Origin: Candidatus Aegiribacteria sp.
GTDB lineage: Bacteria > Fermentibacterota > Fermentibacteria > Fermentibacterales > JCC-6
Length of the DNA: 64,000 nt
Direction: 5' to 3'
Assembly (NCBI GenBank): GCA_023138735.1
Contig: JAGLOY010000085.1
Span: 6,657 to 70,656, forward strand
Shown here: positions 1 through 64,000 of the stretch, one piece after another
How positions within the stretch are numbered: position 1 is the first letter of the stretch
Layout of the letters: the number at the start of each line of letters is the position of its first letter
Translations under genes and position numbers: made by a program
The notes under the pieces: generated by a model
What the model saw: only the letters and a program-made list of their open reading frames with translations
Database searches by the model: none
What the model was told of the DNA's origin: nothing

Positions 1-349
1 CATATTCATTTAAATCTGTGATACTACGCCTAGTGTCTTTAAATAGAACGTCCATTTCAGTTCCGAGAAATGCCATTGGATATCTAGCCCAAAACACGAA
101 TGAAGGACCAGAAATCTTCTCCTTAATCAGCTCCAATATTGGGACATGTTCATATGGCTTGTATCCAAATACGAATGCAAGATAAGGAAATGATGACTTG
201 ATTGGAGTTTCAAGCTGATTAATAAGGATATCACCATGCTCTTCAAGTGCTTTCGGTATATCGACTGCACGAGCACAAATAGGTGTACACTCAAATGGGA
301 TCTCAATCAGCACTGATCCTTGAATACGAGAAGTTGAAATGTTTTTCAT
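1..349 (-). CDS. hypothetical protein, partial (N-terminal 116 aa; continues past left window edge)
   Basis: I translated the minus strand by hand from ATG at 349-347 (MKNISTSRIQGSVLIEIPFECTPICARAVDIPKALEEHGD...). The frame stays open to base 1. It is absent from the ORF track because no stop lies inside the window. No recognisable motif. Confidence 0.5.
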   Translation of the reverse strand, partial: MKNISTSRIQGSVLIEIPFECTPICARAVDIPKALEEHGDILINQLETPIKSSFPYLAFVFGYKPYEHVPILELIKEKISGPSFVFWARYPMAFLGTEMDVLFKDTRRSITDLNEY

Positions 350-432
350 AGTAGAATAATACTATTCCCAATATGGTAATTATGCAAGTTTCAGAATATG
401 TATATCTATATTGACTGTTCAGATTGATAAGA

Positions 433-455
433 TAGACACACCTATGGTGTGTCTA
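433..455. repeat. perfect 10-bp inverted repeat (tagacacacc-tat-ggtgtgtcta) in a 0.7-kb non-coding AT-rich spacer
   Basis: Read directly from the sequence. It is flanked by the direct-repeat words ctatattga(c/t)tg and aagatag. Confidence 0.6.
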
Positions 456-919
456 TATTGATTGAGCAGTAAGATAGTATATATCCAATAATAGCAACTA
501 TATAATGGATATATGATATGTATCTACATTAAGACTAGCCTTGTATCTTAGGTTGTACGATAGGCACTATACGCAAGGTAACCAATAAATTAGCCCCGTA
601 TGGTGTTATATGTCATTTGCAACTGAGAAAATCTACCATCAAGATAGACTCACATCAAGTGAAGTAATGAATTTCTACTCAAAATCATGAAGCATGATCA
701 TTATTCAGCGTATCAAGATATCGAAATTAATCACTAATAACATATAATGTGTTATGCAGTGGTGGACGCTTTTAGAACTCATTCAATAACTGAAAATATT
801 ACCTGAACTCTATACTTTCGAACCTCTGGAATGTACGCTGTGTAAGTCGGTTAAAAACAAGGTTTCCAGTCAATATTCTAGCTTTGTGTAGTATTTATAT
901 TTGATGGCCTATCATTACT

Positions 920-949
920 TTGACATTGCTATGTATGACTCTGTATCAT
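920..949 (+). promoter_or_regulatory. candidate sigma70-type promoter for the 1057 gene, overlapped by two 14-nt direct repeats
   Basis: TTGACA (920-925), an 18-nt spacer, then TATCAT (944-949). Direct repeats tatcattact(t/c)tga at 910-923 and 944-957 overlap the -35 and -10 hexamers. AT-rich context raises the false-positive risk. Confidence 0.35.
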
Positions 950-1056
950 TACTCTGATCCGGGATTGTAGTGTAATCGGTTATAAGAACCTCTTCAGACT
1001 TCTCTACCTATTACTTTGAATCCAAATAGCGCTCAATAATCATATGGAGGTGGAGC

Positions 1057-2433
1057 ATGAGCCAAAGACTGACCAAACTCATTGGAATATCATATTCTGA
1101 GTTCACAAGCATTGCTTCTGAACACAAAGAAATCCACCTTAGGCCAGCTCGACTTATTCCTATGCACAAGCCTGGTGATGAAATGGCTCTTACATCCATC
1201 TTCCTCAGTTCTCTGAAGTTAATCAAGGAATTCAGACGAGAGATATCATCAGCTGTCAGTATGAGCTCATCAGGAAGCATTCATCTTTTCACTGAAGTAA
1301 CATTCGAAAAATACCCAGATAAGCGAGTAGATGGTTTGATGCTTGTCGTTAGGGGTAACAAGATTAGTGATGCTGCCCTCTTTGAGCTGAAGAATAAGAA
1401 CAATGACCTTGATGATTCTCAGATACAGGATTACATTGGGATTGCGAAGTACTTCGCTATTCCTAGGATCATTACAGTATCGAATCAGTTTGTTTCAAAA
1501 CCAACTCAATCACCCTTGAACGTCAAACTCCCAAAGGATGTTTCTCTATATCACCTATCCTGGTCATACATACTCACCATTGCCCGACTACTTCTCTTTG
1601 ATAACAACATGAATATCAACGAACCAGATCAGGTAGAGATCATGGAGGAAGTAGTTAATTACCTTGAGCATAAGCAGTCAGGTGTCTGTGGCTTTACGAG
1701 CATGAAACCAGGATGGAAGGATGTCGTTCAGAAAACCAATGCTGGAGCTCCACTAAGATTCGATGCAAATGATGTTGATGAAGCTGTGTGCAGTTGGCTT
1801 CAGGAAGAGAAGGACATGGCTCTGATCCTGAGCAGAAGGCTTGGACAATTTGTTGAGTCTGGTGAGAAGAAGTTTAAAACAGATCTGCAGGGACGAATCG
1901 ATAATGAGAAGAAAGCCCTTATTGAGCAGAAATATCTCTTATCAACTCTGTCAGTTGACGGTGCTGTATCGAGTATCAGTGTACGAGCAAATTTAGATCG
2001 ACGGAATATTGTGATGTCAGTTTCCCTTAATCCCCCTCAAGACCGGAAAACAAGAGGTCAAATTAGCTGGCTCCGGTATCAACTTAAACGATGTCAAACG
2101 AAGAATCCAGATCTCTTTGAATCGCTTGCAAAGGAAATCAGGATAGGCATTGGTATCAAGTATTCCAGTAAATGTGAGAGGGTTTCAATAGAAGCTCTTG
2201 AAGATGTTTGGTTGAAACTAAAGGATTCAGTTATCAAAAGCTTCACGATTCTCCAGGTGAAGGATCTTGGGAGAAAATTCAGTAGCAGGACAAGCTTTAT
2301 CACAACTATTGAGAGTATGCTCCTCGATTATTATGAAGGAATCGTACAGCATTTAAAAAGGTGGGAGAAGCCTGCTCCGAAAATATCTAACAAAACGCTT
2401 CTAACTGATGAGGATAACCTCGAAGAATTATAG
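1057..2433 (+). CDS. hypothetical protein with N-terminal PD-(D/E)xK (restriction-endonuclease-like) motif set
   Basis: GGAGG RBS 7 nt upstream of the ATG. Motifs GDE...RVDGLMLVV-x13-ALFELKNK...QIQDY fit the E...D-x(n)-ExK nuclease core. The ~280-aa C-terminal region is unrecognised. Confidence 0.6.
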   Translation: MSQRLTKLIGISYSEFTSIASEHKEIHLRPARLIPMHKPGDEMALTSIFLSSLKLIKEFRREISSAVSMSSSGSIHLFTEVTFEKYPDKRVDGLMLVVRGNKISDAALFELKNKNNDLDDSQIQDYIGIAKYFAIPRIITVSNQFVSKPTQSPLNVKLPKDVSLYHLSWSYILTIARLLLFDNNMNINEPDQVEIMEEVVNYLEHKQSGVCGFTSMKPGWKDVVQKTNAGAPLRFDANDVDEAVCSWLQEEKDMALILSRRLGQFVESGEKKFKTDLQGRIDNEKKALIEQKYLLSTLSVDGAVSSISVRANLDRRNIVMSVSLNPPQDRKTRGQISWLRYQLKRCQTKNPDLFESLAKEIRIGIGIKYSSKCERVSIEALEDVWLKLKDSVIKSFTILQVKDLGRKFSSRTSFITTIESMLLDYYEGIVQHLKRWEKPAPKISNKTLLTDEDNLEEL

Positions 2434-2805
2434 CCTTTCTATACTCTATTGAACTTAACTACCTCGTGTTGAAGGTATTTCGAACACTGGTTCTGTTTGC
2501 TGATTAACAGCATGCTAGTAAGTGCGCCTACTAGTTGAATGAGGAAATTGGATATTGAGGGGATTCGGAATGCCTAACGGATTTACTGGCCATACTCCAA
2601 ATTGCGATTATTGGCATACAAGTATTCCCAGTTAGGTTTTTCACTATATTGCAATGTGAATTGTTTTCAGCACATTCAGATTCTAGACGGAGTGTTAGGC
2701 AAATCGATTCATCCGAAGTGAAGATAGTGTTTGATGTGAAGTGGAGCGTAAAACAATGTATTTCAATATCCGAGTGTTCCCTCTAAACATCCATGGAATT
2801 TCTCG

Positions 2806-3339
2806 ATGAACAATGATTTTGATGCATTCGCAGAGGATTTACTTGTTGAACGCAATCCCAGACCACTTTTCATAGTTGGCGCAGCAAAGGTCGATAATCT
2901 ACTTTTCCAGACTCTCACCAAATACCTATTGGATAAGACAGCGAAATCGAAAAATCATGATGAATTGCTTGAGGGAGATAGACCACTTTCGACTTTCAGT
3001 GCGCGTATTAAATTGTCTTACAGGTTAGGCTTAATTGACTCTTCACTATTCAAGACTCTTGAAAAGTTACGAACTCTCCGGAATATATGCGCTCATTCCA
3101 TTGATTTCAGAGTATCTAAGAGTCCTGTGCGTGAACACATTAAGGAGCTTCGGAAACAACTAGGCAGTCGGCAATCATATCACCTTACTAGAAAGCGTTA
3201 TTTCGACAATGAAGAACTATCCGGCATCGAAGAACTGCAGTGCTTGCTTTTAGTCCTATGTGTTCTCCTTGAAGCTATCCGGAGAAAAACAAGGAGAACG
3301 AGAGCAGGTCTTCACACCCGTACAATCTCATCTAAGTAG
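2806..3339 (+). CDS. MtlR-like / DUF4145-like HEPN domain protein
   Basis: LSTFSARIKLSYRLGLIDSSLF...LRTLRNICAHS. The helix pair resembles the MtlR family, and RNICAH fits the Rx4H HEPN signature. Confidence 0.7.
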   Translation: MNNDFDAFAEDLLVERNPRPLFIVGAAKVDNLLFQTLTKYLLDKTAKSKNHDELLEGDRPLSTFSARIKLSYRLGLIDSSLFKTLEKLRTLRNICAHSIDFRVSKSPVREHIKELRKQLGSRQSYHLTRKRYFDNEELSGIEELQCLLLVLCVLLEAIRRKTRRTRAGLHTRTISSK

Positions 3340-3355
3340 TAGATCGGAGGAATAA

Positions 3356-4465
3356 ATGGTACAAGAATCAGCTTCTATCCTTAGAGTACCCGTTGTAAGG
3401 TCTAACATTCTCGGTGTTAAAGTATACAGAGGCTTTGCGAAAGTATGTGATTTAGCGGATATTTCCAATGCGGATATTTACGATCAAAAGAATAATCCTC
3501 TGGGAACACAGCGCGATTTGAGTCCTGCTCACGCACGAGAAGCATATGAATATGTAAAAACAAAAGATTTTGGTTTTTGGCCAGAAGTATTTCTTTGTGT
3601 ACGTAATAGAAAGTGTATAACATATCATGTGTTGTCAGATGAATTAGATGATCTTGGTATACTTGAAATTGATGTTGCTGCAGCAACTTCAGGGGATACC
3701 ATCGCCATATCCCGTGTTGATGGGAACCATAGACTTCACTATGGAGATGGAGTGGAAAAGGGTTACGTGCGAATAACTAAACTTGTCTCATTTTGCCTAG
3801 CATATGACCTAAATCGCGAAGAAGAGATCCAACTATTCAAGGACATTAACAAGAACCAAAAAGCGATGAATACGAGTCACCTTGATGGCATTGAAGTAAG
3901 ATTGACTTCGGAAGATGAACTCAAGAAAAGAAAACCTGAATTGTATATTGCTCAGCGCCTTCATAGGGATCCAACGAGTCCACTTCATGATCGAATATAC
4001 GAAGGTGGCAAGAAACCCGTTGGAGTTGACATCCCGCTTCGTGGATTGAAGTCAGGTATTCAATACATGCTTTCTCGATCAACACAGCTACCGAGGTTAC
4101 TTGATTCTGAAGCGCAGTATAGGGTAATCCGCAATTACTTTTCGTCAGTCAAGGAATGGCAACCGAAGGCTTGGTCAAATCCAAAGGAGTATATCTTGCT
4201 TCGAGGTGCAGGGCTGTGGGCTGTTTGTTTCCTTGGAGCGCATGTTATTGATCGAGCACTGGTTCAAGATAAGTTCGATATTGAGTATATGCTAGGCATT
4301 TTAAGATCAGGGAGGGAGTGGGATTGGGGGCGTAAAGGGGATTTTGTTGGTTTCAGCGGAAGAGGTGGAGCACTGGAGATCAGTAATCGAATCGCCCGCA
4401 AGCTTGAAGATGAGAACAAGATGTCCACTGATGACTTGTTTAGAAGTATTATGTCCTCCGATTAG
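3356..4465 (+). CDS. DGQHR-domain (DndB/DpdB-like, ParB/Srx fold) protein
   Basis: GGAGG RBS 5 nt upstream, and only 17 nt after the HEPN gene. Motifs GTQRDLSPAHAREAYEYV and ISRVDGNHRLHYG (a DGQHR variant). Confidence 0.75.
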   Translation: MVQESASILRVPVVRSNILGVKVYRGFAKVCDLADISNADIYDQKNNPLGTQRDLSPAHAREAYEYVKTKDFGFWPEVFLCVRNRKCITYHVLSDELDDLGILEIDVAAATSGDTIAISRVDGNHRLHYGDGVEKGYVRITKLVSFCLAYDLNREEEIQLFKDINKNQKAMNTSHLDGIEVRLTSEDELKKRKPELYIAQRLHRDPTSPLHDRIYEGGKKPVGVDIPLRGLKSGIQYMLSRSTQLPRLLDSEAQYRVIRNYFSSVKEWQPKAWSNPKEYILLRGAGLWAVCFLGAHVIDRALVQDKFDIEYMLGILRSGREWDWGRKGDFVGFSGRGGALEISNRIARKLEDENKMSTDDLFRSIMSSD

Positions 4466-5030
4466 ATACCGGAACACTTACGTTGCGGGTTTCATCAGGA
4501 CCAAGAGGGTGAAGATGCTGAATATTTATCACATAAAGAGCTTGGAATACTTGATGAAGATCACGAACGAGGATGGAGAGCTACAATGAGGTACGTCCCC
4601 ACACCGCTCTGAATGGCTTACTGGAGTCTATCTATCAGGAGTAATCACACAGGACACTGGCAAACCTTTGAGTGTATTAGTTGATTGAAAAGCGCACATA
4701 CATTGTTTCACTAAATACGGCCACTCCCATTACATTGAGGGCAAGTACGCCCTGCTGGACCTAGCATCATAGATTCCTTGATGAGCTCATATGTTGCGGA
4801 TTCGATCATACCTATTTTCAATCGAAGTCTTAGCCCTGTAAGTAGGGTGCCTTTACTGTAGATAGTGATGTAATTTACTAACAATAATTCGATTGATATG
4901 TAATCTATCAGAAACGCTATTTAAGGACAAAACAGTTAGTAGCATGATAATACCAATATTAGATGAGATAATCGATTCTGAGTGGTTTATGGTGCTTCAG
5001 CAACTGTTGAGATTCTTGTGCGTTATCTGA

Positions 5031-6113
5031 TCATAGCGATAGAATATCTCGAATTATAAGATAAGTATAGATGAAGTATCTCTCAGCCTCTTCGCGGGAG
5101 TATATCTCAGAATGAGAACCCTTTTGTGCAGCATGGAAGATTGCATCAAGTCTGTTCCCAAGATACTCAAGAGATGATCCAACGATTTCAATGAATCGGT
5201 TTGAGGAACTTCGATCCTCAACGTAGCACATTATGCGATTAATGTAATTCTCCGGACCAATCGCAATCGATTTTCCATCAGAAGAGGTGCGATAACCTCT
5301 TTCAGGAGGATAAACCTTATCAGCTAACATCTGGAGTAATCTTCGCATTGAGTGGACTGCGTTAGACCAATGTTCTCGGTTATCAATTTCGAGATTCTCG
5401 AGTATTGCTATGAGTTTTGGAATCATCCCTGGGATACACTCTCTGATCAACTGATCTGCAGAAAAGAATATGTGCCAAAGTGTATCGTTTATGAGTAGTT
5501 GTGTGTGTATTTCATTGTTAATAATCACTTCATTAGACACCATTTCAAGGACATACTCTCTGGCCGAATATGTGCCTAAAGTCACATCAACAATTTCATC
5601 TGGTATATAGATTTCCCAAGAATTATCCTTTACAATCCTAATTGACCATCCAGTCATAATCTCCGCAATGTGCAGAATTTCATTTAACTGAATTAATGGG
5701 CAATGTGGATCATCCTCGAAATTACCTGGATTGACTGATGGATTCTCAAGATTTTCCTTGTAAACAATTGAAGCAACTTCAACAAGACGGACTGCTGCTG
5801 CAAGAAGGTTTTCCCAGTTATCTAAGCAGAATAATCCAAGAATGGTCGGTTTTATTAGAGCTCTGCCCGATCTATTCTCTCCAGGACTCCTATTGCATTG
5901 CTCAATTAACCTTGGATCCGTCTTAAGTAATTTTTCAACATATGGTCGATCCTTTACTCTAAGAATGTACTCTTTCCTGGAAATATAATCGGTGTTTTCA
6001 AGCCAATATTGCCAAGCAATTTCAACAGCATTTCTCTCAGTATCTGTTAAGAACTTTCTGATCTGATCCAGTTTCTCACAAGTGGGTTCAATTTCCTTAT
6101 TTATCATTTTCAT
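5031..6113 (-). CDS. hypothetical protein; C-terminal region with possible HEPN-type Rx5H motif
   Basis: 360-aa ORF. LEYLGNRLDAIFHAAQKGSHS (R-x5-H) sits in a helical C-terminal third. No other motif recognised. Confidence 0.5.
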   Translation of the reverse strand: MKMINKEIEPTCEKLDQIRKFLTDTERNAVEIAWQYWLENTDYISRKEYILRVKDRPYVEKLLKTDPRLIEQCNRSPGENRSGRALIKPTILGLFCLDNWENLLAAAVRLVEVASIVYKENLENPSVNPGNFEDDPHCPLIQLNEILHIAEIMTGWSIRIVKDNSWEIYIPDEIVDVTLGTYSAREYVLEMVSNEVIINNEIHTQLLINDTLWHIFFSADQLIRECIPGMIPKLIAILENLEIDNREHWSNAVHSMRRLLQMLADKVYPPERGYRTSSDGKSIAIGPENYINRIMCYVEDRSSSNRFIEIVGSSLEYLGNRLDAIFHAAQKGSHSEIYSREEAERYFIYTYLIIRDILSL

Positions 6114-6146
6114 CCTTGTTGTTAATTATAACCTTCATTAGTATTC

Positions 6147-6160
6147 TAAGAATATATTCT
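6147..6160. promoter_or_regulatory. 14-bp perfect palindrome aagaatatattctt in a divergent intergenic region
   Basis: Read directly. It lies between the start codons at 6113 (-) and 6238 (+). AT-rich palindromes can arise by chance. Confidence 0.25.
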
Positions 6161-6237
6161 TCACAAGTCTATCTCGTCTAATCAATTATAGATAGCACTA
6201 CATTAAAAGAATACTTCTCGATAACGTTTGGACACTA

Positions 6238-8439
6238 ATGGGTGCAAAGAGAATCAAACCATCAGACTATAATCAACTCGCTTCCTTAAGGGACTTCAAA
6301 TGGATTGGTCCATTTCCTAGAACGACAAAGATTAAAACTACTTGGGAATGCGAAGCGGGGCATCAATGGGAGCAGCACTATAATGCAATTCAACAAGGTA
6401 GAGGTTGTCCACATTGCGCTGGATTAGTACCGAAAAACAAGGATGATTATGAACTCCTTGCTAGAGAACGTGGATTTAAATGGCTCGGTCCTTTTCCTAA
6501 AAGTGCTCATGCAAAAACCGAGTGGCGTTGTCCTGATGGACATACCTGGTATGCAACATATAGTAAGATCCGAATGGGAAGAGGTTGTCCGGTCTGTGCT
6601 GGGCATATGCGTAAAACTCCGAGAGAATATCACGAACTTGCTAAATCCCTTGGCTTACAATGGATTGGTACAGAGGTGCAGAACACGAACACATGTACTC
6701 GATGGAAATGTCCCTGTGGATTTGAATGGGAAGCAACATTCAAGAGTATTCGTGTTGGAGCTGGTTGTCCTGATTGCACTCAGAAAAGACTTTCAGATGA
6801 AAAACGAATAAAACCTGATCAATACACTCAGCTTGCAGAGTATCGAGGAATAATATGGCTTGGTCCTGAAGTACTATCTACAAGTGAGAAAACAAAATGG
6901 AAATGCAAGCAAGGACATACTTTTGAATCTCCATATAACTCAATTCAGGGAGGTCATGGTTGTCCAATCTGCGCAGGGAACCTTCCCAAAACTCTTGAAG
7001 ATTATCACAAACTTGCGAAGGATTGCTCTCTTGAGTGGTTAGGACCTAGTTCAGAGAATACGAGAACGAAGACTAGATGGCGATGCAAGAATGGTCATGT
7101 ATGGAAAGGATCATATGGAAGTGTTCTTAGGAGTCGAGGCTGTCCACTGTGTGCTATAAAGAGAGCAGCTGCAGCTCGACGATTCAAAAATAAAGAATAT
7201 CATGCGTTGGCTAAGGAAAGAGGATACAAGTGGCTTGGTCCTGAAGTCCTGAACACTCAATCAAAGACACGATGGTTATGTCCAAACGGACATGCAATTG
7301 AGACTACTTACTCTCATTTGCAGCAAGGAGGGGGTTGCGTAATTTGTTTAGGACTTGAGCGAAAGACACCAGATGATTTTAAAGCCCTAGCAGAAGTGCG
7401 CGGCTTTTTGTGGCTAGGTCCGGTAGTTCCTAATGTTCACACAAAGACTCAGTGGAAATGTTCTCTTGGGCATATTTGGGAAACCTCATTTAGCTCGATT
7501 CAACAAGGGCATGGATGTCACAAATGTGGAATTGAAAAAAGAACTGCTTTGAGACGAAGAAAACCTATTGATTACAAACACCTCGCTTCTGAACATGAGC
7601 TGAAATGGTTGGGACCAACTGTAAAAAGTACTGGCACTAAGACAGCTTGGGAATGCGCAGAAGGGCATATATGGGATGCACCATATAGCATGATAAGTGG
7701 TGGTCACGGTTGTCCTTACTGTGCTGGATTAGCTCCAAAGATAAAAGCAGACTATAAAAAACTAGCAAGAGATAAAGGTTTTGAATGGATAGGTGAGTAT
7801 CCTAGTAGAGTGAAGCTTAAAACTAGATGGCGCTGTCAAAATGGACACGAATGGGATGCACCGTATGCAAATCTTGATAATGGTTATGGTTGCCCACATT
7901 GTGCTCAACGTGCACCAAAAAAACCTGAGGATTTTAGGACCTTAGCAGAAAGTAGAGGGTTTACTTGGCAAGGTCCAATTGTTAGGGGAAATAGTGCTAA
8001 AACAGAATGGATGTGTCCTGAAGGACATACATGGAAAGCAAACTATAACAGTATCGACCAGGGAAGTGGGTGTCCAATCTGCCAGGATATGGTTAATGGT
8101 GTTCGAGTTTCCAACCTTCAGCGGAAATTATGTAGAACACTTAATGGAAAGCTCAATCTTAAGGTTGGAAGATACAGTATTGATATAGCCATTATTAGAG
8201 AAGGGAATCTGATCGCAATTGAGTATGATGGCTGGTATTGGCATGGGAATAAGACTGATCAAGACAATAGAAGAGATAGGAAGCTTATTGAAAAGGGTTG
8301 GCGTGTCCTCAGAGTAAAATCTAATCAAAGCCTTCCGACAAGAAACCAGCTTAATTCAGCAATAGATTCCCTTATTGAAGGTGAGGATTATGCTGAAATC
8401 ATATTGGACGATTGGGGAGTCGGAGCTATACTACATTAA
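6238..8439 (+). CDS. protein with ten tandem zinc-ribbon repeats (DUF4379-like) fused to a C-terminal Vsr/DUF559-type PD-(D/E)xK endonuclease domain
   Basis: Ten units of the form (D/E)Y..LA...G..WLGP.....KT.W.C..GH.W...Y..I..G.GCP.C. The tail RYSIDIAIIREGNLIAIEYDGWYWH...DNRRDRKLIEKGWRVLRVKS matches the DUF559/Vsr core. Confidence 0.8.
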   Translation: MGAKRIKPSDYNQLASLRDFKWIGPFPRTTKIKTTWECEAGHQWEQHYNAIQQGRGCPHCAGLVPKNKDDYELLARERGFKWLGPFPKSAHAKTEWRCPDGHTWYATYSKIRMGRGCPVCAGHMRKTPREYHELAKSLGLQWIGTEVQNTNTCTRWKCPCGFEWEATFKSIRVGAGCPDCTQKRLSDEKRIKPDQYTQLAEYRGIIWLGPEVLSTSEKTKWKCKQGHTFESPYNSIQGGHGCPICAGNLPKTLEDYHKLAKDCSLEWLGPSSENTRTKTRWRCKNGHVWKGSYGSVLRSRGCPLCAIKRAAAARRFKNKEYHALAKERGYKWLGPEVLNTQSKTRWLCPNGHAIETTYSHLQQGGGCVICLGLERKTPDDFKALAEVRGFLWLGPVVPNVHTKTQWKCSLGHIWETSFSSIQQGHGCHKCGIEKRTALRRRKPIDYKHLASEHELKWLGPTVKSTGTKTAWECAEGHIWDAPYSMISGGHGCPYCAGLAPKIKADYKKLARDKGFEWIGEYPSRVKLKTRWRCQNGHEWDAPYANLDNGYGCPHCAQRAPKKPEDFRTLAESRGFTWQGPIVRGNSAKTEWMCPEGHTWKANYNSIDQGSGCPICQDMVNGVRVSNLQRKLCRTLNGKLNLKVGRYSIDIAIIREGNLIAIEYDGWYWHGNKTDQDNRRDRKLIEKGWRVLRVKSNQSLPTRNQLNSAIDSLIEGEDYAEIILDDWGVGAILH
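6265..8088 (+). repeat. in-frame coding tandem repeat array, 10 units of about 60-65 codons
   Basis: I counted ten GCPxC-type knuckles in the translation. The units are diverged at nucleotide level. Long (65-aa) and short (60-aa) units alternate in units 2-7. Confidence 0.8.
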
Positions 8440-8604
8440 GCTATGTTACTTGCGTATGGAATATGATAAGTGCTGAAAGAATCGAATATTCAAAGCTATT
8501 ATGAGTGAAATCCAGGTGATCGATTAGTGAATGTTCAACGGTTCACTGTGATATTGTTTGATAGCCATTCTTGAAGAAATCCTGAATCTTGAAAGGATAT
8601 ATCA

Positions 8605-10470
8605 TTGAGAACGAACCATAATAATTCAGTTAGAGACTATCTGATACACTATTTATCTTTAGAGAATCCGGGATTTGCAGTATTGCTTAAGGGGCAATGG
8701 GGTATTGGTAAAACATACTTCATAAAAAACATGCTTGATAGTCTAGAAGATTCGACAAAGTATTTGTATATCAGTCTATATGGTATTCTTTCATATGAAG
8801 AAATAGCGCTAGAGATGTTTCGGCAATTACATCCAGTTCTATCTTCAAAGGGAATGGTCACTGCAGGAAAATTCGGCCAGGTTATTATGCAGGCTGTTTT
8901 GAAAGTAGATGTTGTTGAGAAAAAACTATGGAAGAGTAAGTCAAACTCAATCCCAAAGTACATGATGGATTCGGGTCGTCTATTGGTGTTTGATGATCTT
9001 GAGAGATGTTCGATACCACTGATGGATATACTTGGGTACATCAATCAATACGTAGAATGTCAAGGATGCAATGTGCTAATAATTGCAAATGAGGAAGAAA
9101 TTGTTGATCGAGAAAAGGCAAGAAATACGAATGGTTGTGCAAGTGAGTATCGAAGAATTAAGGAAAAGATTATTGGTAAAACCTTCTTAATTCATCCGAA
9201 TACAAGTGAAGCTCTTGAAGCGTTTATTGAAAGTATCAAATCCAAGCAGGTTAGGGACATGTACGAAAGAAGTATTGATTCTATAAGAATGGTCTTTAAT
9301 GATTCGGATCATAACAATTTGCGGTTGCTTAAACATGCGTTACTTGATTTCGAAAGACTGTATCTTTGCTTAAATGCAGAATTACAGAATAATGAAAAGT
9401 TATCAACTCACCTTTTAGAAGTACTGATGGTGTTATCATTTGAATACAATTCAGGTATCATTCAAGAGAAAAATATACTTGAATTTCGTTCATCATATAT
9501 GCTTAATAGGATTGGGCATAGCGACGATTTTGATGAAACTGAATATGGTAAAATAGTGATTAAATATTCGAGTGATAGCTTGCATGATATTCTTATGGAT
9601 GGTGATCTTTGGGCTGAGATAATTGTTCATAACATTATTGATCCAGATCGTATAATCGGAACTTTAGAAAAGAGTAAATACTATTCGCACGATTTACAGC
9701 CGAGTTGGGTAAAACTATGGAGTTATAATGATCTTATAGAGGAAGAATTTAGTAAATATCTTAACATCGTCATTAAGGAATTCACCGATATGGTGCACGA
9801 TGAAATTGGTGTTGTAAAGCATATCTCTTCTCTACTACTGAGGTTAGCAGATATTGGTTTGAATCAACAACCCAAAGAAGAGATACTTAGCATATCGAAA
9901 GCTAACGTCGATCATCTGGCAGAAATTGGAAGGCTTATGTCTGAAAATAAGAATAGAATATTCGATGATGATGAGTCATGGGGAGGATTAGGATTCCTAG
10001 GCAGAAACTTAGAAGAGTTCAAGGAGCTATGTAAATATATTCACGAAGTGGAATCGGATGAGCAAAAAAGAAAATTACCTGGAGACGGAAAAGATCTCCT
10101 TGCGTTAATGACAGTAAATCCACAGCAATTCTATGATCACATTACGTTCGGAAATATTGGAGATGCTTTATATTATGAAATTCCGATACTAGCATACATT
10201 TCTGTAAAGGATTTCGTAAATTCGTTTATACAACTTAATCCAGAGATTCAAAGAAGAGTTATATATAGTTTGAAAAAGAGGTATAAATATCCAAATATCA
10301 ATAAAGAATTAAGATCAGAACAGAAATGGATATCAAGTGTATGCAATGAACTAATTAAGTATCGAGATTCCTTAGATGATGGTTTAACAAGACATAGACT
10401 TGAAGTTTTCACTATTCCGCAAATGCAGGAAGCAGAGGAATTACTAACATCATCATCAAGTGCGCTGTAG
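8605..10470 (+). CDS. KAP-family-like P-loop NTPase (no transmembrane insert)
   Basis: TTG start with an AAGGA RBS. Walker A GQWGIGKT, Walker B LLVFDDLER, and a long helical C-terminal region. No strongly hydrophobic segment lies between Walker A and B. Confidence 0.7.
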   Translation: MRTNHNNSVRDYLIHYLSLENPGFAVLLKGQWGIGKTYFIKNMLDSLEDSTKYLYISLYGILSYEEIALEMFRQLHPVLSSKGMVTAGKFGQVIMQAVLKVDVVEKKLWKSKSNSIPKYMMDSGRLLVFDDLERCSIPLMDILGYINQYVECQGCNVLIIANEEEIVDREKARNTNGCASEYRRIKEKIIGKTFLIHPNTSEALEAFIESIKSKQVRDMYERSIDSIRMVFNDSDHNNLRLLKHALLDFERLYLCLNAELQNNEKLSTHLLEVLMVLSFEYNSGIIQEKNILEFRSSYMLNRIGHSDDFDETEYGKIVIKYSSDSLHDILMDGDLWAEIIVHNIIDPDRIIGTLEKSKYYSHDLQPSWVKLWSYNDLIEEEFSKYLNIVIKEFTDMVHDEIGVVKHISSLLLRLADIGLNQQPKEEILSISKANVDHLAEIGRLMSENKNRIFDDDESWGGLGFLGRNLEEFKELCKYIHEVESDEQKRKLPGDGKDLLALMTVNPQQFYDHITFGNIGDALYYEIPILAYISVKDFVNSFIQLNPEIQRRVIYSLKKRYKYPNINKELRSEQKWISSVCNELIKYRDSLDDGLTRHRLEVFTIPQMQEAEELLTSSSSAL

Positions 10471-10694
10471 TTATTTGTTGATTAAGTACGGAGACATAGA
10501 TCAGGATCGACTTTATGCTATTGGAGCAATACGGGGAGGGAGAGGAATAGCCCTCCAGTTTGCAGCAAGGGACAACTTCTATCAAAGATTGCTTAATGAG
10601 TAATATCATAGACACTTTGAAGAAGAACTGGATTGAACGAAATAAGTGTTAAGTTGGATATCGAAAGTTGATGCCGTAAAGAAGGGAGTTATCC

Positions 10695-11267
10695 TTGCGA
10701 AAAGTCTTAAGTAAGGTTATTTCTCATCCTGTTATTTCTGGTCTTATTGTATTTGTCATTGGTCCTTCACTAATCGCTATCATTAAATGGGGATTTACAG
10801 CAGTAGTCAATTGGATATTTTCAATTCCGGAGTTGCTATTCTCAACCATAATCTTACCCATATGGTTATTCATCATACTTTTAATAACTTCAATTACTGG
10901 TGTTGTCTTTGGTTTACACTCATTGTTGAGCAAGAGGAATAGAATAATTGAAGATTACTTATGGGATACTTTCTTTGGAGTTACTTGGAGGTGGTACCAG
11001 AGTGATCTATATGGTTTGATAAATCTTAAGGCGTTTTGTCCTGAACAAGATTGCGATATGGAGCTTAAATTCATTCGCAAGATGATAACAGCTTCTGGCA
11101 GACCACTCACCTATTATTCCTGCCCTAATTGTGGGAAAAAAGATCTACTATTTGATGGAACTTTGAGCGACCTTAAAAAACATATTGAGAAATTAATTGA
11201 GAGAAATATTCGAGAAATAGAGAACGGGATTTCCATAAACAAGATAAGAGTGAGAGAAGCATTATAG
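10695..11267 (+). CDS. small membrane protein with C-terminal zinc ribbon
   Basis: TTG start preceded by GAAGGGAG. Residues ~10-75 form 2-3 hydrophobic helices (VISGLIVFVIGPSLIAII, LLFSTIILPIWLFIILLITSITGVVFGL). These are followed by CPEQDC...CPNCGKK. Confidence 0.6.
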   Translation: MRKVLSKVISHPVISGLIVFVIGPSLIAIIKWGFTAVVNWIFSIPELLFSTIILPIWLFIILLITSITGVVFGLHSLLSKRNRIIEDYLWDTFFGVTWRWYQSDLYGLINLKAFCPEQDCDMELKFIRKMITASGRPLTYYSCPNCGKKDLLFDGTLSDLKKHIEKLIERNIREIENGISINKIRVREAL

Positions 11268-11293
11268 AGAGAAGTATTCTCAAAGGGAGGATT

Positions 11294-12187
11294 GTGCCAG
11301 ATCATATAAGCATGTGTACTAATTTCCTTGGATTAGTGGATACATTTGAAAATACTATAATGAACCCTAATAATACTATCATGCTTGAATTAGATAGATA
11401 TAAGATTACTATAAAGCAAGATAAAAATGTAGTTCGAAACCAACCAAGATATTTTCAGGATCGTACTGCTATAACCTCCAAAGTGATAGTACAAGGAGTA
11501 ACAGCAAGTGCAGTTCAGAATGCAAACCGTATTCGAGATCGTATTTTAGAACTGCTATCTTTCATATCAATGTCATATGTAATCCCTAGCATAGTTCAGT
11601 TCCCTCCGGGTACTAATATTGATAGCAATGTACCCAGAGGATATGCATGTTATTACAAACCAGTAATAGAGATAAGGGATGCGAAGATAGTCAAAGATTT
11701 TATAGAGCAAGTATGGACAAAATACAATAAGATATACCGTAGAAGGAAATTACATGAAGTAATGGAATATCTAGCGATATCTGATTTTCCCCACCAACCA
11801 ATTGAATCGAAACTAGTTTTAGTGATTGTAGCTCTAGAATTCTTGAAGACAACTTATGCTCATTCCAGTGGAATTCCATTTATTTCGGGCAGCTTTAGAA
11901 AAGTAAGTACACCCCCCAAGGCGAACATTAAGCGCGAACCAAAGTATTCTTTTGAAGACCTTCTTACGAAGATGCTAATGGATGCAGGAATGCCTAAGGG
12001 TATTAAGAGGATAATTAGACTGCGTAACGAGCTTTTCCATGCTGGGCTTACAAACATTTGCAGAGAATCGAAGATGAAACGATATAATAGAATTCACGAT
12101 ATCATTAGAGAGTATCTCTTACGGATAATGGAATACAAAGGAAATTACATCTCTTACTCGGATCCAGATTCTTTTAAGCATATATAA
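11294..12187 (+). CDS. HEPN-motif protein (Rx4H), otherwise uncharacterised
   Basis: GTG start 3 nt after a GGGAGG RBS, 27 nt after the preceding gene. C-terminal IIRLRNELFHAG matches the HEPN Rx4H signature. Confidence 0.6.
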   Translation: MPDHISMCTNFLGLVDTFENTIMNPNNTIMLELDRYKITIKQDKNVVRNQPRYFQDRTAITSKVIVQGVTASAVQNANRIRDRILELLSFISMSYVIPSIVQFPPGTNIDSNVPRGYACYYKPVIEIRDAKIVKDFIEQVWTKYNKIYRRRKLHEVMEYLAISDFPHQPIESKLVLVIVALEFLKTTYAHSSGIPFISGSFRKVSTPPKANIKREPKYSFEDLLTKMLMDAGMPKGIKRIIRLRNELFHAGLTNICRESKMKRYNRIHDIIREYLLRIMEYKGNYISYSDPDSFKHI

Positions 12188-12735
12188 TTTGTGATATTTG
12201 ACTCATTTAGGATTAGATAATACATGTCACTTCAATTCAGGCAAAAGAAAACTGACAAAGAGTTCAAGAAATAAAACGACAATACAGTTTCCCATTACAT
12301 TGGGGATGTAATAGTATGAATTCACGGGTATTTTGATACACACAGAGAACTGGGCTTAAGATGCTGAGATCTATATAATTACTCTACATTCAATGAATTT
12401 CACTAATATATCCTTACTAATATGCGTGAAGAACGACTGTATCTATAGCAACTCCATTGAATTACACAAATATCGTATTATGCTGCTCCAATTATATCCA
12501 GGTATGCTTCCGCCATCGATGATATCCACTCTACAAAAGGGTTCCAAATACGTTCAGTAAGGGGTACCAAAGTTCAGAGTTTAGAACTCAATCCCAGTAC
12601 TGGCAACGCTTCGAAATACTTCCATCACGGGGTCGCCTTTGACGATACGGGACCGCCTTTGTTATCATCACTATAAGTACCGGATCAACAAGCTGGAGCT
12701 TACCTGATAGGGCTGAAGCCGGAGGGAGGCTGTAA

Positions 12736-13089
12736 ATGCGTATTTATGGAGTGTGGGCGGTGCTTTTAATACTTCCTTTAGCCGCCGGTGCAGCGGGGAT
12801 TGTAAGCACGATAGATGCGCCGGACAACGATATCATCGGCCTTGCGTGGCAGGACGGTCACCTCTGGGCGGTGGACAGGATGTCGGGATGGGCCTACGAG
12901 CTGAACCCCGGTGACGGAAGTGTCCTGTTCAGTTTCTACCCGGAGTACTCAGCGACCTACAATCCGTACGGATTGGCCTGCGGGAACGACACACTGTTCA
13001 TCAATTACGGCAAAGCGGTTGCCGGAGGAGTCCCAAGGATGTACGACACTTCGACCGGAGACTACCTTGGCGCTGTCGAGTTCTGTTGA
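12736..13089 (+). CDS. secreted beta-propeller repeat protein, N-terminal part (ends at an in-frame TGA)
   Basis: GGAGG RBS, signal peptide MRIYGVWAVLLILPLAAGAAG, and blade-like repeats (GLAWQDGHLWAVD, GLACGNDTLFINY). Same reading frame as the next ORF. Confidence 0.6.
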   Translation: MRIYGVWAVLLILPLAAGAAGIVSTIDAPDNDIIGLAWQDGHLWAVDRMSGWAYELNPGDGSVLFSFYPEYSATYNPYGLACGNDTLFINYGKAVAGGVPRMYDTSTGDYLGAVEFC

Positions 13090-13110
13090 GGGGGCGGCGT
13101 CCCATCGGCG

Positions 13111-13497
13111 ATGGGAATGGCCCACTTCGGAGAGTACCTCTATCTGGCAGGTGAGTACGAGTACATATGCGGCAGAGTCGAATACACGTTCAGTGACAGC
13201 GTTGAAATTTATCTGGAGTTCAACGGAGTATCCGGAGACATCTTCGACATCGCTTACGATTCTGGTGATATCTGGCTCGCCAGGGACCACCCTGACCAGC
13301 CCCTGCAGAAGTTCAATATAACCGGTACGGTAGTGGATTTCGTACCGTCCACCGTCATCCTCAGAGCCCATGGTCTCACGATGGATGACGAAGGATTCCT
13401 CTGGGTTTCCGACATGGAGACGGACCTCATCCACTGTATATCGCTGGAAACTTCCACCTCACCATCCACCTGGGCGCGTATCAAGCTGCTGCACTGA
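13111..13497 (+). CDS. beta-propeller repeat protein, C-terminal part (same frame as 12736-13089; no RBS of its own)
   Basis: The blade repeats continue (GMAHFGEYLYLAG, IAYDSGDIWLARD, GLTMDDEGFLWVSD). Frame identity checked arithmetically: 12736 and 13111 are both 1 mod 3. Confidence 0.5.
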   Translation: MGMAHFGEYLYLAGEYEYICGRVEYTFSDSVEIYLEFNGVSGDIFDIAYDSGDIWLARDHPDQPLQKFNITGTVVDFVPSTVILRAHGLTMDDEGFLWVSDMETDLIHCISLETSTSPSTWARIKLLH

Positions 13498-13598
13498 CAG
13501 GGAAAGCAATACAGGTGGGAAATGATCATTCTGAAATATCGAAGCTATTGTACAGTACTTTGCAGACCTTTATCTTCGGGAGTACTGGGAGGTATTGA

Positions 13599-14522
13599 AT
13601 GAAAACTGTTCGGGTACTTTCACTGGTTATCCTTTTCACCGCAACATATTCCGTATTTGCCGGTTCTCTTCCATTTTCCCGCTCCGGTCTGATCGATACC
13701 CCCACTGCATCCATCCTTCATCACACTCAGGTCAAACTGGGAGGGGCTGTCACCGCGTTCAGCTACCAGAATGCGGACAGCACTACTGAAAGCGATTTTG
13801 CGCTAGGAGGCTACCTTGAGTTCGGTCTTTTTGAAAGAGCTCAGTTAGGTGTTACATGGCTTGGAAATGCTGGAATTTCCGGCAATGTGCAGGTGCTCGC
13901 TATTAGAGAGACTACGACAATCCCTGCAATCGCAGTCGGATGTCAGAATATCATCGGAGAAGAAAATTACGAGTTCTTCCGGGATACGGAAGACAGTCTT
14001 TACAGGTATGAGGAATCACAGAGTTTTTCTGCGTATCTGGTACTTACGAAGAACCTTGATTATTTCTCCGGAATACCTATCTGCATCAACCTGGGTTACG
14101 GTATCGGAAGGTTCAGGCAGGGTGAAAATTCGGATTCCGACGGAATATCAAATCCCTTCCGAGGTCTTTTCGGCGGTTTTGATTACAATCCAACCAGAAA
14201 CGTATCACTGATGGTGGAATGGGATGGAAGAGATGCCAATCTCGGTGCGGCGTTTACAATGAACGATAATGTCCGCTTTCTCGGAGCAGTTGCAGAATTT
14301 GAACAGCTTGCGCTGAGTAACAGAGACCTCTCGGATGTCATGCAGAATGTCAAATTCAGCCTTGGAGTGGAGATCACTCTCGGACCCTTCCTCAACGCTA
14401 CAACTCTCGAATCCTACAGTGAGCTTACTCAGCGTGAAGCTGATGACCTTCTCCGTAAGCTTGAGGAAATAAGATCGCACGCCAGAGAGGATATCGAAGA
14501 GCTGAAGCACGATATTCCCTGA
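13599..14522 (+). CDS. putative outer-membrane beta-barrel protein (possibly YjbH-like)
   Basis: GGGAGG RBS, signal peptide, SGLIDTPTA N-terminal motif, alternating beta-strand pattern, and a coiled C-terminal tail. Confidence 0.55.
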   Translation: MKTVRVLSLVILFTATYSVFAGSLPFSRSGLIDTPTASILHHTQVKLGGAVTAFSYQNADSTTESDFALGGYLEFGLFERAQLGVTWLGNAGISGNVQVLAIRETTTIPAIAVGCQNIIGEENYEFFRDTEDSLYRYEESQSFSAYLVLTKNLDYFSGIPICINLGYGIGRFRQGENSDSDGISNPFRGLFGGFDYNPTRNVSLMVEWDGRDANLGAAFTMNDNVRFLGAVAEFEQLALSNRDLSDVMQNVKFSLGVEITLGPFLNATTLESYSELTQREADDLLRKLEEIRSHAREDIEELKHDIP

Positions 14523-14650
14523 TCATACAATTCACTCCGCTTAGATGAACCTGCATGGCCACTATGTGGCCTGGGGCACTTGTCTGTGATCCATTTGCTG
14601 ATTACGTTTACTAGAAGGATAATCTTCAGGGAGCAAATCTGGGAGGTCTC

Positions 14651-16441
14651 ATGACCGTTAAAAAGACGTTTCCGAAAAATACAGGACTGGTGAAGGCACT
14701 TGAAGAGGAGAGGGCACACCTTGAGATGCTGTTCGAAGGCCTGCAGGAGGGAATCGTCATGGTTGACAGCCTGGGGATTATAAAGCGGGTAAACAGGGAA
14801 TTCGAAAGGCTGTTCGGTTACTCCTCAGATGAGGCTGTCGGGAAGAGCATTGATGATCTAGTCGCTCCGGATGAGCTGAATGAGGAAGCCAGAAGTGTCA
14901 CGTCCGCTGTAGTTACCGGCAAAAAACAGATTCTTGAGACAAAGAGGCTTTGCAAAGATGGAAGTGTTCTAAATGTCTCGGTTATTGCATCACCGATATC
15001 GGTGGACAATCAGGTGGTGGGTTACTACGGGGTTTACCGCGACATCTCCGGCAGGAAGAAGGCCGAATCCGATCTCAGACACCAGAAAGCACTCCTGGAA
15101 CAGTTGTTCGAGAGTGCTCAAGAGGGCATAGTAATGGTCGCAAACGATGGTATCATTCTGAATGGCAACGGGGAATTTCTCAGGATGTTCGGCTTTGAAC
15201 TGTTCGATATCAAGGGCAGGAATATCGATGATATCATTACCTCGGAGGATTCTCTCGAGGAAGCCATCAACATTACAGACAGAGTCAGCAGCGGATTGAA
15301 AGTGTCTTTTGAGACCACCCGAACAAGGAAGGACGGGACTAAGATCGAGGTCTCGTTACTTGCTTCTCCCATAGTTATCGACAACGTTCAAGTTGCATTC
15401 TACGGCATCTACAGGGACATAACCGAAAGGAAGAGGGCAACCGAAAGGCTCAATAGATCAAGGCGAAGAATAGAGAGTCTGCACGGCATCGCCAGAAATC
15501 TTGAGAAGTCTGACTCCGAGAAAAAGGTTTACGATTGCGTCATCTCTGCAGCCTGCATGATACTGGATTTTCCTGCATGCTCGATCTCGGTGATCAGAAA
15601 GGACAGGCTGGTTCCAGCCTTCTTCTCCACACCTGACCTGGCGGAGATGCTGCGAGACAGCTTCCTGCCCGGCTCGGGTCTTGCAGGAAGATCCTATATG
15701 CTGCGAAAAACTCTCCTAGCCACGCACGACACTTCCCCTGATCAGTCAGGCCACGAGGATAATCATTCTTCCTATTTCCCACTTATTGGATCACCAGTTG
15801 GAACAATAGGTGTCTTCACGGGATTCGGAAGCGGCTCTGATCGAATCGAGGATGAACAGGCCAGTCTCCTGGAACTGCTGCTGGGTCATGCATCGGAGGC
15901 TGTCAACAGGATCCGGCTTCACCGGGAGCTAAGAGCCCAGGCCATTCATGATCCGATGACCTCCGTCTTCAACAGGCTCTACTTCGATGAAGCGATAAGG
16001 AAGGAAGTTGAAAGAGCTAGAAGGTATAACCACTCCATCGGAATCGTCATGATCGACATTGACAACTTCAAGGAAGTGAATGACCGTTTCGGTCATCAGA
16101 AGGGTGACGAGGTTCTTTGCGCCGTAGCTGGGAAGCTGCAGGAAGTGGTCAGGAAGGCCGATGACGTAATTCGGTATGGTGGTGACGAGTTCCTGATAAT
16201 CCTTCCGGAAACAGGGGAGGGGATTGATCGGGTCGTTAAGCGGTTGCGTGCTAACCTAATCGATCTCCCTGAGATCAGCTCCATAGTGGATTTTCCAGTT
16301 ACACTGTCGATTGGTTCAGCAGTATGGGATCCGGAGGCGGATATTACAATAGACCAGATTCTAACAAGAGCAGACAAACTCATGTACAAGAGCAAAAAGA
16401 AACATCACAAATTGGAGAATGAGAGTGATGGTCAGCATTGA
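14651..16441 (+). CDS. PAS-PAS-GAF-GGDEF diguanylate cyclase with RxxD I-site
   Basis: Two similar PAS cores (LFEGLQEGIVMVDSLGII.., LFESAQEGIVMVANDGII..). RKAD-x5-GGDEF in RKADDVIRYGGDEFLIIL. Confidence 0.9.
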   Translation: MTVKKTFPKNTGLVKALEEERAHLEMLFEGLQEGIVMVDSLGIIKRVNREFERLFGYSSDEAVGKSIDDLVAPDELNEEARSVTSAVVTGKKQILETKRLCKDGSVLNVSVIASPISVDNQVVGYYGVYRDISGRKKAESDLRHQKALLEQLFESAQEGIVMVANDGIILNGNGEFLRMFGFELFDIKGRNIDDIITSEDSLEEAINITDRVSSGLKVSFETTRTRKDGTKIEVSLLASPIVIDNVQVAFYGIYRDITERKRATERLNRSRRRIESLHGIARNLEKSDSEKKVYDCVISAACMILDFPACSISVIRKDRLVPAFFSTPDLAEMLRDSFLPGSGLAGRSYMLRKTLLATHDTSPDQSGHEDNHSSYFPLIGSPVGTIGVFTGFGSGSDRIEDEQASLLELLLGHASEAVNRIRLHRELRAQAIHDPMTSVFNRLYFDEAIRKEVERARRYNHSIGIVMIDIDNFKEVNDRFGHQKGDEVLCAVAGKLQEVVRKADDVIRYGGDEFLIILPETGEGIDRVVKRLRANLIDLPEISSIVDFPVTLSIGSAVWDPEADITIDQILTRADKLMYKSKKKHHKLENESDGQH

Positions 16442-16462
16442 TCTACTGCATTCAAATCGGTA

Positions 16463-18109
16463 TCAGATGAATCGGTACAACCCTTTCAGTTGCCTTCTCT
16501 CAAGAACGTTTCCTCCCGTGGTTTGAACTGCTATCAGACTGCCCTCAACAGTAATCCGTCTCACTTCTGCATCAAGTACTCCAAGCAGATCGTATACCCC
16601 GGCATCAATCTGAAGCTGCCTTTCAAGTCTGGAGACCGGCTCCGGTGAAGGCGGTTCTTTCTTATTTAGCCATGTTGATGAAACCATTCTTCCCGCCGAG
16701 AATACTGCACACCTGTTACTGTCCGAGATCGATGGCTTCCATAACAGGGATAACCAGCCCAGCTGGCAGAACCACGCCCCTCTGCGGAGATCTCTGACTC
16801 CGGCTGCAAGCAGCCATTCAAGGTGTCTCTTCACTCCCTCCTCATCAATGGTTATCACCGGGTCGCTATCCTCATCATTCTCTTCATGTTCACTCTTCTT
16901 CTCATCTATCCGCCGTAACCATAAGGCGAGACCCGCTGATAGAAGATTACTGCTAGAAACAGGTGAACTTATTTGAAGTTCATTCCTGAACATTGAAAAT
17001 CCCGACTCCAGCGCTCCTTCTTCAAGAGGCCGATACTCCAGACCCAGCAGCTTCGCGGGTATGGTGCCTCCATCATTCACCGTGGAAAGTAATTTATTGA
17101 TTAACAGTGCCTGGGAATTGTCCGGAACAGGACCCCACACGAAGTCGTTCCCGGGGGCTGATGAGACGGAAGAAAGGTCTCTCGATAGAAATACAATTCC
17201 GCTGCCTCTTCCTCTCAGAGCAATATTGTAAGGAGGGTCGAATCTTCTGATTGTGCCGAATTCAAGCAATGCCGCTTCGAGGGGAGTTTCGCATTCCTCA
17301 ATAGATACATCGTGAACCTGGGATACAAGTTCAAGAGTCTTCTCATCAGCTTTCCTTCTGGTGAAATAACTGTTGACACGCCTTCTAAGTGAGGTGCCCT
17401 TCCCGGCATACAGAACCTTTCTCTCTTTCGAGAGAAGGCAATACACGCCCGGTGTGTCCGGCAGGGATAATCTGGTTTCCCTTGGGATTGGGTAGGACCA
17501 GCTTCCTTTGCCGGGAGAGGGTGGTTCCGAGAGGAAATCATGCAGCTGCGAAAGTGTCATGATGCCCTTCCCGCCAAGCTCTGAGACAAGCCTGGCCCAG
17601 ATAAGTGCAGTTGCCCGGACATGATCGGCAGCCCTCTTCTTCTCATCCATGGAGTATCCCAGGTATCCTGCAACGGCACGGATTCCCTTTCTGGGCAGAC
17701 GGGGATACAGCCTTCGTGCAATCTCCCTTGTACAGATGATCTGCGGTATCTCCTCATCCGGGAGACAGACCGAGAAAAGATGATCGATCCATCGCTGTTC
17801 GAAAATGGCATAATGAGCAATCGGAAGAGTATTTCCCAGAGCCGCACGCAGAAGCCCGGCAAGTTCGTAGTGGTCAAGACCATCTCTGCACATTTCTGCC
17901 GAGATACCGGTCATCCTTGAAACTCGAAACGGGATCGACTCTCCGTCGGGCAGCAGGACCAGATGGGAATGTATATTCGGTTCGTACTCTTCAATACCCG
18001 AAGGCAGGATTGTCCATGCTATCTCGAGCAGGGATCCTATTGCAGGTGTGGCTCCCGTAGTCTGACAGTCAAGTATTGCAACCGGCAGGCAGGCTAATTC
18101 ATTCTCCAT
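16463..18109 (-). CDS. DnaQ-like exonuclease-fold domain fused to a GIY-YIG (UvrC/Cho-like) nuclease domain
   Basis: N-terminus VAILDCQTTGA (ExoI-like, but Q in place of the canonical E). GIY-YIG motif GVYCLLSKERKVLYAGKGTSLRRRVNSYF...EAALLEFGTIRRFDPPYN. Confidence 0.75.
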   Translation of the reverse strand: MENELACLPVAILDCQTTGATPAIGSLLEIAWTILPSGIEEYEPNIHSHLVLLPDGESIPFRVSRMTGISAEMCRDGLDHYELAGLLRAALGNTLPIAHYAIFEQRWIDHLFSVCLPDEEIPQIICTREIARRLYPRLPRKGIRAVAGYLGYSMDEKKRAADHVRATALIWARLVSELGGKGIMTLSQLHDFLSEPPSPGKGSWSYPIPRETRLSLPDTPGVYCLLSKERKVLYAGKGTSLRRRVNSYFTRRKADEKTLELVSQVHDVSIEECETPLEAALLEFGTIRRFDPPYNIALRGRGSGIVFLSRDLSSVSSAPGNDFVWGPVPDNSQALLINKLLSTVNDGGTIPAKLLGLEYRPLEEGALESGFSMFRNELQISSPVSSSNLLSAGLALWLRRIDEKKSEHEENDEDSDPVITIDEEGVKRHLEWLLAAGVRDLRRGAWFCQLGWLSLLWKPSISDSNRCAVFSAGRMVSSTWLNKKEPPSPEPVSRLERQLQIDAGVYDLLGVLDAEVRRITVEGSLIAVQTTGGNVLERRQLKGLYRFI

Positions 18110-18115
18110 TCAAGA

Positions 18116-18613
18116 TCATGATTCAGGATCTCTGTCGAAGAACTCGCTGGCCCACTGAAAATCACAGCCGGCGCCCAGGGCAGCATTCCTGTCGGCATCA
18201 CGGTCGCCTACGAAAAGAACGTTTTCCGGAGAGACTCCGTAAAGCTGCATCAAACGGTTCAGCATTGCAGGATCAGGTTTACGGCAGCCGCAACCGCTGT
18301 GAGGAACGTGGGGACACATCTCAATAGTACCTTCTGCGGGGTTGAATCCAAACGCTTCGCTGAATGTATCCTCAAGTAATTTCATGGCAGTACTCTCAGG
18401 GAAGTAACCAACACCCACACCCCCCTGGTTGCTGGCAATGCCGTAACCCACCCCGAATTCCCCTCCTGGATGAACCCAGTCGAACGGGGCCAGTTTATCG
18501 ATCACATCCGGGTAGAGCTTCCATTCACCAGCTCTGTTCGGGCATGGCTGCCCTTCAACAGTACAGTACCTGAGCGTTCCATCGGCATCGAAGATTATTA
18601 AGCGATAATCCAT
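18116..18613 (-). CDS. HAD-superfamily phosphatase, GmhB/histidinol-phosphatase-like
   Basis: IIFDADGTL, CPHVPHSGCGCRKP (zinc-site motif of GmhB-type enzymes) and FVGDRDADRNAA. Confidence 0.75.
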   Translation of the reverse strand: MDYRLIIFDADGTLRYCTVEGQPCPNRAGEWKLYPDVIDKLAPFDWVHPGGEFGVGYGIASNQGGVGVGYFPESTAMKLLEDTFSEAFGFNPAEGTIEMCPHVPHSGCGCRKPDPAMLNRLMQLYGVSPENVLFVGDRDADRNAALGAGCDFQWASEFFDRDPES

Positions 18614-18682
18614 TTATGATATTCCCCCTGAAAGAGTATCGTGTAATAATCCCCAGCAGTTTGAAAACAGAGCCTGAATAAC

Positions 18683-20740
18683 CTAGTTAATATCGTCTGT
18701 TCCATGCCAGAAACCTCCGCCGAGCAGGGACTGCGCTACGTTGGTCAAGTGATCCCCTATTCTTTCGCAGTAGTTGATGAAATCCAGAATGGCGAGTCCT
18801 GTCATGTCTGCTACACCGAACTTTGAAAGGGATTCCGAATAGTAGTCTTTCACTCGTTCGTCCAGTCGGTTCAGCTTCTCCTCGAGTGCAAGTACATTTT
18901 GTGAAGCTTTACGGTCATGAAAAGCGAGGGACTTTTCTATTAAGGTAGTCATATTCCCGATAATAGAAACCGCTTCCCTTGCCGCCTCGGGAAGCACACC
19001 TTCTGCATTTTCAATATTGTCACTGATCCTTTCCCTGGCTTCGACCATGTTGACTGCGTGATCCGAGACTCTCTCGATGTCGTTTATCGTATGAAGCAAT
19101 ACTGGCAGGCGAAGTGACACATCCTCTGTGAGATCGCGCTGGAAGAGCTTGGAAGCATAGATAGTTATGTCCCGCTGCATATCGTCTACCTGATCCTCTT
19201 TCTTCATGATGGAATCCCCATTGGGGCTGCCTGTCATGAAGCAGCTTATTCCGGCCATAACGGTCTCTCTCGCCACTTCTGCCATCTTGACTGTTTCTCT
19301 CTCAATCTCGACAATTGCTATCTCTGGAGTATCAAGGAGTTTCTCCTCGAGCATAACTTCCGTTCGGGAGAACTCGCTTTCCTTAACAGGTACTATCATC
19401 CTGCAAATCCGGGCCACAAACGGAATCAGCGGAAGGAAGAGAAAGGAATTGAAGATGTTGAATATGGAATGAGCGTTGGCGACCTGTCTCATGAGGGAGT
19501 CGGACGTCATCTGAACCAGCTTAAGGAATGGATTTCCGGGTATCGACAGGATCAGGGCGAAATACGTTGCCTCGATCAGTTTAATAAATGTATGACCGAC
19601 TGCCGTCCGTCTTGCGGCTCTGCCCCCTCCGATAGCAGCAAGCTGTGCAGTTATAGTCGTTCCTATATTGTCTCCGAGCACGAGATACAGGGCACCTTCA
19701 ACCGAGATCAATCCTGAAGCGGCAAGTGTCATTGTCAAGCCAACTGTAGCACTGGAACTCTGCACGAGCATGGTAACCAGTGTTCCAGCTGCAATTCCCA
19801 GGATAGGGTTCGAGCTGAAGTTCGTGAAAAATGCCTTTACTGATGCACTTGTCTTGAGAGGGTCGAGGACCTGCCTCATTAACGCCATTCCGAGAAAGAT
19901 GAGACCCAGACCGATGATGACCCTTCCCCAGAACTGCTTCCTCTTACTGGTGCTGAATGCGTACAGAACAAACCCGACTGCCACAATCGGAAGGGCAAAA
20001 TCAGTTATTTTGAATGCCAGAAGCTGCCCGGTGATAGTTGTTCCGATGTTCGAACCTAGAATTACACCGAGAGACTGCTGAAAGGTCATCAATCCGGCAT
20101 TTACAAGCCCGACAGCGATGACGGTAACTGCGCTGGAGCTTTGAACAATTGCAGTGGTCATTGTACCGGTCATAAGACCAGCGAATCTGTTGCCGGTCAT
20201 TTTTTTGAGGAGCACACGCATCTTGGATCCACCCACACGCTGAAGCGATTCGGACATCATCTTCATACCAAGGAGGAAGATCGCAAGACCACCGATGATC
20301 TGGAAAATTAACTGCATCACGTCGATGCCCAGAGCGGAATAGTCAACACAATATTCTGAACCGTCGGGAAGAAAAACAACTGCCTCGACCAGATTGTTTC
20401 CCGTCTCGTCACCCAGCTTCAGTGATACGGCAGCCACTCCGTCAGTACCGGTGTTGAGCCTGAGGCCGTCTATGGCACCGGACACTGTGTCGCCATCGAG
20501 AACCACTGGATTGATGCCCGAGAAGGGCACCGCAATCGATCCCTCCTGGGAACTCACTGCAAAAGCTACAGTGACGCCCGGGACGGCTCGTCCAGAAGAA
20601 TCGAGGACAGTAATTGAAAGCGGCTCACTCAGTATAGACCCTACCCGACCGTGCTGAGAACTACCGGAAACCTCCACCGTGTAGCCATTTGCAAGTGTGA
20701 TCGATAGTGAGAAGAACAGGACTGCGAGAACTGACCGCAT
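18683..20740 (-). CDS. Na+/phosphate cotransporter (NptA family) with C-terminal PhoU-like domain and N-terminal signal peptide plus Ig-like extension
   Basis: Two QSSSA motifs (IVQSSSAVTVIAVG, LVQSSSATVGLTMT), PhoU-like helical tail, and an N-terminal ~140-aa beta-rich extension. Confidence 0.85.
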   Translation of the reverse strand: MRSVLAVLFFSLSITLANGYTVEVSGSSQHGRVGSILSEPLSITVLDSSGRAVPGVTVAFAVSSQEGSIAVPFSGINPVVLDGDTVSGAIDGLRLNTGTDGVAAVSLKLGDETGNNLVEAVVFLPDGSEYCVDYSALGIDVMQLIFQIIGGLAIFLLGMKMMSESLQRVGGSKMRVLLKKMTGNRFAGLMTGTMTTAIVQSSSAVTVIAVGLVNAGLMTFQQSLGVILGSNIGTTITGQLLAFKITDFALPIVAVGFVLYAFSTSKRKQFWGRVIIGLGLIFLGMALMRQVLDPLKTSASVKAFFTNFSSNPILGIAAGTLVTMLVQSSSATVGLTMTLAASGLISVEGALYLVLGDNIGTTITAQLAAIGGGRAARRTAVGHTFIKLIEATYFALILSIPGNPFLKLVQMTSDSLMRQVANAHSIFNIFNSFLFLPLIPFVARICRMIVPVKESEFSRTEVMLEEKLLDTPEIAIVEIERETVKMAEVARETVMAGISCFMTGSPNGDSIMKKEDQVDDMQRDITIYASKLFQRDLTEDVSLRLPVLLHTINDIERVSDHAVNMVEARERISDNIENAEGVLPEAAREAVSIIGNMTTLIEKSLAFHDRKASQNVLALEEKLNRLDERVKDYYSESLSKFGVADMTGLAILDFINYCERIGDHLTNVAQSLLGGGFWHGTDDIN

Positions 20741-20851
20741 TACTAATCCTCCATTTTGCGCTGGTTTCCCGATACATTAAGATGGGAATATAGTATAAGA
20801 ATAACTGTCTAGGTTCAGCATGTGGTTCCCGAGCCGGATCCGGAAAGGATA

Positions 20852-23800
20852 TTAATGCGAGTTCTTATGCCACCTGTCCAGTTTCACATAGAGACAGGGC
20901 AGAACGACCAGAGTTAAGAGTGTGGCGACCGCAAGACCTCCGGCTACAGTTCGAGCCATTGGAGCCCACATAACTGAGCTTTCCGTAGCCCCGATTGCAA
21001 GCGGCATAAGCGCCAGAATGGTCGTTATCGCTGTCATGAGTATCGGACGCATTCTTTTCCTTCCAGCCAGAATGATGGCATCCCGGGATGACATCCCATC
21101 TTTCCTTCGAAGCTGGTTAGCGTAATCGATAAATACAATGCCGTTATTCACAACTATTCCAGTAAGCATCAGCAGGCCTACAAGTGCCGTAAGCCCCATG
21201 GTTGTACCGGTCAGGAACAAAGTCCAGATAACTCCGATCATTGCAAGGGGAACTTCGACTATTATGATGAATGGTTCCAGAAGTGACTCGAACTGGGAAG
21301 CCATTATCATGTAAACGAGGATTATTGCAACTCCGATAGCCATTGCCATAGTTCCGAACGCTTCGCCCCTGTCCTTGATGTCGCCGAGTATTTCGAATCT
21401 GTGACCGCTGAGGTCCAGTGTGTCCATCATGATCTCAACATCTGATGCAACATCTCCCAGTGCTCTGCCTGCTATCCTGCAGCTGACTTCCACTGTCCTT
21501 GTTCTGTTCCTTCTTCCTATCTCTTCGGGAGCCAGCGTGTTCTGAAAACTGCCCCATGCGTCCAGGGGCATGCCGTACGCTATGGTACCGGCCAGAGCTT
21601 CGATGCTTGTTCTTGCCTCCTCCGCATAACGAAGGTTAACATCATACTCCTGATTGTTTTCCGTATACGTGGTGGCATCCAGCCCCAGTATGCCAATCGT
21701 GAGTTCCATCCCTATTGCAACCGGGGATTTCCCTCTGAGGAAGAGCAAGTTCTCATCGGGCACGAAATCTATCTGCATCAACTGGTTCTCCATTGAGGAT
21801 GATACATCAACTGTTCCGGGAATTCGATCCATCTCCGTTTTTACATGTTCCCCGATATTTCTAAGCTCATCGAGATCTGCTCCGTATATTATTATGCTCA
21901 CAGGTAATTCGTTACCGATAGGCATTCCGCTTGTAAGGCTGTATTCGATACCGGGAACAGAGCGGAGCAGTTCACGTATGGCGGCATCGTAATACTCAAT
22001 ACTTCTGGACCGTTCGCTCTCTCTGACGAAATACAGGCTTAACTCTCCGTTTGCCGAGGATGAAGAACCGAACAGCGCGCCCATGCCCTCCTGCTTGCCT
22101 ACATTCAGGTAGGAATTGTCCAGATCACCCGGCTCGATAAGCTCGATGATTCTGCCTTCGATCGAAACCAGCAGACTGTCCGTGAATTCAAGACCCGTTC
22201 CCGTGGCAAGGCTGAGTTTGATTTCAATGAGACCCTCCTTCGGTTCCGGAAGAAAGGTCTTTGGAATGAATCTCATTACGAAGAACGATAATGCGAACAT
22301 GAGGATCACAGGTATGAAAACGAACCTGGAATGTTCGGTGAACCACCCGATGGCTCTGGAGTACTTCTCTTCCAATCTTTCCAGCCAGCGCTGAATCTTC
22401 GTCGACAGCGAACGCTCCGAGTGCGGTTTTATCAGGTTCCTCGACCTTGAGGCCAGCACAGGTATTAAGGATTGCGAAACGAACAGTGATATGAAGAGTG
22501 CGGCTGCGATGGTCAGGCTCAGGTCCCTGAATATCTGCCCGGTCATTCCAGGTACGAACAGCATCGGGATGAATACAGCAACGGTCGTAAGGGTTGATGC
22601 CGTTACTGCCATTCCAACCTGTCCGGCACCATGTTCGGCAGCTTTTAACCGGTCTTCACCCTCCCTTCGCCATCGGTGAATGTTCTCAAGAACAACCACC
22701 GAATTGTCCACTATCATACCGATGGATATACTCAATCCTGCCAGGGACATGATGTTAAGACTCACTCCAAGCAGGTACATCACCGCAAACGAAGCGACGA
22801 ATGAAAGGGGCATGGATAGGCTGATTATTCCGGCATTCGAAACCGATCCGAGAAAGAACGTGAGCACAACTGCAGCAAGTATGATCGCCTGCACCGCTGT
22901 CAGCATGAGATCTTTCATGGAGCCGGTAATGAATCTTTCCTGGTTGTAGATTATCTCGGTTTCCAGTGTACCTGCGTACTCCTCCGAAACTTCATTAATC
23001 GCAGATTCAAGCCTGTTGCATGTATTCACAGTATTGGCATCGGAACTCTTCCTGAAAACCAGAAGGATTGCCTCCTCCTGATTTAGGTGAGTGTATTCGG
23101 TCTGTTCTGCATGACCGTCAGCAACCATCGCTACTTCTTCAAGCCTGACGTGCCTGTCGCCCTGATCACCTATAACCAGCTCCCGGATACTCTGCAGATC
23201 GTCAAAGCCTGATTTCACACTGACAGCGAACTCCAGGTTACCATCTCTTATATCACCACCCGGCTGATCTCCACCGACAGCAGCAAGAGCACTATAGACC
23301 CGGGAAATGGGAATTCCAGTCTCGGCAAGCAGCACAGGATCAACTTCAACATTGATCTGTCTGACCTGCCCGCCGCTGATAACAACGGACGATATACCTT
23401 CGACCCTTCCGAGCCTTGGCGAGATATCCTCATCAACAAGGTTCCTAATCTGAGTCCCGTTCATGATGTCGCTGCTGAAAGTCACCATTATCAGGGGCTT
23501 CATGCTGGATTCCATCGCCATGATGACTGGATCGGTGGCTCCATCCGGAAGCTGGCCTTTCACTCTGTCAACCGCATCCCTGATATCAATCTCAGCTTGA
23601 TCGATATCGGCACTGTTCTTAAGTTCAAGCGTAATCATGCTGACGCCGTTTTTGGAAACGGAAACAACCGTTTCTACACCTTCAACTCCGGAGACCGCGT
23701 CTTCGATTATCTCTGTTACAAGCCCCTCCACTTCGGAAGGCCCTGCCCCCGGGAGGATAGTTACAACGGAGATCTGCCCAAGATCCACTTTGGGAAAGTA

Positions 23801-23905
23801 ATCGATTCCAAGCTGCGTTACCGCGAACAGACCGGCACCGGCCATGACGATGAAAATCATAAGGAAGGTAATCCTTCTTCTGATGGCAAGTCCTGGAAGA
23901 CTCAT
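20852..23905 (-). CDS. RND efflux transporter permease (AcrB/AcrD/AcrF family)
   Basis: 1017 aa with 12-TM RND architecture and typical N-terminal RRRITFLMIF...DYFP. Confidence 0.92.
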   Translation of the reverse strand: MSLPGLAIRRRITFLMIFIVMAGAGLFAVTQLGIDYFPKVDLGQISVVTILPGAGPSEVEGLVTEIIEDAVSGVEGVETVVSVSKNGVSMITLELKNSADIDQAEIDIRDAVDRVKGQLPDGATDPVIMAMESSMKPLIMVTFSSDIMNGTQIRNLVDEDISPRLGRVEGISSVVISGGQVRQINVEVDPVLLAETGIPISRVYSALAAVGGDQPGGDIRDGNLEFAVSVKSGFDDLQSIRELVIGDQGDRHVRLEEVAMVADGHAEQTEYTHLNQEEAILLVFRKSSDANTVNTCNRLESAINEVSEEYAGTLETEIIYNQERFITGSMKDLMLTAVQAIILAAVVLTFFLGSVSNAGIISLSMPLSFVASFAVMYLLGVSLNIMSLAGLSISIGMIVDNSVVVLENIHRWRREGEDRLKAAEHGAGQVGMAVTASTLTTVAVFIPMLFVPGMTGQIFRDLSLTIAAALFISLFVSQSLIPVLASRSRNLIKPHSERSLSTKIQRWLERLEEKYSRAIGWFTEHSRFVFIPVILMFALSFFVMRFIPKTFLPEPKEGLIEIKLSLATGTGLEFTDSLLVSIEGRIIELIEPGDLDNSYLNVGKQEGMGALFGSSSSANGELSLYFVRESERSRSIEYYDAAIRELLRSVPGIEYSLTSGMPIGNELPVSIIIYGADLDELRNIGEHVKTEMDRIPGTVDVSSSMENQLMQIDFVPDENLLFLRGKSPVAIGMELTIGILGLDATTYTENNQEYDVNLRYAEEARTSIEALAGTIAYGMPLDAWGSFQNTLAPEEIGRRNRTRTVEVSCRIAGRALGDVASDVEIMMDTLDLSGHRFEILGDIKDRGEAFGTMAMAIGVAIILVYMIMASQFESLLEPFIIIVEVPLAMIGVIWTLFLTGTTMGLTALVGLLMLTGIVVNNGIVFIDYANQLRRKDGMSSRDAIILAGRKRMRPILMTAITTILALMPLAIGATESSVMWAPMARTVAGGLAVATLLTLVVLPCLYVKLDRWHKNSH

Positions 23906-24963
23906 TGCTGTACCACCCTTACATGAGAACCATGTTCAACAAGGTGATGACCAAGAAGAATGACCGAGTCTCCCGGTTCAACTCCCATGGTTATTTCGAA
24001 ATTCGTCCCGTTCACAATACCGATTTCAACCTGAACGATCTCTGCGATACTGTTACTGATAAGTGCCGCTTCCCACGAGGAATCATCTTTATGAAGCAGC
24101 ACTCGAAGGGGTAGGACCACTGTGTCTTCTGAGGTTTCAAGCCCGATGGTCGCTGTGCCGGTCATCCCTGAACGAAGCCTGCCGGAACTGTCATGGAACT
24201 GAACCATTACTGAAACCAGCCCCGATAGAGGATCAACAAATGATGAGAAGGACACTACTTCTCCGGGGAAGAGCTCAGAGGGGTAGTGAGAAGTGGTGAG
24301 TACAACTGGAAGCCCTTCTGCCAGATAATGCAGATGTCGACCAGAAATCAGCAGTTCTGACTTCATCACACCGCCGTCTGCGATCGAAACAAGAGGTCCT
24401 GAAGAAAGGTAGCCCTCCTTTGCCCAGACACGAGTGACTGTCCCGGTGAACGGCGCCAGTATCTTTCCGCTTTCCTCCATGCTGCTTGCATTTACGTATC
24501 CGGCAAGAGCCTGTCTGACATTTGCTTCTGAAACCGCTGATGCGGCTACGGTCATTTCGTATTCACTTTCGCTTATAGCTCCAGCCAGTCTTAGTCTCCC
24601 TGCTCTTTGAAGGTTGGCCTGAGCATTGGATGCTGCTGTTCTGGCAGCCGTAAGCTGTGCTGATGAAGCGGAAACAGCGCTGCTGTACTGCTGATCGGTA
24701 GAGAGCTCCACAAGGATTGCCCCCTCCTGAACTTCATCACCTTCGCGGGCGGTAACTGCAAGTATTCTACCCGGATTCATAGCGGTAATGACAGCTTCGC
24801 TGCTGGATTCGAGCCTGCACGCCGCTATAACCGTTGAGCTTATCACCTGAGATTCTGCCACCATTACAGTGACCGGGATGGGATTATCAGCCATTTCCTC
24901 CGATTGGCTGCAGGATATAATCAGCATAAGAACAGACACAAGCCCGAGGGTAATCTCTTTCAT
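23902..24963 (-). CDS. RND efflux periplasmic adaptor (membrane fusion protein)
   Basis: 4-nt overlap with the permease gene. Lipoprotein-like N-terminus, coiled-coil hairpin, and beta-barrel C-terminal region. Confidence 0.85.
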   Translation of the reverse strand: MKEITLGLVSVLMLIISCSQSEEMADNPIPVTVMVAESQVISSTVIAACRLESSSEAVITAMNPGRILAVTAREGDEVQEGAILVELSTDQQYSSAVSASSAQLTAARTAASNAQANLQRAGRLRLAGAISESEYEMTVAASAVSEANVRQALAGYVNASSMEESGKILAPFTGTVTRVWAKEGYLSSGPLVSIADGGVMKSELLISGRHLHYLAEGLPVVLTTSHYPSELFPGEVVSFSSFVDPLSGLVSVMVQFHDSSGRLRSGMTGTATIGLETSEDTVVLPLRVLLHKDDSSWEAALISNSIAEIVQVEIGIVNGTNFEITMGVEPGDSVILLGHHLVEHGSHVRVVQQ

Positions 24964-25559
24964 TTCGATCCAGTCATCCCTTCAAGGAGAATCTTCCCAA
25001 TTGAATCAATATATTCCTTGCTCATTTCGTCCTCACTCATGTCCTCGCCAAACCAGGCGGAAATCCTGTTACGGGAGATGAACCACATCTCGCAGAGAGA
25101 CATGAAACAGATAACGAACATTCTGGGATCTATGTCATCCCTGAAAACTCCTTTTTTCTGAAGCTCCTTAAGCGTTCCGATGATTTCACTTCTCACTTCA
25201 GGGGGAGGACAGATCCACAGAGACTGCTCTGCATTGAGCCACGCAAGCATCCGTACGAACTGCGGGTTATCCCTTAAAAATTCAAAATAGGTGGTGTGGT
25301 TCTTCTTTGTCCTTACTGCCTCCAGCCCATCGGATGCGATGGATGACACCATTTCAATCATCCTCTGGGGAAGTTTTGCCTGGGATACCCGTCTATGAAT
25401 AACTTCATCCCAGAGTTCCCTTTTTGATGCGAAGTAGTGGTAAAGAAGGCTTTTCGCCACAGCAGCCCTCTCCGCAATGCTTTTCATGGAAGAGCCGGAG
25501 AATCCACTGTTAACAAAAATCTCCTCTGCGGCATCCATTATGCTGTCCCGTGTACTCAT
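24960..25559 (-). CDS. TetR/AcrR family transcriptional regulator
   Basis: HTH region IMDAAEEIFVNSGFSGSSMKSIAERAAVAKSLLYHYFASKRELW. 4-nt overlap with the adaptor gene. Confidence 0.9.
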   Translation of the reverse strand: MSTRDSIMDAAEEIFVNSGFSGSSMKSIAERAAVAKSLLYHYFASKRELWDEVIHRRVSQAKLPQRMIEMVSSIASDGLEAVRTKKNHTTYFEFLRDNPQFVRMLAWLNAEQSLWICPPPEVRSEIIGTLKELQKKGVFRDDIDPRMFVICFMSLCEMWFISRNRISAWFGEDMSEDEMSKEYIDSIGKILLEGMTGSK

Positions 25560-25579
25560 GAACCACCTGCTTTCTGCTG

Positions 25580-25597
25580 ACTGACCGTTCGGTCAGT
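25580..25597. promoter_or_regulatory. candidate TetR operator, 8-2-8 perfect inverted repeat actgaccg-tt-cggtcagt
   Basis: Read directly. Lies 21 nt upstream of the tetR start codon and abuts the predicted -10 box. Confidence 0.5.
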
Positions 25598-25625
25598 ATG
25601 ATACATACAGAAAGGAAATTGTCAA
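25598..25625 (-). promoter_or_regulatory. candidate sigma70-type promoter of the tetR-RND operon
   Basis: On the minus strand: TTGACA (25625-25620), a 16-nt spacer, then TATCAT (25603-25598). Confidence 0.45.
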
Positions 25626-25645
25626 GTGATCCGGTCTCTGTTTCT

Positions 25646-28600
25646 CTAAGATCTATCTGCGGGAAGGGGATTACCTCTCAGTTCAAGGTACTCGAGGATA
25701 ACTCTGTTACTGTATTCGGGCAGCAGGTTTATCAGTTCTTCGCGATATCTGATAGCTTCCTGCCTGTGCCCTTCTTCCCCGGATACTCGATATAACCGGT
25801 AGTACGCTTCGGCAAGTTCCTTCGTATCTGTAAAACCATTTATCAATTCCGTCATCTTCGCAACACCTTCATCGCGGTCGAAGTGGGCTGTAACCTCGGC
25901 TTGGAGTATATCGATCATTGCCGCTGTTTCAGTGTCACCCCCCTCCTTCACTATCGGGAGAGCTCTTTCTATATTCCTCGCCGCTTCCTCAAACCGCTTC
26001 AGTTCCAGCAGAGCAGAAATTTTCACTGTGATAAACAACGCTGCCAGCATGGGAACTCCGATATTCCACGCGATATCCTCGGCCTGCTGAAGATGCTTGA
26101 CAGCTAATCCGAACTCTCCCCTGCTGCAATGTATTGCCCCAATAATCGCTACCGCAAATGACCTGTTCTGTTCGTCCATTCCATCCCCAAGAGCGAGAAC
26201 CCGGTCGAGTATATCGAGCGCTTCGTCCAGTTTCCCTAATTTCCCGTTGATATTGGCGATATTCATCAGGCTGATTGAGCTGCTGACTACATCACCCATT
26301 TCCAGCGAAATATCGTAAGAGGATGTATAGAAACGATGTGCTTCCGGGTAATTGCCCTGCTTTTCGTATACTATCGCTTTATTATTGTAAGAGCGTGCAA
26401 GCTCTTTTTTCGATCCCAGCTCTTTAGCTATTCCTATTGCTTCGTCATAAAGAACCAGTGCTTTATCAGGGTTACCCATCTCTTCCGTGTTCAATCCCAG
26501 GAGGCTTAATCCCGTACAAATATCGTATTTATCACTGCTTTCCCTGCTGATTTTAAGGAATTCTTCGTAGCATTCCGTGCCTTTTTCGAGGTTCCCGGCA
26601 CGAGAGTGGATTTTACCCATTAACTGGACAGCGTTGGCCACTTTCTTTCTATCGTTTATCCTTTCAGCTGCAGCCCTGCTCCGCGCCGATAAACGAAGAG
26701 CATCCTCATATTCACCTTTATGAGTCGCTACTGTCCCTATACCGTACAGACTTTCGCTCTGCCCGTGCAGGTCTATGATTTCCTCGCTTATCTGCAGGGC
26801 TTTCCGATATGTATCCTCGGCTTCGTCGGGGTTCCCGCTATTCAAGTACAACCAGCCCAGTTTGTTCAGGTTCTTCGCTAAGAGTTCACTGTTATCCGAG
26901 GTTCTTGCGAACCTGGTAATATCTTCGAATATCGCTGTCGCACTTTCCCACTCACCTGAGTTGATCAGAGTAATCGCAATCTCGAAATTGATGGCTGCCT
27001 TCTCCTCGTCACTTTTCGTGAATGCCAATAAATGCCTGCTGTGAGCCAGATATTGTTCGTTTTTGTATTCCCTCTTTGCATAATCCGCAGCTTTCCTGAG
27101 GAAATGAACGGCTTTGCCCGGTATTTCAGCATTCTCGTAATGAAACGCAATATCGGCATAACGAGTCTCATCGGAGCCGTAGTACTTCTGCAGAGCTAAA
27201 GCGGCGGTACCGTGCAGTTCGCGAAGCCGCTTCCGCAATTGCATATCGTATACTGTATCTCTAAGAAGAGCGTGTTTAAATATATACAATATCTCATTAA
27301 CCGCTGACCATATTGCGTTATTTTCACCTTCTTGCAGCAATAATAAGTAATTTGCGTTTACGGAACTGTCTTCGAGTATCCTCATCATTCGTGACAGGAT
27401 GCTTGTTTCGAATTCCCGCCCCAGAACTGACGCAGTTCGAATCATATCCTGCAGCTCGCGGGAAAGGCGGTCTATTCGAGCGACTAATATGGCTCTTATT
27501 CCCGTCGGGATATCAATGTCCCTCGCTGACAGGTGATATTCATCTTCGGATACGGTCAACATTTCGTTCTCGATCAGGTATCGGCAGAACTGTTCGATAT
27601 AGAAAGGATTACCGCCGGTTTGCCTAATAACAAACGATATTGCTCCGTCGCTGATCGGTCTATCGAACTGTTTAGCTATGAACGCTCGGGCGATGTCGGA
27701 GGAGAGATGTTCCACTATCACTTCGGAGCATTTTACGTCATGGTCCAGCTCAAGAAAGGGTCTGCTTCCGTCGTCGTTCAATCGACTCGTCGCAATGACA
27801 ATTATCGGATACCCGGCGAGGTTCCTTGTAAGTGTCGAAAACACTCTCCGCGAATCTTCATCTATCCAGTGCAGATCTTCCAGAAAGAGAATAACGGGTT
27901 GCATCAGGCTCTCAGCTTTAATAAGTTCCTTGATAGCGAAAAGAGTGTTGCTGAACCTGCCCTCTGCGTCAAGCTCCTCGTACAGCGAACTTTCCCAGGT
28001 TAAACCTACGAGGGCTCCCAGTATAGATTTAACCCGCAGTAGTTCGTTCACTCTGTCTCGGACCGACCTATCACCTCCGACTGCATTAGAACCGGTGATC
28101 AATTTATCAAATATGTCAGCGAAAGCTGCTCTGTTTTCATCTCCGGTTTTACTGTCCGATTGGCCGAAATACGTCCTTAAGCCGTAAACGAACGGATTCA
28201 TGCTCTTGCGCAGAATACTGTCGGTCTGGAGTACGATGCTCTTCGCTTTTGTTTCTCTTTGTCCTAAATCATAAATGAGTCGGGATTTGCCTATACCGGC
28301 TTCACCGTAAACGTAAACAACCCCTCCAGGGCTTCCTGAATAGATGGGTCGGCATTGTTCTTCGAGTTTCGCGATCTCTCGATCCCTGCCGACTGTGGAG
28401 CCCTCGAACAATTTCGGCTCACCCGCTCCGAATCTAGATACGATCCTGTAAGTTGGTACACGCTCCTTGATACCTTTCAAGTGCAACGATGCAAACTCCG
28501 ACGTTTTGTATAGCGATGCTATCCGGGTTTCCAGTTCCCCGGATATTAGTATGCTCTCCCAGTCGGCACAGCTCATCAAACGTGCCGAGAGGTTAATCTT

Positions 28601-29602
28601 ATCTCCTAAAGCAGTATATGTGCAGCGCCGCCTGCTGCCCACCACTCCAACGTAGGCGATACCGTGAGTCAGACCCGATTTCACATTGCTGCCGAACTCG
28701 TCACGGAGTTTCATGGCGAAGTCTATGGCCCGTTTCGTGTTGTTCTCATAGGATTTCGGAGCACCGAACAGAATCAGCATATGGGGACCCTTATCGTCAA
28801 AAAAGAGGCCGCTTGGATACCCGCCCAGGGCGCTTGTAACCGCTACTGCCCTGGAGATGAAATGGTCAATATATTCATAGTTATCGTAACCGCGGAAAGC
28901 GGTAAACACCGCCGCAACATCGCGGAATTCACCCGCCAATCCGAATTTGGGGAGATGATCAGGTACGAATTTTTCAAGTATGCTGCGTCTCATTCGTCCT
29001 TGCGATGGTCTGGCTCCGACCCCGGTGCAGGTATCTGTTATAATCTTATCTGAAGTATTGCGCGGCAACTTCCCCGAATCGTACCCATGAATAGCTATGT
29101 TACCGGGTTCAATCGTATCTATTATGCGGGCAGATTCCGTTATCGGCTCCCCCCTGAAATAGAATGTCTTCAGCGCAGAACCGACGATTCCCCAATCCAC
29201 CTCCCCGAATGAGATCCCGATGCGGATATTCAGATCAGATCTATAGGAGCTCTCTACTGAATCGTCTCTCCCCGAATCGAAATCATTCTTTATATCAAGC
29301 ACTACGTTTTCTACATAGCGCGTACTCCCGGAGGGGAATAAAGCCGTGAAGCTGTCCCCGGCGAAAGCGGATACAAAGCCACCCGCGTGATATACCTTTT
29401 CAATAAACGGGGAGTAAACCCGGTTGATAATATCCGAAATGAGCTCGGCACCCTCTTTCCCGCGCTTCATCAGTCCCCCGGTAAGCGCGGTGAAACCCAC
29501 AATATCGATGAATACCGAAGCCGTTTCAAAACGACCCCGGATCTCTCCATCTCTATACTTATCATGGATAAAGCGAGGTATTAGGTTTAGCATTACAGGC
29601 AA
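25646..29602 (-). CDS. tandem class III nucleotidyl cyclase domains + STAND/AAA_16-type P-loop ATPase + TPR repeats
   Basis: Cyclase domain 1: ASVFIDIVGFT...AFAGDSFTALF. Domain 2: AAVFTAFRGYDN...ALGDKINLSARL (first metal Asp missing). Walker A GEAGIGKSR, Walker B VILFLEDLHWIDEDS. Many TPR-like helices at the C-terminus. Confidence 0.85.
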   Translation of the reverse strand: MPVMLNLIPRFIHDKYRDGEIRGRFETASVFIDIVGFTALTGGLMKRGKEGAELISDIINRVYSPFIEKVYHAGGFVSAFAGDSFTALFPSGSTRYVENVVLDIKNDFDSGRDDSVESSYRSDLNIRIGISFGEVDWGIVGSALKTFYFRGEPITESARIIDTIEPGNIAIHGYDSGKLPRNTSDKIITDTCTGVGARPSQGRMRRSILEKFVPDHLPKFGLAGEFRDVAAVFTAFRGYDNYEYIDHFISRAVAVTSALGGYPSGLFFDDKGPHMLILFGAPKSYENNTKRAIDFAMKLRDEFGSNVKSGLTHGIAYVGVVGSRRRCTYTALGDKINLSARLMSCADWESILISGELETRIASLYKTSEFASLHLKGIKERVPTYRIVSRFGAGEPKLFEGSTVGRDREIAKLEEQCRPIYSGSPGGVVYVYGEAGIGKSRLIYDLGQRETKAKSIVLQTDSILRKSMNPFVYGLRTYFGQSDSKTGDENRAAFADIFDKLITGSNAVGGDRSVRDRVNELLRVKSILGALVGLTWESSLYEELDAEGRFSNTLFAIKELIKAESLMQPVILFLEDLHWIDEDSRRVFSTLTRNLAGYPIIVIATSRLNDDGSRPFLELDHDVKCSEVIVEHLSSDIARAFIAKQFDRPISDGAISFVIRQTGGNPFYIEQFCRYLIENEMLTVSEDEYHLSARDIDIPTGIRAILVARIDRLSRELQDMIRTASVLGREFETSILSRMMRILEDSSVNANYLLLLQEGENNAIWSAVNEILYIFKHALLRDTVYDMQLRKRLRELHGTAALALQKYYGSDETRYADIAFHYENAEIPGKAVHFLRKAADYAKREYKNEQYLAHSRHLLAFTKSDEEKAAINFEIAITLINSGEWESATAIFEDITRFARTSDNSELLAKNLNKLGWLYLNSGNPDEAEDTYRKALQISEEIIDLHGQSESLYGIGTVATHKGEYEDALRLSARSRAAAERINDRKKVANAVQLMGKIHSRAGNLEKGTECYEEFLKISRESSDKYDICTGLSLLGLNTEEMGNPDKALVLYDEAIGIAKELGSKKELARSYNNKAIVYEKQGNYPEAHRFYTSSYDISLEMGDVVSSSISLMNIANINGKLGKLDEALDILDRVLALGDGMDEQNRSFAVAIIGAIHCSRGEFGLAVKHLQQAEDIAWNIGVPMLAALFITVKISALLELKRFEEAARNIERALPIVKEGGDTETAAMIDILQAEVTAHFDRDEGVAKMTELINGFTDTKELAEAYYRLYRVSGEEGHRQEAIRYREELINLLPEYSNRVILEYLELRGNPLPADRS

Positions 29603-30984
29603 CTCTGTCTCTGATTTAGCTCCGGGTGTTCATCCAGATAATCAAGATAGATCCGGGCTGGTGCCATTTCAGGAAGAATACCCTGATGAACAAGCTCTTC
29701 AAGATTACTGAGGATTATTCCTGTTTCGGACGATGACCCCTCACCTGCCCTCTTCATCAGTGCTTTCCCAAGATCTCTGGGAAGTAGCCGTCTGCGGGTA
29801 TCCTTCGTCAGCCTGCGCAATCTTTCCCGCAGGTCTGCCAGCCTCGCTGCCCCTTCGGAAGAGTAGGGTTCGGCATGAGCAGCGATATCAGCTTGCGCAA
29901 GGTCCAGCAGAAGGTCCAGGTATTCACCGGAATCAATCGCTAGCTTTCTTACCGCCCTGTCTGACCACTCGCTGGAGTAAAGCACAGGCCTCATATGATT
30001 TGCAACCAGAAAGGATATACACTTCCTTTCCTTTTTTGAGAACCTGAACCGTTCAGCTGTTCCATTTACATAATCAGAGCCGATCTTCTCATGGCCGTAA
30101 TAATGTGTATTTCCACCTTCATCAACGGTTCTGCAGGGAGGTTTTCCGATATCGTGCAGAAGGGCCGCCCATCGAAGGCAGGTATTGCCGCTTTTCGTCT
30201 TTTTCACAACATCGAGTGTGTGTTCCCAGACATCACCGTAATGGGCTTTGCCCTGGGGCACACCGTCCTGCATGAACATTTCAGTGAACTGCGGTATCAT
30301 ATCCTGAATAATTCCCGAATCCCTCATCATCTCGAGGACCCTCGACAGCTCTTCACCGTCATCGGTTGTAAGCAGGGAATCCATTTCCATTTTCCAGCGT
30401 TCCCTCGAAATATCCACTATACAGTGATGCTGCTTCCCGATTGCTTCCAGTGTCTTTTCCTCGATTGAAAAACCGAGACGGCAGGCGAAACGGAACGCCC
30501 GAAGCATACGCAGCGGATCTTCACTGAAGGTCTCTTCAGGGCTCAGAGGGGTCCTGATAATCTTTTCCTTCAGATCCCTGCGCCCGCCAAGCGGATCAAT
30601 AATGGTGCCTAATTCATCCATGGCCATGGCGTTCACGGTGAAGTCCCGCCTTTCGAGGTCCTCCTCAAGGTTCATGCCGAATACAACATCGGGGTGACGC
30701 GAACCCTTGCGGTAACTCTCGAGGCATCTGTATGTGGTTATCTGGATCTCAGCCGAATCGGAATCACCGTCAATGATAGCTGCAACGGTGCCGAATTCCA
30801 TTCCTATCGGGATAACCCGGAAGCCTCCCGATTCAAGTATATCCATCGTAACTTCAGGTTTGGCGCTTGTGGTAAAATCGTAATCTCTGGTTTCCAATCC
30901 CAGCAGCCAGTCCCTTACATAACCGCCGACAAGATACAGTTCTTCCCCGTTCTCATGGAAAAGGCTGAAAAGCATCTCAAGCAT
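29593..30984 (-). CDS. cca: CCA-adding tRNA nucleotidyltransferase / poly(A) polymerase family protein with HD domain
   Basis: LYLVGGYVRDWLLG..DYDFTT, RRDFTVNAMA, LLHDIGKP. Confidence 0.85.
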   Translation of the reverse strand: MLEMLFSLFHENGEELYLVGGYVRDWLLGLETRDYDFTTSAKPEVTMDILESGGFRVIPIGMEFGTVAAIIDGDSDSAEIQITTYRCLESYRKGSRHPDVVFGMNLEEDLERRDFTVNAMAMDELGTIIDPLGGRRDLKEKIIRTPLSPEETFSEDPLRMLRAFRFACRLGFSIEEKTLEAIGKQHHCIVDISRERWKMEMDSLLTTDDGEELSRVLEMMRDSGIIQDMIPQFTEMFMQDGVPQGKAHYGDVWEHTLDVVKKTKSGNTCLRWAALLHDIGKPPCRTVDEGGNTHYYGHEKIGSDYVNGTAERFRFSKKERKCISFLVANHMRPVLYSSEWSDRAVRKLAIDSGEYLDLLLDLAQADIAAHAEPYSSEGAARLADLRERLRRLTKDTRRRLLPRDLGKALMKRAGEGSSSETGIILSNLEELVHQGILPEMAPARIYLDYLDEHPELNQRQSCL

Positions 30985-31011
30985 TTGATTTCACCTCTAT
31001 CAAAATCATAT

Positions 31012-32067
31012 ATGCAGCATCCTCGTTCAGTCTATCCGGATTATATGAAAATTGATTATCTTCCGCAGAATATGAAGGGACAGAATTTGACAGTACTGGC
31101 AACAGCATGGAAACAGATTAAAGAGGCCGCGGGGGTCAGCTCCATCCTCTTCCGGATCATGGTTCCCGTTGTTATCGCAGTTAAGATCCTCAGTGAGCTG
31201 GGTCTGGTAAAATACATTGCGACAGCTTTTGCTCCCGTAATGAGCCTTGTCGGCCTGCCCGGAGAGATGGGGCTGGTATGGGCGACCGCTGTGATTACCA
31301 ACATGTACGGCGGGATTGTCATATTCGCCTCAATCGCCCCGGGTCTTCATATGTCAACAGCCCAGTTGACTGTTATTGGCTGCATGATACTTGTAGCCCA
31401 TTCCATGCCGGTCGAAACCACCATAGCCCGAAAGACAGGAGTGCGGATACGCTTCATGATCCCTTTTCGGATACTCTGCGCGCTTCTTTTCGGATTTCTC
31501 CTCAACAGTATCTACACTCTGGGTGGTTTCCTACAGGAGGAGGGACGGATCCTCTGGGAGGCCTCACCCGTCAGCAGCAGCCTTGGTTCATGGGCACTCT
31601 CTGGGCTGCAGAACCTTGCAAGCATATTCCTTATTGTTCTTGTTCTTATCATCCTTATGAAAATCCTGGACAAGCTCGGCATAACCAGGCTCATGAACAA
31701 ACTGCTTGAACCAGTTCTGACATCAATGGGTATCGGAAAATCCGCCAGCACAGTAACCATACTCGGCATGGTCCTGGGTATTTCCTACGGAGGCGGGCTT
31801 ATCATCCGGGATGTAAACTCGGGAAGACTCTCCAGCAGGGATGTTTTCTTCTCCATATCTCTGATGGGGCTTTCGCATGCCATTGTTGAGGATACTCTAC
31901 TGATGATGTCCCTGGGGGGGAGTATTACAGGCATTCTCTTCGGCAGAGTAGCATTCACATGGATTGTAATATCATGTCTTGTACGCATTGTCAGAAAAAT
32001 GTCCGACACTGCTTTCTACAAGTATTTCTTTAGAAGAAATGTGGTGCGTCCCTGCAAAAACCAGTGA
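31012..32067 (+). CDS. nucleoside-recognition (Gate) domain membrane protein
   Basis: Multi-TM protein with FeoB-C/SpmA-like Gate motifs (FAPVMSLVGLPGEMGLVWATAVITNMYGG). The start is uncertain (ATG at 31012, 31045 or 31072). The track start at 30694 overlaps cca and was rejected. Confidence 0.65.
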   Translation: MQHPRSVYPDYMKIDYLPQNMKGQNLTVLATAWKQIKEAAGVSSILFRIMVPVVIAVKILSELGLVKYIATAFAPVMSLVGLPGEMGLVWATAVITNMYGGIVIFASIAPGLHMSTAQLTVIGCMILVAHSMPVETTIARKTGVRIRFMIPFRILCALLFGFLLNSIYTLGGFLQEEGRILWEASPVSSSLGSWALSGLQNLASIFLIVLVLIILMKILDKLGITRLMNKLLEPVLTSMGIGKSASTVTILGMVLGISYGGGLIIRDVNSGRLSSRDVFFSISLMGLSHAIVEDTLLMMSLGGSITGILFGRVAFTWIVISCLVRIVRKMSDTAFYKYFFRRNVVRPCKNQ

Positions 32068-32417
32068 AGGGTCCGAAAATAAAAGCCGGTGCCTGTAGAT
32101 TTGCAGCAGGCGGAATTCGATTTGCTCCCGGTCACGAGCCTGCGAAAGCACTGGAGGAACTTGTCAGGCACTGCAGGATGCACAAAGCCAGCCATGTAAG
32201 CTGGGCGTGCAGGCTTGTACTGGAGGGAAGAATAAGTGAGATGAAAGGCGACGGGGGTGAAAGCGGCGCTGGAAGCGTTATACTGGACGTACTGCGTAAA
32301 TCCTCTACCGAAAATGTCCTTGTCGCTGTTGCAAGGTGGTACGGTGGAAAACACCTTGGGGGATTGCGCTTCCGAATTTACAGAAAGCTTACATCGGAGA
32401 TGCTCGAAACGTTGTAG
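32064..32417 (+). CDS. IMPACT/YigZ N-terminal (UPF0029) domain protein, short form
   Basis: GTG start overlapping the upstream stop (GTGA). KASHVSWACRL...GDGGESGAGSVILDVL...NVLVAVARWYGGKHLGG resembles the YigZ core. Confidence 0.6.
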   Translation: MKGPKIKAGACRFAAGGIRFAPGHEPAKALEELVRHCRMHKASHVSWACRLVLEGRISEMKGDGGESGAGSVILDVLRKSSTENVLVAVARWYGGKHLGGLRFRIYRKLTSEMLETL

Positions 32418-32420
32418 CCC

Positions 32421-32972
32421 TTACCTGCAAAGGTCCTGCCCGGCCATGAAAGCCCGCTTCATGAGCTCTTCATCTTCCATTACTCCTTCAGCATTTTCCA
32501 GAGCGCACACATGGACGGTTTCGATGATATCAAGACCGGCCATACCCCATGCCTTCTTCATACTTTCGATCTGACTGCTGAAAAGATCAGGATCGTCAGC
32601 TCCCTGAGTTACGACGAAGACTGTTTTCTTTCGTCCAAGCCTGCTCTTGAACCCCTCACCTATCAGGCTGAAAAGCCTGTCTGTAAAAGCTTTCATCTGA
32701 GCAGTCATGTAGTAGAAATAAATCGGTGTACCCAGGATAATGCAATCGGCTTCAATCAATTCCTCGAATAGAGGCTTCATGTCATCATCAAGAACACATA
32801 CACCCGTTTTCCGGCACTTCATGCATGCATGACAGCCCATGATGTGAAGCAGCCCGATGTGAAATACAGCGGAATCGGCTCCTTTATCATCTGCACCGCA
32901 CAGAACCTGCCTTACCACCGCATCGGTAACACCATCAGGTCTTGGACTTCCTATAAATGCTGCAATCTTCAT
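32421..32972 (-). CDS. iron-sulfur flavoprotein (Isf-like flavodoxin-fold FMN reductase)
   Basis: MKIAAFIGSPRPDG; compact CHACMKCRKTGVC (Cx2Cx2Cx5C) cluster motif. Start placed at ATG 32972 (GAGAGGGA RBS) rather than the track start at 33035, which overlaps the upstream gene. Confidence 0.75.
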   Translation of the reverse strand: MKIAAFIGSPRPDGVTDAVVRQVLCGADDKGADSAVFHIGLLHIMGCHACMKCRKTGVCVLDDDMKPLFEELIEADCIILGTPIYFYYMTAQMKAFTDRLFSLIGEGFKSRLGRKKTVFVVTQGADDPDLFSSQIESMKKAWGMAGLDIIETVHVCALENAEGVMEDEELMKRAFMAGQDLCR

Positions 32973-32985
32973 AATCATTTCCCTC

Positions 32986-34218
32986 TCAATAGTCCCAGTC
33001 AACTCTGGGAGTTGGAAGCAGGAGTATGCTGTCAAGTTTTCGAATCAGCTCTTCCGGTCCTGCCAGATCATCAGTTACGCAAAGCCCAGATGGGGGTCTT
33101 GCTCCGATCCACATCCTTGATAAAGCGCCAACAGAAGCTTCCAGTACGGGAAGAGATCTGTCATGTCCCTTTGCAGCATGTGATCGGGGTCCCAGTGTAA
33201 CTATGTAACTGCCTGAAATTCCATGCCATGGAGCATCCTGCTCTAGATATTTTTCAATAGGATCCCTAAGTTTTAGATTGAAGGTTACGGGCTCTCCATG
33301 AAGCACGGTATCCTCAAGGCACTTCTCCAGGTTGCATATACGGATCTGCCAGTATGCTATCGCCCTGCTTGTGGCTTCGTACTTGGATCTCTCGGTTATT
33401 CTGTAGTTCCTGAAGGGAGTCTTCAGTAGATCCTGCATTTGAATCGCTGCAGGCTCGTTGAGTTTTACCAGATGAACCTGATCACCCAGATTCTTTATAA
33501 GCCCCAGAAGCTCCAGGAACTGGAAGTAATTCCTGTAACACATCCAGTTGATGAGGTAGGGACCATGCTCGCCCTCTGCGGGTCTGCACCAGAAATGGTG
33601 TGAGAGAAGTTCATTTTCAGCGTCCATGTATCCAAGACCGAAACCGTTCTTGGTCCACTGCATCTCGGCTCTCGTTATTTCTTCCCGCAAAAGGGAGGTA
33701 TTCCCGTGGACACACATCCTGTTCAGTCTGGACCTGTGAATCAGCTCCCAGTCATCTTTCGAAAGACGTACAGGGGGGGGAGGAGTTACATTCAGATCAA
33801 GGGTGGCAGGGTCAAACCCCACATAAGTCTCGTAAGGTCCTGTCCCGAATCCAAGTTTATCGTAATACCCCTGATCGAATATTCCCAGTCCCGCGATACA
33901 GGCCCCTTCTGCAGCATCAAGTGCTACAAGCTCAGCGGTTAACTTTCCTGCAAGCCCTCGTCTTCTACCAACATAACTTGTTGTGACTCCGCATACTGCG
34001 CAAAGGGGGATATCTTTTTCAAGATATCTGAACAGGCCCGGTGAAGAGACAACCAGGGCTTCAGCATTGCCGTTGATATCGCCCATCAGGACGCGGTTGC
34101 CCTCCAGGAACACATCCATGGCTTTTTCATGCTTCTCATTTTCAATCCAGCCCACTTCCCGCCATATCCTGTGGCAGGCTTCCTTATCCTTATTCGGGTC
34201 GAATTTTCTGTGTATCAT
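32986..34218 (-). CDS. GNAT-family acetyltransferase, Eis-like (about 400 aa, possible SCP2-like C-terminus)
   Basis: The GNAT core VGRRRGLAGKLTAELVALDAAEGACIAGLGIFDQGYYDKLGF and the overall size fit Eis-type enzymes. Confidence 0.6.
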   Translation of the reverse strand: MIHRKFDPNKDKEACHRIWREVGWIENEKHEKAMDVFLEGNRVLMGDINGNAEALVVSSPGLFRYLEKDIPLCAVCGVTTSYVGRRRGLAGKLTAELVALDAAEGACIAGLGIFDQGYYDKLGFGTGPYETYVGFDPATLDLNVTPPPPVRLSKDDWELIHRSRLNRMCVHGNTSLLREEITRAEMQWTKNGFGLGYMDAENELLSHHFWCRPAEGEHGPYLINWMCYRNYFQFLELLGLIKNLGDQVHLVKLNEPAAIQMQDLLKTPFRNYRITERSKYEATSRAIAYWQIRICNLEKCLEDTVLHGEPVTFNLKLRDPIEKYLEQDAPWHGISGSYIVTLGPRSHAAKGHDRSLPVLEASVGALSRMWIGARPPSGLCVTDDLAGPEELIRKLDSILLLPTPRVDWDY

Positions 34219-34255
34219 GATTTATCTATTTCCATTCATTGATGGATGGACAGAA

Positions 34256-35500
34256 TCAGGATGGTCTGCGCTGGCGCTTAATGCTTTTCCGCCCGGGGAA
34301 AAGCTGGCATTTTGAGGTTCTGAGTACATTTTTCCAGAATGGACCGGTAGTCTCATCATCCAGAAGCTGTTTCGTGTAGGTGATCACAGCAATCCAGAGA
34401 AGGGAAAGGAATAAGGCTACAAAAGTGTACATGATAACCATTTTACCTCTCTTTGGATATGATCTCAGAGCGGACGGAACGGCAGGCACAAGTATTTCCA
34501 GTGTAGGGCTGTCTTTCGCTTCCTCCAGTTTGAGGGATTCGAGTTCCTGTCTCAGCATCAGGTAGATCGCCCGTCTGGTTTCAAGGTTGATAGCGATGTT
34601 TTCATATTCCTTGAGCATGGAAGGCATGCTGTCCAGACCGGGGAAGTAACTGAGGCTGTCCCCTGCAGCTTTGTTCAACATGGTGTTTCTGAGGAATGCT
34701 ACCTTCCTGGCTATTTCCAGATATGCTGTGCTGGATGATGAGATTGTACCGCTGACGCCGGCAAGTTCAGCTTCGGCAAGAATCAGCTCGGTTTCAAGGG
34801 TACCCAGCAGGTCTATTGATAGAACGCCCTGTTGTTCGGGAAACAACAATCCGGTTTCCTCCCGGAAGAGCTCCATTCTATCCTGGGCTATAAGGAGAGA
34901 TTCCTCAGCTGCGCTGAGAAATTCTTCAGCTGCAATTCTGCTTCTCCTGGCTCTGCTGGTAATTATCGTTGAAAGCTCCTGATTGGAGAACTCTATGATA
35001 TCGTTAACAATTGCCGCTGCCTTCTCCCTGCTGTCAGCTTCCATAGAAACTACGAAGAAACCTTCCGGAGTAAGGAAAACGGAAACCCTCTCACCGAATT
35101 TCAGCAAAGCATCATCCATTGTGGGGACTTTCATGTCAGCCAGAAGGTCATGCCGGAATATTATCCGTTCAGAAACTGTTCTGGAGGTTAGAACCTGAAA
35201 AACGAGATTCATATCCGGGGCGGATGACTCCATGCCCATCATGCCGCCAATGCCGCTCAGCCCATCTGGCAGCAGATCACCTGCCAGTCCGGCGATACCC
35301 GCAAGACCTAAAGATGACTGCTGACCGCCAGGAACAACTGTAATCGCAGAGGCGGTCCAGTACTGCTTCCTTGTCAGTGCCCATGCTGCCGAGGCAAGAG
35401 CCACTACGATGCAGAGTACTGCAATTCTGCGCAGGTTCATCGCAGTGGAACGTATCCATTTTCCAGCAAAGGAGTTCTCTATACTTTTTTCCATAAACAC
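34256..35500 (-). CDS. polysaccharide chain-length determinant (Wzz/GumC-like) protein
   Basis: N- and C-terminal TM helices flank a long coiled periplasmic region. Sits next to the export protein. Confidence 0.7.
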   Translation of the reverse strand: MFMEKSIENSFAGKWIRSTAMNLRRIAVLCIVVALASAAWALTRKQYWTASAITVVPGGQQSSLGLAGIAGLAGDLLPDGLSGIGGMMGMESSAPDMNLVFQVLTSRTVSERIIFRHDLLADMKVPTMDDALLKFGERVSVFLTPEGFFVVSMEADSREKAAAIVNDIIEFSNQELSTIITSRARRSRIAAEEFLSAAEESLLIAQDRMELFREETGLLFPEQQGVLSIDLLGTLETELILAEAELAGVSGTISSSSTAYLEIARKVAFLRNTMLNKAAGDSLSYFPGLDSMPSMLKEYENIAINLETRRAIYLMLRQELESLKLEEAKDSPTLEILVPAVPSALRSYPKRGKMVIMYTFVALFLSLLWIAVITYTKQLLDDETTGPFWKNVLRTSKCQLFPGRKSIKRQRRPS

Positions 35501-35503
35501 ATT

Positions 35504-36685
35504 CTAGTTGCTGATCGCATAAATTGTTATTCCAATTGAAACTAAAGACGTTACAAGCGAGATCAAAACCGCATTCCTGTTGAACCAGTTGTAATTAACG
35601 TTCACAACATCTCCGGGTAGAAGATGTGCATCTTCAGCGTTTCCGTCGAAAACAGCTTCCCGACCGTTCCTCTGAACGGTGATGCCGCTCCCGGCCATAC
35701 TCACAGTACCACCGGCCGTAACAATATAATCCCGAACAGTGCTCTCGGGATTGTAAGGCACGGAACCCGGAACAGCTACTGCCCCCCCAACCATGATCGA
35801 GTCTCTCAGAGAAACAAAAAATATCGTATCACCGGGAAGAAGTTCTGTACTTATGAAACCATCCTCCTGATCCCATACGGGTATACGGATCTCACCCCGG
35901 ATTACTCTGCAGTCAAGAAGGCTGATATTGCCTGTTACTCCGCCCATTCTGGCAAGGAGGGATTCGAAATCGTCGAACCGCTGCAATTCGCGTGTCTCAA
36001 TGCCACTCGCGGAACTGAGCAGGTATACAGGATTCTCACAGACATCGATAATGATACCTGCGTTATTGGTAAGAAACGGATTGGAAACGTAAGAAACGCT
36101 GCCCGGGTGAATATTAAGATCGATATAGAGCGTATCTCCGGATTCTGAATACATCGTTCCCCTGCGTGACCCGAAGGTTGAAATCCCGCCGGCCATGAGA
36201 ACAGCGTCAGAGACCCTGTTCAATGCTGTAAGTTGATATGTGCCCGGCTGATCCACCATACCACCCACGTTGACCCGTAACATCCTGGGTTCAATAAGGG
36301 ATAATGTAACGCGAACTGATGGATAGTAACCGGTCGCTTTTCTCTGGAGGGAGTGCTGAGCCTCATCGATAGTAATACCATTCACACTTACAGCACCAAT
36401 TCCGGATACCGACAGATAACCGTCTCCCCCAACAGTACATTGCGTCCAGGGGGAAACACCTGCACTCATAAGAATCTGACTGGACCCACCTTCCACTACA
36501 ACAGATACGATATCTCCAGGCCCAAGCACATAAGTACTTCTGTCCGCCAGTTCAAGAACGGTCGATTCCGTGTTCAGAAAATCCTGCTGCGTAAGCTGTT
36601 GCGCAGGCTGCAAAGGTGCACTTCCCAGGATTATCATCAATACTGTAATCAGCATATCAAACCTGTTTCCACTGTAAGATCGCAC
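35504..36685 (-). CDS. polysaccharide export protein (Wza-like; Poly_export + SLBB domains)
   Basis: YVLGPGDIVSVVV motif and repeated SLBB-like segments (VNVGGMVDQPGTYQL, VGGAVAVPGSVPY). Confidence 0.75.
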   Translation of the reverse strand: MRSYSGNRFDMLITVLMIILGSAPLQPAQQLTQQDFLNTESTVLELADRSTYVLGPGDIVSVVVEGGSSQILMSAGVSPWTQCTVGGDGYLSVSGIGAVSVNGITIDEAQHSLQRKATGYYPSVRVTLSLIEPRMLRVNVGGMVDQPGTYQLTALNRVSDAVLMAGGISTFGSRRGTMYSESGDTLYIDLNIHPGSVSYVSNPFLTNNAGIIIDVCENPVYLLSSASGIETRELQRFDDFESLLARMGGVTGNISLLDCRVIRGEIRIPVWDQEDGFISTELLPGDTIFFVSLRDSIMVGGAVAVPGSVPYNPESTVRDYIVTAGGTVSMAGSGITVQRNGREAVFDGNAEDAHLLPGDVVNVNYNWFNRNAVLISLVTSLVSIGITIYAISN

Positions 36686-36707
36686 TCATGAACAAATCCG
36701 CTCACTG

Positions 36708-37643
36708 CTACACCCTCAGTTTCTCTTTAAAATACTCGATTGTTCTACTCATGCCTTCTTCGAGTCCGATAACCGGCTTCCAGCCGAGTTTCTCCATGGC
36801 AAGGGAAATATCGGGCTTTCTAACTTTAGGGTCATCCTCCGGGAGTTCCCTGTGGACTATGGAGCTTTTCGAATCGATACGCTTCAGCACAAATTCCGCA
36901 AAATCTGAAATAGTCATTTCCTCCGGATTACCGATGTTCACGGGACCGGGAAAATCCGACTCCATTAATCGAATAAGGCCATCAACTGTATCTGTAACAT
37001 AACAGAAACTCCGCGTCTGGCTGCCGTTTCCGAATACTGTAAGATTCCTGCCCGATAATGCCTGAGAAATGAAAGCGGGTACTACGCGTCCGTCATCCGC
37101 TCTCATTCTCGGACCGTAAGTATTAAAGATTCTTGCGACCTTTGCGTTCAGACCATGATACCTTCTGTATGCGAAGGTTATCGCCTCAGCGAATCGTTTA
37201 GCCTCATCGTAAACACCTCTGGGCCCAACCGGATTCACATTGCCCCAGTAATCCTCCGTCTGAGGATGAACCAGGGGGTCTCCGTAAACCTCGCTTGTCG
37301 AAGCAAGAAGAAAACCCGCTTTCTTGACCAGCGCCAGACCGAGGGTTTTATGAGTACCGAGGGAACCCACCTTGAGGGTCTGTATGGGGTAGGTCAGATA
37401 GTCTATAGGGCTTGCAGGAGAGGCGAGATGGAAGATAAAATCAAGCTTTCCGTGTACAAAAATGTAGTTAGTTACATCATGGTGAATGAAGGAGAAATCT
37501 TCTCTGCCGGCAAATTGCGCGATATTGTCTGTTGTTCCAGTGAGCAGATTATCCATGGCCAGAACTTTGTGCCCGTCCAGCAGGAGCCGTTCGCAAAGGT
37601 GGCTGCCTATGAAACCCGCACCGCCGGTTACCAGAATCCTCAT
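36708..37643 (-). CDS. UDP-glucuronate decarboxylase (UDP-xylose synthase)-type SDR
   Basis: [23 protein letters not shown]...[36 protein letters not shown]. Confidence 0.85.
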
Positions 37644-38665
37644 TCGCTCTCCCGAGAGTTTGTCAATCTGTCCTGATACATGGAAAGGTAATACTTCCTG
37701 AATTCACCGGACTTTATTCTCTGCCACCACTTAGTGTTCGCTCTGTACCAGTCTACAGTCTTTCTGAGACCTTCCTCGAAACCTGTGGAGGCCTTCCAGC
37801 CGATCTCGCTTTCGATAAGGCTTACATTCAGTGCGTATCTTCTATCATGACCGGGGCGGTCCTCAATATATCTTACAAGGTTCCTGTCGGCACCGGTAAT
37901 TTCCAGTATGGAAGAGGTGACTTCCATGTTAGTGTGCTCCTGTCCTGCTCCGATGTTGTATATCCTGCCCGGTTCAGATTTCTCAATAACCTTGATCAAC
38001 GCGTTGCAGTTATCCTCAACGAACAGCCAGTCTCTCCTGTTAAGACCATCCCCATATAGAGGAAGAGGCTCACCGGTCATGGCATTGGTAATAAACAGCG
38101 GTATAAGCTTCTCCGGGTACTGGAAGGGGCCGTAATTATTGGAAGCTCTGGTTACAGTTACCGGAATCCCGTACGTAGTCCAGTAACTCATGGCCAGAAG
38201 TTCGCCTCCGGCTTTCGAAGCAGCGTAAGGGCTTCTGGGCGCGAGTTGATCTGTTTCAACAGAATTTCCTTTTTCGACACTGCCATACACTTCATCCGTT
38301 GAAATCTGCAAAAAGAGTTGCCTGTCTTCCTTTCTGAATGCTTCCAGAAGAACTCTGACTCCCTCAATATCAGTCCGGACGAATGAAGAGGAATCATCTA
38401 TGGATCTGTCCACGTGGGTTTCCGCCGCGAAATTAACTACAGTATCGCACCCTTCCATTGCGTTTGAAACTGCTTCTTCATCGCAGATGTCTCCCTGAAT
38501 GAATTTGAATCGGGGATCAGTTTCAAGGTCTTCCAGATTCTCCCTTCTGCCGGCATACGTCAATTTATCAAGAACGGTAACCTCCCAGTCAGGCATGATC
38601 TTAAGAGCCATCCTGGTGAAGTTACTCCCGATAAAACCCGCTCCTCCGGTAACCAGTAATCTCAT
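37640..38665 (-). CDS. rfbB: dTDP-glucose 4,6-dehydratase
   Basis: [50 protein letters not shown]. Confidence 0.9.
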
Positions 38666-39396
38666 GAAGGATCTCCCCCGCGAAGTTCTCTTGCCATGAT
38701 TCCCGCCTGCAGAAGGCCATCAATACTGCACCCGGAATCAGCCCACCATCCGCAAATGATCTCAGCATGAAGCTTGTTTAGATTCAGGTAGGCGTTGTTG
38801 ATGTCCGTTACTTCAAGCTCACCCCTGGCAGATGGTTCAAGGCTGTCGATAACCTCGAATACGAAGCTATCATACATGTAAACACCTATCACGGCATAAC
38901 TGCTTCTGGGTATCTCCGGCTTCTCCTCAATCGAGACCACCCTGGTACCGTCCAGCTCCGCTACACCGTAATCACTGGGGTTATCAACTTTCTTAAGGAG
39001 GATTCTAGCGCCGTCTTCCTGATCCTCAAAAGCAGTCACTTTTTCGGCGAGTGAGTCCTCAAGGATATTATCACCCAGGATAACGACGAATTTATCCCCC
39101 CCTATAAAAGTCTTTGTAAGACCTATAGCTTCGGCAATTCCTCCCTCGTTAACCTGGTAGGCATAGTTAAGGGTATTAAGCCCGAATTCTGATCCATCCC
39201 CCAGCAACCTCAGGAAATCACCGGCGCTGTCTCCTCCGGTAACCAGCATAACATCCTTTATCCCGGCTTCGGCAAGTTTCTGAATCGGATAAAATATCAT
39301 CGGCTGATCGTAAACTGGCAGAAGATGTTTGTTAGTTATACTTGTTAAAGGCCGCAGCCTGGAACCAAGCCCGCCTGCAAGCACAACACCTTTCAT
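38662..39396 (-). CDS. rfbA: glucose-1-phosphate thymidylyltransferase-like sugar nucleotidyltransferase (short form)
   Basis: MKGVVLAGGLGSRLRPLTSITNKHLLPV. 4-nt overlap with rfbB. Confidence 0.75.
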   Translation of the reverse strand: MKGVVLAGGLGSRLRPLTSITNKHLLPVYDQPMIFYPIQKLAEAGIKDVMLVTGGDSAGDFLRLLGDGSEFGLNTLNYAYQVNEGGIAEAIGLTKTFIGGDKFVVILGDNILEDSLAEKVTAFEDQEDGARILLKKVDNPSDYGVAELDGTRVVSIEEKPEIPRSSYAVIGVYMYDSFVFEVIDSLEPSARGELEVTDINNAYLNLNKLHAEIICGWWADSGCSIDGLLQAGIMARELRGGDPS

Positions 39397-39438
39397 ATTC
39401 GATCCTCTTCCTGCTTTTGGAGCATGTCCGACACACTC

Positions 39439-41613
39439 CTATCGTACAATTGCCAGCTTAATAAATCTGTGATCGCTGTTCTGTGATATCTGGACTATGT
39501 AAGTCCCGGATGCTGCAAAATTTCCGTCCATATCATATCCATCCCACGAGAATACGTTCCTGTGCTGTGACAGGGACTCATAAACAAGTTCTCCCGTCAG
39601 GTCAAACAGACGGATATCAAATAATTCATCCGGTAATCCTGCTACACCGAGAACCTGTCCGTCTCCTGGTATGAAGGGGTTTGGATAGACAGTTGCAGTC
39701 CCAATGCTGCCGCTCATACCCTGTTCGAGTGTAAGTTTCCACAAGCCATGATCGGTTACAATGTAAAGAAGTCCATTATTAAAATCACAGGCAGCGCTTC
39801 GAATATCAAGAGACTGAAGAGGTGAGTTAAGTGTATTGTACTCCTCAATCGTCCCATCGGGATAAATCCTGAAAAGCCCTTCACTTGATGCTGCCCACAG
39901 GCAGGACAGATTATCAAAGCAGAGCACGGATACATTACCGGTGATCTGCTCAACGTCAGTAATGGTCTCGTTATCAATGTCTAAAAAAACAAGCCCCCCT
40001 GTTGTACCAATATAGAGCCTGCCATCTCTTGAGGCTGCCAGAGCCTGAATATCCTCCGAAGGAAGACCACCGCTGGTTCCAACGGATAGCAGCACCTGCC
40101 CCGTCTGGATATTCGCTTTTACAAGCCCCTCTTTACTGCCCATCCAGGCTATCATGGGTGATGATGTTACTTCTAGCGATCTTACGTCTCCGGAGGGAAG
40201 TCCATCGGAGGGTTCAAAGGTCCTCCATGATTCGGTTTCTGTTTGGCCTGGTACCCAGTAAAGTCTACAGACGCCACTGGGTTCGGATGGTGTCTGCCAG
40301 TATGCTTCCTGGGCAAACCACACTTCTCCTGTCGGGGAAATCGCCATCTCCGCTATCTGATTATTCAGCAGTCCGCTGTTCTCAGTATTCAGGTTAAGGT
40401 AAATATCATCGCTTCGCTCGGGTGTCCCGTTCCAGTCGAGCCAGGTTACACCCTGATGCCATGGGGCAATGAAAACGCCGCCAGAATGGTCTGCCATACA
40501 TGCAAACACCTGGTTTACACTCGACAGTTCGTTCATGAACTGATGCCAATCGTACTCGCTGTAAACCGCAGCACCTCTTCTGTTGCTTGTCACCCATACA
40601 TCATCTCTTGAATCCACATCAACCGCATAAAGATCGTTTGATGGAGCGCTCTTTGGCCATGAAGAAACCCAGGAGTTCAACGTACCTATTCCGATCCCGT
40701 TACCGCTGGCTCTGTTAACCGCATAAACAGAGTTCTGTCCGATTGCCAGCTGGTTACTTGAGATCCAGCTGATAGCCTGTATCACCTGGCTTTCCAGACC
40801 AGTGAATCCGGAAGTCCATAGCGATCCGTCGAATATTGCTACATTCTCGTCGCCTCCCACTGCAAGAAGTCCATTGAATTGCGCGAGACAAACTGGATAG
40901 ATGCCTGGATATGAACCGTCTAATATCCAGTTCTGGCCAGCTGTCAGGTAGAAAAGACCATCCGTTGAAGCTGCCCAGACTGTATCACCCGCTACCAGAA
41001 TATCCTGAATAATGGTATTCGCTACGACCGGGAAGTTCAGCCAGGAGTCGGGCTGTCCGGGGTGTTGGCCCGACCGAAGCATGACCAGACCGTCAGCAGT
41101 TCCAACGAAGAGGCCGGAATCAACACTCGCAACACAATTAATGATATTCGAAGGCAATCCGCCACCAGTTGTGAATTCAGTCCAGACCTCGAAATATCCG
41201 AACTCCTTGCTGCACAACCCTTCTGTAGTGCCGACCCAGATGGTTGTCTCGGGGAGTATACAGTTGATAGCAAGTGATATGGGCAATCCCTCAAGTTGTC
41301 CGTAGTGCTGGATCCCGCCCGAAACCAGACCCACATCAATACCGCCTCCATATGTCCCGACCCAGAGGTTTCCGAAAGAATCTCTGGCAAGGCACCTCGC
41401 ATCACTGTGCGAAAGATTTCCAGGACTGGTCCAGGTTGAATCCCAGACCATGGAGCCTTCCTTAATCGAACCAAAGATAACACCGCCGGTGGTTGCTCCA
41501 GTCACCGAAGAACCCTCTACGAGGATATCACTGACTCCGCCAAAATGTGTATAGTGGTTCCAATCGGTAATTCTGCCAGTCAGGCTGATAATGAACATCA
41601 TCAGCAGGGTCAT
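39439..41613 (-). CDS. secreted two-component-regulator-propeller (Reg_prop) repeat protein with FlgD-Ig/T9SS-type C-terminal domain
   Basis: Repeated W/Y-x-GT-x-GL blades (LWVGTYGGGI, IWVGTTEGL, LYIGTTGGLVFL). C-terminus VYPNPF...GTYIVQI...KLAIVR. Start set at ATG 41613 (GGGAGG RBS, ATGA overlap) rather than 41631. Confidence 0.75.
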   Translation of the reverse strand: MTLLMMFIISLTGRITDWNHYTHFGGVSDILVEGSSVTGATTGGVIFGSIKEGSMVWDSTWTSPGNLSHSDARCLARDSFGNLWVGTYGGGIDVGLVSGGIQHYGQLEGLPISLAINCILPETTIWVGTTEGLCSKEFGYFEVWTEFTTGGGLPSNIINCVASVDSGLFVGTADGLVMLRSGQHPGQPDSWLNFPVVANTIIQDILVAGDTVWAASTDGLFYLTAGQNWILDGSYPGIYPVCLAQFNGLLAVGGDENVAIFDGSLWTSGFTGLESQVIQAISWISSNQLAIGQNSVYAVNRASGNGIGIGTLNSWVSSWPKSAPSNDLYAVDVDSRDDVWVTSNRRGAAVYSEYDWHQFMNELSSVNQVFACMADHSGGVFIAPWHQGVTWLDWNGTPERSDDIYLNLNTENSGLLNNQIAEMAISPTGEVWFAQEAYWQTPSEPSGVCRLYWVPGQTETESWRTFEPSDGLPSGDVRSLEVTSSPMIAWMGSKEGLVKANIQTGQVLLSVGTSGGLPSEDIQALAASRDGRLYIGTTGGLVFLDIDNETITDVEQITGNVSVLCFDNLSCLWAASSEGLFRIYPDGTIEEYNTLNSPLQSLDIRSAACDFNNGLLYIVTDHGLWKLTLEQGMSGSIGTATVYPNPFIPGDGQVLGVAGLPDELFDIRLFDLTGELVYESLSQHRNVFSWDGYDMDGNFAASGTYIVQISQNSDHRFIKLAIVR

Positions 41614-42560
41614 ATTATTGCCTCCCACCATGAGAATAGTTTTCGAAGACCCTCAATTCTGTCAACCTCGGGTTTCCATCCCGTAAGGGATCGAAGCCTT
41701 GAGGGATCACCCACCTGGAATTCAACATCCACGGGTCTGAAAAGATCAGGGTCTGTTTTAAGTTCAATATCCGTTCCGGAGATATCAATGAGTATTCTGA
41801 CCATGTCAGCTATACTGATGCCTGTACCTGAGCAAATATTATATACACTTCCCGATTGGCCTCGGCTCAGAATGTGCCTGTAGGCGCGTGCCACATCGGT
41901 TACATACAGATAGTCCCTTACGGGATTAAGGTTTCCGACTCGAATGATGCTGTCCCCATTCTGGAGTGTATTGATGATTCTTCTGCAGAATGATGGTAAA
42001 GCAAAATTCCCGGATTGTCCCGGACCAAAGTGGGGAAATGCGCGGGTGACTACAATATCAAGATCGTAATTCCGAGCGAATTGAAAAGCAGCAATTTCAG
42101 CTGCAGCCTTTGTTGCTCCATAAGGATTCCCGGGACCTATTTCGCAATTCTCAGAAATAAGATCATCCGCTGACTTGTATACCTCTGATGAACTTGCAAG
42201 AAGCATCTTAGCCCCGGGGCATTTTGAAACCATGTATTCGAGGACCGATATGGTTCCCATGAGATTGATCTCATAAACCTTGTGTATTTCCTTCAGGGAT
42301 TTTGAAACCGAACTCATTGCCGCAAGATGAATGATGTATCGCACGCATCCAAGTTCCGGAGGCGGCGGGGAGGGAAGACTCCATCTGATTTTCGAAACCC
42401 CCTCGGGAGCTTCAAAATCTGAGTCTATATCTACAGCAATATCACCATCTCCCATGCCCAGTTCTTTCATGAGATGGTAACCCATAAATCCTGCTGCGCC
42501 GGTTACAAGGATAGGTCCGGGTTCGGGGCTGATTACTTCGCGGTGGAGCGTATCAGACAT
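41610..42560 (-). CDS. NAD-dependent sugar epimerase/dehydratase/reductase (SDR)
   Basis: ILVTGAAGFMGYHL, SSSEVY, YGATKAAAE. Confidence 0.8.
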   Translation of the reverse strand: MSDTLHREVISPEPGPILVTGAAGFMGYHLMKELGMGDGDIAVDIDSDFEAPEGVSKIRWSLPSPPPPELGCVRYIIHLAAMSSVSKSLKEIHKVYEINLMGTISVLEYMVSKCPGAKMLLASSSEVYKSADDLISENCEIGPGNPYGATKAAAEIAAFQFARNYDLDIVVTRAFPHFGPGQSGNFALPSFCRRIINTLQNGDSIIRVGNLNPVRDYLYVTDVARAYRHILSRGQSGSVYNICSGTGISIADMVRILIDISGTDIELKTDPDLFRPVDVEFQVGDPSRLRSLTGWKPEVDRIEGLRKLFSWWEAII

Positions 42561-42563
42561 CGT

Positions 42564-43490
42564 TCAATTCCTCCGGCCAAGATACCGTATTTCCTCTTTG
42601 AGCAGCACTCCGCTGCTAGAGAGGACAGATTCCCGGACAATATCAATAAGTTCCGCTATTTCATCAGATGTTGCTTTTCCGGTATTAATAATGAAATTTG
42701 CATGTCTTCTTGAAACCTCTGCGCCACCGACAGTTCTCCCTTTTAATCCAGCATCTTCAATGAGCTTACCGGGGGATATTCTGTCAGCGGGTTTCCTGAA
42801 TACACTTCCTGCGTTGGGGTGCTGAAGAGGAAATTTCTTTCTGCGCAGCTCCAGAATTCTCTTTCCTTCGGAACGGAGAACAGAAGAATCACCGAGCCCA
42901 AGCGACATCGTTACACCTGTTATAACCGTTCTCTCTTTCTGAAATCTGCTGGATCTGTATGCAAAACAGCATTCTTCTACTGGTATAATGTTCGCAGAAC
43001 CTCTGTAATCTAATACCGTAACACTTTTCAGAAAATCAGCAAGAGAATTTCCGTATGCCCCGGCATTCATAAATACTGCTCCGCCCACTGTACCGGGAAT
43101 ACCTATTGCGAATTCCAGCCCGGAAGCTCCCCTGCTGCAGGCAGCCCCTGACAGCGACGGCAGATGAACACCAGCACCAATTCTGAGATCCCATCTATTC
43201 CCGGAGCGATGCCATTCAGTCCGGGCCAAGCCCCCCGAGAGCCTGATAATTACTTCGCTGCAGCCAGCGTCTGAAGCCAGTACATTCGACCCCAGGCCGA
43301 GAATGAACCAGGGAATTCCTTCTCTTGCTGTCAGACCAAGCAGGTCTGCAAGCATCCCTATTGTAGTCACAGTTATGCAGACAGCCGGTCCTCCAGTGTG
43401 CCATGTTGTCAGTTCTCTAAGCTGCAGGATATCAACATCTCCGGGGAAATTCTCGCTGAGTATTCTGAAAACCGGTTCTATGCTATTCAA
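42564..43490 (-). CDS. murB: UDP-N-acetylenolpyruvoylglucosamine reductase
   Basis: LRELTTWHTGGPA, ILGLGSNVL, IPGTVGGAVFMNAGAYG, NAGSVFRKP, HANFIIN. Start placed at TTG 43490 (gives about 308 aa). The maximal ORF to 43622 overlaps the upstream GT2 gene by 140 nt. Confidence 0.8.
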   Translation of the reverse strand: MNSIEPVFRILSENFPGDVDILQLRELTTWHTGGPAVCITVTTIGMLADLLGLTAREGIPWFILGLGSNVLASDAGCSEVIIRLSGGLARTEWHRSGNRWDLRIGAGVHLPSLSGAACSRGASGLEFAIGIPGTVGGAVFMNAGAYGNSLADFLKSVTVLDYRGSANIIPVEECCFAYRSSRFQKERTVITGVTMSLGLGDSSVLRSEGKRILELRRKKFPLQHPNAGSVFRKPADRISPGKLIEDAGLKGRTVGGAEVSRRHANFIINTGKATSDEIAELIDIVRESVLSSSGVLLKEEIRYLGRRN

Positions 43491-44427
43491 AATTCCTGCC
43501 TGACAACCCCAGCAGACATCCGCCGACTGAGAGGTAAGTAAATAGAAAAACGGGCTTCCCGAATTTCTCCATCCACCGCAGCACACACCTGTAGACAGGA
43601 TGAAGAAGGGCAAGCTTGACAAGTACTCTCATAGCCACAGCTGCCGGGTTTGACGGCTTTGAGAAAACCGGGTTAATCCAGCTGCTCCCAAGGAGACCTT
43701 CCGCCTCGGGGATTTTACCAAGAGTATATTTCAATCCCGAGCCGCCGTACTCAACCATTTTCCTTGAATGATCACGGACAGTGACAGTGTCAAGATGGTA
43801 CACTTTCAGATCAGGGTCCCAATACAGGGATACACCCTTCCGGGCCAGCCTGAATCCGAATTCGGTATCCTCTCCTCCGTAGCGGTCGATTGCCGGATCG
43901 AAACCTCCGGTTTGGCGGAGAAGTGATGTCTTCAGGCTGACGTTGCCTGTGACGAAATACTTCGGAGGAAAAAGCCCGGCAGCTCTACCGCCCATGCCCC
44001 TTGTATCGAACCACCGCTGCCAGGGAGAAGCGTCTTCCATCCAGCTGTTTGTTCTGGTTCCCATTATCACATCCCCGGAATTCCGTCTATGCCGTTCAAT
44101 GTGTTTCAATAGAATATCTTCAGGAAATCTTATATCAGCGTCCGAAAGGAACGATACAGGCGCAGTAGCAGCATGCCATCCGGTGTTTCTTGCAATTGGT
44201 CTGTTTCCGCCGCTTTTCATGCGGATTATCTCAATCCGCACAGTATCGGGAAAACTAAGGTCGAAATCATCTTCTACAGGAATTCTGCTTCCATCATCGA
44301 TTATTATCAGCTCCCATGGGATTCCACCCGTATCCTGTTTTCGGAGGCTCCCCAGGCATTCGCGAAAATCATCACCGCCGTCCTTAACGGGAATCTGCAG
44401 GGATATTTCAGGCTTCATTAAAAGCAC
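43483..44427 (-). CDS. family 2 glycosyltransferase
   Basis: SLQIPVKDGG, ELIIIDDGS, SDADIRF. Confidence 0.8.
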   Translation of the reverse strand: MLLMKPEISLQIPVKDGGDDFRECLGSLRKQDTGGIPWELIIIDDGSRIPVEDDFDLSFPDTVRIEIIRMKSGGNRPIARNTGWHAATAPVSFLSDADIRFPEDILLKHIERHRRNSGDVIMGTRTNSWMEDASPWQRWFDTRGMGGRAAGLFPPKYFVTGNVSLKTSLLRQTGGFDPAIDRYGGEDTEFGFRLARKGVSLYWDPDLKVYHLDTVTVRDHSRKMVEYGGSGLKYTLGKIPEAEGLLGSSWINPVFSKPSNPAAVAMRVLVKLALLHPVYRCVLRWMEKFGKPVFLFTYLSVGGCLLGLSGRNFE

Positions 44428-45844
44428 TTCCCTCCAGACGTGTACCCATGGATCTGAGAAAACCTATCCCAAAAACAGTAATAAGCGTAGCAGCAAGGAC
44501 GATTATCCCTCTGAGACCGGGATTCAGGTTTGCCATGGGACCAAAAGCGATCGGGGGCAGTACAGTCAGCACGACCACAAAGAAACTTATCGGAAACACC
44601 TTTCTTCCAAGCCAGAAAAGACTGAGAGCCATAAACAGGTTCGTCCCGAGGGTGGCAAAAGCCGCTCCGAGGGCTCCTGCAACCGGTATCAGGCGGAAGT
44701 TGAATCCAATATTCAGCATCGCTCCGAACAGGGTCATTCCCGCAATGTACCTGGTCTGCCCGGTAAGCAGACACCCTGTCTGGGAAATAAGGAACAGCCC
44801 ATAAAGCGCTACCGCTCCTGCAAGGGTCGGAAGGACCCTCAGGGCCGGAAGGAACTGCCCGCCGCCAACGAGAGGAACAATCCATGGAGAGGACATCGCC
44901 AGAATCAGAGAGCCCCAGTTCACAAGCAGCATGAAAAGCAGCCCCGCTCTTCCAAGCTCAGCCAGGGTGCCCCCGGTTCTTTTTTTCCTGAATATGAATC
45001 GTTTCCATGCCATATTGAAACCCAGTATCATTGGCATCAGAACAAGGCAGGCTCTGCTGGCCCATTCGTAATATCCGCTCTGGGCCATATCTGGAAGGAT
45101 GCTTCTCAGCATGAACATATCAGCTGAAGATAGAATTATCATTGAAAGGGTGGCCGGGATGAGCGGAAGACTGAATCCAAGAATTTCTTTCGTAAGTCCT
45201 TCGGGACTCTTCAGCTTTTTCGAACTCGCGGTTTTCTTCCACATCAGTACTACCGCAACGAAGGCTATAAGGAATGAGGGCGCCCATCTTGCGGTCATGA
45301 ACGTCGGTATCGTATCCATACTCCCTGAATAAAGCAGAAGAGCCAGAAGCCCAAGAGCCATTACTCCTCTTATTAGCTGGAGTATCAGATATCTTCCGGC
45401 AAGACCATCGGCTCTGGGAATGGAAAGAGCTATCTGTACGTATGCAATACCGGTTCCCAGTAGAATGGCATGAAGCAGGTAATCAGGATATTGCAGTTTG
45501 AGGAAGGATTTCAGAAACCCCTGCAGGAGCAGAACTGCCCCTACCATCAGAATCGTGGGAATCACCGGGAATGTTATTCCTCTTAATAGAACGGCTCTGT
45601 GCTGTGTTGTTCTATGCCATGATCTGATGAGCGCTGTTGGAAGCCCCAGGACAACAATGCCGGCAATGGCTTCCGCAAGTATTCTGAGTATGCCAAGTTC
45701 CCCTGCGGCATCTGCCGTAAGGTATTGGGAGATAAACGGCAGGAATGCCACCTGAATCATTCCGCTGAAAACCATTGCAAGGGCGTAGAATGCGGACTCC
45801 CGCGTAAGATCCCTGCTATGCTCAGATATGGACTGCTCAGCCAT
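44408..45844 (-). CDS. wzx: polysaccharide flippase (Wzx / MOP superfamily)
   Basis: About 12-14 TM helices and locus context. Start set at ATG 45844 (8-nt overlap with the upstream gene) rather than the track start at 45973. Confidence 0.7.
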   Translation of the reverse strand: MAEQSISEHSRDLTRESAFYALAMVFSGMIQVAFLPFISQYLTADAAGELGILRILAEAIAGIVVLGLPTALIRSWHRTTQHRAVLLRGITFPVIPTILMVGAVLLLQGFLKSFLKLQYPDYLLHAILLGTGIAYVQIALSIPRADGLAGRYLILQLIRGVMALGLLALLLYSGSMDTIPTFMTARWAPSFLIAFVAVVLMWKKTASSKKLKSPEGLTKEILGFSLPLIPATLSMIILSSADMFMLRSILPDMAQSGYYEWASRACLVLMPMILGFNMAWKRFIFRKKRTGGTLAELGRAGLLFMLLVNWGSLILAMSSPWIVPLVGGGQFLPALRVLPTLAGAVALYGLFLISQTGCLLTGQTRYIAGMTLFGAMLNIGFNFRLIPVAGALGAAFATLGTNLFMALSLFWLGRKVFPISFFVVVLTVLPPIAFGPMANLNPGLRGIIVLAATLITVFGIGFLRSMGTRLEGSAFNEA

Positions 45845-46922
45845 TTGCAGGATCCTCCCATTGGAGATCCCGATATATCCTGTGCAGTTCCTCTGCAACC
45901 GAGAGCCAGTGGTGCTTTTTTCTGATCCATGGGGGGCCGGCCGCTGCATGCTTCTCCCTGAGTTCCCGGTCAAGGATGAGCTCTCTCAGGTCACGCTTCA
46001 GAGTATCCGGTGCTGTAAGAAAGAATGGATGATCGGGAATGAATTCCTGATATGCCCGGCTTAGATTAGTAACTGTGGCAATACCCATAGATAGACTCTC
46101 AAGAGAATTAACTCCATAGCCCATATCCCCGCTCGCGACCTGATCGATCGCGATATGACATGAGGCTTTCATTCTAAGAGCCTGGGCATTCGTCATGTTC
46201 TCGATCAGAACAAGTTCAACAGGGATATCTTTTGAAAGATCCTCAACGGCGCTTATTATCTCTTCTGTACCTTTTACCGATCTGATCCTGGGCGCATGGC
46301 ATATACGTACATTACCGGGCTGCGGGGAAGCCGGGGGCATGGCATTCTGATCAAACGGAAGAAATAGATAATCTACTTCGGGATATCTCTGGTAAAGATC
46401 AAACTCACAGGTAAGGTTCAGATCCGTCGCTTCCCATACGGGTTTGATAGCTCCTCTCATCCTGAGGCCCAGACCGTGATAGTAGGAGACTATCTTCTTA
46501 CCTGCCTTCTTCAGGGCTATTACATCCCTCCCGTCTCTGTAGAAGCTCATCCCGCCTTCAAGATGGTATATATCAAAATCCCATAATCCATATTCCCCGG
46601 CGGCCCTGTTGATAATCGGTTTCCATACCATATCCCTGAATCTCAGCATGAGTCTTTCAGGCGGGCTCGGGTTCCAGAATATCCGCTCTGTGGTTCCGGT
46701 GTAAGGAACCTGCAGGCTTCCCGCCTTAACCAGTTCTTTGAGCTTCAGCAGCCAGCTCATAGGGCCGACAAAGGGGAGATTCAGGCATATATCCTCCTCG
46801 TACAGATTGGCAGCCCTGTAGAAAGTGACAAGCCTGCTGTAGTGGCCCAGCGCTACATGTCCACGGACGAAAAGATCAATGGTTCCCGTATAGTTCTGCG
46901 GCGAAAGATGCAGAATTTTCAT
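45837..46922 (-). CDS. putative glycosyltransferase (GT-B, GT1/GT4-like)
   Basis: Size and locus context. C-terminal GYGVNSLESLSMGIATV resembles the GT4 nucleotide-sugar-binding region. Confidence 0.5.
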   Translation of the reverse strand: MKILHLSPQNYTGTIDLFVRGHVALGHYSRLVTFYRAANLYEEDICLNLPFVGPMSWLLKLKELVKAGSLQVPYTGTTERIFWNPSPPERLMLRFRDMVWKPIINRAAGEYGLWDFDIYHLEGGMSFYRDGRDVIALKKAGKKIVSYYHGLGLRMRGAIKPVWEATDLNLTCEFDLYQRYPEVDYLFLPFDQNAMPPASPQPGNVRICHAPRIRSVKGTEEIISAVEDLSKDIPVELVLIENMTNAQALRMKASCHIAIDQVASGDMGYGVNSLESLSMGIATVTNLSRAYQEFIPDHPFFLTAPDTLKRDLRELILDRELREKHAAAGPPWIRKKHHWLSVAEELHRIYRDLQWEDPANG

Positions 46923-48211
46923 GATTCACTCTTCCCGATGCATCGGCTTCTATTCAGCACAAGCATTCCACCCGCGGCCAGTGCCAATGCGGCTATCGCC
47001 TGGGCGAGAATTCCTATCCAGATTGATATTCCCGCAGAAGCTGCAGCTGTAGCACCGAATAGATCAGGTACCCCGGCGGCGAAATTTCTGAATGCTGAAA
47101 CAAGCGGAGAGGAGGACCAGGTCCAGAGTACTGCCTGGCGGGAAGGCTCATCGAAAAGATCAGCACCGCTGGTCTGCTCCAGCAGGCTGGGATTGCTCCA
47201 GAGGGCGGGGATGCAGACGATGATGCCTAGTATGGCGATCACCCGGAAAAGTTTTCCCCCGGCACCCCGTGCGGACAGCGCAAGAAGTAGAAACGGCAGC
47301 GTAGTGAAAAGAAAGCGAGGTCCCCAGCCTGTACCGCCGGACCAGTCATGAAGCATCCCGTGAAATACGAGAGATAGAACAAATGGAGTCCAGAGTCTCC
47401 ATTCCTTCTGAACAAAAAGCGCGAAGATACAAAGTGGAGCGTAGAATAGAAGCCCCTTTCCCGGACTCAGAAGAAGTCCCGGTATACCTCCTTTGAACGG
47501 TTCAAAAGCAATTGCGGGGTCCTGGCCATGACCGTCAATGAATGGATTTCCAAACCGGTACCAGTTCAGGAAGAGTATAAGGAGGATGAATGGAACAAGC
47601 CCACCGATAAGCTTTTTCATGCTCGTCCAGTCGCTCCAGAACAGAGGAAGCAGAAGCAGACTGTCAGCTCTTACAAGGATGGCAAACCCAAGACAGAAGC
47701 CGGCTGCAAGCATGCGATCATGGAGGGAAAAGTAGAAACCTGCCATGGCAGCTGCGGCTGCGGCAGTGACATCGAAAGTCATTCTTCCGTAAACAAGAAG
47801 CATTCCGCATATGGCAATTGCTATGAATCGCAGAACGGGTACATCGGAATACTTCCTAACGGCAGAAGCGTACCAGAACCCGATCAGCGCCAGACTGAAA
47901 CCAGCGTTCAGCAGAGCCATTACAAACTTACCGCCATTCAATCCCAGAAATTGTCCTGCAACTGCTGCGGGTATAAGGAGGATTGAGAATCCTGCGCCGT
48001 GGGGAACGAAAAGACCTGATCTGGAACCATGTATTACCCAGCCGAAATCTCCCGAAACCGTCATAAACGATCTCTGCCCTACAAATGATCCGGCAACCTC
48101 ATACTGGGCAAGCACATCCGTTGTGTACATTCTTCCGCCGAAAACAAGGACAAGCAATGCTGCCCACAGAAGAATCACCGCACAAAGACGGGATTTATGA
48201 AGGGGTTCCAC
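46919..48211 (-). CDS. polytopic membrane protein, candidate Wzy-type polymerase or GT-C-like transferase
   Basis: GTG start overlapping the upstream stop. About 11-12 hydrophobic helices. The locus has wzx/wzz/wza but no other polymerase candidate. Confidence 0.45.
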   Translation of the reverse strand: MEPLHKSRLCAVILLWAALLVLVFGGRMYTTDVLAQYEVAGSFVGQRSFMTVSGDFGWVIHGSRSGLFVPHGAGFSILLIPAAVAGQFLGLNGGKFVMALLNAGFSLALIGFWYASAVRKYSDVPVLRFIAIAICGMLLVYGRMTFDVTAAAAAAMAGFYFSLHDRMLAAGFCLGFAILVRADSLLLLPLFWSDWTSMKKLIGGLVPFILLILFLNWYRFGNPFIDGHGQDPAIAFEPFKGGIPGLLLSPGKGLLFYAPLCIFALFVQKEWRLWTPFVLSLVFHGMLHDWSGGTGWGPRFLFTTLPFLLLALSARGAGGKLFRVIAILGIIVCIPALWSNPSLLEQTSGADLFDEPSRQAVLWTWSSSPLVSAFRNFAAGVPDLFGATAAASAGISIWIGILAQAIAALALAAGGMLVLNRSRCIGKSES

Positions 48212-49179
48212 TAAACGGTTCCGTACATGGTGTTTCTGAAAATGCCTCTCGCTGAAAAAGATTCTTTGAACCTGCAGAGGCCATGGTTAATATTCATATC
48301 AAGGGTAAACGTGCCAAGATCCAGATAATGATACCCCATCTGCTTGGCCCATCTTATGACTTCCATGTAAACCAGGTTGACCGGCCTGAGTGCCTGGTGC
48401 TCCTGGTCATGGGAAATATAGAAAGCAAGTGTGACCCTTGGATTACAATGGAACATAACCATTCCCGCAAGAACCTCTCCATCAAGTGTGGCAATGAACT
48501 GTTTGATCTGGTCTCTGCCCAACAGATTCCGGAGCCTCTCAAGTTCCTCAAGCGTGTGGGTAGGTCTGACATTATGACGTTGCTGGAGGTTGGACTCCAG
48601 TACATGATAAAAGAGTGAAAAATCCGGGTTTTCTTCGACTGTTACACCACTTTTAATTGCTTTTCTTACGCCTCGCAGGGCGGATGAACGAAAACCAAGC
48701 CTGAGTTCCTCTCCAAGTCTGCTCAGATCAATTACCGCAGTCAGTTCCCTCTTTCTGTAATTGAATCCACGCTTGAGAAGGGAGAATTCCAGGTAGTTAT
48801 GAGGTCTGCGGTAGTAGACAATTGGAGGGGGAGTTAATTCAATACCCCTGAATCCCTGAGATCTGCAGTAAGATATGAGTTCATCAATTACTCTTTCGAT
48901 TCTGCTCAGGCCGAGTGAATCGCTCCATACCGGACCACCGTAGGAGGCTCCCGGATAGGATCTGAACCATGTCCCATCCTCCCTTTCAGTCAGGGCGCCC
49001 GGGATAATGGATTGGATGTCATTTTTACCTTCAACTATTAGGTGATGGTTCCTGAATCTGCCTTCCGGGTGATAATCCAGAAAATCAGGAGAATGGAAAA
49101 TGGTACCGTTATTTGAGCGGTGGACGAAATCCGTCCAATCATTTCTGTCACCCGGCTCGATCAGTCTTATTGAAATCAT
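48211..49179 (-). CDS. FemAB-like / BioF2-like GNAT acyl- or aminoacyl-transferase
   Basis: N-terminal W.DF......GTIFHSPDFLDY and a two-lobed GNAT-like layout. Start set at ATG 49179 (ATGA overlap) rather than 49200. Confidence 0.55.
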   Translation of the reverse strand: MISIRLIEPGDRNDWTDFVHRSNNGTIFHSPDFLDYHPEGRFRNHHLIVEGKNDIQSIIPGALTEREDGTWFRSYPGASYGGPVWSDSLGLSRIERVIDELISYCRSQGFRGIELTPPPIVYYRRPHNYLEFSLLKRGFNYRKRELTAVIDLSRLGEELRLGFRSSALRGVRKAIKSGVTVEENPDFSLFYHVLESNLQQRHNVRPTHTLEELERLRNLLGRDQIKQFIATLDGEVLAGMVMFHCNPRVTLAFYISHDQEHQALRPVNLVYMEVIRWAKQMGYHYLDLGTFTLDMNINHGLCRFKESFSARGIFRNTMYGTV

Positions 49180-51419
49180 CTTACCACCGCAATTTTGCAT
49201 CTGAACACATCACCATCCCGCTCAACAAGCACGAAATAAACACCACTGGCCAGAACAGCCCCGTTCATTGTTCCGTCCCAGATCCAATCCTCCCAGCTAT
49301 CCGCAGGAACACAGCCCAGGTACTCCCCCGTCAGGGAAAAGAATTTAACCTCAATCTGGTCGAAGGACCCGGACCATGCTATGTGCAGCTCTTCCTCAAG
49401 AGGGAGGAAAGGCTGCGGGTAGAAAAGCAGATCCGGACTTTCATCATGGCTCTGTTGGGAAATAATCGACCACAGACCTACGATTGATGAAAAATTAACC
49501 GTTCCATCCTCAGGGTTCAGTGAGCTGAATTCATTCTCCATTCTGTTTGTTGAAATATATATTGAATTCGAGCGTGTAAATTTGGTCACATCCCCTCCGT
49601 CAATACTGTAAACCGCAGCTTCGGTCATGCACCAGATCACTTCATTGTTGTCCACCTGCATGGCCTTAACCGACCCGGATACTCCTGCTACATCTACAAA
49701 CAGACTACCAGTCCAACGGCTTATACCATTCCCGGTTCCAACCAGAATGTCTCCATCAGCTTCCCTGGCAAAGCAGAACACTTTGTTCGAGGCAAGTCCC
49801 GAAGAGGTAGTATATGCCTGTCCGTATCCAGGGTACCATGTATCCGAGGATTTATCTATGGGATCCCCTCCGTGGACAAGAAGCTGACAGCCGTTTTCCG
49901 ATGCAAACGCTATCCAGAGACTGTCGTCTCCGCACGGAAACATCATCTGTATGTTCTTGTTCGCAAGGCCGTCAGTCTCACTCCTGGTAGTCCACTGAAG
50001 ATTGCCGTCCTCAGGTTCACCGGATACCGCAACGATACCACTGGGCTCATCGGGTGTCTGCCAGTACGCCTCCTGTGCTACCAGCAGGGCTCCACTTTGA
50101 GATGCCAGCATAACCACCTGGTTATTAAGGAGGGGCGCCACAATCTGGACTACATCAGGCGGAAGACCTGAGAGGGAATCTGAGACGTAGGTTATTATCG
50201 TATCGTCATCCATGGAATACGTCTCCCTGTCATCTATCCATGTGAGGCCGAAGTGGTAGGTTCCTGTCCAGATCCCGGAACACCCGGATTTTGCTGCCGA
50301 GTAGGTTCTGAGAGCACGCGGCATATCAGCTGTCAGGTTGTTGAATGCTGCCCAGCCGCTGTCCGGGTAGAATGCCATTAGACCGACCCGATGACTGCCC
50401 AGGTATACTCTGTCTTCATCCCTTGCCATCTGATAACAGCTGGGGCCACCCATTCCAGGTACGCGAAGGCTTTCCCAGATCCCATTTTCAAGATATCCTA
50501 GTCCGTTCCCCGTGTCACAGCAGTTCGCAGCAAGCAAACCGTAACCGCACCATATTTTTCCGAAAACCTCGCTGAGACACGATGCATATCTCCCGTCCGG
50601 ATACCCGGATCCGTAATGTTCCCAGATCCCGCCATTGTACAGCAGAACCTTCCTGCATGCAGCTATGAGACCATCTTCCGTTACAAGTAATCCGGTTACC
50701 ACCGAATCGGAACTGGCGGAATAATCCAGCAGACGTATCCAGCTGTCGCCGATCATCTGGGAGACTCCACCGGAACCATATCCGAAAACGGAATCGGCGG
50801 ATGCAATGTAAATGTCATCTATTCCGAGGATCAGTGTTGAATCTTCATAGCTTGTCCAGGACCCGGGGTTGAAAATGCTTCCGCCCAGATCAAGGGAGTA
50901 CACTCCCCTGTCGGTTGCGAGGTACATCGTGTTACCGATACCGGTTATATCCGTCACCTTAGTGGCGGTGAAGGCACCACCTGTGAGGTCGGCATCAATG
51001 GGAAGGAAAGTGTCGGTATTCCCGCGCGAAAGCCCACCGTCGGAACCAACCCAGATATATCCTCCGGCATCGTAAACAGAATAGACATGCCCGGAACCCG
51101 GAATGCCCTCATAGGAGGAGAATACTTTCCAGGTACTATCCTCCTGCAAAAGGGCCAAACCGCCTCCCCCGGTAGCGACCCACATAAGGGAATTATCAAA
51201 AAGGAGATCTATGGCGCCTATCCATGGCATTTCAGGGTACGAATAGCTGTCCAGCCAGCCATTCAGCGGATCGTAATGTATTATCCCGCCGGCTGTCGCG
51301 CACCAAATGGAACCGTCCTCCCCGTCTACAATTGAGAATATGTAGGACTGGGAAGTTTCAAAACTCCAGTTGAAGGAAATGCTACCTAGGATTGCCAGGG
51401 TTAAGCATGATGCCAGCAT
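49176..51419 (-). CDS. secreted Reg_prop beta-propeller repeat protein with FlgD-Ig/T9SS-type C-terminal domain (paralogue of 39439-41613)
   Basis: Blades IWCATAGGII, LMWVATGGGGLAL, YIWVGSDGGLS, ILVGTGNGIS. C-terminus FYPQPF...GVYFVLVERDGDVFRCKIAVVR. Confidence 0.75.
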   Translation of the reverse strand: MLASCLTLAILGSISFNWSFETSQSYIFSIVDGEDGSIWCATAGGIIHYDPLNGWLDSYSYPEMPWIGAIDLLFDNSLMWVATGGGGLALLQEDSTWKVFSSYEGIPGSGHVYSVYDAGGYIWVGSDGGLSRGNTDTFLPIDADLTGGAFTATKVTDITGIGNTMYLATDRGVYSLDLGGSIFNPGSWTSYEDSTLILGIDDIYIASADSVFGYGSGGVSQMIGDSWIRLLDYSASSDSVVTGLLVTEDGLIAACRKVLLYNGGIWEHYGSGYPDGRYASCLSEVFGKIWCGYGLLAANCCDTGNGLGYLENGIWESLRVPGMGGPSCYQMARDEDRVYLGSHRVGLMAFYPDSGWAAFNNLTADMPRALRTYSAAKSGCSGIWTGTYHFGLTWIDDRETYSMDDDTIITYVSDSLSGLPPDVVQIVAPLLNNQVVMLASQSGALLVAQEAYWQTPDEPSGIVAVSGEPEDGNLQWTTRSETDGLANKNIQMMFPCGDDSLWIAFASENGCQLLVHGGDPIDKSSDTWYPGYGQAYTTSSGLASNKVFCFAREADGDILVGTGNGISRWTGSLFVDVAGVSGSVKAMQVDNNEVIWCMTEAAVYSIDGGDVTKFTRSNSIYISTNRMENEFSSLNPEDGTVNFSSIVGLWSIISQQSHDESPDLLFYPQPFLPLEEELHIAWSGSFDQIEVKFFSLTGEYLGCVPADSWEDWIWDGTMNGAVLASGVYFVLVERDGDVFRCKIAVVR

Positions 51420-51434
51420 ATCAGTAAAAACCTC

Positions 51435-52184
51435 TCAAAACAGCCATGGAAAACGAAGATGCCATACCATCCAGACAGCTTCCCATACGATGCTTTTAGT
51501 CATTTTAGAGGTACCTGCATGTCTGTCAACAAAGATTATTGGAACCTCTTTTATAGAACAGCCTGAATTGAAGAGCTTGAACGTAACCTCAATCTGAAAC
51601 GAGTAACCGTCAGATATTATTTCGGTAAGGTCAAGTTTCTCGAGAGCTTCCCTTCTGAATGCCTTGAATCCTCCGGTGGCGTCCTCCACGGGCAGCCCGG
51701 TTATCAATTTTGTGTACCTGTTCGCGAACCAGGAGAGAAGAAGCCTTGAGAGAGGCCAGTTCACCACGTTTACACCGCTGCAGTATCGGGAACCTATTGC
51801 AAGATCGTGCTCTCCAAGAGCATCAATCAGTTCTACAACCTTTTCAGGTTTGTGTGAAAAGTCAGCATCCATCTGAACAACAGGATCGAATTCCTCTCTC
51901 TCCAGTGCCCACTGGAAACCGGCAATGTATGCCTGTCCCAGGCCTGCCTTAACCGGCCGGCTTAGAAGGTGTACTCTGCCGGTTGACTCGAATTCCAGTA
52001 CGGCATCACCTGTTCCATCCGGACTATTATCATCTACCACAAGCACATCAGGCTTAACAGGCAGGTCAAGTAGAATCGGTATTAAGTTTCTGATATTCTC
52101 AAGTTCGTTGTATGTGGGAACAACAATCAAAGGTGTTTTCAAGAGACCTCCACTTTCTATATTTGGTTTAATATAATTATTCAA
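51435..52184 (-). CDS. polyprenol-phosphate mannosyl/glucosyl transferase (Dpm1-like GT2)
   Basis: LIVVPTYNELENI, VLVVDDNSPDGTGD, QMDADFSH. Confidence 0.85.
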   Translation of the reverse strand: MNNYIKPNIESGGLLKTPLIVVPTYNELENIRNLIPILLDLPVKPDVLVVDDNSPDGTGDAVLEFESTGRVHLLSRPVKAGLGQAYIAGFQWALEREEFDPVVQMDADFSHKPEKVVELIDALGEHDLAIGSRYCSGVNVVNWPLSRLLLSWFANRYTKLITGLPVEDATGGFKAFRREALEKLDLTEIISDGYSFQIEVTFKLFNSGCSIKEVPIIFVDRHAGTSKMTKSIVWEAVWMVWHLRFPWLF

Positions 52185-52219
52185 TACGGAACAGGTACAG
52201 TATATTTAATTCAATCCGG

Positions 52220-53269
52220 ATGGAGATCATGTTATACAGAGCAAAATTCCTATTTATTCTAATGGCGTTAGTTTGTACACTTCCTCTGTATGCATGGAGG
52301 GTATTTCCGTTACTCAGCTACAGTTCAACATCCGGTGTTCTCATCGGAGGTGTAGTCAGCAATAACATGATACCTCCTTTCAAGCCCTTTGGTTTCAGCG
52401 CGATGGCATACGCCTATACTGATGGAAGCATCTTCGCCGAGCCAAAGCTTCTGTTTCCAGCAGGTAATGGATTAGTCATAGTAAACGCCAGGTACAATGT
52501 GAGCAGGGACAGAAAATTCTTCGGCTGGGGCAACGAGGGCGATAACGACCTCTACGAAAACTACAATACTGAAATACAGGGTCTCTCCGGTTCTTACAAT
52601 TTCACTCCCATGTCGGGTCTTGTCATTACAGGAGGCATGCTCTGCAGACATTCCACTGTATACAACAGAACGGATGATCAACTCTGGAGTCAGTCACCGA
52701 CAGACGAATACGGTTCAATCTGGACTGCGGGTCCGTTTATCGAAAGTACATGGTCTTTGCCACTTCTTTTAAACGGTTATGTATCTGCCGGATACAATTT
52801 GCAGGCGGGAAACAATGTCACATATTCAAGTGCCGAAACCGCGCTGGCGGTATTCACGCCGATAGGCAGCTCTACAACGCCGGCCATCAGGATGAAGGTT
52901 GAAAGACACATAGGAACGGCTTCGACACCGTTTCCTTTTCTACCCTCCCTTGGAGGAAGTTCGGGGCTCAGGGGATACAGTGACGCAAGATTCGGAGGCA
53001 ACTGGGCACTCCTTGGTAACCTGGAGCTGAGGCAGAGGATATTCTCTTTCTCGATTGATGAGAGCAACACTATGGATTTTTCACTGGTCCTGTTCGGGGA
53101 CGCTGGCCAGGTGGCGGATCACCTGGATGAATGCAGGTGGAACCGATTCCACCTTGATGCAGGTGCGGGAATGAGAATATCTCTTCCAGGCGGGGGATCT
53201 CTGAGGGCAGACTTCGCCCTGTCCCCCGAGGGGCTGGGTATACAGATGGGACTCGGAGAATTGTTCTGA
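52220..53269 (+). CDS. Omp85-superfamily (surface antigen D15-type) outer-membrane beta-barrel, no POTRA domains
   Basis: Signal sequence, GLRGYSDARFGG (loop-6 RGY/F-type motif), and a terminal ...GLGELF aromatic C-terminus. Confidence 0.7.
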   Translation: MEIMLYRAKFLFILMALVCTLPLYAWRVFPLLSYSSTSGVLIGGVVSNNMIPPFKPFGFSAMAYAYTDGSIFAEPKLLFPAGNGLVIVNARYNVSRDRKFFGWGNEGDNDLYENYNTEIQGLSGSYNFTPMSGLVITGGMLCRHSTVYNRTDDQLWSQSPTDEYGSIWTAGPFIESTWSLPLLLNGYVSAGYNLQAGNNVTYSSAETALAVFTPIGSSTTPAIRMKVERHIGTASTPFPFLPSLGGSSGLRGYSDARFGGNWALLGNLELRQRIFSFSIDESNTMDFSLVLFGDAGQVADHLDECRWNRFHLDAGAGMRISLPGGGSLRADFALSPEGLGIQMGLGELF

Positions 53270-53454
53270 CAAATATCAGGAGCCTGTCCGACAATGAAAC
53301 ATTGGCATAAAACCCACACGGCTGGCTATAATACTCGCATATTATCGTCAAATACATCTAGTATTTTCCTCAAACCTACGAGCATTCTATCTCAACCGTG
53401 AGAATATTCTGCTCAATGCACATTGCCGAACACACTCCTAGAAAGGTACTGCTG

Positions 53455-54672
53455 ATGAATCATGCATTTCTGAAAAAACTGCCCAAGACAGACCTACACC
53501 TGCATTTAGATGGTTCTATAAGATTATCAACTCTTATCGAACTGGCAAGGGAAACCGGGGTTGAGCTTCCCTCATACACTGAAGAGGGTTTGAGGGAAAC
53601 TGTTTTTAAGGATAATTACAGGGATTTGAACGAATACCTCACCGGTTTCGCCTATACCAATGCAGTCATGAAAACCAGGGAACAGCTTGAACGGATCAGC
53701 TACGAGGTCGCGATTGATAATCAGCAAGAGGGCGTAAGATATATAGAGGTCAGATTCGCCCCCCAGCTTCATGCATCCGATGACATGGATATTATTGACT
53801 GCATCCGGGCGGTCAATGATGGTCTTATCCGTGCAAAGGATGAATTCAACAAACGCAAGGAAGTTATCGAAGGCATTGAACCTCCCTTTCACTACGCAAT
53901 TATCTCCTGCGCAATGAGATTCTTCACACCAGCATTCTCCGACTGGTATAGAAGGTTTTTTGAGATGCATAGTTTCTCTGACAGAGAGATAGTGTTCGCC
54001 CTTGCATCTCTGGAGCTTGAAGAAGCGGTTGCCATTGCGAGGTGGGAAGAGGATCTTCCTGCGGTTGGAATAGACCTTGCCGGCGCGGAAGCGGGCTGGC
54101 CGGCACTTAATCATCTCGAAACGTTCACGAAAGCCAAAGGACATTTCCTCAGAAAGACAGTCCATGCAGGTGAGGCCTACGGACCCGAAAGTATCTATCA
54201 GGCGATAACCGATCTTTACGCCGAAAGGATAGGTCACGGACTCACCCTTCTCAATCCTGCTTCAGTCAAATCCAGGTTCATCAGTGACCCAGTGAAATAT
54301 GTAAATGCCCTGGCCAGCTATATAGCGGACAGGAGAATAACTGTTGAAGTCTGCCTTACTTCAAATCAGCAGACAAATCCTGCCTTCAGGGATCTTGCAA
54401 ACCATCCGTTTGGAAAAATGATGGATAAGAAACTGTCAGTAACCATCTGCACGGATAACAGAACCATATCCAATACAACCGTTACAAAGGAACTCCATAA
54501 GGCTGTAAACACTTTTGACCTCACAAGGTATGACATCAGGAATATTCTGGTTTATGGTTTCAAGAGGAGCTTCTTCCCGGGAAGATACGATGAAAAGAGG
54601 AAATACGTTCGCCAATGCATGGAGTATTTCGAGAAGATCGAGAAGGAGTACTTCGCGGAAAGGAACGTTTAA
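53455..54672 (+). CDS. add: adenosine deaminase
   Basis: LPKTDLHLHLDGSIR, VHAGE, RIGHG, TDN. Start set at ATG 53455 (GAAAGG RBS 8 nt upstream) rather than GTG 53398. Confidence 0.88.
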   Translation: MNHAFLKKLPKTDLHLHLDGSIRLSTLIELARETGVELPSYTEEGLRETVFKDNYRDLNEYLTGFAYTNAVMKTREQLERISYEVAIDNQQEGVRYIEVRFAPQLHASDDMDIIDCIRAVNDGLIRAKDEFNKRKEVIEGIEPPFHYAIISCAMRFFTPAFSDWYRRFFEMHSFSDREIVFALASLELEEAVAIARWEEDLPAVGIDLAGAEAGWPALNHLETFTKAKGHFLRKTVHAGEAYGPESIYQAITDLYAERIGHGLTLLNPASVKSRFISDPVKYVNALASYIADRRITVEVCLTSNQQTNPAFRDLANHPFGKMMDKKLSVTICTDNRTISNTTVTKELHKAVNTFDLTRYDIRNILVYGFKRSFFPGRYDEKRKYVRQCMEYFEKIEKEYFAERNV

Positions 54673-55646
54673 TGAACAGCATCCCTCTGTGGAAACTTAT
54701 CGGAGAATCCATCCGTTCGAATATTCCTTGTGCTCTGCTCCTGACAGTTGAAACAAGAGGAAGCGGTCCGGGCAGGTCCGGAGCGGCCATGGCAGTTACA
54801 CTCAACAACTCAGCCCGAGGAACTGTTGGTGGTGGTGCTATGGAGTACCGGTTAGCCGGAAGAGCTCGTAAGATGCTTGAAACCGGCAACTGTTCTCCAG
54901 AACTGTTCATGCTCGATCATGTGGATGAGAATAATCACATCGCAGGGGATACAGGAGGAACCCCTTCCGGTATGATCTGTTCAGGTTCTCAAACAACTGC
55001 GGTTTTCCCCCTGAAACCAGGTGATCTGGAAACTGTAGATCTGATAATCAGCATTCTTGAAAGCAGGGGAACAGGTACCCTGTACCTTTCGGGCACCGGT
55101 TTTATCGTATCGAACTCCTCCTCACAGGAAACACATGATTTTTCAATGACCGATGAAGATAACTGGGAATATGCAGGTCCTCTCGGGCTTCGAGACACCG
55201 TTTATGTCATCGGAGGCGGACATGTGGGGCAGGCAATTGTAAACCTTCTTCGGGGGCTTTCCTGGAGCCCTGTGATTATTGACGAACGGGAGAGGGATTC
55301 CTTCGAGGATCCGCCATCCTGCAGATGGATAACCGCTCCCTACAGTGAAGCACACAGATGCATACCTGATGGCTACCATAACTGGGCAGTTATCATGACT
55401 CCTTCTCACAGAGCAGATGCTGAAGTACTGAAAAACCTTGCCCGCAAGAACCTGAAATATGTCGGCATGATGGCAAGCAGTTCAAAAAAGGCGAAAATCT
55501 TCGCGGAGCTTATGCAGGAAGGGGTTCCTGAGGATTTTCTGGGCAGCGTTCACTGCCCGGTAGGATTATCAATTGGAAGCCGTACCCCGGAGGAGATCGC
55601 TGTCAGTATCGCCGCGCAGCTCATCGAAATAAGGGGCCGGGCCTAA
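54672..55646 (+). CDS. XdhC/CoxI-family accessory protein
   Basis: TAATG overlap with add. N-terminal XdhC_CoxI-like region (ALLLTVETRGSGPGRSGAAMAV) and Rossmann-type VIGGGHVGQAI. The track start at 54615 lies inside add. Confidence 0.75.
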   Translation: MNSIPLWKLIGESIRSNIPCALLLTVETRGSGPGRSGAAMAVTLNNSARGTVGGGAMEYRLAGRARKMLETGNCSPELFMLDHVDENNHIAGDTGGTPSGMICSGSQTTAVFPLKPGDLETVDLIISILESRGTGTLYLSGTGFIVSNSSSQETHDFSMTDEDNWEYAGPLGLRDTVYVIGGGHVGQAIVNLLRGLSWSPVIIDERERDSFEDPPSCRWITAPYSEAHRCIPDGYHNWAVIMTPSHRADAEVLKNLARKNLKYVGMMASSSKKAKIFAELMQEGVPEDFLGSVHCPVGLSIGSRTPEEIAVSIAAQLIEIRGRA

Positions 55647-55684
55647 CATCTAAACATTTTGTCTGTTTATAAATAACATATTGG

Positions 55685-55755
55685 GGGTCGTATCTTGAAT
55701 TTTGGCATTTGATTTATTAAGACACTAACGAATGCCAAAATTCAAGATACGACCC
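55685..55755. repeat. 25-bp perfect inverted repeat with 21-nt loop; probable strong (bidirectional) terminator hairpin, or a MITE-like or structured-RNA element
   Basis: gggtcgtatcttgaattttggcatt (55685-55709) is the exact reverse complement of 55731-55755 (checked base by base). Lies between the convergent xdhC-like (+) and hrb-like (-) genes. Confidence 0.7.
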
Positions 55756-55773
55756 AAATAACGGTAAATTTGA

Positions 55774-56472
55774 TTACTGTTCGGAGAACTGATCCTTGCC
55801 TACCCCGCAGACAGGGCATACCCAGCCATCCGGAATATCCTCGAAAGCAGTACCGGGCTCGATGCCACCATCAGGATCACCTATTTCCGGGTCATATACA
55901 TAGCCGCAGATATTGCATACATATTTCTTCATTGTACTCTCTTCCTTTTGTTTCTGCTCTTTATACGATTCAGACCTGTAAGATGGAGCAGTCGGGGGTG
56001 TTTTCCCGCAGAGGACTTCCCTGTAATACGAGTAAGTCATGGGGGTCCCTTCACCTGTGATCCCGCAGTCCTTAACCTCTCCAATGAATACTGTGTGTGT
56101 GTCCACATCAATATTCTTGCATATATCCAGATCGATATATGCAAGAATGTTTACTCCGGGAATCGGGCAGCCGGAGGGAGCGAGTGTATATGGCATACTC
56201 GCAAATTTATCTACTTCTCTTCCGCTCTTGAATCCGAAATTACCTATGAAAGCCATGTCTGCTTCTTCGCTGAGCACACCGATGCAGCATTTTCCGGTCC
56301 TGCTAATTAACTCATGCGTAAGTTCAGTTTTGTTTATTGAGACTGCGACCTTAACAGGATCGGCCGTTACCTGAAACACCGTATTCGCTATCTGCCCATT
56401 CAGCTTATCACCCGAACGGGATCCTACAACGTACAGGCCGTAGGTAATCGTGAACAGAGGAGTAATGTCCAT
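55774..56472 (-). CDS. flavin-reductase-like domain fused to C-terminal rubredoxin (Hrb-like NADH:rubredoxin-type oxidoreductase)
   Basis: Flavin reductase core [26 protein letters not shown]-terminus [14 protein letters not shown]...[13 protein letters not shown]. Confidence 0.8.
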
Positions 56473-57686
56473 TATTCCAAACCTCCACAGATTTCCAAAA
56501 TCCTTCGCCCCACACTCCGTCCCAGATTCACCGATTCTTCAAGTACCTGTTCATCCGGAACATAGACTGCACGAAGTCCTTCAGAAACAAGCTCCACTTT
56601 CATACCTTCAAGCAGATCGTTCAACTCCTTGACCGCCTCTCCGCTCCAGCCGTAGGAACCGAACGCGGCGCCAACGAGATTCTTAGGCTTCAAACCGCCC
56701 AGATAATTCATACATTCAGCGACAGAGGGAAAGATCCTTCCATTTATGGTCGGGCTCCCAACTATCAGTGCAGATGCATCCAGCACTTCGGTGGCAATAT
56801 CGCTGATATGAGATGCCCTGAGCGGCATCAATATGCTGCTGACGCCCTCCAGGCTAAGGCCCTCCAGAACAGCTTCACCCATCTTTCGGGTACTGTTCCA
56901 CATGGTATCGTAAATCACAACCGCCTTCGGGCGAGGTTTTTTTTCAGCCCAGGAACCCCATTTTTCAAGTATCCAGTCGATATTACTCCTCCATACCGGG
57001 CCATGGTCCGGACATAGAAGATCTATTTCAAGCTCCATCTTTCCAAGGTTACCAAGAAGAGCAGTGACCAGAGGAGAGAAAGGCATGAGAATGTTCGCGT
57101 AGTACTTCCTGGCCTCCGCCTCAAGAAGAGTCAGTTCGAGTTCGTCATCGAAACGTTCCGCTGAAGCCAGGTGCATCCCGAAACCATCCTGACTGAAAAG
57201 GATTTTCTCCTCTTGCAGGTAGGATACCATACTGTCCGGCCAGTGGAGCATTCGTGTTTCTATAAAACTAATTCTCATGTTTCCGAGGTCTATACTGTCT
57301 CCGGTCTTCACAACTTCGATCGGATCATCTTCCCAGTGAAAGTGGGCAGCAAGTGCTCGTGATCCCATGGGCGACGCGTAAACTTTCTCCGGCTTGACCG
57401 CAGCTATTGTTTGCCGGAGCGATCCGGTATGGTCAAGTTCGGAATGGTTGCTGACGATTATATCTATTCCCGAAGGATCTGTTACAGAAGATATCCTCAT
57501 CATCATCTCTTCGAAAAATGATTCCTTCACCGTATCGATAAGAGTGATCTTCTCCGAGAGAATAAGATATGCATTGTAGGTTGTACCTCTCCTGGTACTG
57601 TATCCGTGAAAATCACGCACCGCCCAGTCAATTGCTCCAACCCAGTACACATTCTCAGTCAGCCTGACAGCTTTGAACACATCCAT
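56472..57686 (-). CDS. fprA: flavodiiron protein (A-type flavoprotein; O2/NO reductase)
   Basis: Metallo-beta-lactamase-like [11 protein letters not shown] plus a C-terminal flavodoxin domain ([17 protein letters not shown]). Confidence 0.9.
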
Positions 57687-57718
57687 CCATTCTCCTTTAG
57701 AACTTCTAAAGCATGTTT

Positions 57719-58219
57719 CTACCTGGAGTTCAGCCTGGTTCTCTGTTTCTCGAGATACGAGATATGACCGATTTCCTCGTCAATAATATTGTAGATTCTG
57801 TCCTTGCCCAACCTTGGGGAGACCAGTCTTTCAAGTCCGAGGAAGAAAAGAAGAGAATCCTTCTCGAATTTGATCGCAAGGTCAATGATCTTGCCGGTAC
57901 TCTTATCCTCTTCAGATTCTAACAGTGATTCACCGGTCTGCTGCTTGAATACATGATTATCGGCCATAGCTTTCAGGTATAGTGCCGCTTCGCAATAGGG
58001 GTCAATGGCTGTCTGTCTCTTTTCGTCCTCACTGAGCTCATTCCTCATGGATGCAAAGAGAGCTTCATGTCCTTTTTCCCATTCTGCAAGATCCGCAAGG
58101 AGCCTGGAAACTTCGAAATCATCCACAGCTTCTGAAGCCTTCCTGTAGAACTCCTGCCCGTTTTTTTCGATCTGCTCAGCCATTTTGAGGACTTCTTCGG
58201 CATTGAACTGGTCTCCCAT
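57719..58219 (-). CDS. rubrerythrin-like diiron four-helix-bundle protein without rubredoxin domain
   Basis: AGGAGGAG RBS. E...ExxH twice (QIEKNGQEFY / LAEWEKGHE; IKFEKDS / IDEEIGHIS). Track start at 58279 rejected because it overlaps ftn. Confidence 0.7.
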   Translation of the reverse strand: MGDQFNAEEVLKMAEQIEKNGQEFYRKASEAVDDFEVSRLLADLAEWEKGHEALFASMRNELSEDEKRQTAIDPYCEAALYLKAMADNHVFKQQTGESLLESEEDKSTGKIIDLAIKFEKDSLLFFLGLERLVSPRLGKDRIYNIIDEEIGHISYLEKQRTRLNSR

Positions 58220-58229
58220 TTCGCTCCTC

Positions 58230-58745
58230 CTACTCTCCGCTGCTGGCAACGGGAATGAATACCCTTTGTCCAAGTTCATTGTCTATCATGAACCTGCCGC
58301 CACCCGAATCACCGATCAATTTCATTTTTCGGACGACTTCTCCAACTGATGCTTCCTCCTCCACCTGCTCTGCAACGTACCACTGAAGGAAATTATCAGT
58401 CATATGATCACTCTCTTCCCTTGCAAGTGTTACAAGATCGTTGATCAGGGAAGAGACTTTTCTCTCGTGTTCAAGGGCAACCTCGAAAGCGTCCAATACC
58501 GATTTCCATTCAACGGGAGGTTTGTCGATGGCATCCAGTATTACTCTGCTGCCTCTCTCATTCACATACTTCATGAATTTGTCTGCGTGGACCAGTTCCT
58601 CCTGTGCCTGGGCGTTCATCCACTTCGCCGCACCGCTCATATCAACCGATTCAAAATACATTGCCATCGCCACATACAGGTAGGAAGAATAGAGTTCGGC
58701 GTTGATCTGGCTGTTGATCGCATTCTGAATTCTTTCGCTGAGCAT
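58230..58745 (-). CDS. ftn: non-haem ferritin
   Basis: INAELYSSYLYVAMAMYF, AQEELVHADKFMKYVNERG, ALEHERKVS, QWYVAEQVEEE. Start at ATG 58745 (GGAAGGGA RBS). Confidence 0.88.
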   Translation of the reverse strand: MLSERIQNAINSQINAELYSSYLYVAMAMYFESVDMSGAAKWMNAQAQEELVHADKFMKYVNERGSRVILDAIDKPPVEWKSVLDAFEVALEHERKVSSLINDLVTLAREESDHMTDNFLQWYVAEQVEEEASVGEVVRKMKLIGDSGGGRFMIDNELGQRVFIPVASSGE

Positions 58746-58746
58746 G

Positions 58747-59124
58747 TTATCCCTTCCAGAGACCATGAATGCTGCAGTATTCCCTTGCGGATACTGCATC
58801 GAGATCACCGGTCTTGAATTCAGCTACCGGATCCATCCCGGGTTTCAGGTACTTTCTGAAGATGCTGTCTCCCGAGATAAGCTCTATCCATTCTATGTAG
58901 TGATCATCTACCATGGGATGCAGAGTTGAGCCCACAGTAACCCTGTAACCGCCATCGATCTTCTCGATAACCGGCACATGCTTCTCCGTTGCCATATCGG
59001 CAGTCTTCTCTTCCATTTTAACCATTGGTGCTCCGCAGCAGATAAGCTCTCCTGCTCCCCCGTGTGTCATTTCAACAATGTTACCGCACATTTCACACTT
59101 GTATATTTCCATACGTTCAGTCAT
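58747..59124 (-). CDS. dfx: desulfoferrodoxin (2Fe superoxide reductase)
   Basis: [25 protein letters not shown] (desulforedoxin domain), [30 protein letters not shown]. Start at ATG 59124 (AGGAG RBS). Confidence 0.9.
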
Positions 59125-59138
59125 TTCTGCAACTCCTA

Positions 59139-59594
59139 TCAATCCTCTGTAAGTACGTGTTCGTCATACTCTATTTCGAAGCGGAGCTTATGGTTTGCTT
59201 CCTGGTTAGCAAGCCCGGTCAGAAGATCTCTGATCACAGGGTCAGAAGCCACTCCGGCAAGGCGCGTATACATCTGATACGCTGCTTTTTCTTTCTTCAT
59301 TGCCAGAATAAGAGCGTCCTGATAATCCATACCGCTGGTCGGTACAACATCAATCAAAATTTCTCCCAGACCCAGATCTACAACGGCTGCAGTTGGGAGA
59401 AACTCAAGGCTGCCCATTTTTATATTCTCAAGCTTGTTCTTGTGCTGAAGCTCCTCTTCACTGAACTCCATGAACATCTTTCGTATCGATGGACTCTTAA
59501 CCTGATCAGCCAGATTCGTGTAGAAATCGGCAGCGGACTGCTCTTCACCTATTGCGAAATCAAGAATTTCCTCAGTTGATTTGAATTCCCTCAT
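59139..59594 (-). CDS. rubrerythrin-like diiron four-helix-bundle protein without rubredoxin domain
   Basis: E...ExxH twice ([11 protein letters not shown] / SEEELQHK; [11 protein letters not shown] / ANQEANHK). Start at ATG 59594 (AGGTGA RBS). Confidence 0.7.
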
Positions 59595-59603
59595 TCTTAT
59601 CAC

Positions 59604-60176
59604 CTACCAATTCTCAGCAAGAAGTTCAAAATGTGCCTGAGGGTGTGCGCAGGCAGGACAGAGGTTGAGTGCTTCCCTGCCTTCATGGATGTATCCGCAG
59701 TTCTGGCATCGCCAGATAACAATATCATCCTTAACGAAAACTTTACCCTCGTTGATGTTCTTCAGAAGCTCGAGGTACCTTTTCTCGTGCTGCTTCTCGG
59801 CAACAGCGATGGATCTGAAGATGACGGCTATATCATCGAACCCTTCTTCGCAGGCTATAGCGGCAAACCCCGGATACATCACCGTATGTTCATGATTCTC
59901 ACCGGATGCCGAAGCCTTAAGGTTCTCATCCGTTGAACCAACCTTTCCTGCGGGATAAGAATCGGTGATTTCAACCACTCCGCCCTCGAGAAGTTTGAAA
60001 AGACGCTTCGCGTGTTCTTTCTCCTGGTTCGCGGTTTCCTCGAAGATCTTAGAGATCTGTACGTAACCGTCCTTTTTCGCCTGAGATGCGAAATAGGTGT
60101 ACCTGTTCCTTGCCTGTGATTCCCCGGCGAATGCCTTAAGGATGTTCTTCTCCGTTCTTGTTCCTTTAATACTCAT
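59604..60176 (-). CDS. rbr: rubrerythrin
   Basis: GTRTEKNILKAFAGESQARNRYTYF, ANQEKEHAK, and the C-terminal rubredoxin-type WRCQNCGY...CPACAHP. Confidence 0.93.
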   Translation of the reverse strand: MSIKGTRTEKNILKAFAGESQARNRYTYFASQAKKDGYVQISKIFEETANQEKEHAKRLFKLLEGGVVEITDSYPAGKVGSTDENLKASASGENHEHTVMYPGFAAIACEEGFDDIAVIFRSIAVAEKQHEKRYLELLKNINEGKVFVKDDIVIWRCQNCGYIHEGREALNLCPACAHPQAHFELLAENW

Positions 60177-60191
60177 TACAACTTCTCCTTT

Positions 60192-60587
60192 TCAGTGTTC
60201 AGCACATTCAGGACATATTCCTATTATATTCATATGTACTTCCAGCACAATGAAGTTCGAAACCGTTTCTGGATTCAATGTCTCAATATTTACAGGATTT
60301 ACGTGCACGTCACAAACTCTTCCGCAGATCGTGCATTCAATGTGATTATGCTCACCTGTGTTATGATCGTAATGGATTTCCGAACCAGTACCCTTAACCG
60401 CTTTTATCCTTCCCTGATCGACAAGTATCCCAAGATTCCTGTAAACGGTACTGAGGCTTGTCCTGGGCAGCATTTCTCGAACAGCATTGTAAATCTGGAC
60501 TGCGGTCGGATGACACCCCAGCTGCTCGACTGAGTGAAGTATCACTCTTTTCTGCGTCGTATTCCTTCTAGGCTGCACATCCATCAA
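60192..60587 (-). CDS. Fur-family regulator, PerR-like by context
   Basis: TTQKRVIL...HPTAVQIY...SLSTVYRNL, HNHIEC..CG, and a C-terminal CPEC. Heads an oxidative-stress operon. Confidence 0.8.
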   Translation of the reverse strand: MMDVQPRRNTTQKRVILHSVEQLGCHPTAVQIYNAVREMLPRTSLSTVYRNLGILVDQGRIKAVKGTGSEIHYDHNTGEHNHIECTICGRVCDVHVNPVNIETLNPETVSNFIVLEVHMNIIGICPECAEH

Positions 60588-60602
60588 AATATCTCCTATT
60601 CG

Positions 60603-60623
60603 TAATAAGAACTATTCCTATTA
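60603..60623. promoter_or_regulatory. candidate Fur/PerR-type operator, 21-bp imperfect palindrome TAATAAGAAC-T-ATTCCTATTA (8 of 10 arm positions pair)
   Basis: Read directly. Overlaps the predicted -10 box and the transcription start region of the perR-like gene. Confidence 0.4.
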
Positions 60624-60647
60624 TAAAGAATCTTTCAGGAGTGTCAA
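60620..60647 (-). promoter_or_regulatory. consensus sigma70-type promoter of the perR-rbr-dfx-ftn-fprA operon
   Basis: On the minus strand: TTGACA (60647-60642), a 16-nt spacer, then TATAAT (60625-60620). AGGAG RBS lies before the ATG at 60587. Confidence 0.6.
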
Positions 60648-60655
60648 CCCAACTT

Positions 60656-60686
60656 AGAAACCCCGCCTCCCTTTCGGGAGACGAGG
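60656..60686 (-). terminator. intrinsic terminator of the FG-GAP protein gene
   Basis: Minus-strand RNA: CCUCGUCUCCC-GAAA-GGGAGGCGGGG (11-bp stem including 2 G-U pairs, GNRA loop) followed by UUUCU. Lies 67 nt after the stop at 60753. The plus-strand version would have C-A mismatches. Confidence 0.65.
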
Positions 60687-60752
60687 CTTTTAACGACACT
60701 ACACATAAAGCACTGATTTACATTTCTGAGTGAGTGCTCAACTTAAGTGGTG

Positions 60753-63700
60753 TTAATCCCTCCTAACAATAAAGCTGCCGGTGCTTACATCAGAACCGAT
60801 GCAGCATTGAAGGAGGTATACTCCATTGGGAACAGCTGTTCCGTTCGCGGTGAAGGCGTCCCAGTGAAGAACACTGCCCGATTCAGCATGACCGCTCCAG
60901 ATCATGCGGCCGGAAACATCGTAGATCTTTATCTCAGCTTCTTCACCGCGCTCAGCAACAGGAATCGCAAACATCCAGCCTTCGTTCTCAGCACTGCGGG
61001 TAATCTCAACAGATGAGACTGTATCCATAGTTCCCCTGCTGCCGTAAACACTGATCTCAGCAAAGCCGGAAGCTCCGCGTATTCTGATATAGCGGACAGT
61101 CTCTGTGCTGTTCGGTGAGTCAGCAGCATATGGATAGAATATCCTGTCAGAACCGGCCACTTCGATTAACAGAGAAGGTTCAACGTCAGGAGCTGCTTCA
61201 AGAGTTCGAACGGATTCATCCGTAAATGAACTTACATCAGGAGAAATGTCTGATATTCTCTCCGGTAGAATGGATGTTACGGTACACTCATCACCGAGAT
61301 CGATGACAACCGCATCAGCTCCGGGTGATGGTGAGTAACAAACCTCTGTACTGCCATCAGTCAGGCAGCCGGGGTTGCCCCTCGAAGGAACAGCATGATC
61401 CGTTGCTGTCGGCAGCGTTTCAACCGTTCTCTCATGAACTGATGTTATCTCAACATGAGATGATTCTTCCGTTAGCTGCATCTCAGATGCTAGAAGAATC
61501 CCTGTTAAAACCCTCGAAGGTGAAAACTCCTCAATCACCGGGCAGCCAAGGGATATTACATTAAGAGCTTCGGTGTGAAGCCGAACATCGTTACTGAACT
61601 CGGATTCATTCGTACCGTCATGTGATGTCAACTTATACAATACAGCGGGATACATGAAGGGATTGTAAGTATCGGTGTAAGTGATGACCCCAGCGTGAAC
61701 CCTGCCTACAACCTCAAGAGAAGTGAATGGTGGAAAGCGTCTCCAGATCTGATAGGAGACAACATCGGTGGGCTCCTCCGCTTCAGGGCTGTAGAAATCG
61801 TTTACCGAGAGATCCCATGTCAGGATAACCGTTCCGTCAGTATGCTCTCCCTGAAGATTGGTAGGAGGAGCAGGTATAGTATTATCAGCCTCAAAACAAC
61901 CCGTATGCCAGCTGTCGTGCTGGAACTGGCGCCACGGCATCTCTGCAGGAAAAGAGTTAACACCTAGATCATAGCAGTAGGCGTAGGAATCGGAACCATC
62001 AGCGAACATCAGCTCTAGGCTGTCATCGTTATCAAGGTTGGCTATGACAGGCTGACCACTGATCTCGATAAGTCCCGGTTCCGTGACCGGATAACCACTG
62101 CAGATGCTCCCGTCGCCGTTAATGGCATAGAGTTCTCCATCGCCGGTTCCGACAACTATCTCAACCGCGAAGTCTCCATCGATGTCCGCTATCGAGGGTG
62201 AAGTGAGAACAGGATTGTTTGCCAGTTCCACCGGAAAACCCGGAAGAGGATCGTACTGGCTGCCGCCACTGAAGTCATCTCCGGACCAGCAGTATACGTA
62301 TCCAGTGTTGTCAACGGCCACTATATCGAGAATGCCGTCATCGTTCAGATCACAAATGGCAACCGAATTGGGTACGGTACCGTTCACAGAGAAGGTATGC
62401 TCAAGGGTTCCATAGTCGCCATCAAGCACAAATACTTTCTTCCATTGTGATCCCACATGTGAACCGACAATTACTTCGTTGATCCCGTCACCATCAATGT
62501 CTCCAATAACTGGAGAAGCATAAAAATAACAGTTGAAAATCTGTGACTTCCAGATATTTTCGCCATCCACCGGATCAAGAAGGTACACAGCACTGTTGAA
62601 TGCCTTTCCACCATCAGACGGGGGATAAGGATAATTAGATATAAAACCATCGGAGGTGCATACCAGTATCTCATTACCGGGGTAAATCGATGAGATATCC
62701 CCGACTGCCGGGGTGCTGGCTACGGATACTCCTCCATCCTCAAGCTCACGGCTCCAGATATAATTACCCGCATAATCAAACATCCATACAGTACATATCG
62801 AGTTAGGTGATGTCAGATCAAGATGCCTGCATATCACTACTTCTGGATGCTCATCCCCTATGAGATCGCAAACTGCAGGTGCAGATCGACTCGGGTAAAT
62901 GCCCGGAATACTCACATTACCCATGTTTGCTGGCCAACCAGATACAGGTAAACCACTCTCTGCATGCCAGGCATTTGCTCCGAATGGATGGACTGCAATA
63001 ACTTCCATATCCCCATCAAGATCAAGATCAGCTATTGCCGGTGATGAGCAGAGAGGATAACTGAAACCGCTCCAGTCTCCGGAAGGAAGAGTTCGCAGTA
63101 TCAATCCTGTCTCATCAATCAACTGAACACTGCCATCGTTGCACTGGATAGCTATATCAAGATCCTCGTCCCCATCAAAATCTCCGAGAGCTGGAGAACC
63201 ATTAACCCAGTGGCTCAGCAATACTGGCCAGCCGGGCTCGGAACTGAAAGCTATTCCGAAACCGTGGTGATCATCGGTATACTCATCATCACCCGGCCCC
63301 GAAGGAGGATCCGGATCTGCGATAGATGGATCGAGCAGACCGATATCACTTATATCCTTGGCTTTTGTCTCCATGGTCAGCCAGCCGGAATAACCTTCAA
63401 CCGGTACATCAACGGTTCCATGCCAGGTATCAAAATAACCATCAGGCTGGTTTGTGGATGTCCATTCCGGAGTAGATGGAGTAGCTGTCAGGTAAGGTTC
63501 ATCAGGCTTTGTAAACCTTACACTTGAAGTGACTGTAGTACTCATCGGTCCTGAATAGATTATCTCAATATCCATGGTTGAACCGGGTTGGAGCGTAGTA
63601 TTGGTATAAATGTTTTTAAAAGGCGCAAAACCTTCAGGAGGGTATGTTGCTACCCATTCGGCATGCCAGATATCCTGGTCAGTCGCAGCATCACTAAGCC

Positions 63701-64000
63701 TCACTTGCTGGGCGATCTCCTTGTTGTTGTTTAAGATACATTCAATTCCATCTTGTTGTATACTACTGTCCCAAGCATATTCTGTAGTCCTAATAAAGTA
63801 TACACCATCAGGTGTGGTCATATTCAGAGGATTATATGATTCACCGCCCCCCTCCGCTGAAAGAGCTGTATTCCAGCAATTCTCTTCAATGTTATCTATT
63901 CCATTCCAAGTTGAATTATCATTACAGTTTGTTATACATGATGCTATTGCTGAGTCAAAGAATTCCCATCCGTACCTGAAGTAGAACTGCTTGTACTTCA
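60753..64000 (-). CDS. very large secreted FG-GAP/VCBS-repeat protein with FlgD-Ig/T9SS-type C-terminal domain; 5' end beyond the window
   Basis: Repeats DFDGDEDLDIAI, ADLDLDGDMEVIAV, GDIDGDGINEVIVG, CDLNDDGILDIVAVD, ADIDGDFAVEIVVG. C-terminus KIYDVSGRMIW...GVYLLQC. My hand translation upstream of the track's Met (63821) shows the frame stays open to base 64000. Confidence 0.8.
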   Translation of the reverse strand, partial: KYKQFYFRYGWEFFDSAIASCITNCNDNSTWNGIDNIEENCWNTALSAEGGGESYNPLNMTTPDGVYFIRTTEYAWDSSIQQDGIECILNNNKEIAQQVRLSDAATDQDIWHAEWVATYPPEGFAPFKNIYTNTTLQPGSTMDIEIIYSGPMSTTVTSSVRFTKPDEPYLTATPSTPEWTSTNQPDGYFDTWHGTVDVPVEGYSGWLTMETKAKDISDIGLLDPSIADPDPPSGPGDDEYTDDHHGFGIAFSSEPGWPVLLSHWVNGSPALGDFDGDEDLDIAIQCNDGSVQLIDETGLILRTLPSGDWSGFSYPLCSSPAIADLDLDGDMEVIAVHPFGANAWHAESGLPVSGWPANMGNVSIPGIYPSRSAPAVCDLIGDEHPEVVICRHLDLTSPNSICTVWMFDYAGNYIWSRELEDGGVSVASTPAVGDISSIYPGNEILVCTSDGFISNYPYPPSDGGKAFNSAVYLLDPVDGENIWKSQIFNCYFYASPVIGDIDGDGINEVIVGSHVGSQWKKVFVLDGDYGTLEHTFSVNGTVPNSVAICDLNDDGILDIVAVDNTGYVYCWSGDDFSGGSQYDPLPGFPVELANNPVLTSPSIADIDGDFAVEIVVGTGDGELYAINGDGSICSGYPVTEPGLIEISGQPVIANLDNDDSLELMFADGSDSYAYCYDLGVNSFPAEMPWRQFQHDSWHTGCFEADNTIPAPPTNLQGEHTDGTVILTWDLSVNDFYSPEAEEPTDVVSYQIWRRFPPFTSLEVVGRVHAGVITYTDTYNPFMYPAVLYKLTSHDGTNESEFSNDVRLHTEALNVISLGCPVIEEFSPSRVLTGILLASEMQLTEESSHVEITSVHERTVETLPTATDHAVPSRGNPGCLTDGSTEVCYSPSPGADAVVIDLGDECTVTSILPERISDISPDVSSFTDESVRTLEAAPDVEPSLLIEVAGSDRIFYPYAADSPNSTETVRYIRIRGASGFAEISVYGSRGTMDTVSSVEITRSAENEGWMFAIPVAERGEEAEIKIYDVSGRMIWSGHAESGSVLHWDAFTANGTAVPNGVYLLQCCIGSDVSTGSFIVRRD

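Follow-up and report, generated by a model that had tools for sequence, protein, structure and literature searches.

The question raised by this locus is what a small HEPN gene and a DGQHR-domain gene of the ParB-like type, set directly against one another, might do together where no DNA modification cluster accompanies them. Both genes lie in the window, by which we mean the whole 64,000-nucleotide stretch that was analysed, and they sit in a low-GC island beside a serine recombinase. The features to which the text refers are as follows.

2806-3339, plus strand: HEPN177, a 177-aa all-helical HEPN protein of MtlR fold, predicted RNase effector (from the ORF, profiles and model)
3079-3096, plus strand: Rx4H HEPN active-site motif, R92-N93-I-C-A96-H97 (from invariance among homologues)
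3340-3355, plus strand: 16-nt intergenic spacer with a GGAGG ribosome-binding site at 3346-3350 (from the sequence)
3356-4465, plus strand: DGQHR369, 369 aa, with a DGQHR domain (ParB/Srx-like); predicted to bind NTP and DNA and to be a sensor or regulator (from TIGR03187)
3404-3880, plus strand: N-terminal ParB-like domain, about aa 17-175 (from family profiles and invariant motifs)
3503-3514, plus strand: GTQR, aa 50-53, invariant motif of DGQHR369
3719-3733, plus strand: DGNHR, aa 122-126, invariant motif of DGQHR369, with N where DGQHR has Q
3836-3850, plus strand: FKDIN, aa 161-165, invariant motif of DGQHR369
3911-4462, plus strand: C-terminal helical domain, about aa 186-369, helical in a low-confidence model and highly conserved

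HEPN177 belongs to the HEPN superfamily and, within it, to an MtlR-like family. The protein scores 27.9 bits against Pfam MtlR (PF05068, cutoff 25.2), its family profile matches the MtlR structure 6kcr in a profile search of the PDB (E = 1.7e-6), and the AlphaFold model (pLDDT 83.6) has the helical HEPN/MtlR fold, with MtlR and YggD as the top Foldseek matches (TM 0.6-0.67), HepS after them, and TM values of 0.5-0.67 overall. Residues R92, N93, A96 and H97 are invariant in the alignment of HEPN homologues, and RNxxAH is present in 120/120 of them; with this conserved Rx4-6H motif the family is of the active-RNase type, and catalysis is predicted. We found no Pfam match to RiboL-PSP or MAE_28990. 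A HEPN-MNT (type VII) toxin-antitoxin identity was rejected, because the partner is a DGQHR protein instead of MNT and the HepT models score far under their cutoffs (12.7 against 60 and 13.9 against 27).

DGQHR369 is a member of the DGQHR domain family, with 99.7 bits against NCBIfam TIGR03187 (cutoff 58.85, aa 17-297) and the signature motifs QR, DGQHR-type and FxxxN. Its GTQR, DGNHR and FKDIN are the counterparts of motifs I-III in the account of DUF262/DndB given by PMC12065111, and GTQR, DGNHR and FxDINxNQ each recur in 120/120 homologues; since the short motifs of both proteins are kept to this extent, they are not chance matches. The mean column identity of the alignment is 81% across 30 homologues from many phyla. 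Pfam DndB (PF14072) matches aa 30-174 below its cutoff (24.8 bits against 29.1). The predicted structure is poor (pLDDT 61.8, pTM 0.43), Foldseek with this model returned nothing significant, the ParB-like PadC appearing only at E = 2.1, and a profile search of PDB sequences gave no match, so that it is the family profiles that assign a ParB fold to DGQHR369. Comparison with the DndB-C/ParBDB domains described in PMC12065111 suggests that the C-terminal domain is possibly a ParBDB-like DNA-binding domain. An earlier note on this DNA, made from the letters alone, had read the two ORFs, in the segment 2806-4465, as a 177-aa HEPN protein with an Rx4H motif and a 369-aa DGQHR/ParB-like protein; coordinates, lengths and peptides are right, and the profile matches to PF05068, 6kcr and TIGR03187 bear out the motifs on which it relied.

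The two genes are joined by a short junction, TAG(3337-3339)-tagatcGGAGGaataa-ATG(3356). The GGAGG that had been seen ahead of the second gene is there, while the gap, given as 17 nt, is in fact one of 16. Where the earlier note spoke of translational coupling, what the loci display is tight operonic spacing, conserved across phyla: HEPN stop and DGQHR start are most often 14 nt apart, and in 34/35 loci the distance falls between -8 and +22 nt; in metagenome loci the mode is 14-15. Around the operon, scans for promoters and terminators did no better than on shuffled sequence. The pairing itself, whose conservation in other genomes had been proposed as a check, is near-obligate. A HEPN gene stands directly upstream in all 28 testable genome loci whose DGQHR protein is at least 59% identical, and when metagenomes were searched from the HEPN side the DGQHR gene followed directly downstream in 69/71 loci. 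No third gene is co-conserved across the loci surveyed, the only other recurrent families being shadow ORFs on the antisense strand and, sporadically, housekeeping or restriction-modification (R-M) genes.

The cassette is found as an unbroken pair in more than ten bacterial phyla and is horizontally mobile, spreading as a unit. Its GC content is lower than that of the flanks in 20/21 loci with flanking sequence, and across 231 locus pairs the divergence of the HEPN gene follows that of the DGQHR gene (r = 0.87). Identity has fallen to saturation (0.30) at third positions of the synonymous type but is still 0.82 at second positions, a sign that strong purifying selection has acted on both genes over a long time. 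The pair occurs in environmental phyla of soil and sediment, not in E. coli, and a cultured representative of the short form is Paraflavitalea sp. CAU 1676. A search of E. coli genomes with the window island gave no match, and an RND pump at 91-93% identity assigns the host to Ca. Fermentibacteria/Aegiribacteria. The phage genomes and viral contigs searched held no relatives of the pair, and the plasmid search returned only relatives at about 25% identity, inside an unrelated five-gene cluster.

Does the pair belong to something larger? The earlier note had regarded the DGQHR gene as an orphan, and had pointed out that dnd or dpd genes just beyond the left window edge would make this an ordinary modification cluster. 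Profile searches of the visible island found no desulfurase, DndC/D/E, tgt or helicase gene. The 6.6 kb to the left of the window hold a serine recombinase gene followed by genes for ABC transporters, with dnd and dpd genes absent, and neither kind recurs among 267 flanking genes at 37 related loci. DGQHR369 shares the domain family TIGR03187 and its motifs with DndB and DpdB, but it scores far under the cutoffs of their equivalog models (41.6 bits against 450 for DndB, TIGR04172; 35.9 against 300 for DpdB, NF041060) and has no dndCDE/dndA or tgt-like dpdA neighbour, and we therefore rejected either identity; the PADLOC DpdB model gives a weak match (1.8e-11). The suggestion that a 458-aa 'PD-(D/E)xK' gene at 1057-2433 might be part of the module did not survive, as this gene is missing at every other locus of the pair and has no family match in Pfam, NCBIfam, PADLOC, PHROGs or the PDB. 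None of the other island genes is co-conserved with the pair either. A KAP NTPase near the pair in the window matches PADLOC PDC-S49. Elsewhere the neighbours are heterogeneous and differ in every locus, many of the pairs standing among housekeeping genes (RecA, UvrB, RF-1, DnaG, DprA) with no obvious defence island. With a conserved pairing, no third gene, motifs matched by profiles and no modification genes alongside, the two-gene module that had been proposed is supported.

Among described systems, the closest in domain logic is PD-T4-2 of E. coli ECOR65, a system of two genes and about 1.5 kb that combines a DUF262/DndB-like protein with a small HEPN protein and was validated in tests with T4, among them deletion of the native genes (Vassallo et al. 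2022; PMC9519451). HHpred matched PD-T4-2A to DUF262 (99.7%) and DndB (96.7%), and PD-T4-2B to HEPN_RiboL-PSP (97.8%), MAE_28990 (96.9%) and MtlR (87.2%; PMC9519451). The HEPN + DGQHR cassette has the same architecture of adjacent ParB-like and small HEPN genes as that given in Tables S1 and S3 of PMC9519451, and it is probably an undescribed relative of this anti-phage system. It differs in that its ParB-like protein is of the DGQHR/TIGR03187 type, its HEPN protein is of the MtlR type first, and its gene order is apparently reversed, with HEPN first here, the order in PD-T4-2 being taken from the A/B naming. The PADLOC models for PD-T4-2, Dazbog, Menshen and GmrSD matched neither window protein at E <= 0.1, a measure by which homology to PD-T4-2 is judged from models only. 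Because a ParB-like protein with a HEPN partner is already a validated anti-phage architecture, the finding is less novel than the earlier note implied.

Other comparisons help to delimit the pair. PD-lambda-5, which joins ParB/HEPN with a methyltransferase, protects E. coli from phage (Vassallo et al. 2022; PMC9519451), and HEPN-ParB fusions and operons were listed by Anantharaman et al. 2013. These share with our cassette a ParB-like and a HEPN part in a defence context, and their methyltransferase echoes the five methylase-adjacent loci discussed below; in PD-lambda-5, however, the ParB and HEPN parts are fused and the methyltransferase is integral, whereas here the genes are separate and a methylase is absent from most loci. 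In GmrSD, BrxU and SspE, DUF262 domains are NTPase sensors that gate nucleases (PMC12065111). The likeness lies in the sensing of DNA by a ParB-like NTPase domain, marked by QR, DGxxR and FxxxN, which gates a nuclease, and in the HNH nuclease that partners relatives of DGQHR369 at 32% identity. Each of those systems keeps sensor and DUF1524 His-Me DNase in one polypeptide, in contrast to the separate HEPN protein, a predicted RNase, found here, and that identity was rejected in the absence of Pfam matches to DUF262 (PF03235) or DUF1524 and of any PADLOC match. Menshen (NsnABC) resembles the pair in its proposed ParB-DUF262 + ParBDB sensor and its polymorphic effector, often an RNase (PMC12065111). 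It needs the ABC-ATPase NsnB between sensor and effector, while no ATPase is conserved beside the pair; having neither a conserved third gene nor a PADLOC match, the pair was not assigned to Menshen. Among defence proteins, the one whose fold Foldseek placed nearest to the HEPN177 model is HepS, a solo HEPN Abi protein of the Gifsy-1 prophage and a latent anticodon nuclease, likewise small, all-helical and with a canonical Rx4H, although sequence similarity is marginal (E = 0.31). HepS needs no partner and itself recognises a phage tail-tip protein, whereas HEPN177 essentially never occurs without its DGQHR partner.

We suggest, with a confidence only somewhat better than even, that the two genes make up a conflict module complete in itself and horizontally mobile, whose most likely role is anti-phage abortive infection with the domain logic of PD-T4-2. 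DGQHR369, comprising a ParB/Srx-like NTP-binding domain and a helical C-terminal domain, would act, probably on DNA, as a nucleotide-dependent sensor or switch under which the small RNase HEPN177 stays latent. Once an invader is sensed, DGQHR369 would release or activate HEPN177, which would then cut RNA (tRNA, by analogy with HepS) and so arrest the infected cell. We infer the RNase and NTPase activities, the sensing of DNA, the interaction of the two proteins and the defence phenotype. In favour of this reading are the pairing and its spacing, the invariant motifs, the co-divergence under purifying selection, the horizontal spread, the exchange of nuclease partners described below, the type II R-M genes that adjoin the pair in five loci, and the precedents of PD-T4-2, PD-lambda-5, the DUF262 sensors and HepS. 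Several observations count against a defence role: the housekeeping surroundings at many loci and the absence of the pair from the phage genomes and viral contigs searched, the 81% identity of the DGQHR protein across phyla, which is unusual for arms-race genes, and the lack of a match of either protein to the PADLOC models for systems such as PD-T4-2, Dazbog, Menshen and GmrSD at E <= 0.1.

More distant DGQHR relatives carry other partners, and the ParB-like protein is therefore the constant part. At 45-60% identity it follows a different protein of about 295 aa with an invariant RSxxVHG, a long form that is found in the cultured Bradyrhizobium sp. Ghvi and Aurantimonas marianensis LRZ36; at about 32% identity an HNH nuclease lies downstream, and in other relatives the partner is a small protein bearing a PD..ExK-like motif, in some cases accompanied by a Dam methylase. 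On the strength of its motif we hypothesize that the long partner is also a HEPN protein. Comparison with the short HEPN by hhalign gave probabilities of 0.3% and 0.2%, profile searches of the PDB were empty, PADLOC gave no match, and Pfam returned one weak HEPN_Apea match among 40 members. A broader conjecture, which we hold to be rather improbable, is that the DGNHR-clade ParB-like protein is a general, exchangeable DNA-state reader for unrelated effectors. Such a reader would sense invading or modified DNA and would be coupled to two Rx4H proteins, to HNH and to PD-ExK-like proteins; in the HEPN-paired form, sensing of DNA would be converted to cleavage of RNA. One possible route would be NTP-dependent covalent control of HEPN by phosphorylation or NMPylation, since the Srx/ParB fold can catalyse phosphotransfer. 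If true, this would be a regulatory mechanism so far undescribed for ParB-like defence proteins, and the long partner would represent a new, unannotated HEPN family.

A small and tightly spaced two-gene cassette that spreads horizontally as a unit, often alone among housekeeping genes, would also suit a toxin-antitoxin (TA) addiction module, a reading that we consider unlikely. HEPN177 would then be a constitutive RNase toxin. DGQHR369 would serve as the antitoxin, disarming HEPN177 either by binding it or through a covalent modification that depends on NTP, and might in addition control its own operon by binding DNA as DndB does. Selfish maintenance, more than defence, would be the main role of the cassette. 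HEPN proteins are common TA toxins in the literature, and DndB has been reported to be an ATP-modulated DNA-binding autoregulator (PMC12065111). Yet the putative antitoxin is the better conserved partner in 231/231 locus pairs (67% vs 46% identity). TA systems usually have an antitoxin that is less conserved than the toxin, the reverse of the pattern seen here. Two loci retain the HEPN gene beside a truncated DGQHR gene, intact next to one cut at aa 245 in L040, and with its Rx4H motif intact next to a remnant of only about 45 aa in L219; these patterns are suggestive, though confounded by possible assembly errors in MAGs, and they count against a constitutive toxin because such a toxin should not survive loss of its antitoxin. 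The combination of a constant ParB-like partner with several unrelated nucleases is, moreover, the pattern of a sensor or regulator and not of a dedicated antitoxin, and HepS, structurally similar to HEPN177, is non-toxic when overexpressed.

The neighbours at some loci raise the prospect of an accessory to DNA modification and restriction, in which DGQHR369 would read the modification state and the pair would back up the neighbouring R-M systems or add a type IV-like arm to them, its effector aimed at RNA instead of DNA. Type II R-M genes (MT-A70, N6_N4 methylase, BglII-like REase) directly abut the pair in L002, L004, L011, L030 and L033, BamHI-type REases occur among the wider neighbours, and divergent members of the DGQHR clade adjoin Dam or N6_N4 methylases. 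PD-lambda-5 includes a methyltransferase (PMC9519451), DUF262 has been proposed to read modification in GmrSD and SspE, and the Dazbog DUF262 has been suggested to recognise methylated DNA. This adjacency is nevertheless confined to 5/37 loci, with a few more R-M genes among the wider neighbours, profile searches found no methylase in the window island, and in loci such as L008 the pair stands alone amid metabolic genes, so that we judge such a role to be distinctly unlikely. A regulatory pair without a part in defence, an MtlR-like non-catalytic regulator with a DndB-like transcription factor that together control host genes, appears to us highly improbable. Pfam and structure searches do place HEPN177 closest to the mannitol repressor MtlR and to YggD, and DndB is described as a transcriptional regulator in the literature; against this, Rx4H is invariant here although a large fraction of MtlR-family members lack it, and the score against the NCBIfam MltR subfamily of mannitol repressors proper (NF008234) is 31 bits against a cutoff of 149. 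Mannitol genes were not found near the window pair or among the neighbours at the 37 related loci, nor is any other target operon conserved where neighbours differ in every locus, and the cassette is horizontally acquired.

The two-gene conflict module that we favour has implications for how proteins of this family are read. The annotation 'DGQHR domain-containing protein' is not evidence for Dnd or Dpd DNA modification, and current defence-finder models miss a common cassette of soil and sediment phyla. ParB-like (DUF262/DGQHR) proteins are recurrent in defence, in GmrSD, SspE, Menshen, Dazbog, PD-T4-2, Dnd and Dpd, and HEPN + DGQHR reduces the arrangement to two genes, unusual in the degree of their conservation and very widely distributed. 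Its minimal make-up and conservation, the partner swaps that occur in nature and its presence in cultured strains make the pair good material for structural and biochemical studies of how ParB-like proteins are coupled to nucleases.

The two genes of the pair lie on the same strand, with the lengths and peptides that an earlier note had given them, and an ORF scan together with the sequence of the junction places them as follows:

2806-3339, forward strand: HEPN177, 177 aa, an MtlR-fold HEPN protein and predicted RNase
3337-3339, forward strand: TAG stop codon of HEPN177, followed by the 16-nt spacer 'tagatcGGAGGaataa' and the ATG at 3356
3346-3350, forward strand: GGAGG within the spacer
3356-4465, forward strand: DGQHR369, 369 aa, a DGQHR/ParB-like protein

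The GGAGG proposed in the earlier note is present, although the spacer is one nucleotide shorter than the 17 nt it had counted.

Profile searches bear out the HEPN assignment. HEPN177 passes the Pfam MtlR threshold (27.9 bits against 25.2), with weaker matches to the DUF4145, Abi_2 and HepT-like models, and its family profile finds the MtlR crystal structure 6kcr (E = 1.7e-6). The AlphaFold model (pLDDT 83.6) has eight helices, and its nearest folds are MtlR and YggD, followed by the Gifsy-1 anti-phage protein HepS. A true mannitol repressor was considered and rejected, the NCBIfam MltR model scoring 31 against a cutoff of 149. The HEPN Rx4-6H motif has been lost from a large fraction of MtlR-family members; R92-N-x2-A-H97 is kept in all 120 HEPN177 homologues. 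HEPN177 also matches phrog_22031 of the PHROGs collection (function unknown, E = 5e-8), and therefore phage-encoded relatives of this HEPN type exist.

The DGQHR assignment is likewise upheld, at 99.7 bits against the 58.85-bit threshold of NCBIfam TIGR03187 (DGQHR domain), with scores far too low for the DndB (41.6 against 450) and DpdB (35.9 against 300) equivalog models. Three motifs of the ParB/DUF262 type, GTQR, DGNHR and FxDIN, are each invariant in 120 of 120 homologues. The structure model is poor (pLDDT 61.8), and neither a fold search with it nor a PDB sequence search gave usable matches; from family membership we infer a ParB fold.

The pairing suggested by the earlier note is conserved in other genomes. 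In a survey from the DGQHR side, a short HEPN gene lies directly upstream in 28 of 28 testable genome loci (at least 59% identity), which come from Acidobacteriota, Nitrospirota, Desulfobacterota, Planctomycetota, Verrucomicrobiota, Bacteroidota, Balneolaceae, KSB1, Actinomycetes and the window's own Fermentibacterota. From the HEPN side, a DGQHR gene follows immediately in 69 of 71 testable metagenome loci. Between HEPN stop and DGQHR start, 34 of 35 loci have a gap of -8 to +22 nt, most often 14 nt. One of the two exceptions to the HEPN-side pairing, L219, still has about 45 codons of a DGQHR gene; in the other, L287, the usual partner is missing downstream and a different, canonical DGQHR gene lies convergently, 1.1 kb away:

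L287 2965-3645, forward strand: divergent HEPN homologue (40% identity)
L287 4789-5964, reverse strand: protein of 391 aa in which the motif is canonical ('IIDGQHRL')

At a further locus, L040 (10001-11500), the DGQHR gene ends after residue 245 behind an intact HEPN gene; to the eye, the translated peptides past this stop resemble a YefM/YoeB-type toxin-antitoxin cassette.

Pairwise identities of the two proteins are correlated (r = 0.87; 22 loci, 231 pairs), and the DGQHR protein is the better conserved in every pair (mean 67% versus 46%). Identical four-fold-type codons show saturation at the third position (identity 0.30), whereas second positions are conserved (0.82 for DGQHR, 0.67 for HEPN), and the similarity of the pair thus reflects long-term purifying selection rather than recent spread. 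Flanking sequence is available for 21 loci, and in 20 of them the cassette has a higher AT content than its surroundings, which fits horizontal acquisition with partial amelioration. A search of phage genomes and viral contigs did not find the pair.

When all ORFs were clustered against one another, three families and no others recurred: those of the DGQHR protein, of the short HEPN and of a long partner of about 295 aa. The long partner takes the same upstream, tightly spaced position beside DGQHR relatives of 45-60% identity (22 loci, including Alphaproteobacteria, Chloroflexota and Omnitrophota). Its invariant residues are D181, E187, Y226 and R229-S-x2-V-H234-G, another Rx4H motif; hhalign, PDB profile searches and PADLOC did not confirm a HEPN identity, Pfam gave a weak ApeA-HEPN match in one of 40 members, and all 46 homologues are annotated 'hypothetical'. 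Relatives of about 32% identity have an overlapping HNH endonuclease gene downstream. At 11 loci with 25-39% identity (L186, L188-L193, L195, L198, L200 and L205), the DGNHR-clade gene has behind it, at -7 to +46 nt, a gene for a protein of 150-190 aa outside any Pfam family, assigned solely by a motif resembling 'PD..(x)n..E-V-K'; L189 and L192 additionally carry a Dam-type (D12) methylase gene upstream, and the arrangement may be a restriction-modification-like variant of the same theme. Other relatives again adjoin genes for an uncharacterised 170-aa protein, for N6_N4 methylases or for a radical SAM enzyme, the last downstream of the DGQHR gene in L201. Across all these contexts the ParB-like protein stays constant, and the adjoining nuclease-like gene is exchangeable.

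The absence of dnd and dpd partners, which the earlier note had reported for the visible island, extends to a wider neighborhood. No island gene matched desulfurase, DndC/D/E, tgt or helicase families, and a public metagenome supplied the same contig (L001) with 6.6 kb more to the left, carrying a large serine recombinase, a 171-aa ORF and MacB/FtsX ABC transporter genes. A scan of 267 genes within 4.5 kb of the pair, taken from 37 non-redundant related loci, found no recurrent Dnd or Dpd family; the neighbors are heterogeneous housekeeping genes (RecA, UvrB, RF-1, tRNA synthetases, DnaG, DprA), among which type II restriction-modification, PIN and Toprim proteins occasionally appear. An orphaned remnant of a Dnd or Dpd cluster is rejected by these scans. 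The alphaproteobacterial plasmids pNL1 of N. aromaticivorans (L048, 118850-119857) and p187_1 of Bradyrhizobium (L049) encode distant DGQHR relatives, of about 25% identity, within a conserved cluster of five genes (PIN-like, ATP-binding, DGQHR, radical SAM, ATP-binding), which is one more DGQHR setting outside dnd and dpd.

The window's first ~12.5 kb is an acquired island, as its GC content of 35-43%, against about 50% in the remainder, indicates. Its other features are:

L001 4765-6994, just left of the window: large serine recombinase, 575 aa (Resolvase, Recombinase and Zn ribbon)
1057-2433, forward strand: 458-aa ORF, called PD-(D/E)xK in the earlier note
6238-8439, forward strand: 733-aa protein, nine DUF4379 treble-clef zinc-finger repeats and, at the C-terminus, an MTES_1575/DUF559 (Vsr-like) endonuclease domain
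8605-10470, forward strand: KAP-family P-loop NTPase, 621 aa, a nearly full-length match to the PADLOC candidate defence model PDC-S49 (624 bits)
11294-12187, forward strand: 297-aa ORF with 'RLRNELFHAG', an Rx4H-type motif, and no family matches

The recombinase and the 171-aa ORF form the left border of the low-GC island (window 1-12500), and a 395-aa ORF overlapping the recombinase 3' end may be a disrupted target gene. No other island gene travels with the pair when loci are compared and ORFs clustered. The 458-aa ORF, matched by nothing in Pfam, NCBIfam, PADLOC, PHROGs or the PDB, occurs on this contig only among the loci examined. Conserved pairing and profiles uphold the two-gene ParB-like and HEPN module of the earlier note; the suggested third member falls away. 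Co-conservation of the 733-aa protein gene with the pair was not found in related loci either. The KAP NTPase is a separate candidate defence gene, and the 297-aa ORF, for which the source database gives only a faint YopA_C match, may, to judge from its motif, be another protein of HEPN type in the island. A core RND pump gene, 91-93% identical to copies in Ca. Fermentibacteria/Aegiribacteria MAGs, points to an uncultured Fermentibacterota bacterium as the host; a search of E. coli genomes returned no match.

The best-supported reading of the pair is a sensor or switch joined to a latent effector, for which we infer RNase and NTPase activities, DNA sensing, protein-protein interaction and a role in defence. 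A simple toxin-antitoxin module is less likely, because the supposed antitoxin, DGQHR, is the better conserved partner and pairs with several unrelated nucleases, because an intact HEPN gene stands beside a truncated DGQHR gene in L040 and L219 (assembly errors being possible), and because HepS, which resembles HEPN177 in structure, acts as a latent anticodon nuclease whose overexpression is non-toxic. A link to restriction-modification or to the sensing of DNA modification is possible, since type II components (MT-A70 methylase, BglII-like REase, N6_N4 methylase) abut the pair on the same strand in five loci (L002 1359-1991, L011 8723-9424, L033 5698-7134, L004 2668-3735 and L030 2196-2693), with gaps down to -3 to 36 nt.

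HEPN-ParB fusions and operons in general were catalogued in 2013, and our literature search found no paper on this HEPN and DGQHR family. Two experimentally validated E. coli systems have the same domain logic, ParB-like plus HEPN: PD-T4-2, described as 'DUF262, HEPN', and PD-lambda-5, described as 'ParB/HEPN, methyltransferase' (PMC9519451). The PD-T4-2 A protein also matches DndB by HHpred, and its B protein matches RiboL-PSP, MAE_28990 and MtlR HEPN models (PMC9519451); deletion of PD-T4-2 from its native strain restores T4 plaquing. The window pair matches family models of the DGQHR and MtlR types, not those of the DUF262 and RiboL-PSP types, and its gene order is apparently the reverse of that of PD-T4-2, as judged from A/B naming in tables rather than coordinates. 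It matches none of the PADLOC models for PD-T4-2, PD-lambda-5, GmrSD/BrxU/SspE or Menshen. In GmrSD, BrxU and SspE, the DUF262 domain is an NTPase that senses modified DNA and gates the nuclease fused to it, and Menshen NsnA has been proposed as a ParB-DUF262 and ParBDB sensor for polymorphic RNase effectors (PMC12065111). In the sensor-effector reading, an NTP-binding, ParB-like DGQHR369, probably reading DNA, would control the HEPN RNase, whose activation would arrest the infected cell. As a two-gene cassette the pair is real, under strong conservation and very widespread; it is a further form of a known kind, the ParB-like and HEPN defence pairs, rather than a categorically new system.

Follow-up and report, generated by a model that had tools for sequence, protein, structure and literature searches.

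Transmembrane (TM) helices inside the P-loop domain are a classical, though not universal, feature of KAP NTPases, and Tmn is a membrane-inserted YobI/KAP-like NTPase that acts as a single-gene defence. Other KAP NTPases, whose C-terminal regions are uncharacterised, were shown to be single-gene anti-phage proteins that need their Walker B motif (10.1101/2025.10.07.681051). PDC-S49 is a single-gene KAP-family NTPase candidate from the "guilt-by-embedding" work of Payne et al. (2024; 10.1101/2024.01.29.577857), in which the PDC systems are candidates defined by their embedding in known systems. On the side of the HEPN proteins, ApeA has been shown experimentally to be a ligand-activated anticodon nuclease. 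ApeA, AbiJ and EC042_2821/DUF3644 (HEC-08) are solitary proteins of abortive-infection type in which a family-specific N-terminal domain precedes a C-terminal helical domain carrying R-N-x3-H in its penultimate helix; they are found repeatedly in restriction-modification (R-M) operons and defence islands, as are, on the functional side, PrrC and RloC. In the MAE_18760 family, the HEPN domain is preceded by a novel, mostly beta-strand domain of ~121 aa, "MAE_18760-NTD1" (Anantharaman et al., 2013).

We analysed a stretch of 64,000 nucleotides from Candidatus Aegiribacteria sp. (hereafter the window), in which three consecutive genes encoding a KAP NTPase, a small membrane/zinc-ribbon protein (G) and a HEPN-like protein (H) had been predicted to form an undescribed tripartite defence module (Table 1). 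One spacer length aside, all the sequence features claimed for this locus were found where the original prediction had placed them. The defence-island setting was also recovered, both in composition, with a GC content of 0.34-0.43 over positions 1 to ~12500 vs ~0.50 in the remainder of the window and a GC3 of 0.29-0.41 vs 0.47-0.66 elsewhere, and in gene content, with DGQHR, HEPN/MtlR-like and REase-type genes neighbouring the three genes. This low-GC island was acquired horizontally and is the setting for the KAP gene, G and H; its left edge falls outside the window, within which no tRNA genes were found. The three genes lie on the same strand and closely resemble one another in their low GC and GC3 (0.30-0.33). 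Their ORF lengths are well above the expectation for DNA of 35% GC, and two of them (KAP and H) have many homologues.

Table 1. Features of the low-GC island and of the KAP, G and H genes (positions in the window).
Feature	Coordinates	Strand	Evidence
Low-GC island packed with defence-type genes	1..12500	.	GC, GC3, gene content
KAP gene, soluble KAP-family P-loop NTPase, 621 aa, TTG start	8605..10470	+	Pfam, PADLOC, phrog_4740
Walker A GQWGIGKT, residues 30-37	8692..8715	+	Sequence; invariant residues in homologues
Walker B LLVFDDLER, residues 126-134	8980..9006	+	Sequence; invariant residues in homologues
GC-rich hairpin GGAGGG-n10-CCCTCC in KAP/G spacer	10535..10556	+	Sequence; MFE fold
G, 190-aa ORF, TTG start	10695..11267	+	ORF; hydropathy; Cys positions
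Zinc-ribbon Cys ligands C115, C120, C143, C146 (CPEQDC ... CPNC)	11037..11132	+	Sequence
H, 297-aa ORF, GTG start	11294..12187	+	ORF; homologue starts
Beta-rich N-terminal domain of H, residues 1-~129	11294..11680	+	AF2 model
Helical HEPN-like C-terminal domain of H, residues ~130-297	11681..12187	+	AF2 model; weak HEPN matches
RNELFH motif (R244, N245, H249), putative catalytic Rx4H	12023..12040	+	Family conservation

The KAP assignment was confirmed by Pfam KAP_NTPase (PF07693), which matched with 85.5 bits where the cut-off is 20 (E=5.1e-24), and the protein also matched phrog_4740 (E=1e-89). Three PADLOC models of PDC-S49 covered residues 1-614 (E=7.2e-188, 1.2e-167 and 8e-90), the best of them aligning end to end with profile positions 1-616 of 624. 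By these profile matches, the KAP gene is a member of the PADLOC candidate family PDC-S49 and hence not undescribed. Across 27 homologues, G30, W32, G33, G35 and K36 of Walker A and F129, D130, D131, E133 and R134 of Walker B were invariant. No TM helix was detected in the protein with 19-residue Kyte-Doolittle windows (maximum 1.33) and, in agreement with the original prediction, no hydrophobic insert separates the Walker motifs (maximum 0.99). The protein has at least 1,214 homologues, which are similar to it in length, and 74 homologues are carried by viral or prophage contigs; the identity between the window protein and its closest relatives is only ~40%.

The resemblance to PDC-S49 thus extends to the full-length HMM match, the size class (~620-660 aa), solubility and the variable neighbours of a single-gene unit, and we observed no structural difference. 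The experimentally validated defence proteins EF_KAP and its metagenomic relatives (10.1101/2025.10.07.681051) similarly act as single genes and have a KAP NTPase domain followed by a large, uncharacterised C-terminal region; however, the model of EF_KAP contains two TM helices, of which one lies within the NTPase domain, whereas the window protein has none. Tmn belongs to the same broad class of P-loop NTPases. We rejected an identification with it, as there was no PADLOC match to Tmn at E<=0.1 (only to PDC-S49 models) and no TM helices follow Walker A.

In the module originally proposed, the KAP protein would be the sensor, G would supply the membrane element in trans and H would be the HEPN effector. 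The three genes are indeed adjacent, with the same strand and similar low GC, and no canonical terminator interrupts the gap between the KAP stop and the start of G. The GC-rich hairpin announced in this gap is present, although the gap measures 224 nt rather than 225; the hairpin lacks a T-tract, was not called by the terminator scan and is not a canonical intrinsic terminator. The intergenic fold was unremarkable (z = -1.17), and neither a terminator nor a convincing promoter was detected between KAP and G. The comparison of loci nevertheless spoke clearly against a three-gene system: relatives of H or G were found at none of 78 loci of KAP homologues, and no KAP gene was found at the H-family loci other than the window (about 48 distinct). 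The KAP family is, moreover, a recognised single-gene candidate whose neighbours vary across the 78 loci, a recurrent upstream gene of ~345 aa being restricted to one divergent subclade of ~595 aa, and as a whole it has neither TM helices nor a recurrent downstream membrane partner. No homologue of G was retrieved from 5.8 billion proteins or from any locus fetched. The original prediction had itself named such a lack of synteny as grounds for its refutation, and we regard the tripartite system as extremely improbable. Since the three genes do not travel together elsewhere, they are most likely adjacent, independent anti-phage genes. We thus consider it likely that they are neighbours in an acquired defence island and not an obligate unit, KAP and H being independent and G an accessory orphan. 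Given their shared composition and strand and the 26-nt gap between G and H, they may still have been acquired together and be co-transcribed.

The 190-aa product of G has the layout that had been described for it, with a strongly hydrophobic N-terminus (residues ~8-80, Kyte-Doolittle maximum 2.67; 2-3 predicted TM helices within the first ~80 residues) and a C4 zinc ribbon that accounts for its exactly four Cys; a charged helix follows at the C-terminus. Its start codon is preceded, at a distance of 6 nt, by an AGGGAG box. Profile scans with Pfam, PADLOC, NCBIfam and PHROG gave no family match, a word-indexed search of 5.8 billion proteins retrieved only the protein itself, local searches of the fetched H and KAP loci yielded no hit at E<=10, and a PDB sequence search returned generic zinc-ribbon noise only. 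As judged from the word-indexed and local searches that define this status, G is a lineage-specific orphan.

H, in contrast, belongs to a large family, with at least 546 representative clusters (50% identity) at E<=1e-3, mostly full length. The gene begins 26 nt past the stop of G, behind GGGAGG, and homologues beginning with MPDY or MPNY corroborate its start codon. It carries IIRLRNELFHAG. The R/H motif was found in 120 of 122 family members; among 107 sequences, E182, R244 and H249 were the sole invariant residues and N245 was at least 90% conserved. The AF2 model (pLDDT 94.5, pTM 0.92) comprises a C-terminal domain with helices at residues 130-147, 153-163, 170-191, 220-230, 238-250 and 257-278, and the motif sits in helix 238-250, ahead of helix 257-278. 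The model thus agrees with the all-alpha bundle expected of a HEPN domain, in which the penultimate core helix carries the motif.

Profile and structure searches were less decisive. No Pfam, PADLOC, NCBIfam or PHROG model reached significance with the window protein, for which the precomputed annotation reads "PF27216 YopA_C (faint)". Matches below the curated cut-offs were obtained among 20 family members with HEPN_RiboL-PSP (6/20, best 1e-3), DUF3644 (6/20, best 4e-4), HepT-like (4/20) and HEPN_Cthe2314 (3/20). Foldseek gave weak hits to the HepT toxins 8xdj_C and 7bxo_F (TMt 0.50, probability 0.14-0.23, E about 3-5), HepT being the only family that recurred in both structural searches, and an hhalign comparison with the MtlR-like HEPN protein of the island aligned the motif only (E=0.3). 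The HEPN idea for this protein was therefore upheld by the conservation of its motif, but not by significant profile (sub-threshold), Foldseek (E>1) or hhalign scores. On the strength of the E182/R244/N245/H249 conservation, the weak HEPN matches in Pfam and the resemblance to HepT, we consider the assignment plausible.

H shares with ApeA, AbiJ and EC042_2821/DUF3644 a C-terminal helical domain whose penultimate helix bears an R-N-x3-H motif, an N-terminal domain peculiar to the family and, also with PrrC and RloC, the solitary organisation and recurrence in R-M operons and defence islands. The N-terminal domain of H is unlike any known one and had no Foldseek match among PDB structures or BFVD viral predictions. 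ApeA itself is mostly helical, measures about 580 aa and is divided into three domains (N, Mid and HEPN), whereas H has 297 aa and a beta-rich N-terminal domain of ~125 aa; with no PADLOC match, a weak ApeA_NTD1 match in one of 20 members and this difference in architecture, we did not retain H as an ApeA. PrrC and RloC have an ATPase domain that H lacks. The MAE_18760 family is a lead from the literature, its published description matching the predicted layout of H.

The proximity of G and H could also mean that they form a lineage-specific two-gene unit, independent of KAP, in which a membrane-anchored G would tether, sense for or restrain H, a presumed HEPN-like RNase, serving as an antitoxin or as a sensor of membrane perturbation. 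The two genes have the same strand and matching composition, with a 26-nt spacer and an RBS of its own for H, and they are probably co-transcribed, because this gap is so short. Upstream of the closest homologue of H (P0002, 41% identity) there is likewise a protein with a zinc ribbon and two TM helices, and another homologue is preceded by an SPFH/Band_7 membrane-associated protein. However, the upstream protein of locus L001 differs from G in domain order and has no sequence similarity to it, and no homologue of G was found among the 5.8 billion proteins or the H and KAP loci searched. Beyond these cases, the genes that precede H bear no relation to one another, and at about half of the loci there are none; upstream membrane proteins (~8 of ~30) are not above what any proteome would give. 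The tight membrane/HEPN pair, to which the original prediction fell back, is thus not conserved, and we find such a unit unlikely. The H family in general does not need G, whose role, if any, would therefore be accessory.

The surroundings of the H family rather suggest genes that stand alone. Tightly linked neighbours were variable or absent: 13 of 27 distinct loci had no same-strand neighbour within 60 nt, and on a Rubrobacter plasmid the H homologue forms a monocistronic unit, although many loci lie on short metagenomic contigs, so that distant partners could be missed. At nine loci (L013, L018, L029, L030, L034, L035, L037, L050 and L061), eight of them distinct because L030 duplicates L037, H is inserted into a helicase-DUF4391-methylase-restriction operon, where it separates DUF4391 from the type III methylase; in the canonical operon, DUF4391 directly adjoins the methylase. 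BREX-like, GmrSD, reverse-transcriptase and integrase genes also occur near H genes. The embedding in these type-III-like operons suggests a back-up role for H, as for PrrC or other R-M-embedded HEPN proteins. With somewhat less than even confidence, we propose that H represents an undescribed stand-alone family of HEPN-type RNase defence proteins, with an N-terminal sensor that has no structural relative, acting as a PrrC-like second line behind restriction, G being a lineage-specific adaptor in this genome.

It could also be argued that none of these are defence genes, H being a helical protein without catalytic activity that uses its R/H motif for another purpose, e.g., nucleotide or ligand binding, and KAP a housekeeping NTPase or one for the maintenance of mobile elements. 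PDC-S49 and the H family are both candidate families, the HEPN matches of H are sub-threshold, and non-catalytic regulators are known among HEPN-like proteins, MtlR being an example (PMC3710099). Such a reading appears very unlikely when set against the low-GC island with its DGQHR, HEPN/MtlR-like and REase-type genes, the R-M operons and the BREX-like, GmrSD, reverse-transcriptase and integrase genes around H, the frequency of KAP homologues on prophages and the fact that exactly E, R, N and H are the (near-)invariant residues of the H family.

If KAP and H are independent defence genes, the KAP protein would function as a stand-alone soluble PDC-S49 NTPase. Analogy to the KAP-NTPase proteins whose defence function has been validated suggests that its N-terminal NTPase may be a nucleotide-driven switch for the helical C-terminal region of ~370 aa, the putative specificity or effector part. 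Proteins of the H family (~295 aa) would normally act alone, the beta-rich N-terminal domain being a putative trigger sensor or regulatory domain and E182, R244, N245 and H249 forming the presumed active site in the helical domain. As HEPN proteins do, H most likely dimerises through this domain, which would create a composite RNase site, and upon infection it may arrest translation in the manner of abortive infection by cleaving tRNA, rRNA or mRNA. Inserted in type-III-like R-M operons, it could provide a back-up comparable to PrrC.

The idea of a three-component system in which a KAP NTPase receives its membrane element in trans fails the comparative test and does not merit pursuit in this form. 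The window instead adds a divergent member to PDC-S49, a candidate KAP-NTPase family common on prophages. The modestly novel part of the locus is the H family, which is unnamed and HEPN-like; with its at least 546 clusters, its confidently predicted fold without structural relatives, its three invariant residues and its embedding in R-M operons, it is a reasonable choice for phage-challenge and RNase assays, which would be cheap to run. Both genes fit established themes, i.e., single-gene NTPase defences and R-M-embedded HEPN effectors, and the gain is incremental, not conceptual.

The ORF map and translations bore out the original prediction of three adjacent ORFs at 8605-12187 with the features described for them: a KAP-family P-loop NTPase (hereafter KAP), a protein with membrane segments and a zinc ribbon (G) and a protein carrying the HEPN-type motif IIRLRNELFHAG (H). 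The spacers, previously given as 225 and 27 nt, came to 224 nt (KAP/G) and 26 nt (G/H), and G and H probably share one transcript, the gap between them being so short. The hairpin GGAGGG-n10-CCCTCC announced for the KAP/G spacer was present at 10535-10556; it was not followed by a T-tract and the terminator scan made no call there. Folding of this spacer revealed no unusual stability, and the promoter and terminator scan gave background level only.

Coordinates and start codons of the three ORFs, from the ORF map and translation
ORF	Window position	Direction	Product	Start codon
KAP	8605-10470	same as G and H	621 aa	TTG
G	10695-11267	same as KAP and H	190 aa	TTG
H	11294-12187	same as KAP and G	297 aa	GTG

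These genes lie in an island (positions 1 to ~12500) with a GC content of 0.34-0.43 versus ~0.50 for the other 51 kb of the window, and with per-gene GC3 of 0.29-0.41 versus 0.47-0.66 for the flanking host genes. Its left boundary falls outside the window, the first ~1 kb of which is AT-rich, at 35% GC, with no coding sequence in any of the six reading frames; we found no tRNA marking an island edge and no Rfam family in positions 1-14000. The same island contains a tight gene pair (2806-3339 and 3356-4465, both on the plus strand, 16-nt gap) encoding a 177-aa MtlR/DUF4145-like HEPN protein with the motif LRTLRNICAHS (Pfam MtlR, E=2.5e-6) and a 369-aa DGQHR/DndB-DpdB-like protein (TIGR03187, E=2.3e-28; PADLOC DpdB, E=1.8e-11), possibly a two-gene defence unit. 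Two further ORFs, 1057-2433 (+, 458 aa) and 5031-6113 (-, 360 aa), matched nothing in Pfam, PADLOC, NCBIfam or PHROGs. Directly 5' of KAP, a 733-aa protein is encoded at 6238-8439 (+). It combines nine treble-clef zinc-finger repeats of the DUF4379 type (E=1.2e-53) with a Vsr-like endonuclease domain (MTES_1575/DUF559) at its C-terminus, and has strong PHROG endonuclease matches (phrog_559, E=2e-90).

The KAP assignment was upheld by Pfam (KAP_NTPase, 85.5 bits versus a threshold of 20). Both Walker motifs were present, A at residues 30-37 (GQWGIGKT) and B at 126-131 (LLVFDD), and their residues were unchanged throughout 27 homologues. The reported lack of a hydrophobic insert was also confirmed, no TM-grade window being present anywhere along the 621 residues. 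An identification with Tmn was rejected, KAP having neither a TM helix nor a match to a Tmn model. All three PADLOC PDC-S49 models matched the protein end to end (E=7e-188), and there was a further match to phrog_4740 (E=1e-89). PDC denotes 145 single- and multi-gene candidate systems collected by "guilt by embedding" (Payne et al., 10.1101/2024.01.29.577857); a literature search for PDC-S49 by name, supplements included, returned nothing. Homologues numbered at least 1,214, were 595-680 aa long and came from Vibrio, Aeromonas, Shewanella, Marinomonas, Xanthomonas, cyanobacteria and other hosts; the closest was ~40% identical. A genome-contig search with KAP as single sequence gave one distant locus. 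The neighbourhoods of three homologues had nothing in common, and 74 further loci on viral or prophage contigs had heterogeneous flanking genes; a pairing of KAP with the 733-aa zinc-finger/endonuclease protein was rejected, as homologues of the latter were found in none of the KAP loci. The PDC-S49 and KAP_NTPase matches together with these varied neighbours therefore place the soluble KAP of the island in an already catalogued kind: by its sequence, it is a divergent member of a candidate single-gene family. A recurrent neighbour was seen only in a divergent subclade of ~595-600 aa, 24-28% identical to KAP, on viral contigs (L088, L094, L097, L098, L100, L101, L105, L107, L108, L110, L120 and L130), where a ~345-aa gene consistently lies 5' of the KAP gene, with an overlap or next to no gap (-23 to +11 nt) between the two, an arrangement that points to a PDC-S49-like variant composed of two genes on prophages. 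Protection by a KAP NTPase depends on Walker B and on the C-terminal region (10.1101/2025.10.07.681051) and, by analogy, KAP would be an NTPase working as a nucleotide switch, with specificity or effector function supplied by the ~370 helical residues of its C-terminal region.

The idea that KAP, G and H form one tripartite defence system now appears highly improbable, because the three genes were not linked outside the window. The expected co-occurrence of their homologues was contradicted: among 57 H-family loci, the KAP-family HMM retrieved KAP solely from the window and its duplicate contig; 78 KAP loci contained no match to the H HMM (0/78), and a phmmer search with G gave no match at E<=10 in any H or KAP locus. 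What had been proposed as a new three-part composition is thus adjacency and not a system. The best-supported reading is that KAP, G and H are neighbouring, functionally independent genes of a defence island.

The ~80 N-terminal residues of G are very hydrophobic, and the predicted zinc ribbon was retrieved, C115/C120 and C143/C146 being all four cysteines of the protein. Scans of Pfam, PADLOC, NCBIfam and PHROGs gave no significant match and a collection of 5.8 billion proteins contained no homologue, such that G is, at the sequence level, a lineage-specific orphan. It is rather unlikely that G acts as a membrane tether or regulator of H: a zinc-ribbon/TM protein is also encoded upstream of the closest H homologue, but it is not homologous to G and has its domains in a different order, and beyond this coincidence the G-H pair found no comparative support. 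Searches of the PDB by sequence and profile with KAP, G or H returned nothing meaningful.

For H, a word-indexed search recovered only 3 homologues, understating the family size; when 1.84 billion representatives were searched exhaustively with a profile, 546 relatives were obtained at E<=1e-3 (165 at E<=1e-30), nearly all matching over their full length of ~295 aa. The family is populous, unnamed and mostly solitary. In an alignment of 107 members the only invariant columns were E182, R244 and H249, with N245 and a few structural residues conserved at >=90%, and the motif R[NDHQ]xxxH was present in 120/122 members. The AlphaFold model based on this alignment (pLDDT 94.5, pTM 0.92) comprises an N-domain (residues 1 to ~125) that is rich in beta structure and includes one long helix, and a C-domain of six helices; in the latter, helix 238-250 holds the R/N/H motif and precedes a long final helix. 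Foldseek searches of the PDB with two models and of BFVD with the second gave nothing significant (no match at E<0.4); the fold of the family is predicted with confidence, and its N-domain had no structural relative in these searches. HepT HEPN toxins were the sole family recurring in both PDB searches (TM-score 0.50 normalised to the target, probability 0.14-0.23). H itself matched no family in Pfam, PADLOC, NCBIfam or PHROG, and its precomputed label in the collection was a "faint" PF27216 YopA_C; among 20 members, sub-threshold matches were to HEPN_RiboL-PSP (6), DUF3644 (6), HepT-like (4) and HEPN_Cthe2314 (3), DUF3644 being described as a HEPN domain (10.1101/2024.01.29.577857; PMC3710099). 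The hhalign alignment between the H family and the MtlR-like HEPN protein of the island was confined to the motif. Given the conserved motif, the HepT likeness and the sub-threshold HEPN matches, we consider it probable that H is a HEPN protein.

The neighbours of H were diverse. Among the 27 distinct loci flanked by 600 nt or more in both directions, 13 had no same-strand gene within 60 nt. The family was found neither in viral contigs nor in phage records; the plasmid search gave one match, on a complete Rubrobacter tropicus plasmid, where the gene is monocistronic and flanked by opposite-strand genes. An enrichment of membrane proteins 5' of H was rejected (~8/30 loci, mutually unrelated). 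The sole recurrent context was an operon with the order SNF2/HKD-type helicase, DUF4391, H, type III methylase, (ORF6N/Fic), type III Res, in L013, L018, L029, L030, L034, L035, L037, L050 and L061 (8 distinct loci, L030 duplicating L037), where the ORF6N/Fic pair, between methylase and Res, matches PADLOC PDC-M59A/B. On annotated plasmids DUF4391 is directly followed by the methylase in the same operon (gaps of 16-37 nt), and H has therefore been inserted into it. The helicase-DUF4391-Mod-Res operon, as seen in L061 (2001-12837), L037, L018 and L034, is a hotspot for embedded genes, whereas its plasmid versions are devoid of both the H and ORF6N/Fic inserts. Other neighbours of H included DUF7008 (PglX-like), GmrSD_N, REase-ARP, a reverse transcriptase and integrases. 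In locus L004 (2-7769), the H-family gene lies between an upstream gene for a coiled-coil protein ending with a FLIHDSPRE-type motif and a downstream one for a 594-aa protein (gaps of 28 and 19 nt), with a reverse-transcriptase gene (RVT_1) further downstream, which may be another multi-gene defence context. The contexts of the H family follow the "embedded defence gene" pattern, known for many HEPN families (PMC3710099) and exploited for candidate discovery by Payne et al. (10.1101/2024.01.29.577857).

H would be a solitary sensor-plus-effector protein, in which dimerisation would bring the conserved E/R/N/H site into a composite HEPN RNase centre. Anticodon cleavage by ApeA is switched on when deoxydinucleotides bind in a pocket lying between its N-terminal domain and its HEPN domain, and by analogy the N-domain of H would gate the predicted RNase centre upon infection. 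Membership of the ApeA family was itself rejected, H being about half the size of ApeA, with a different N-domain and no model match. The family may correspond, by likeness of description only, to a class already recognised in 2013, "MAE_18760 with beta-rich NTD", and it fits the long-known theme of Abi-like proteins combining an N-terminal domain with HEPN. What remains of most interest is the H family itself, a populous and unnamed group whose N-domain stands apart structurally and which occurs repeatedly in restriction operons.
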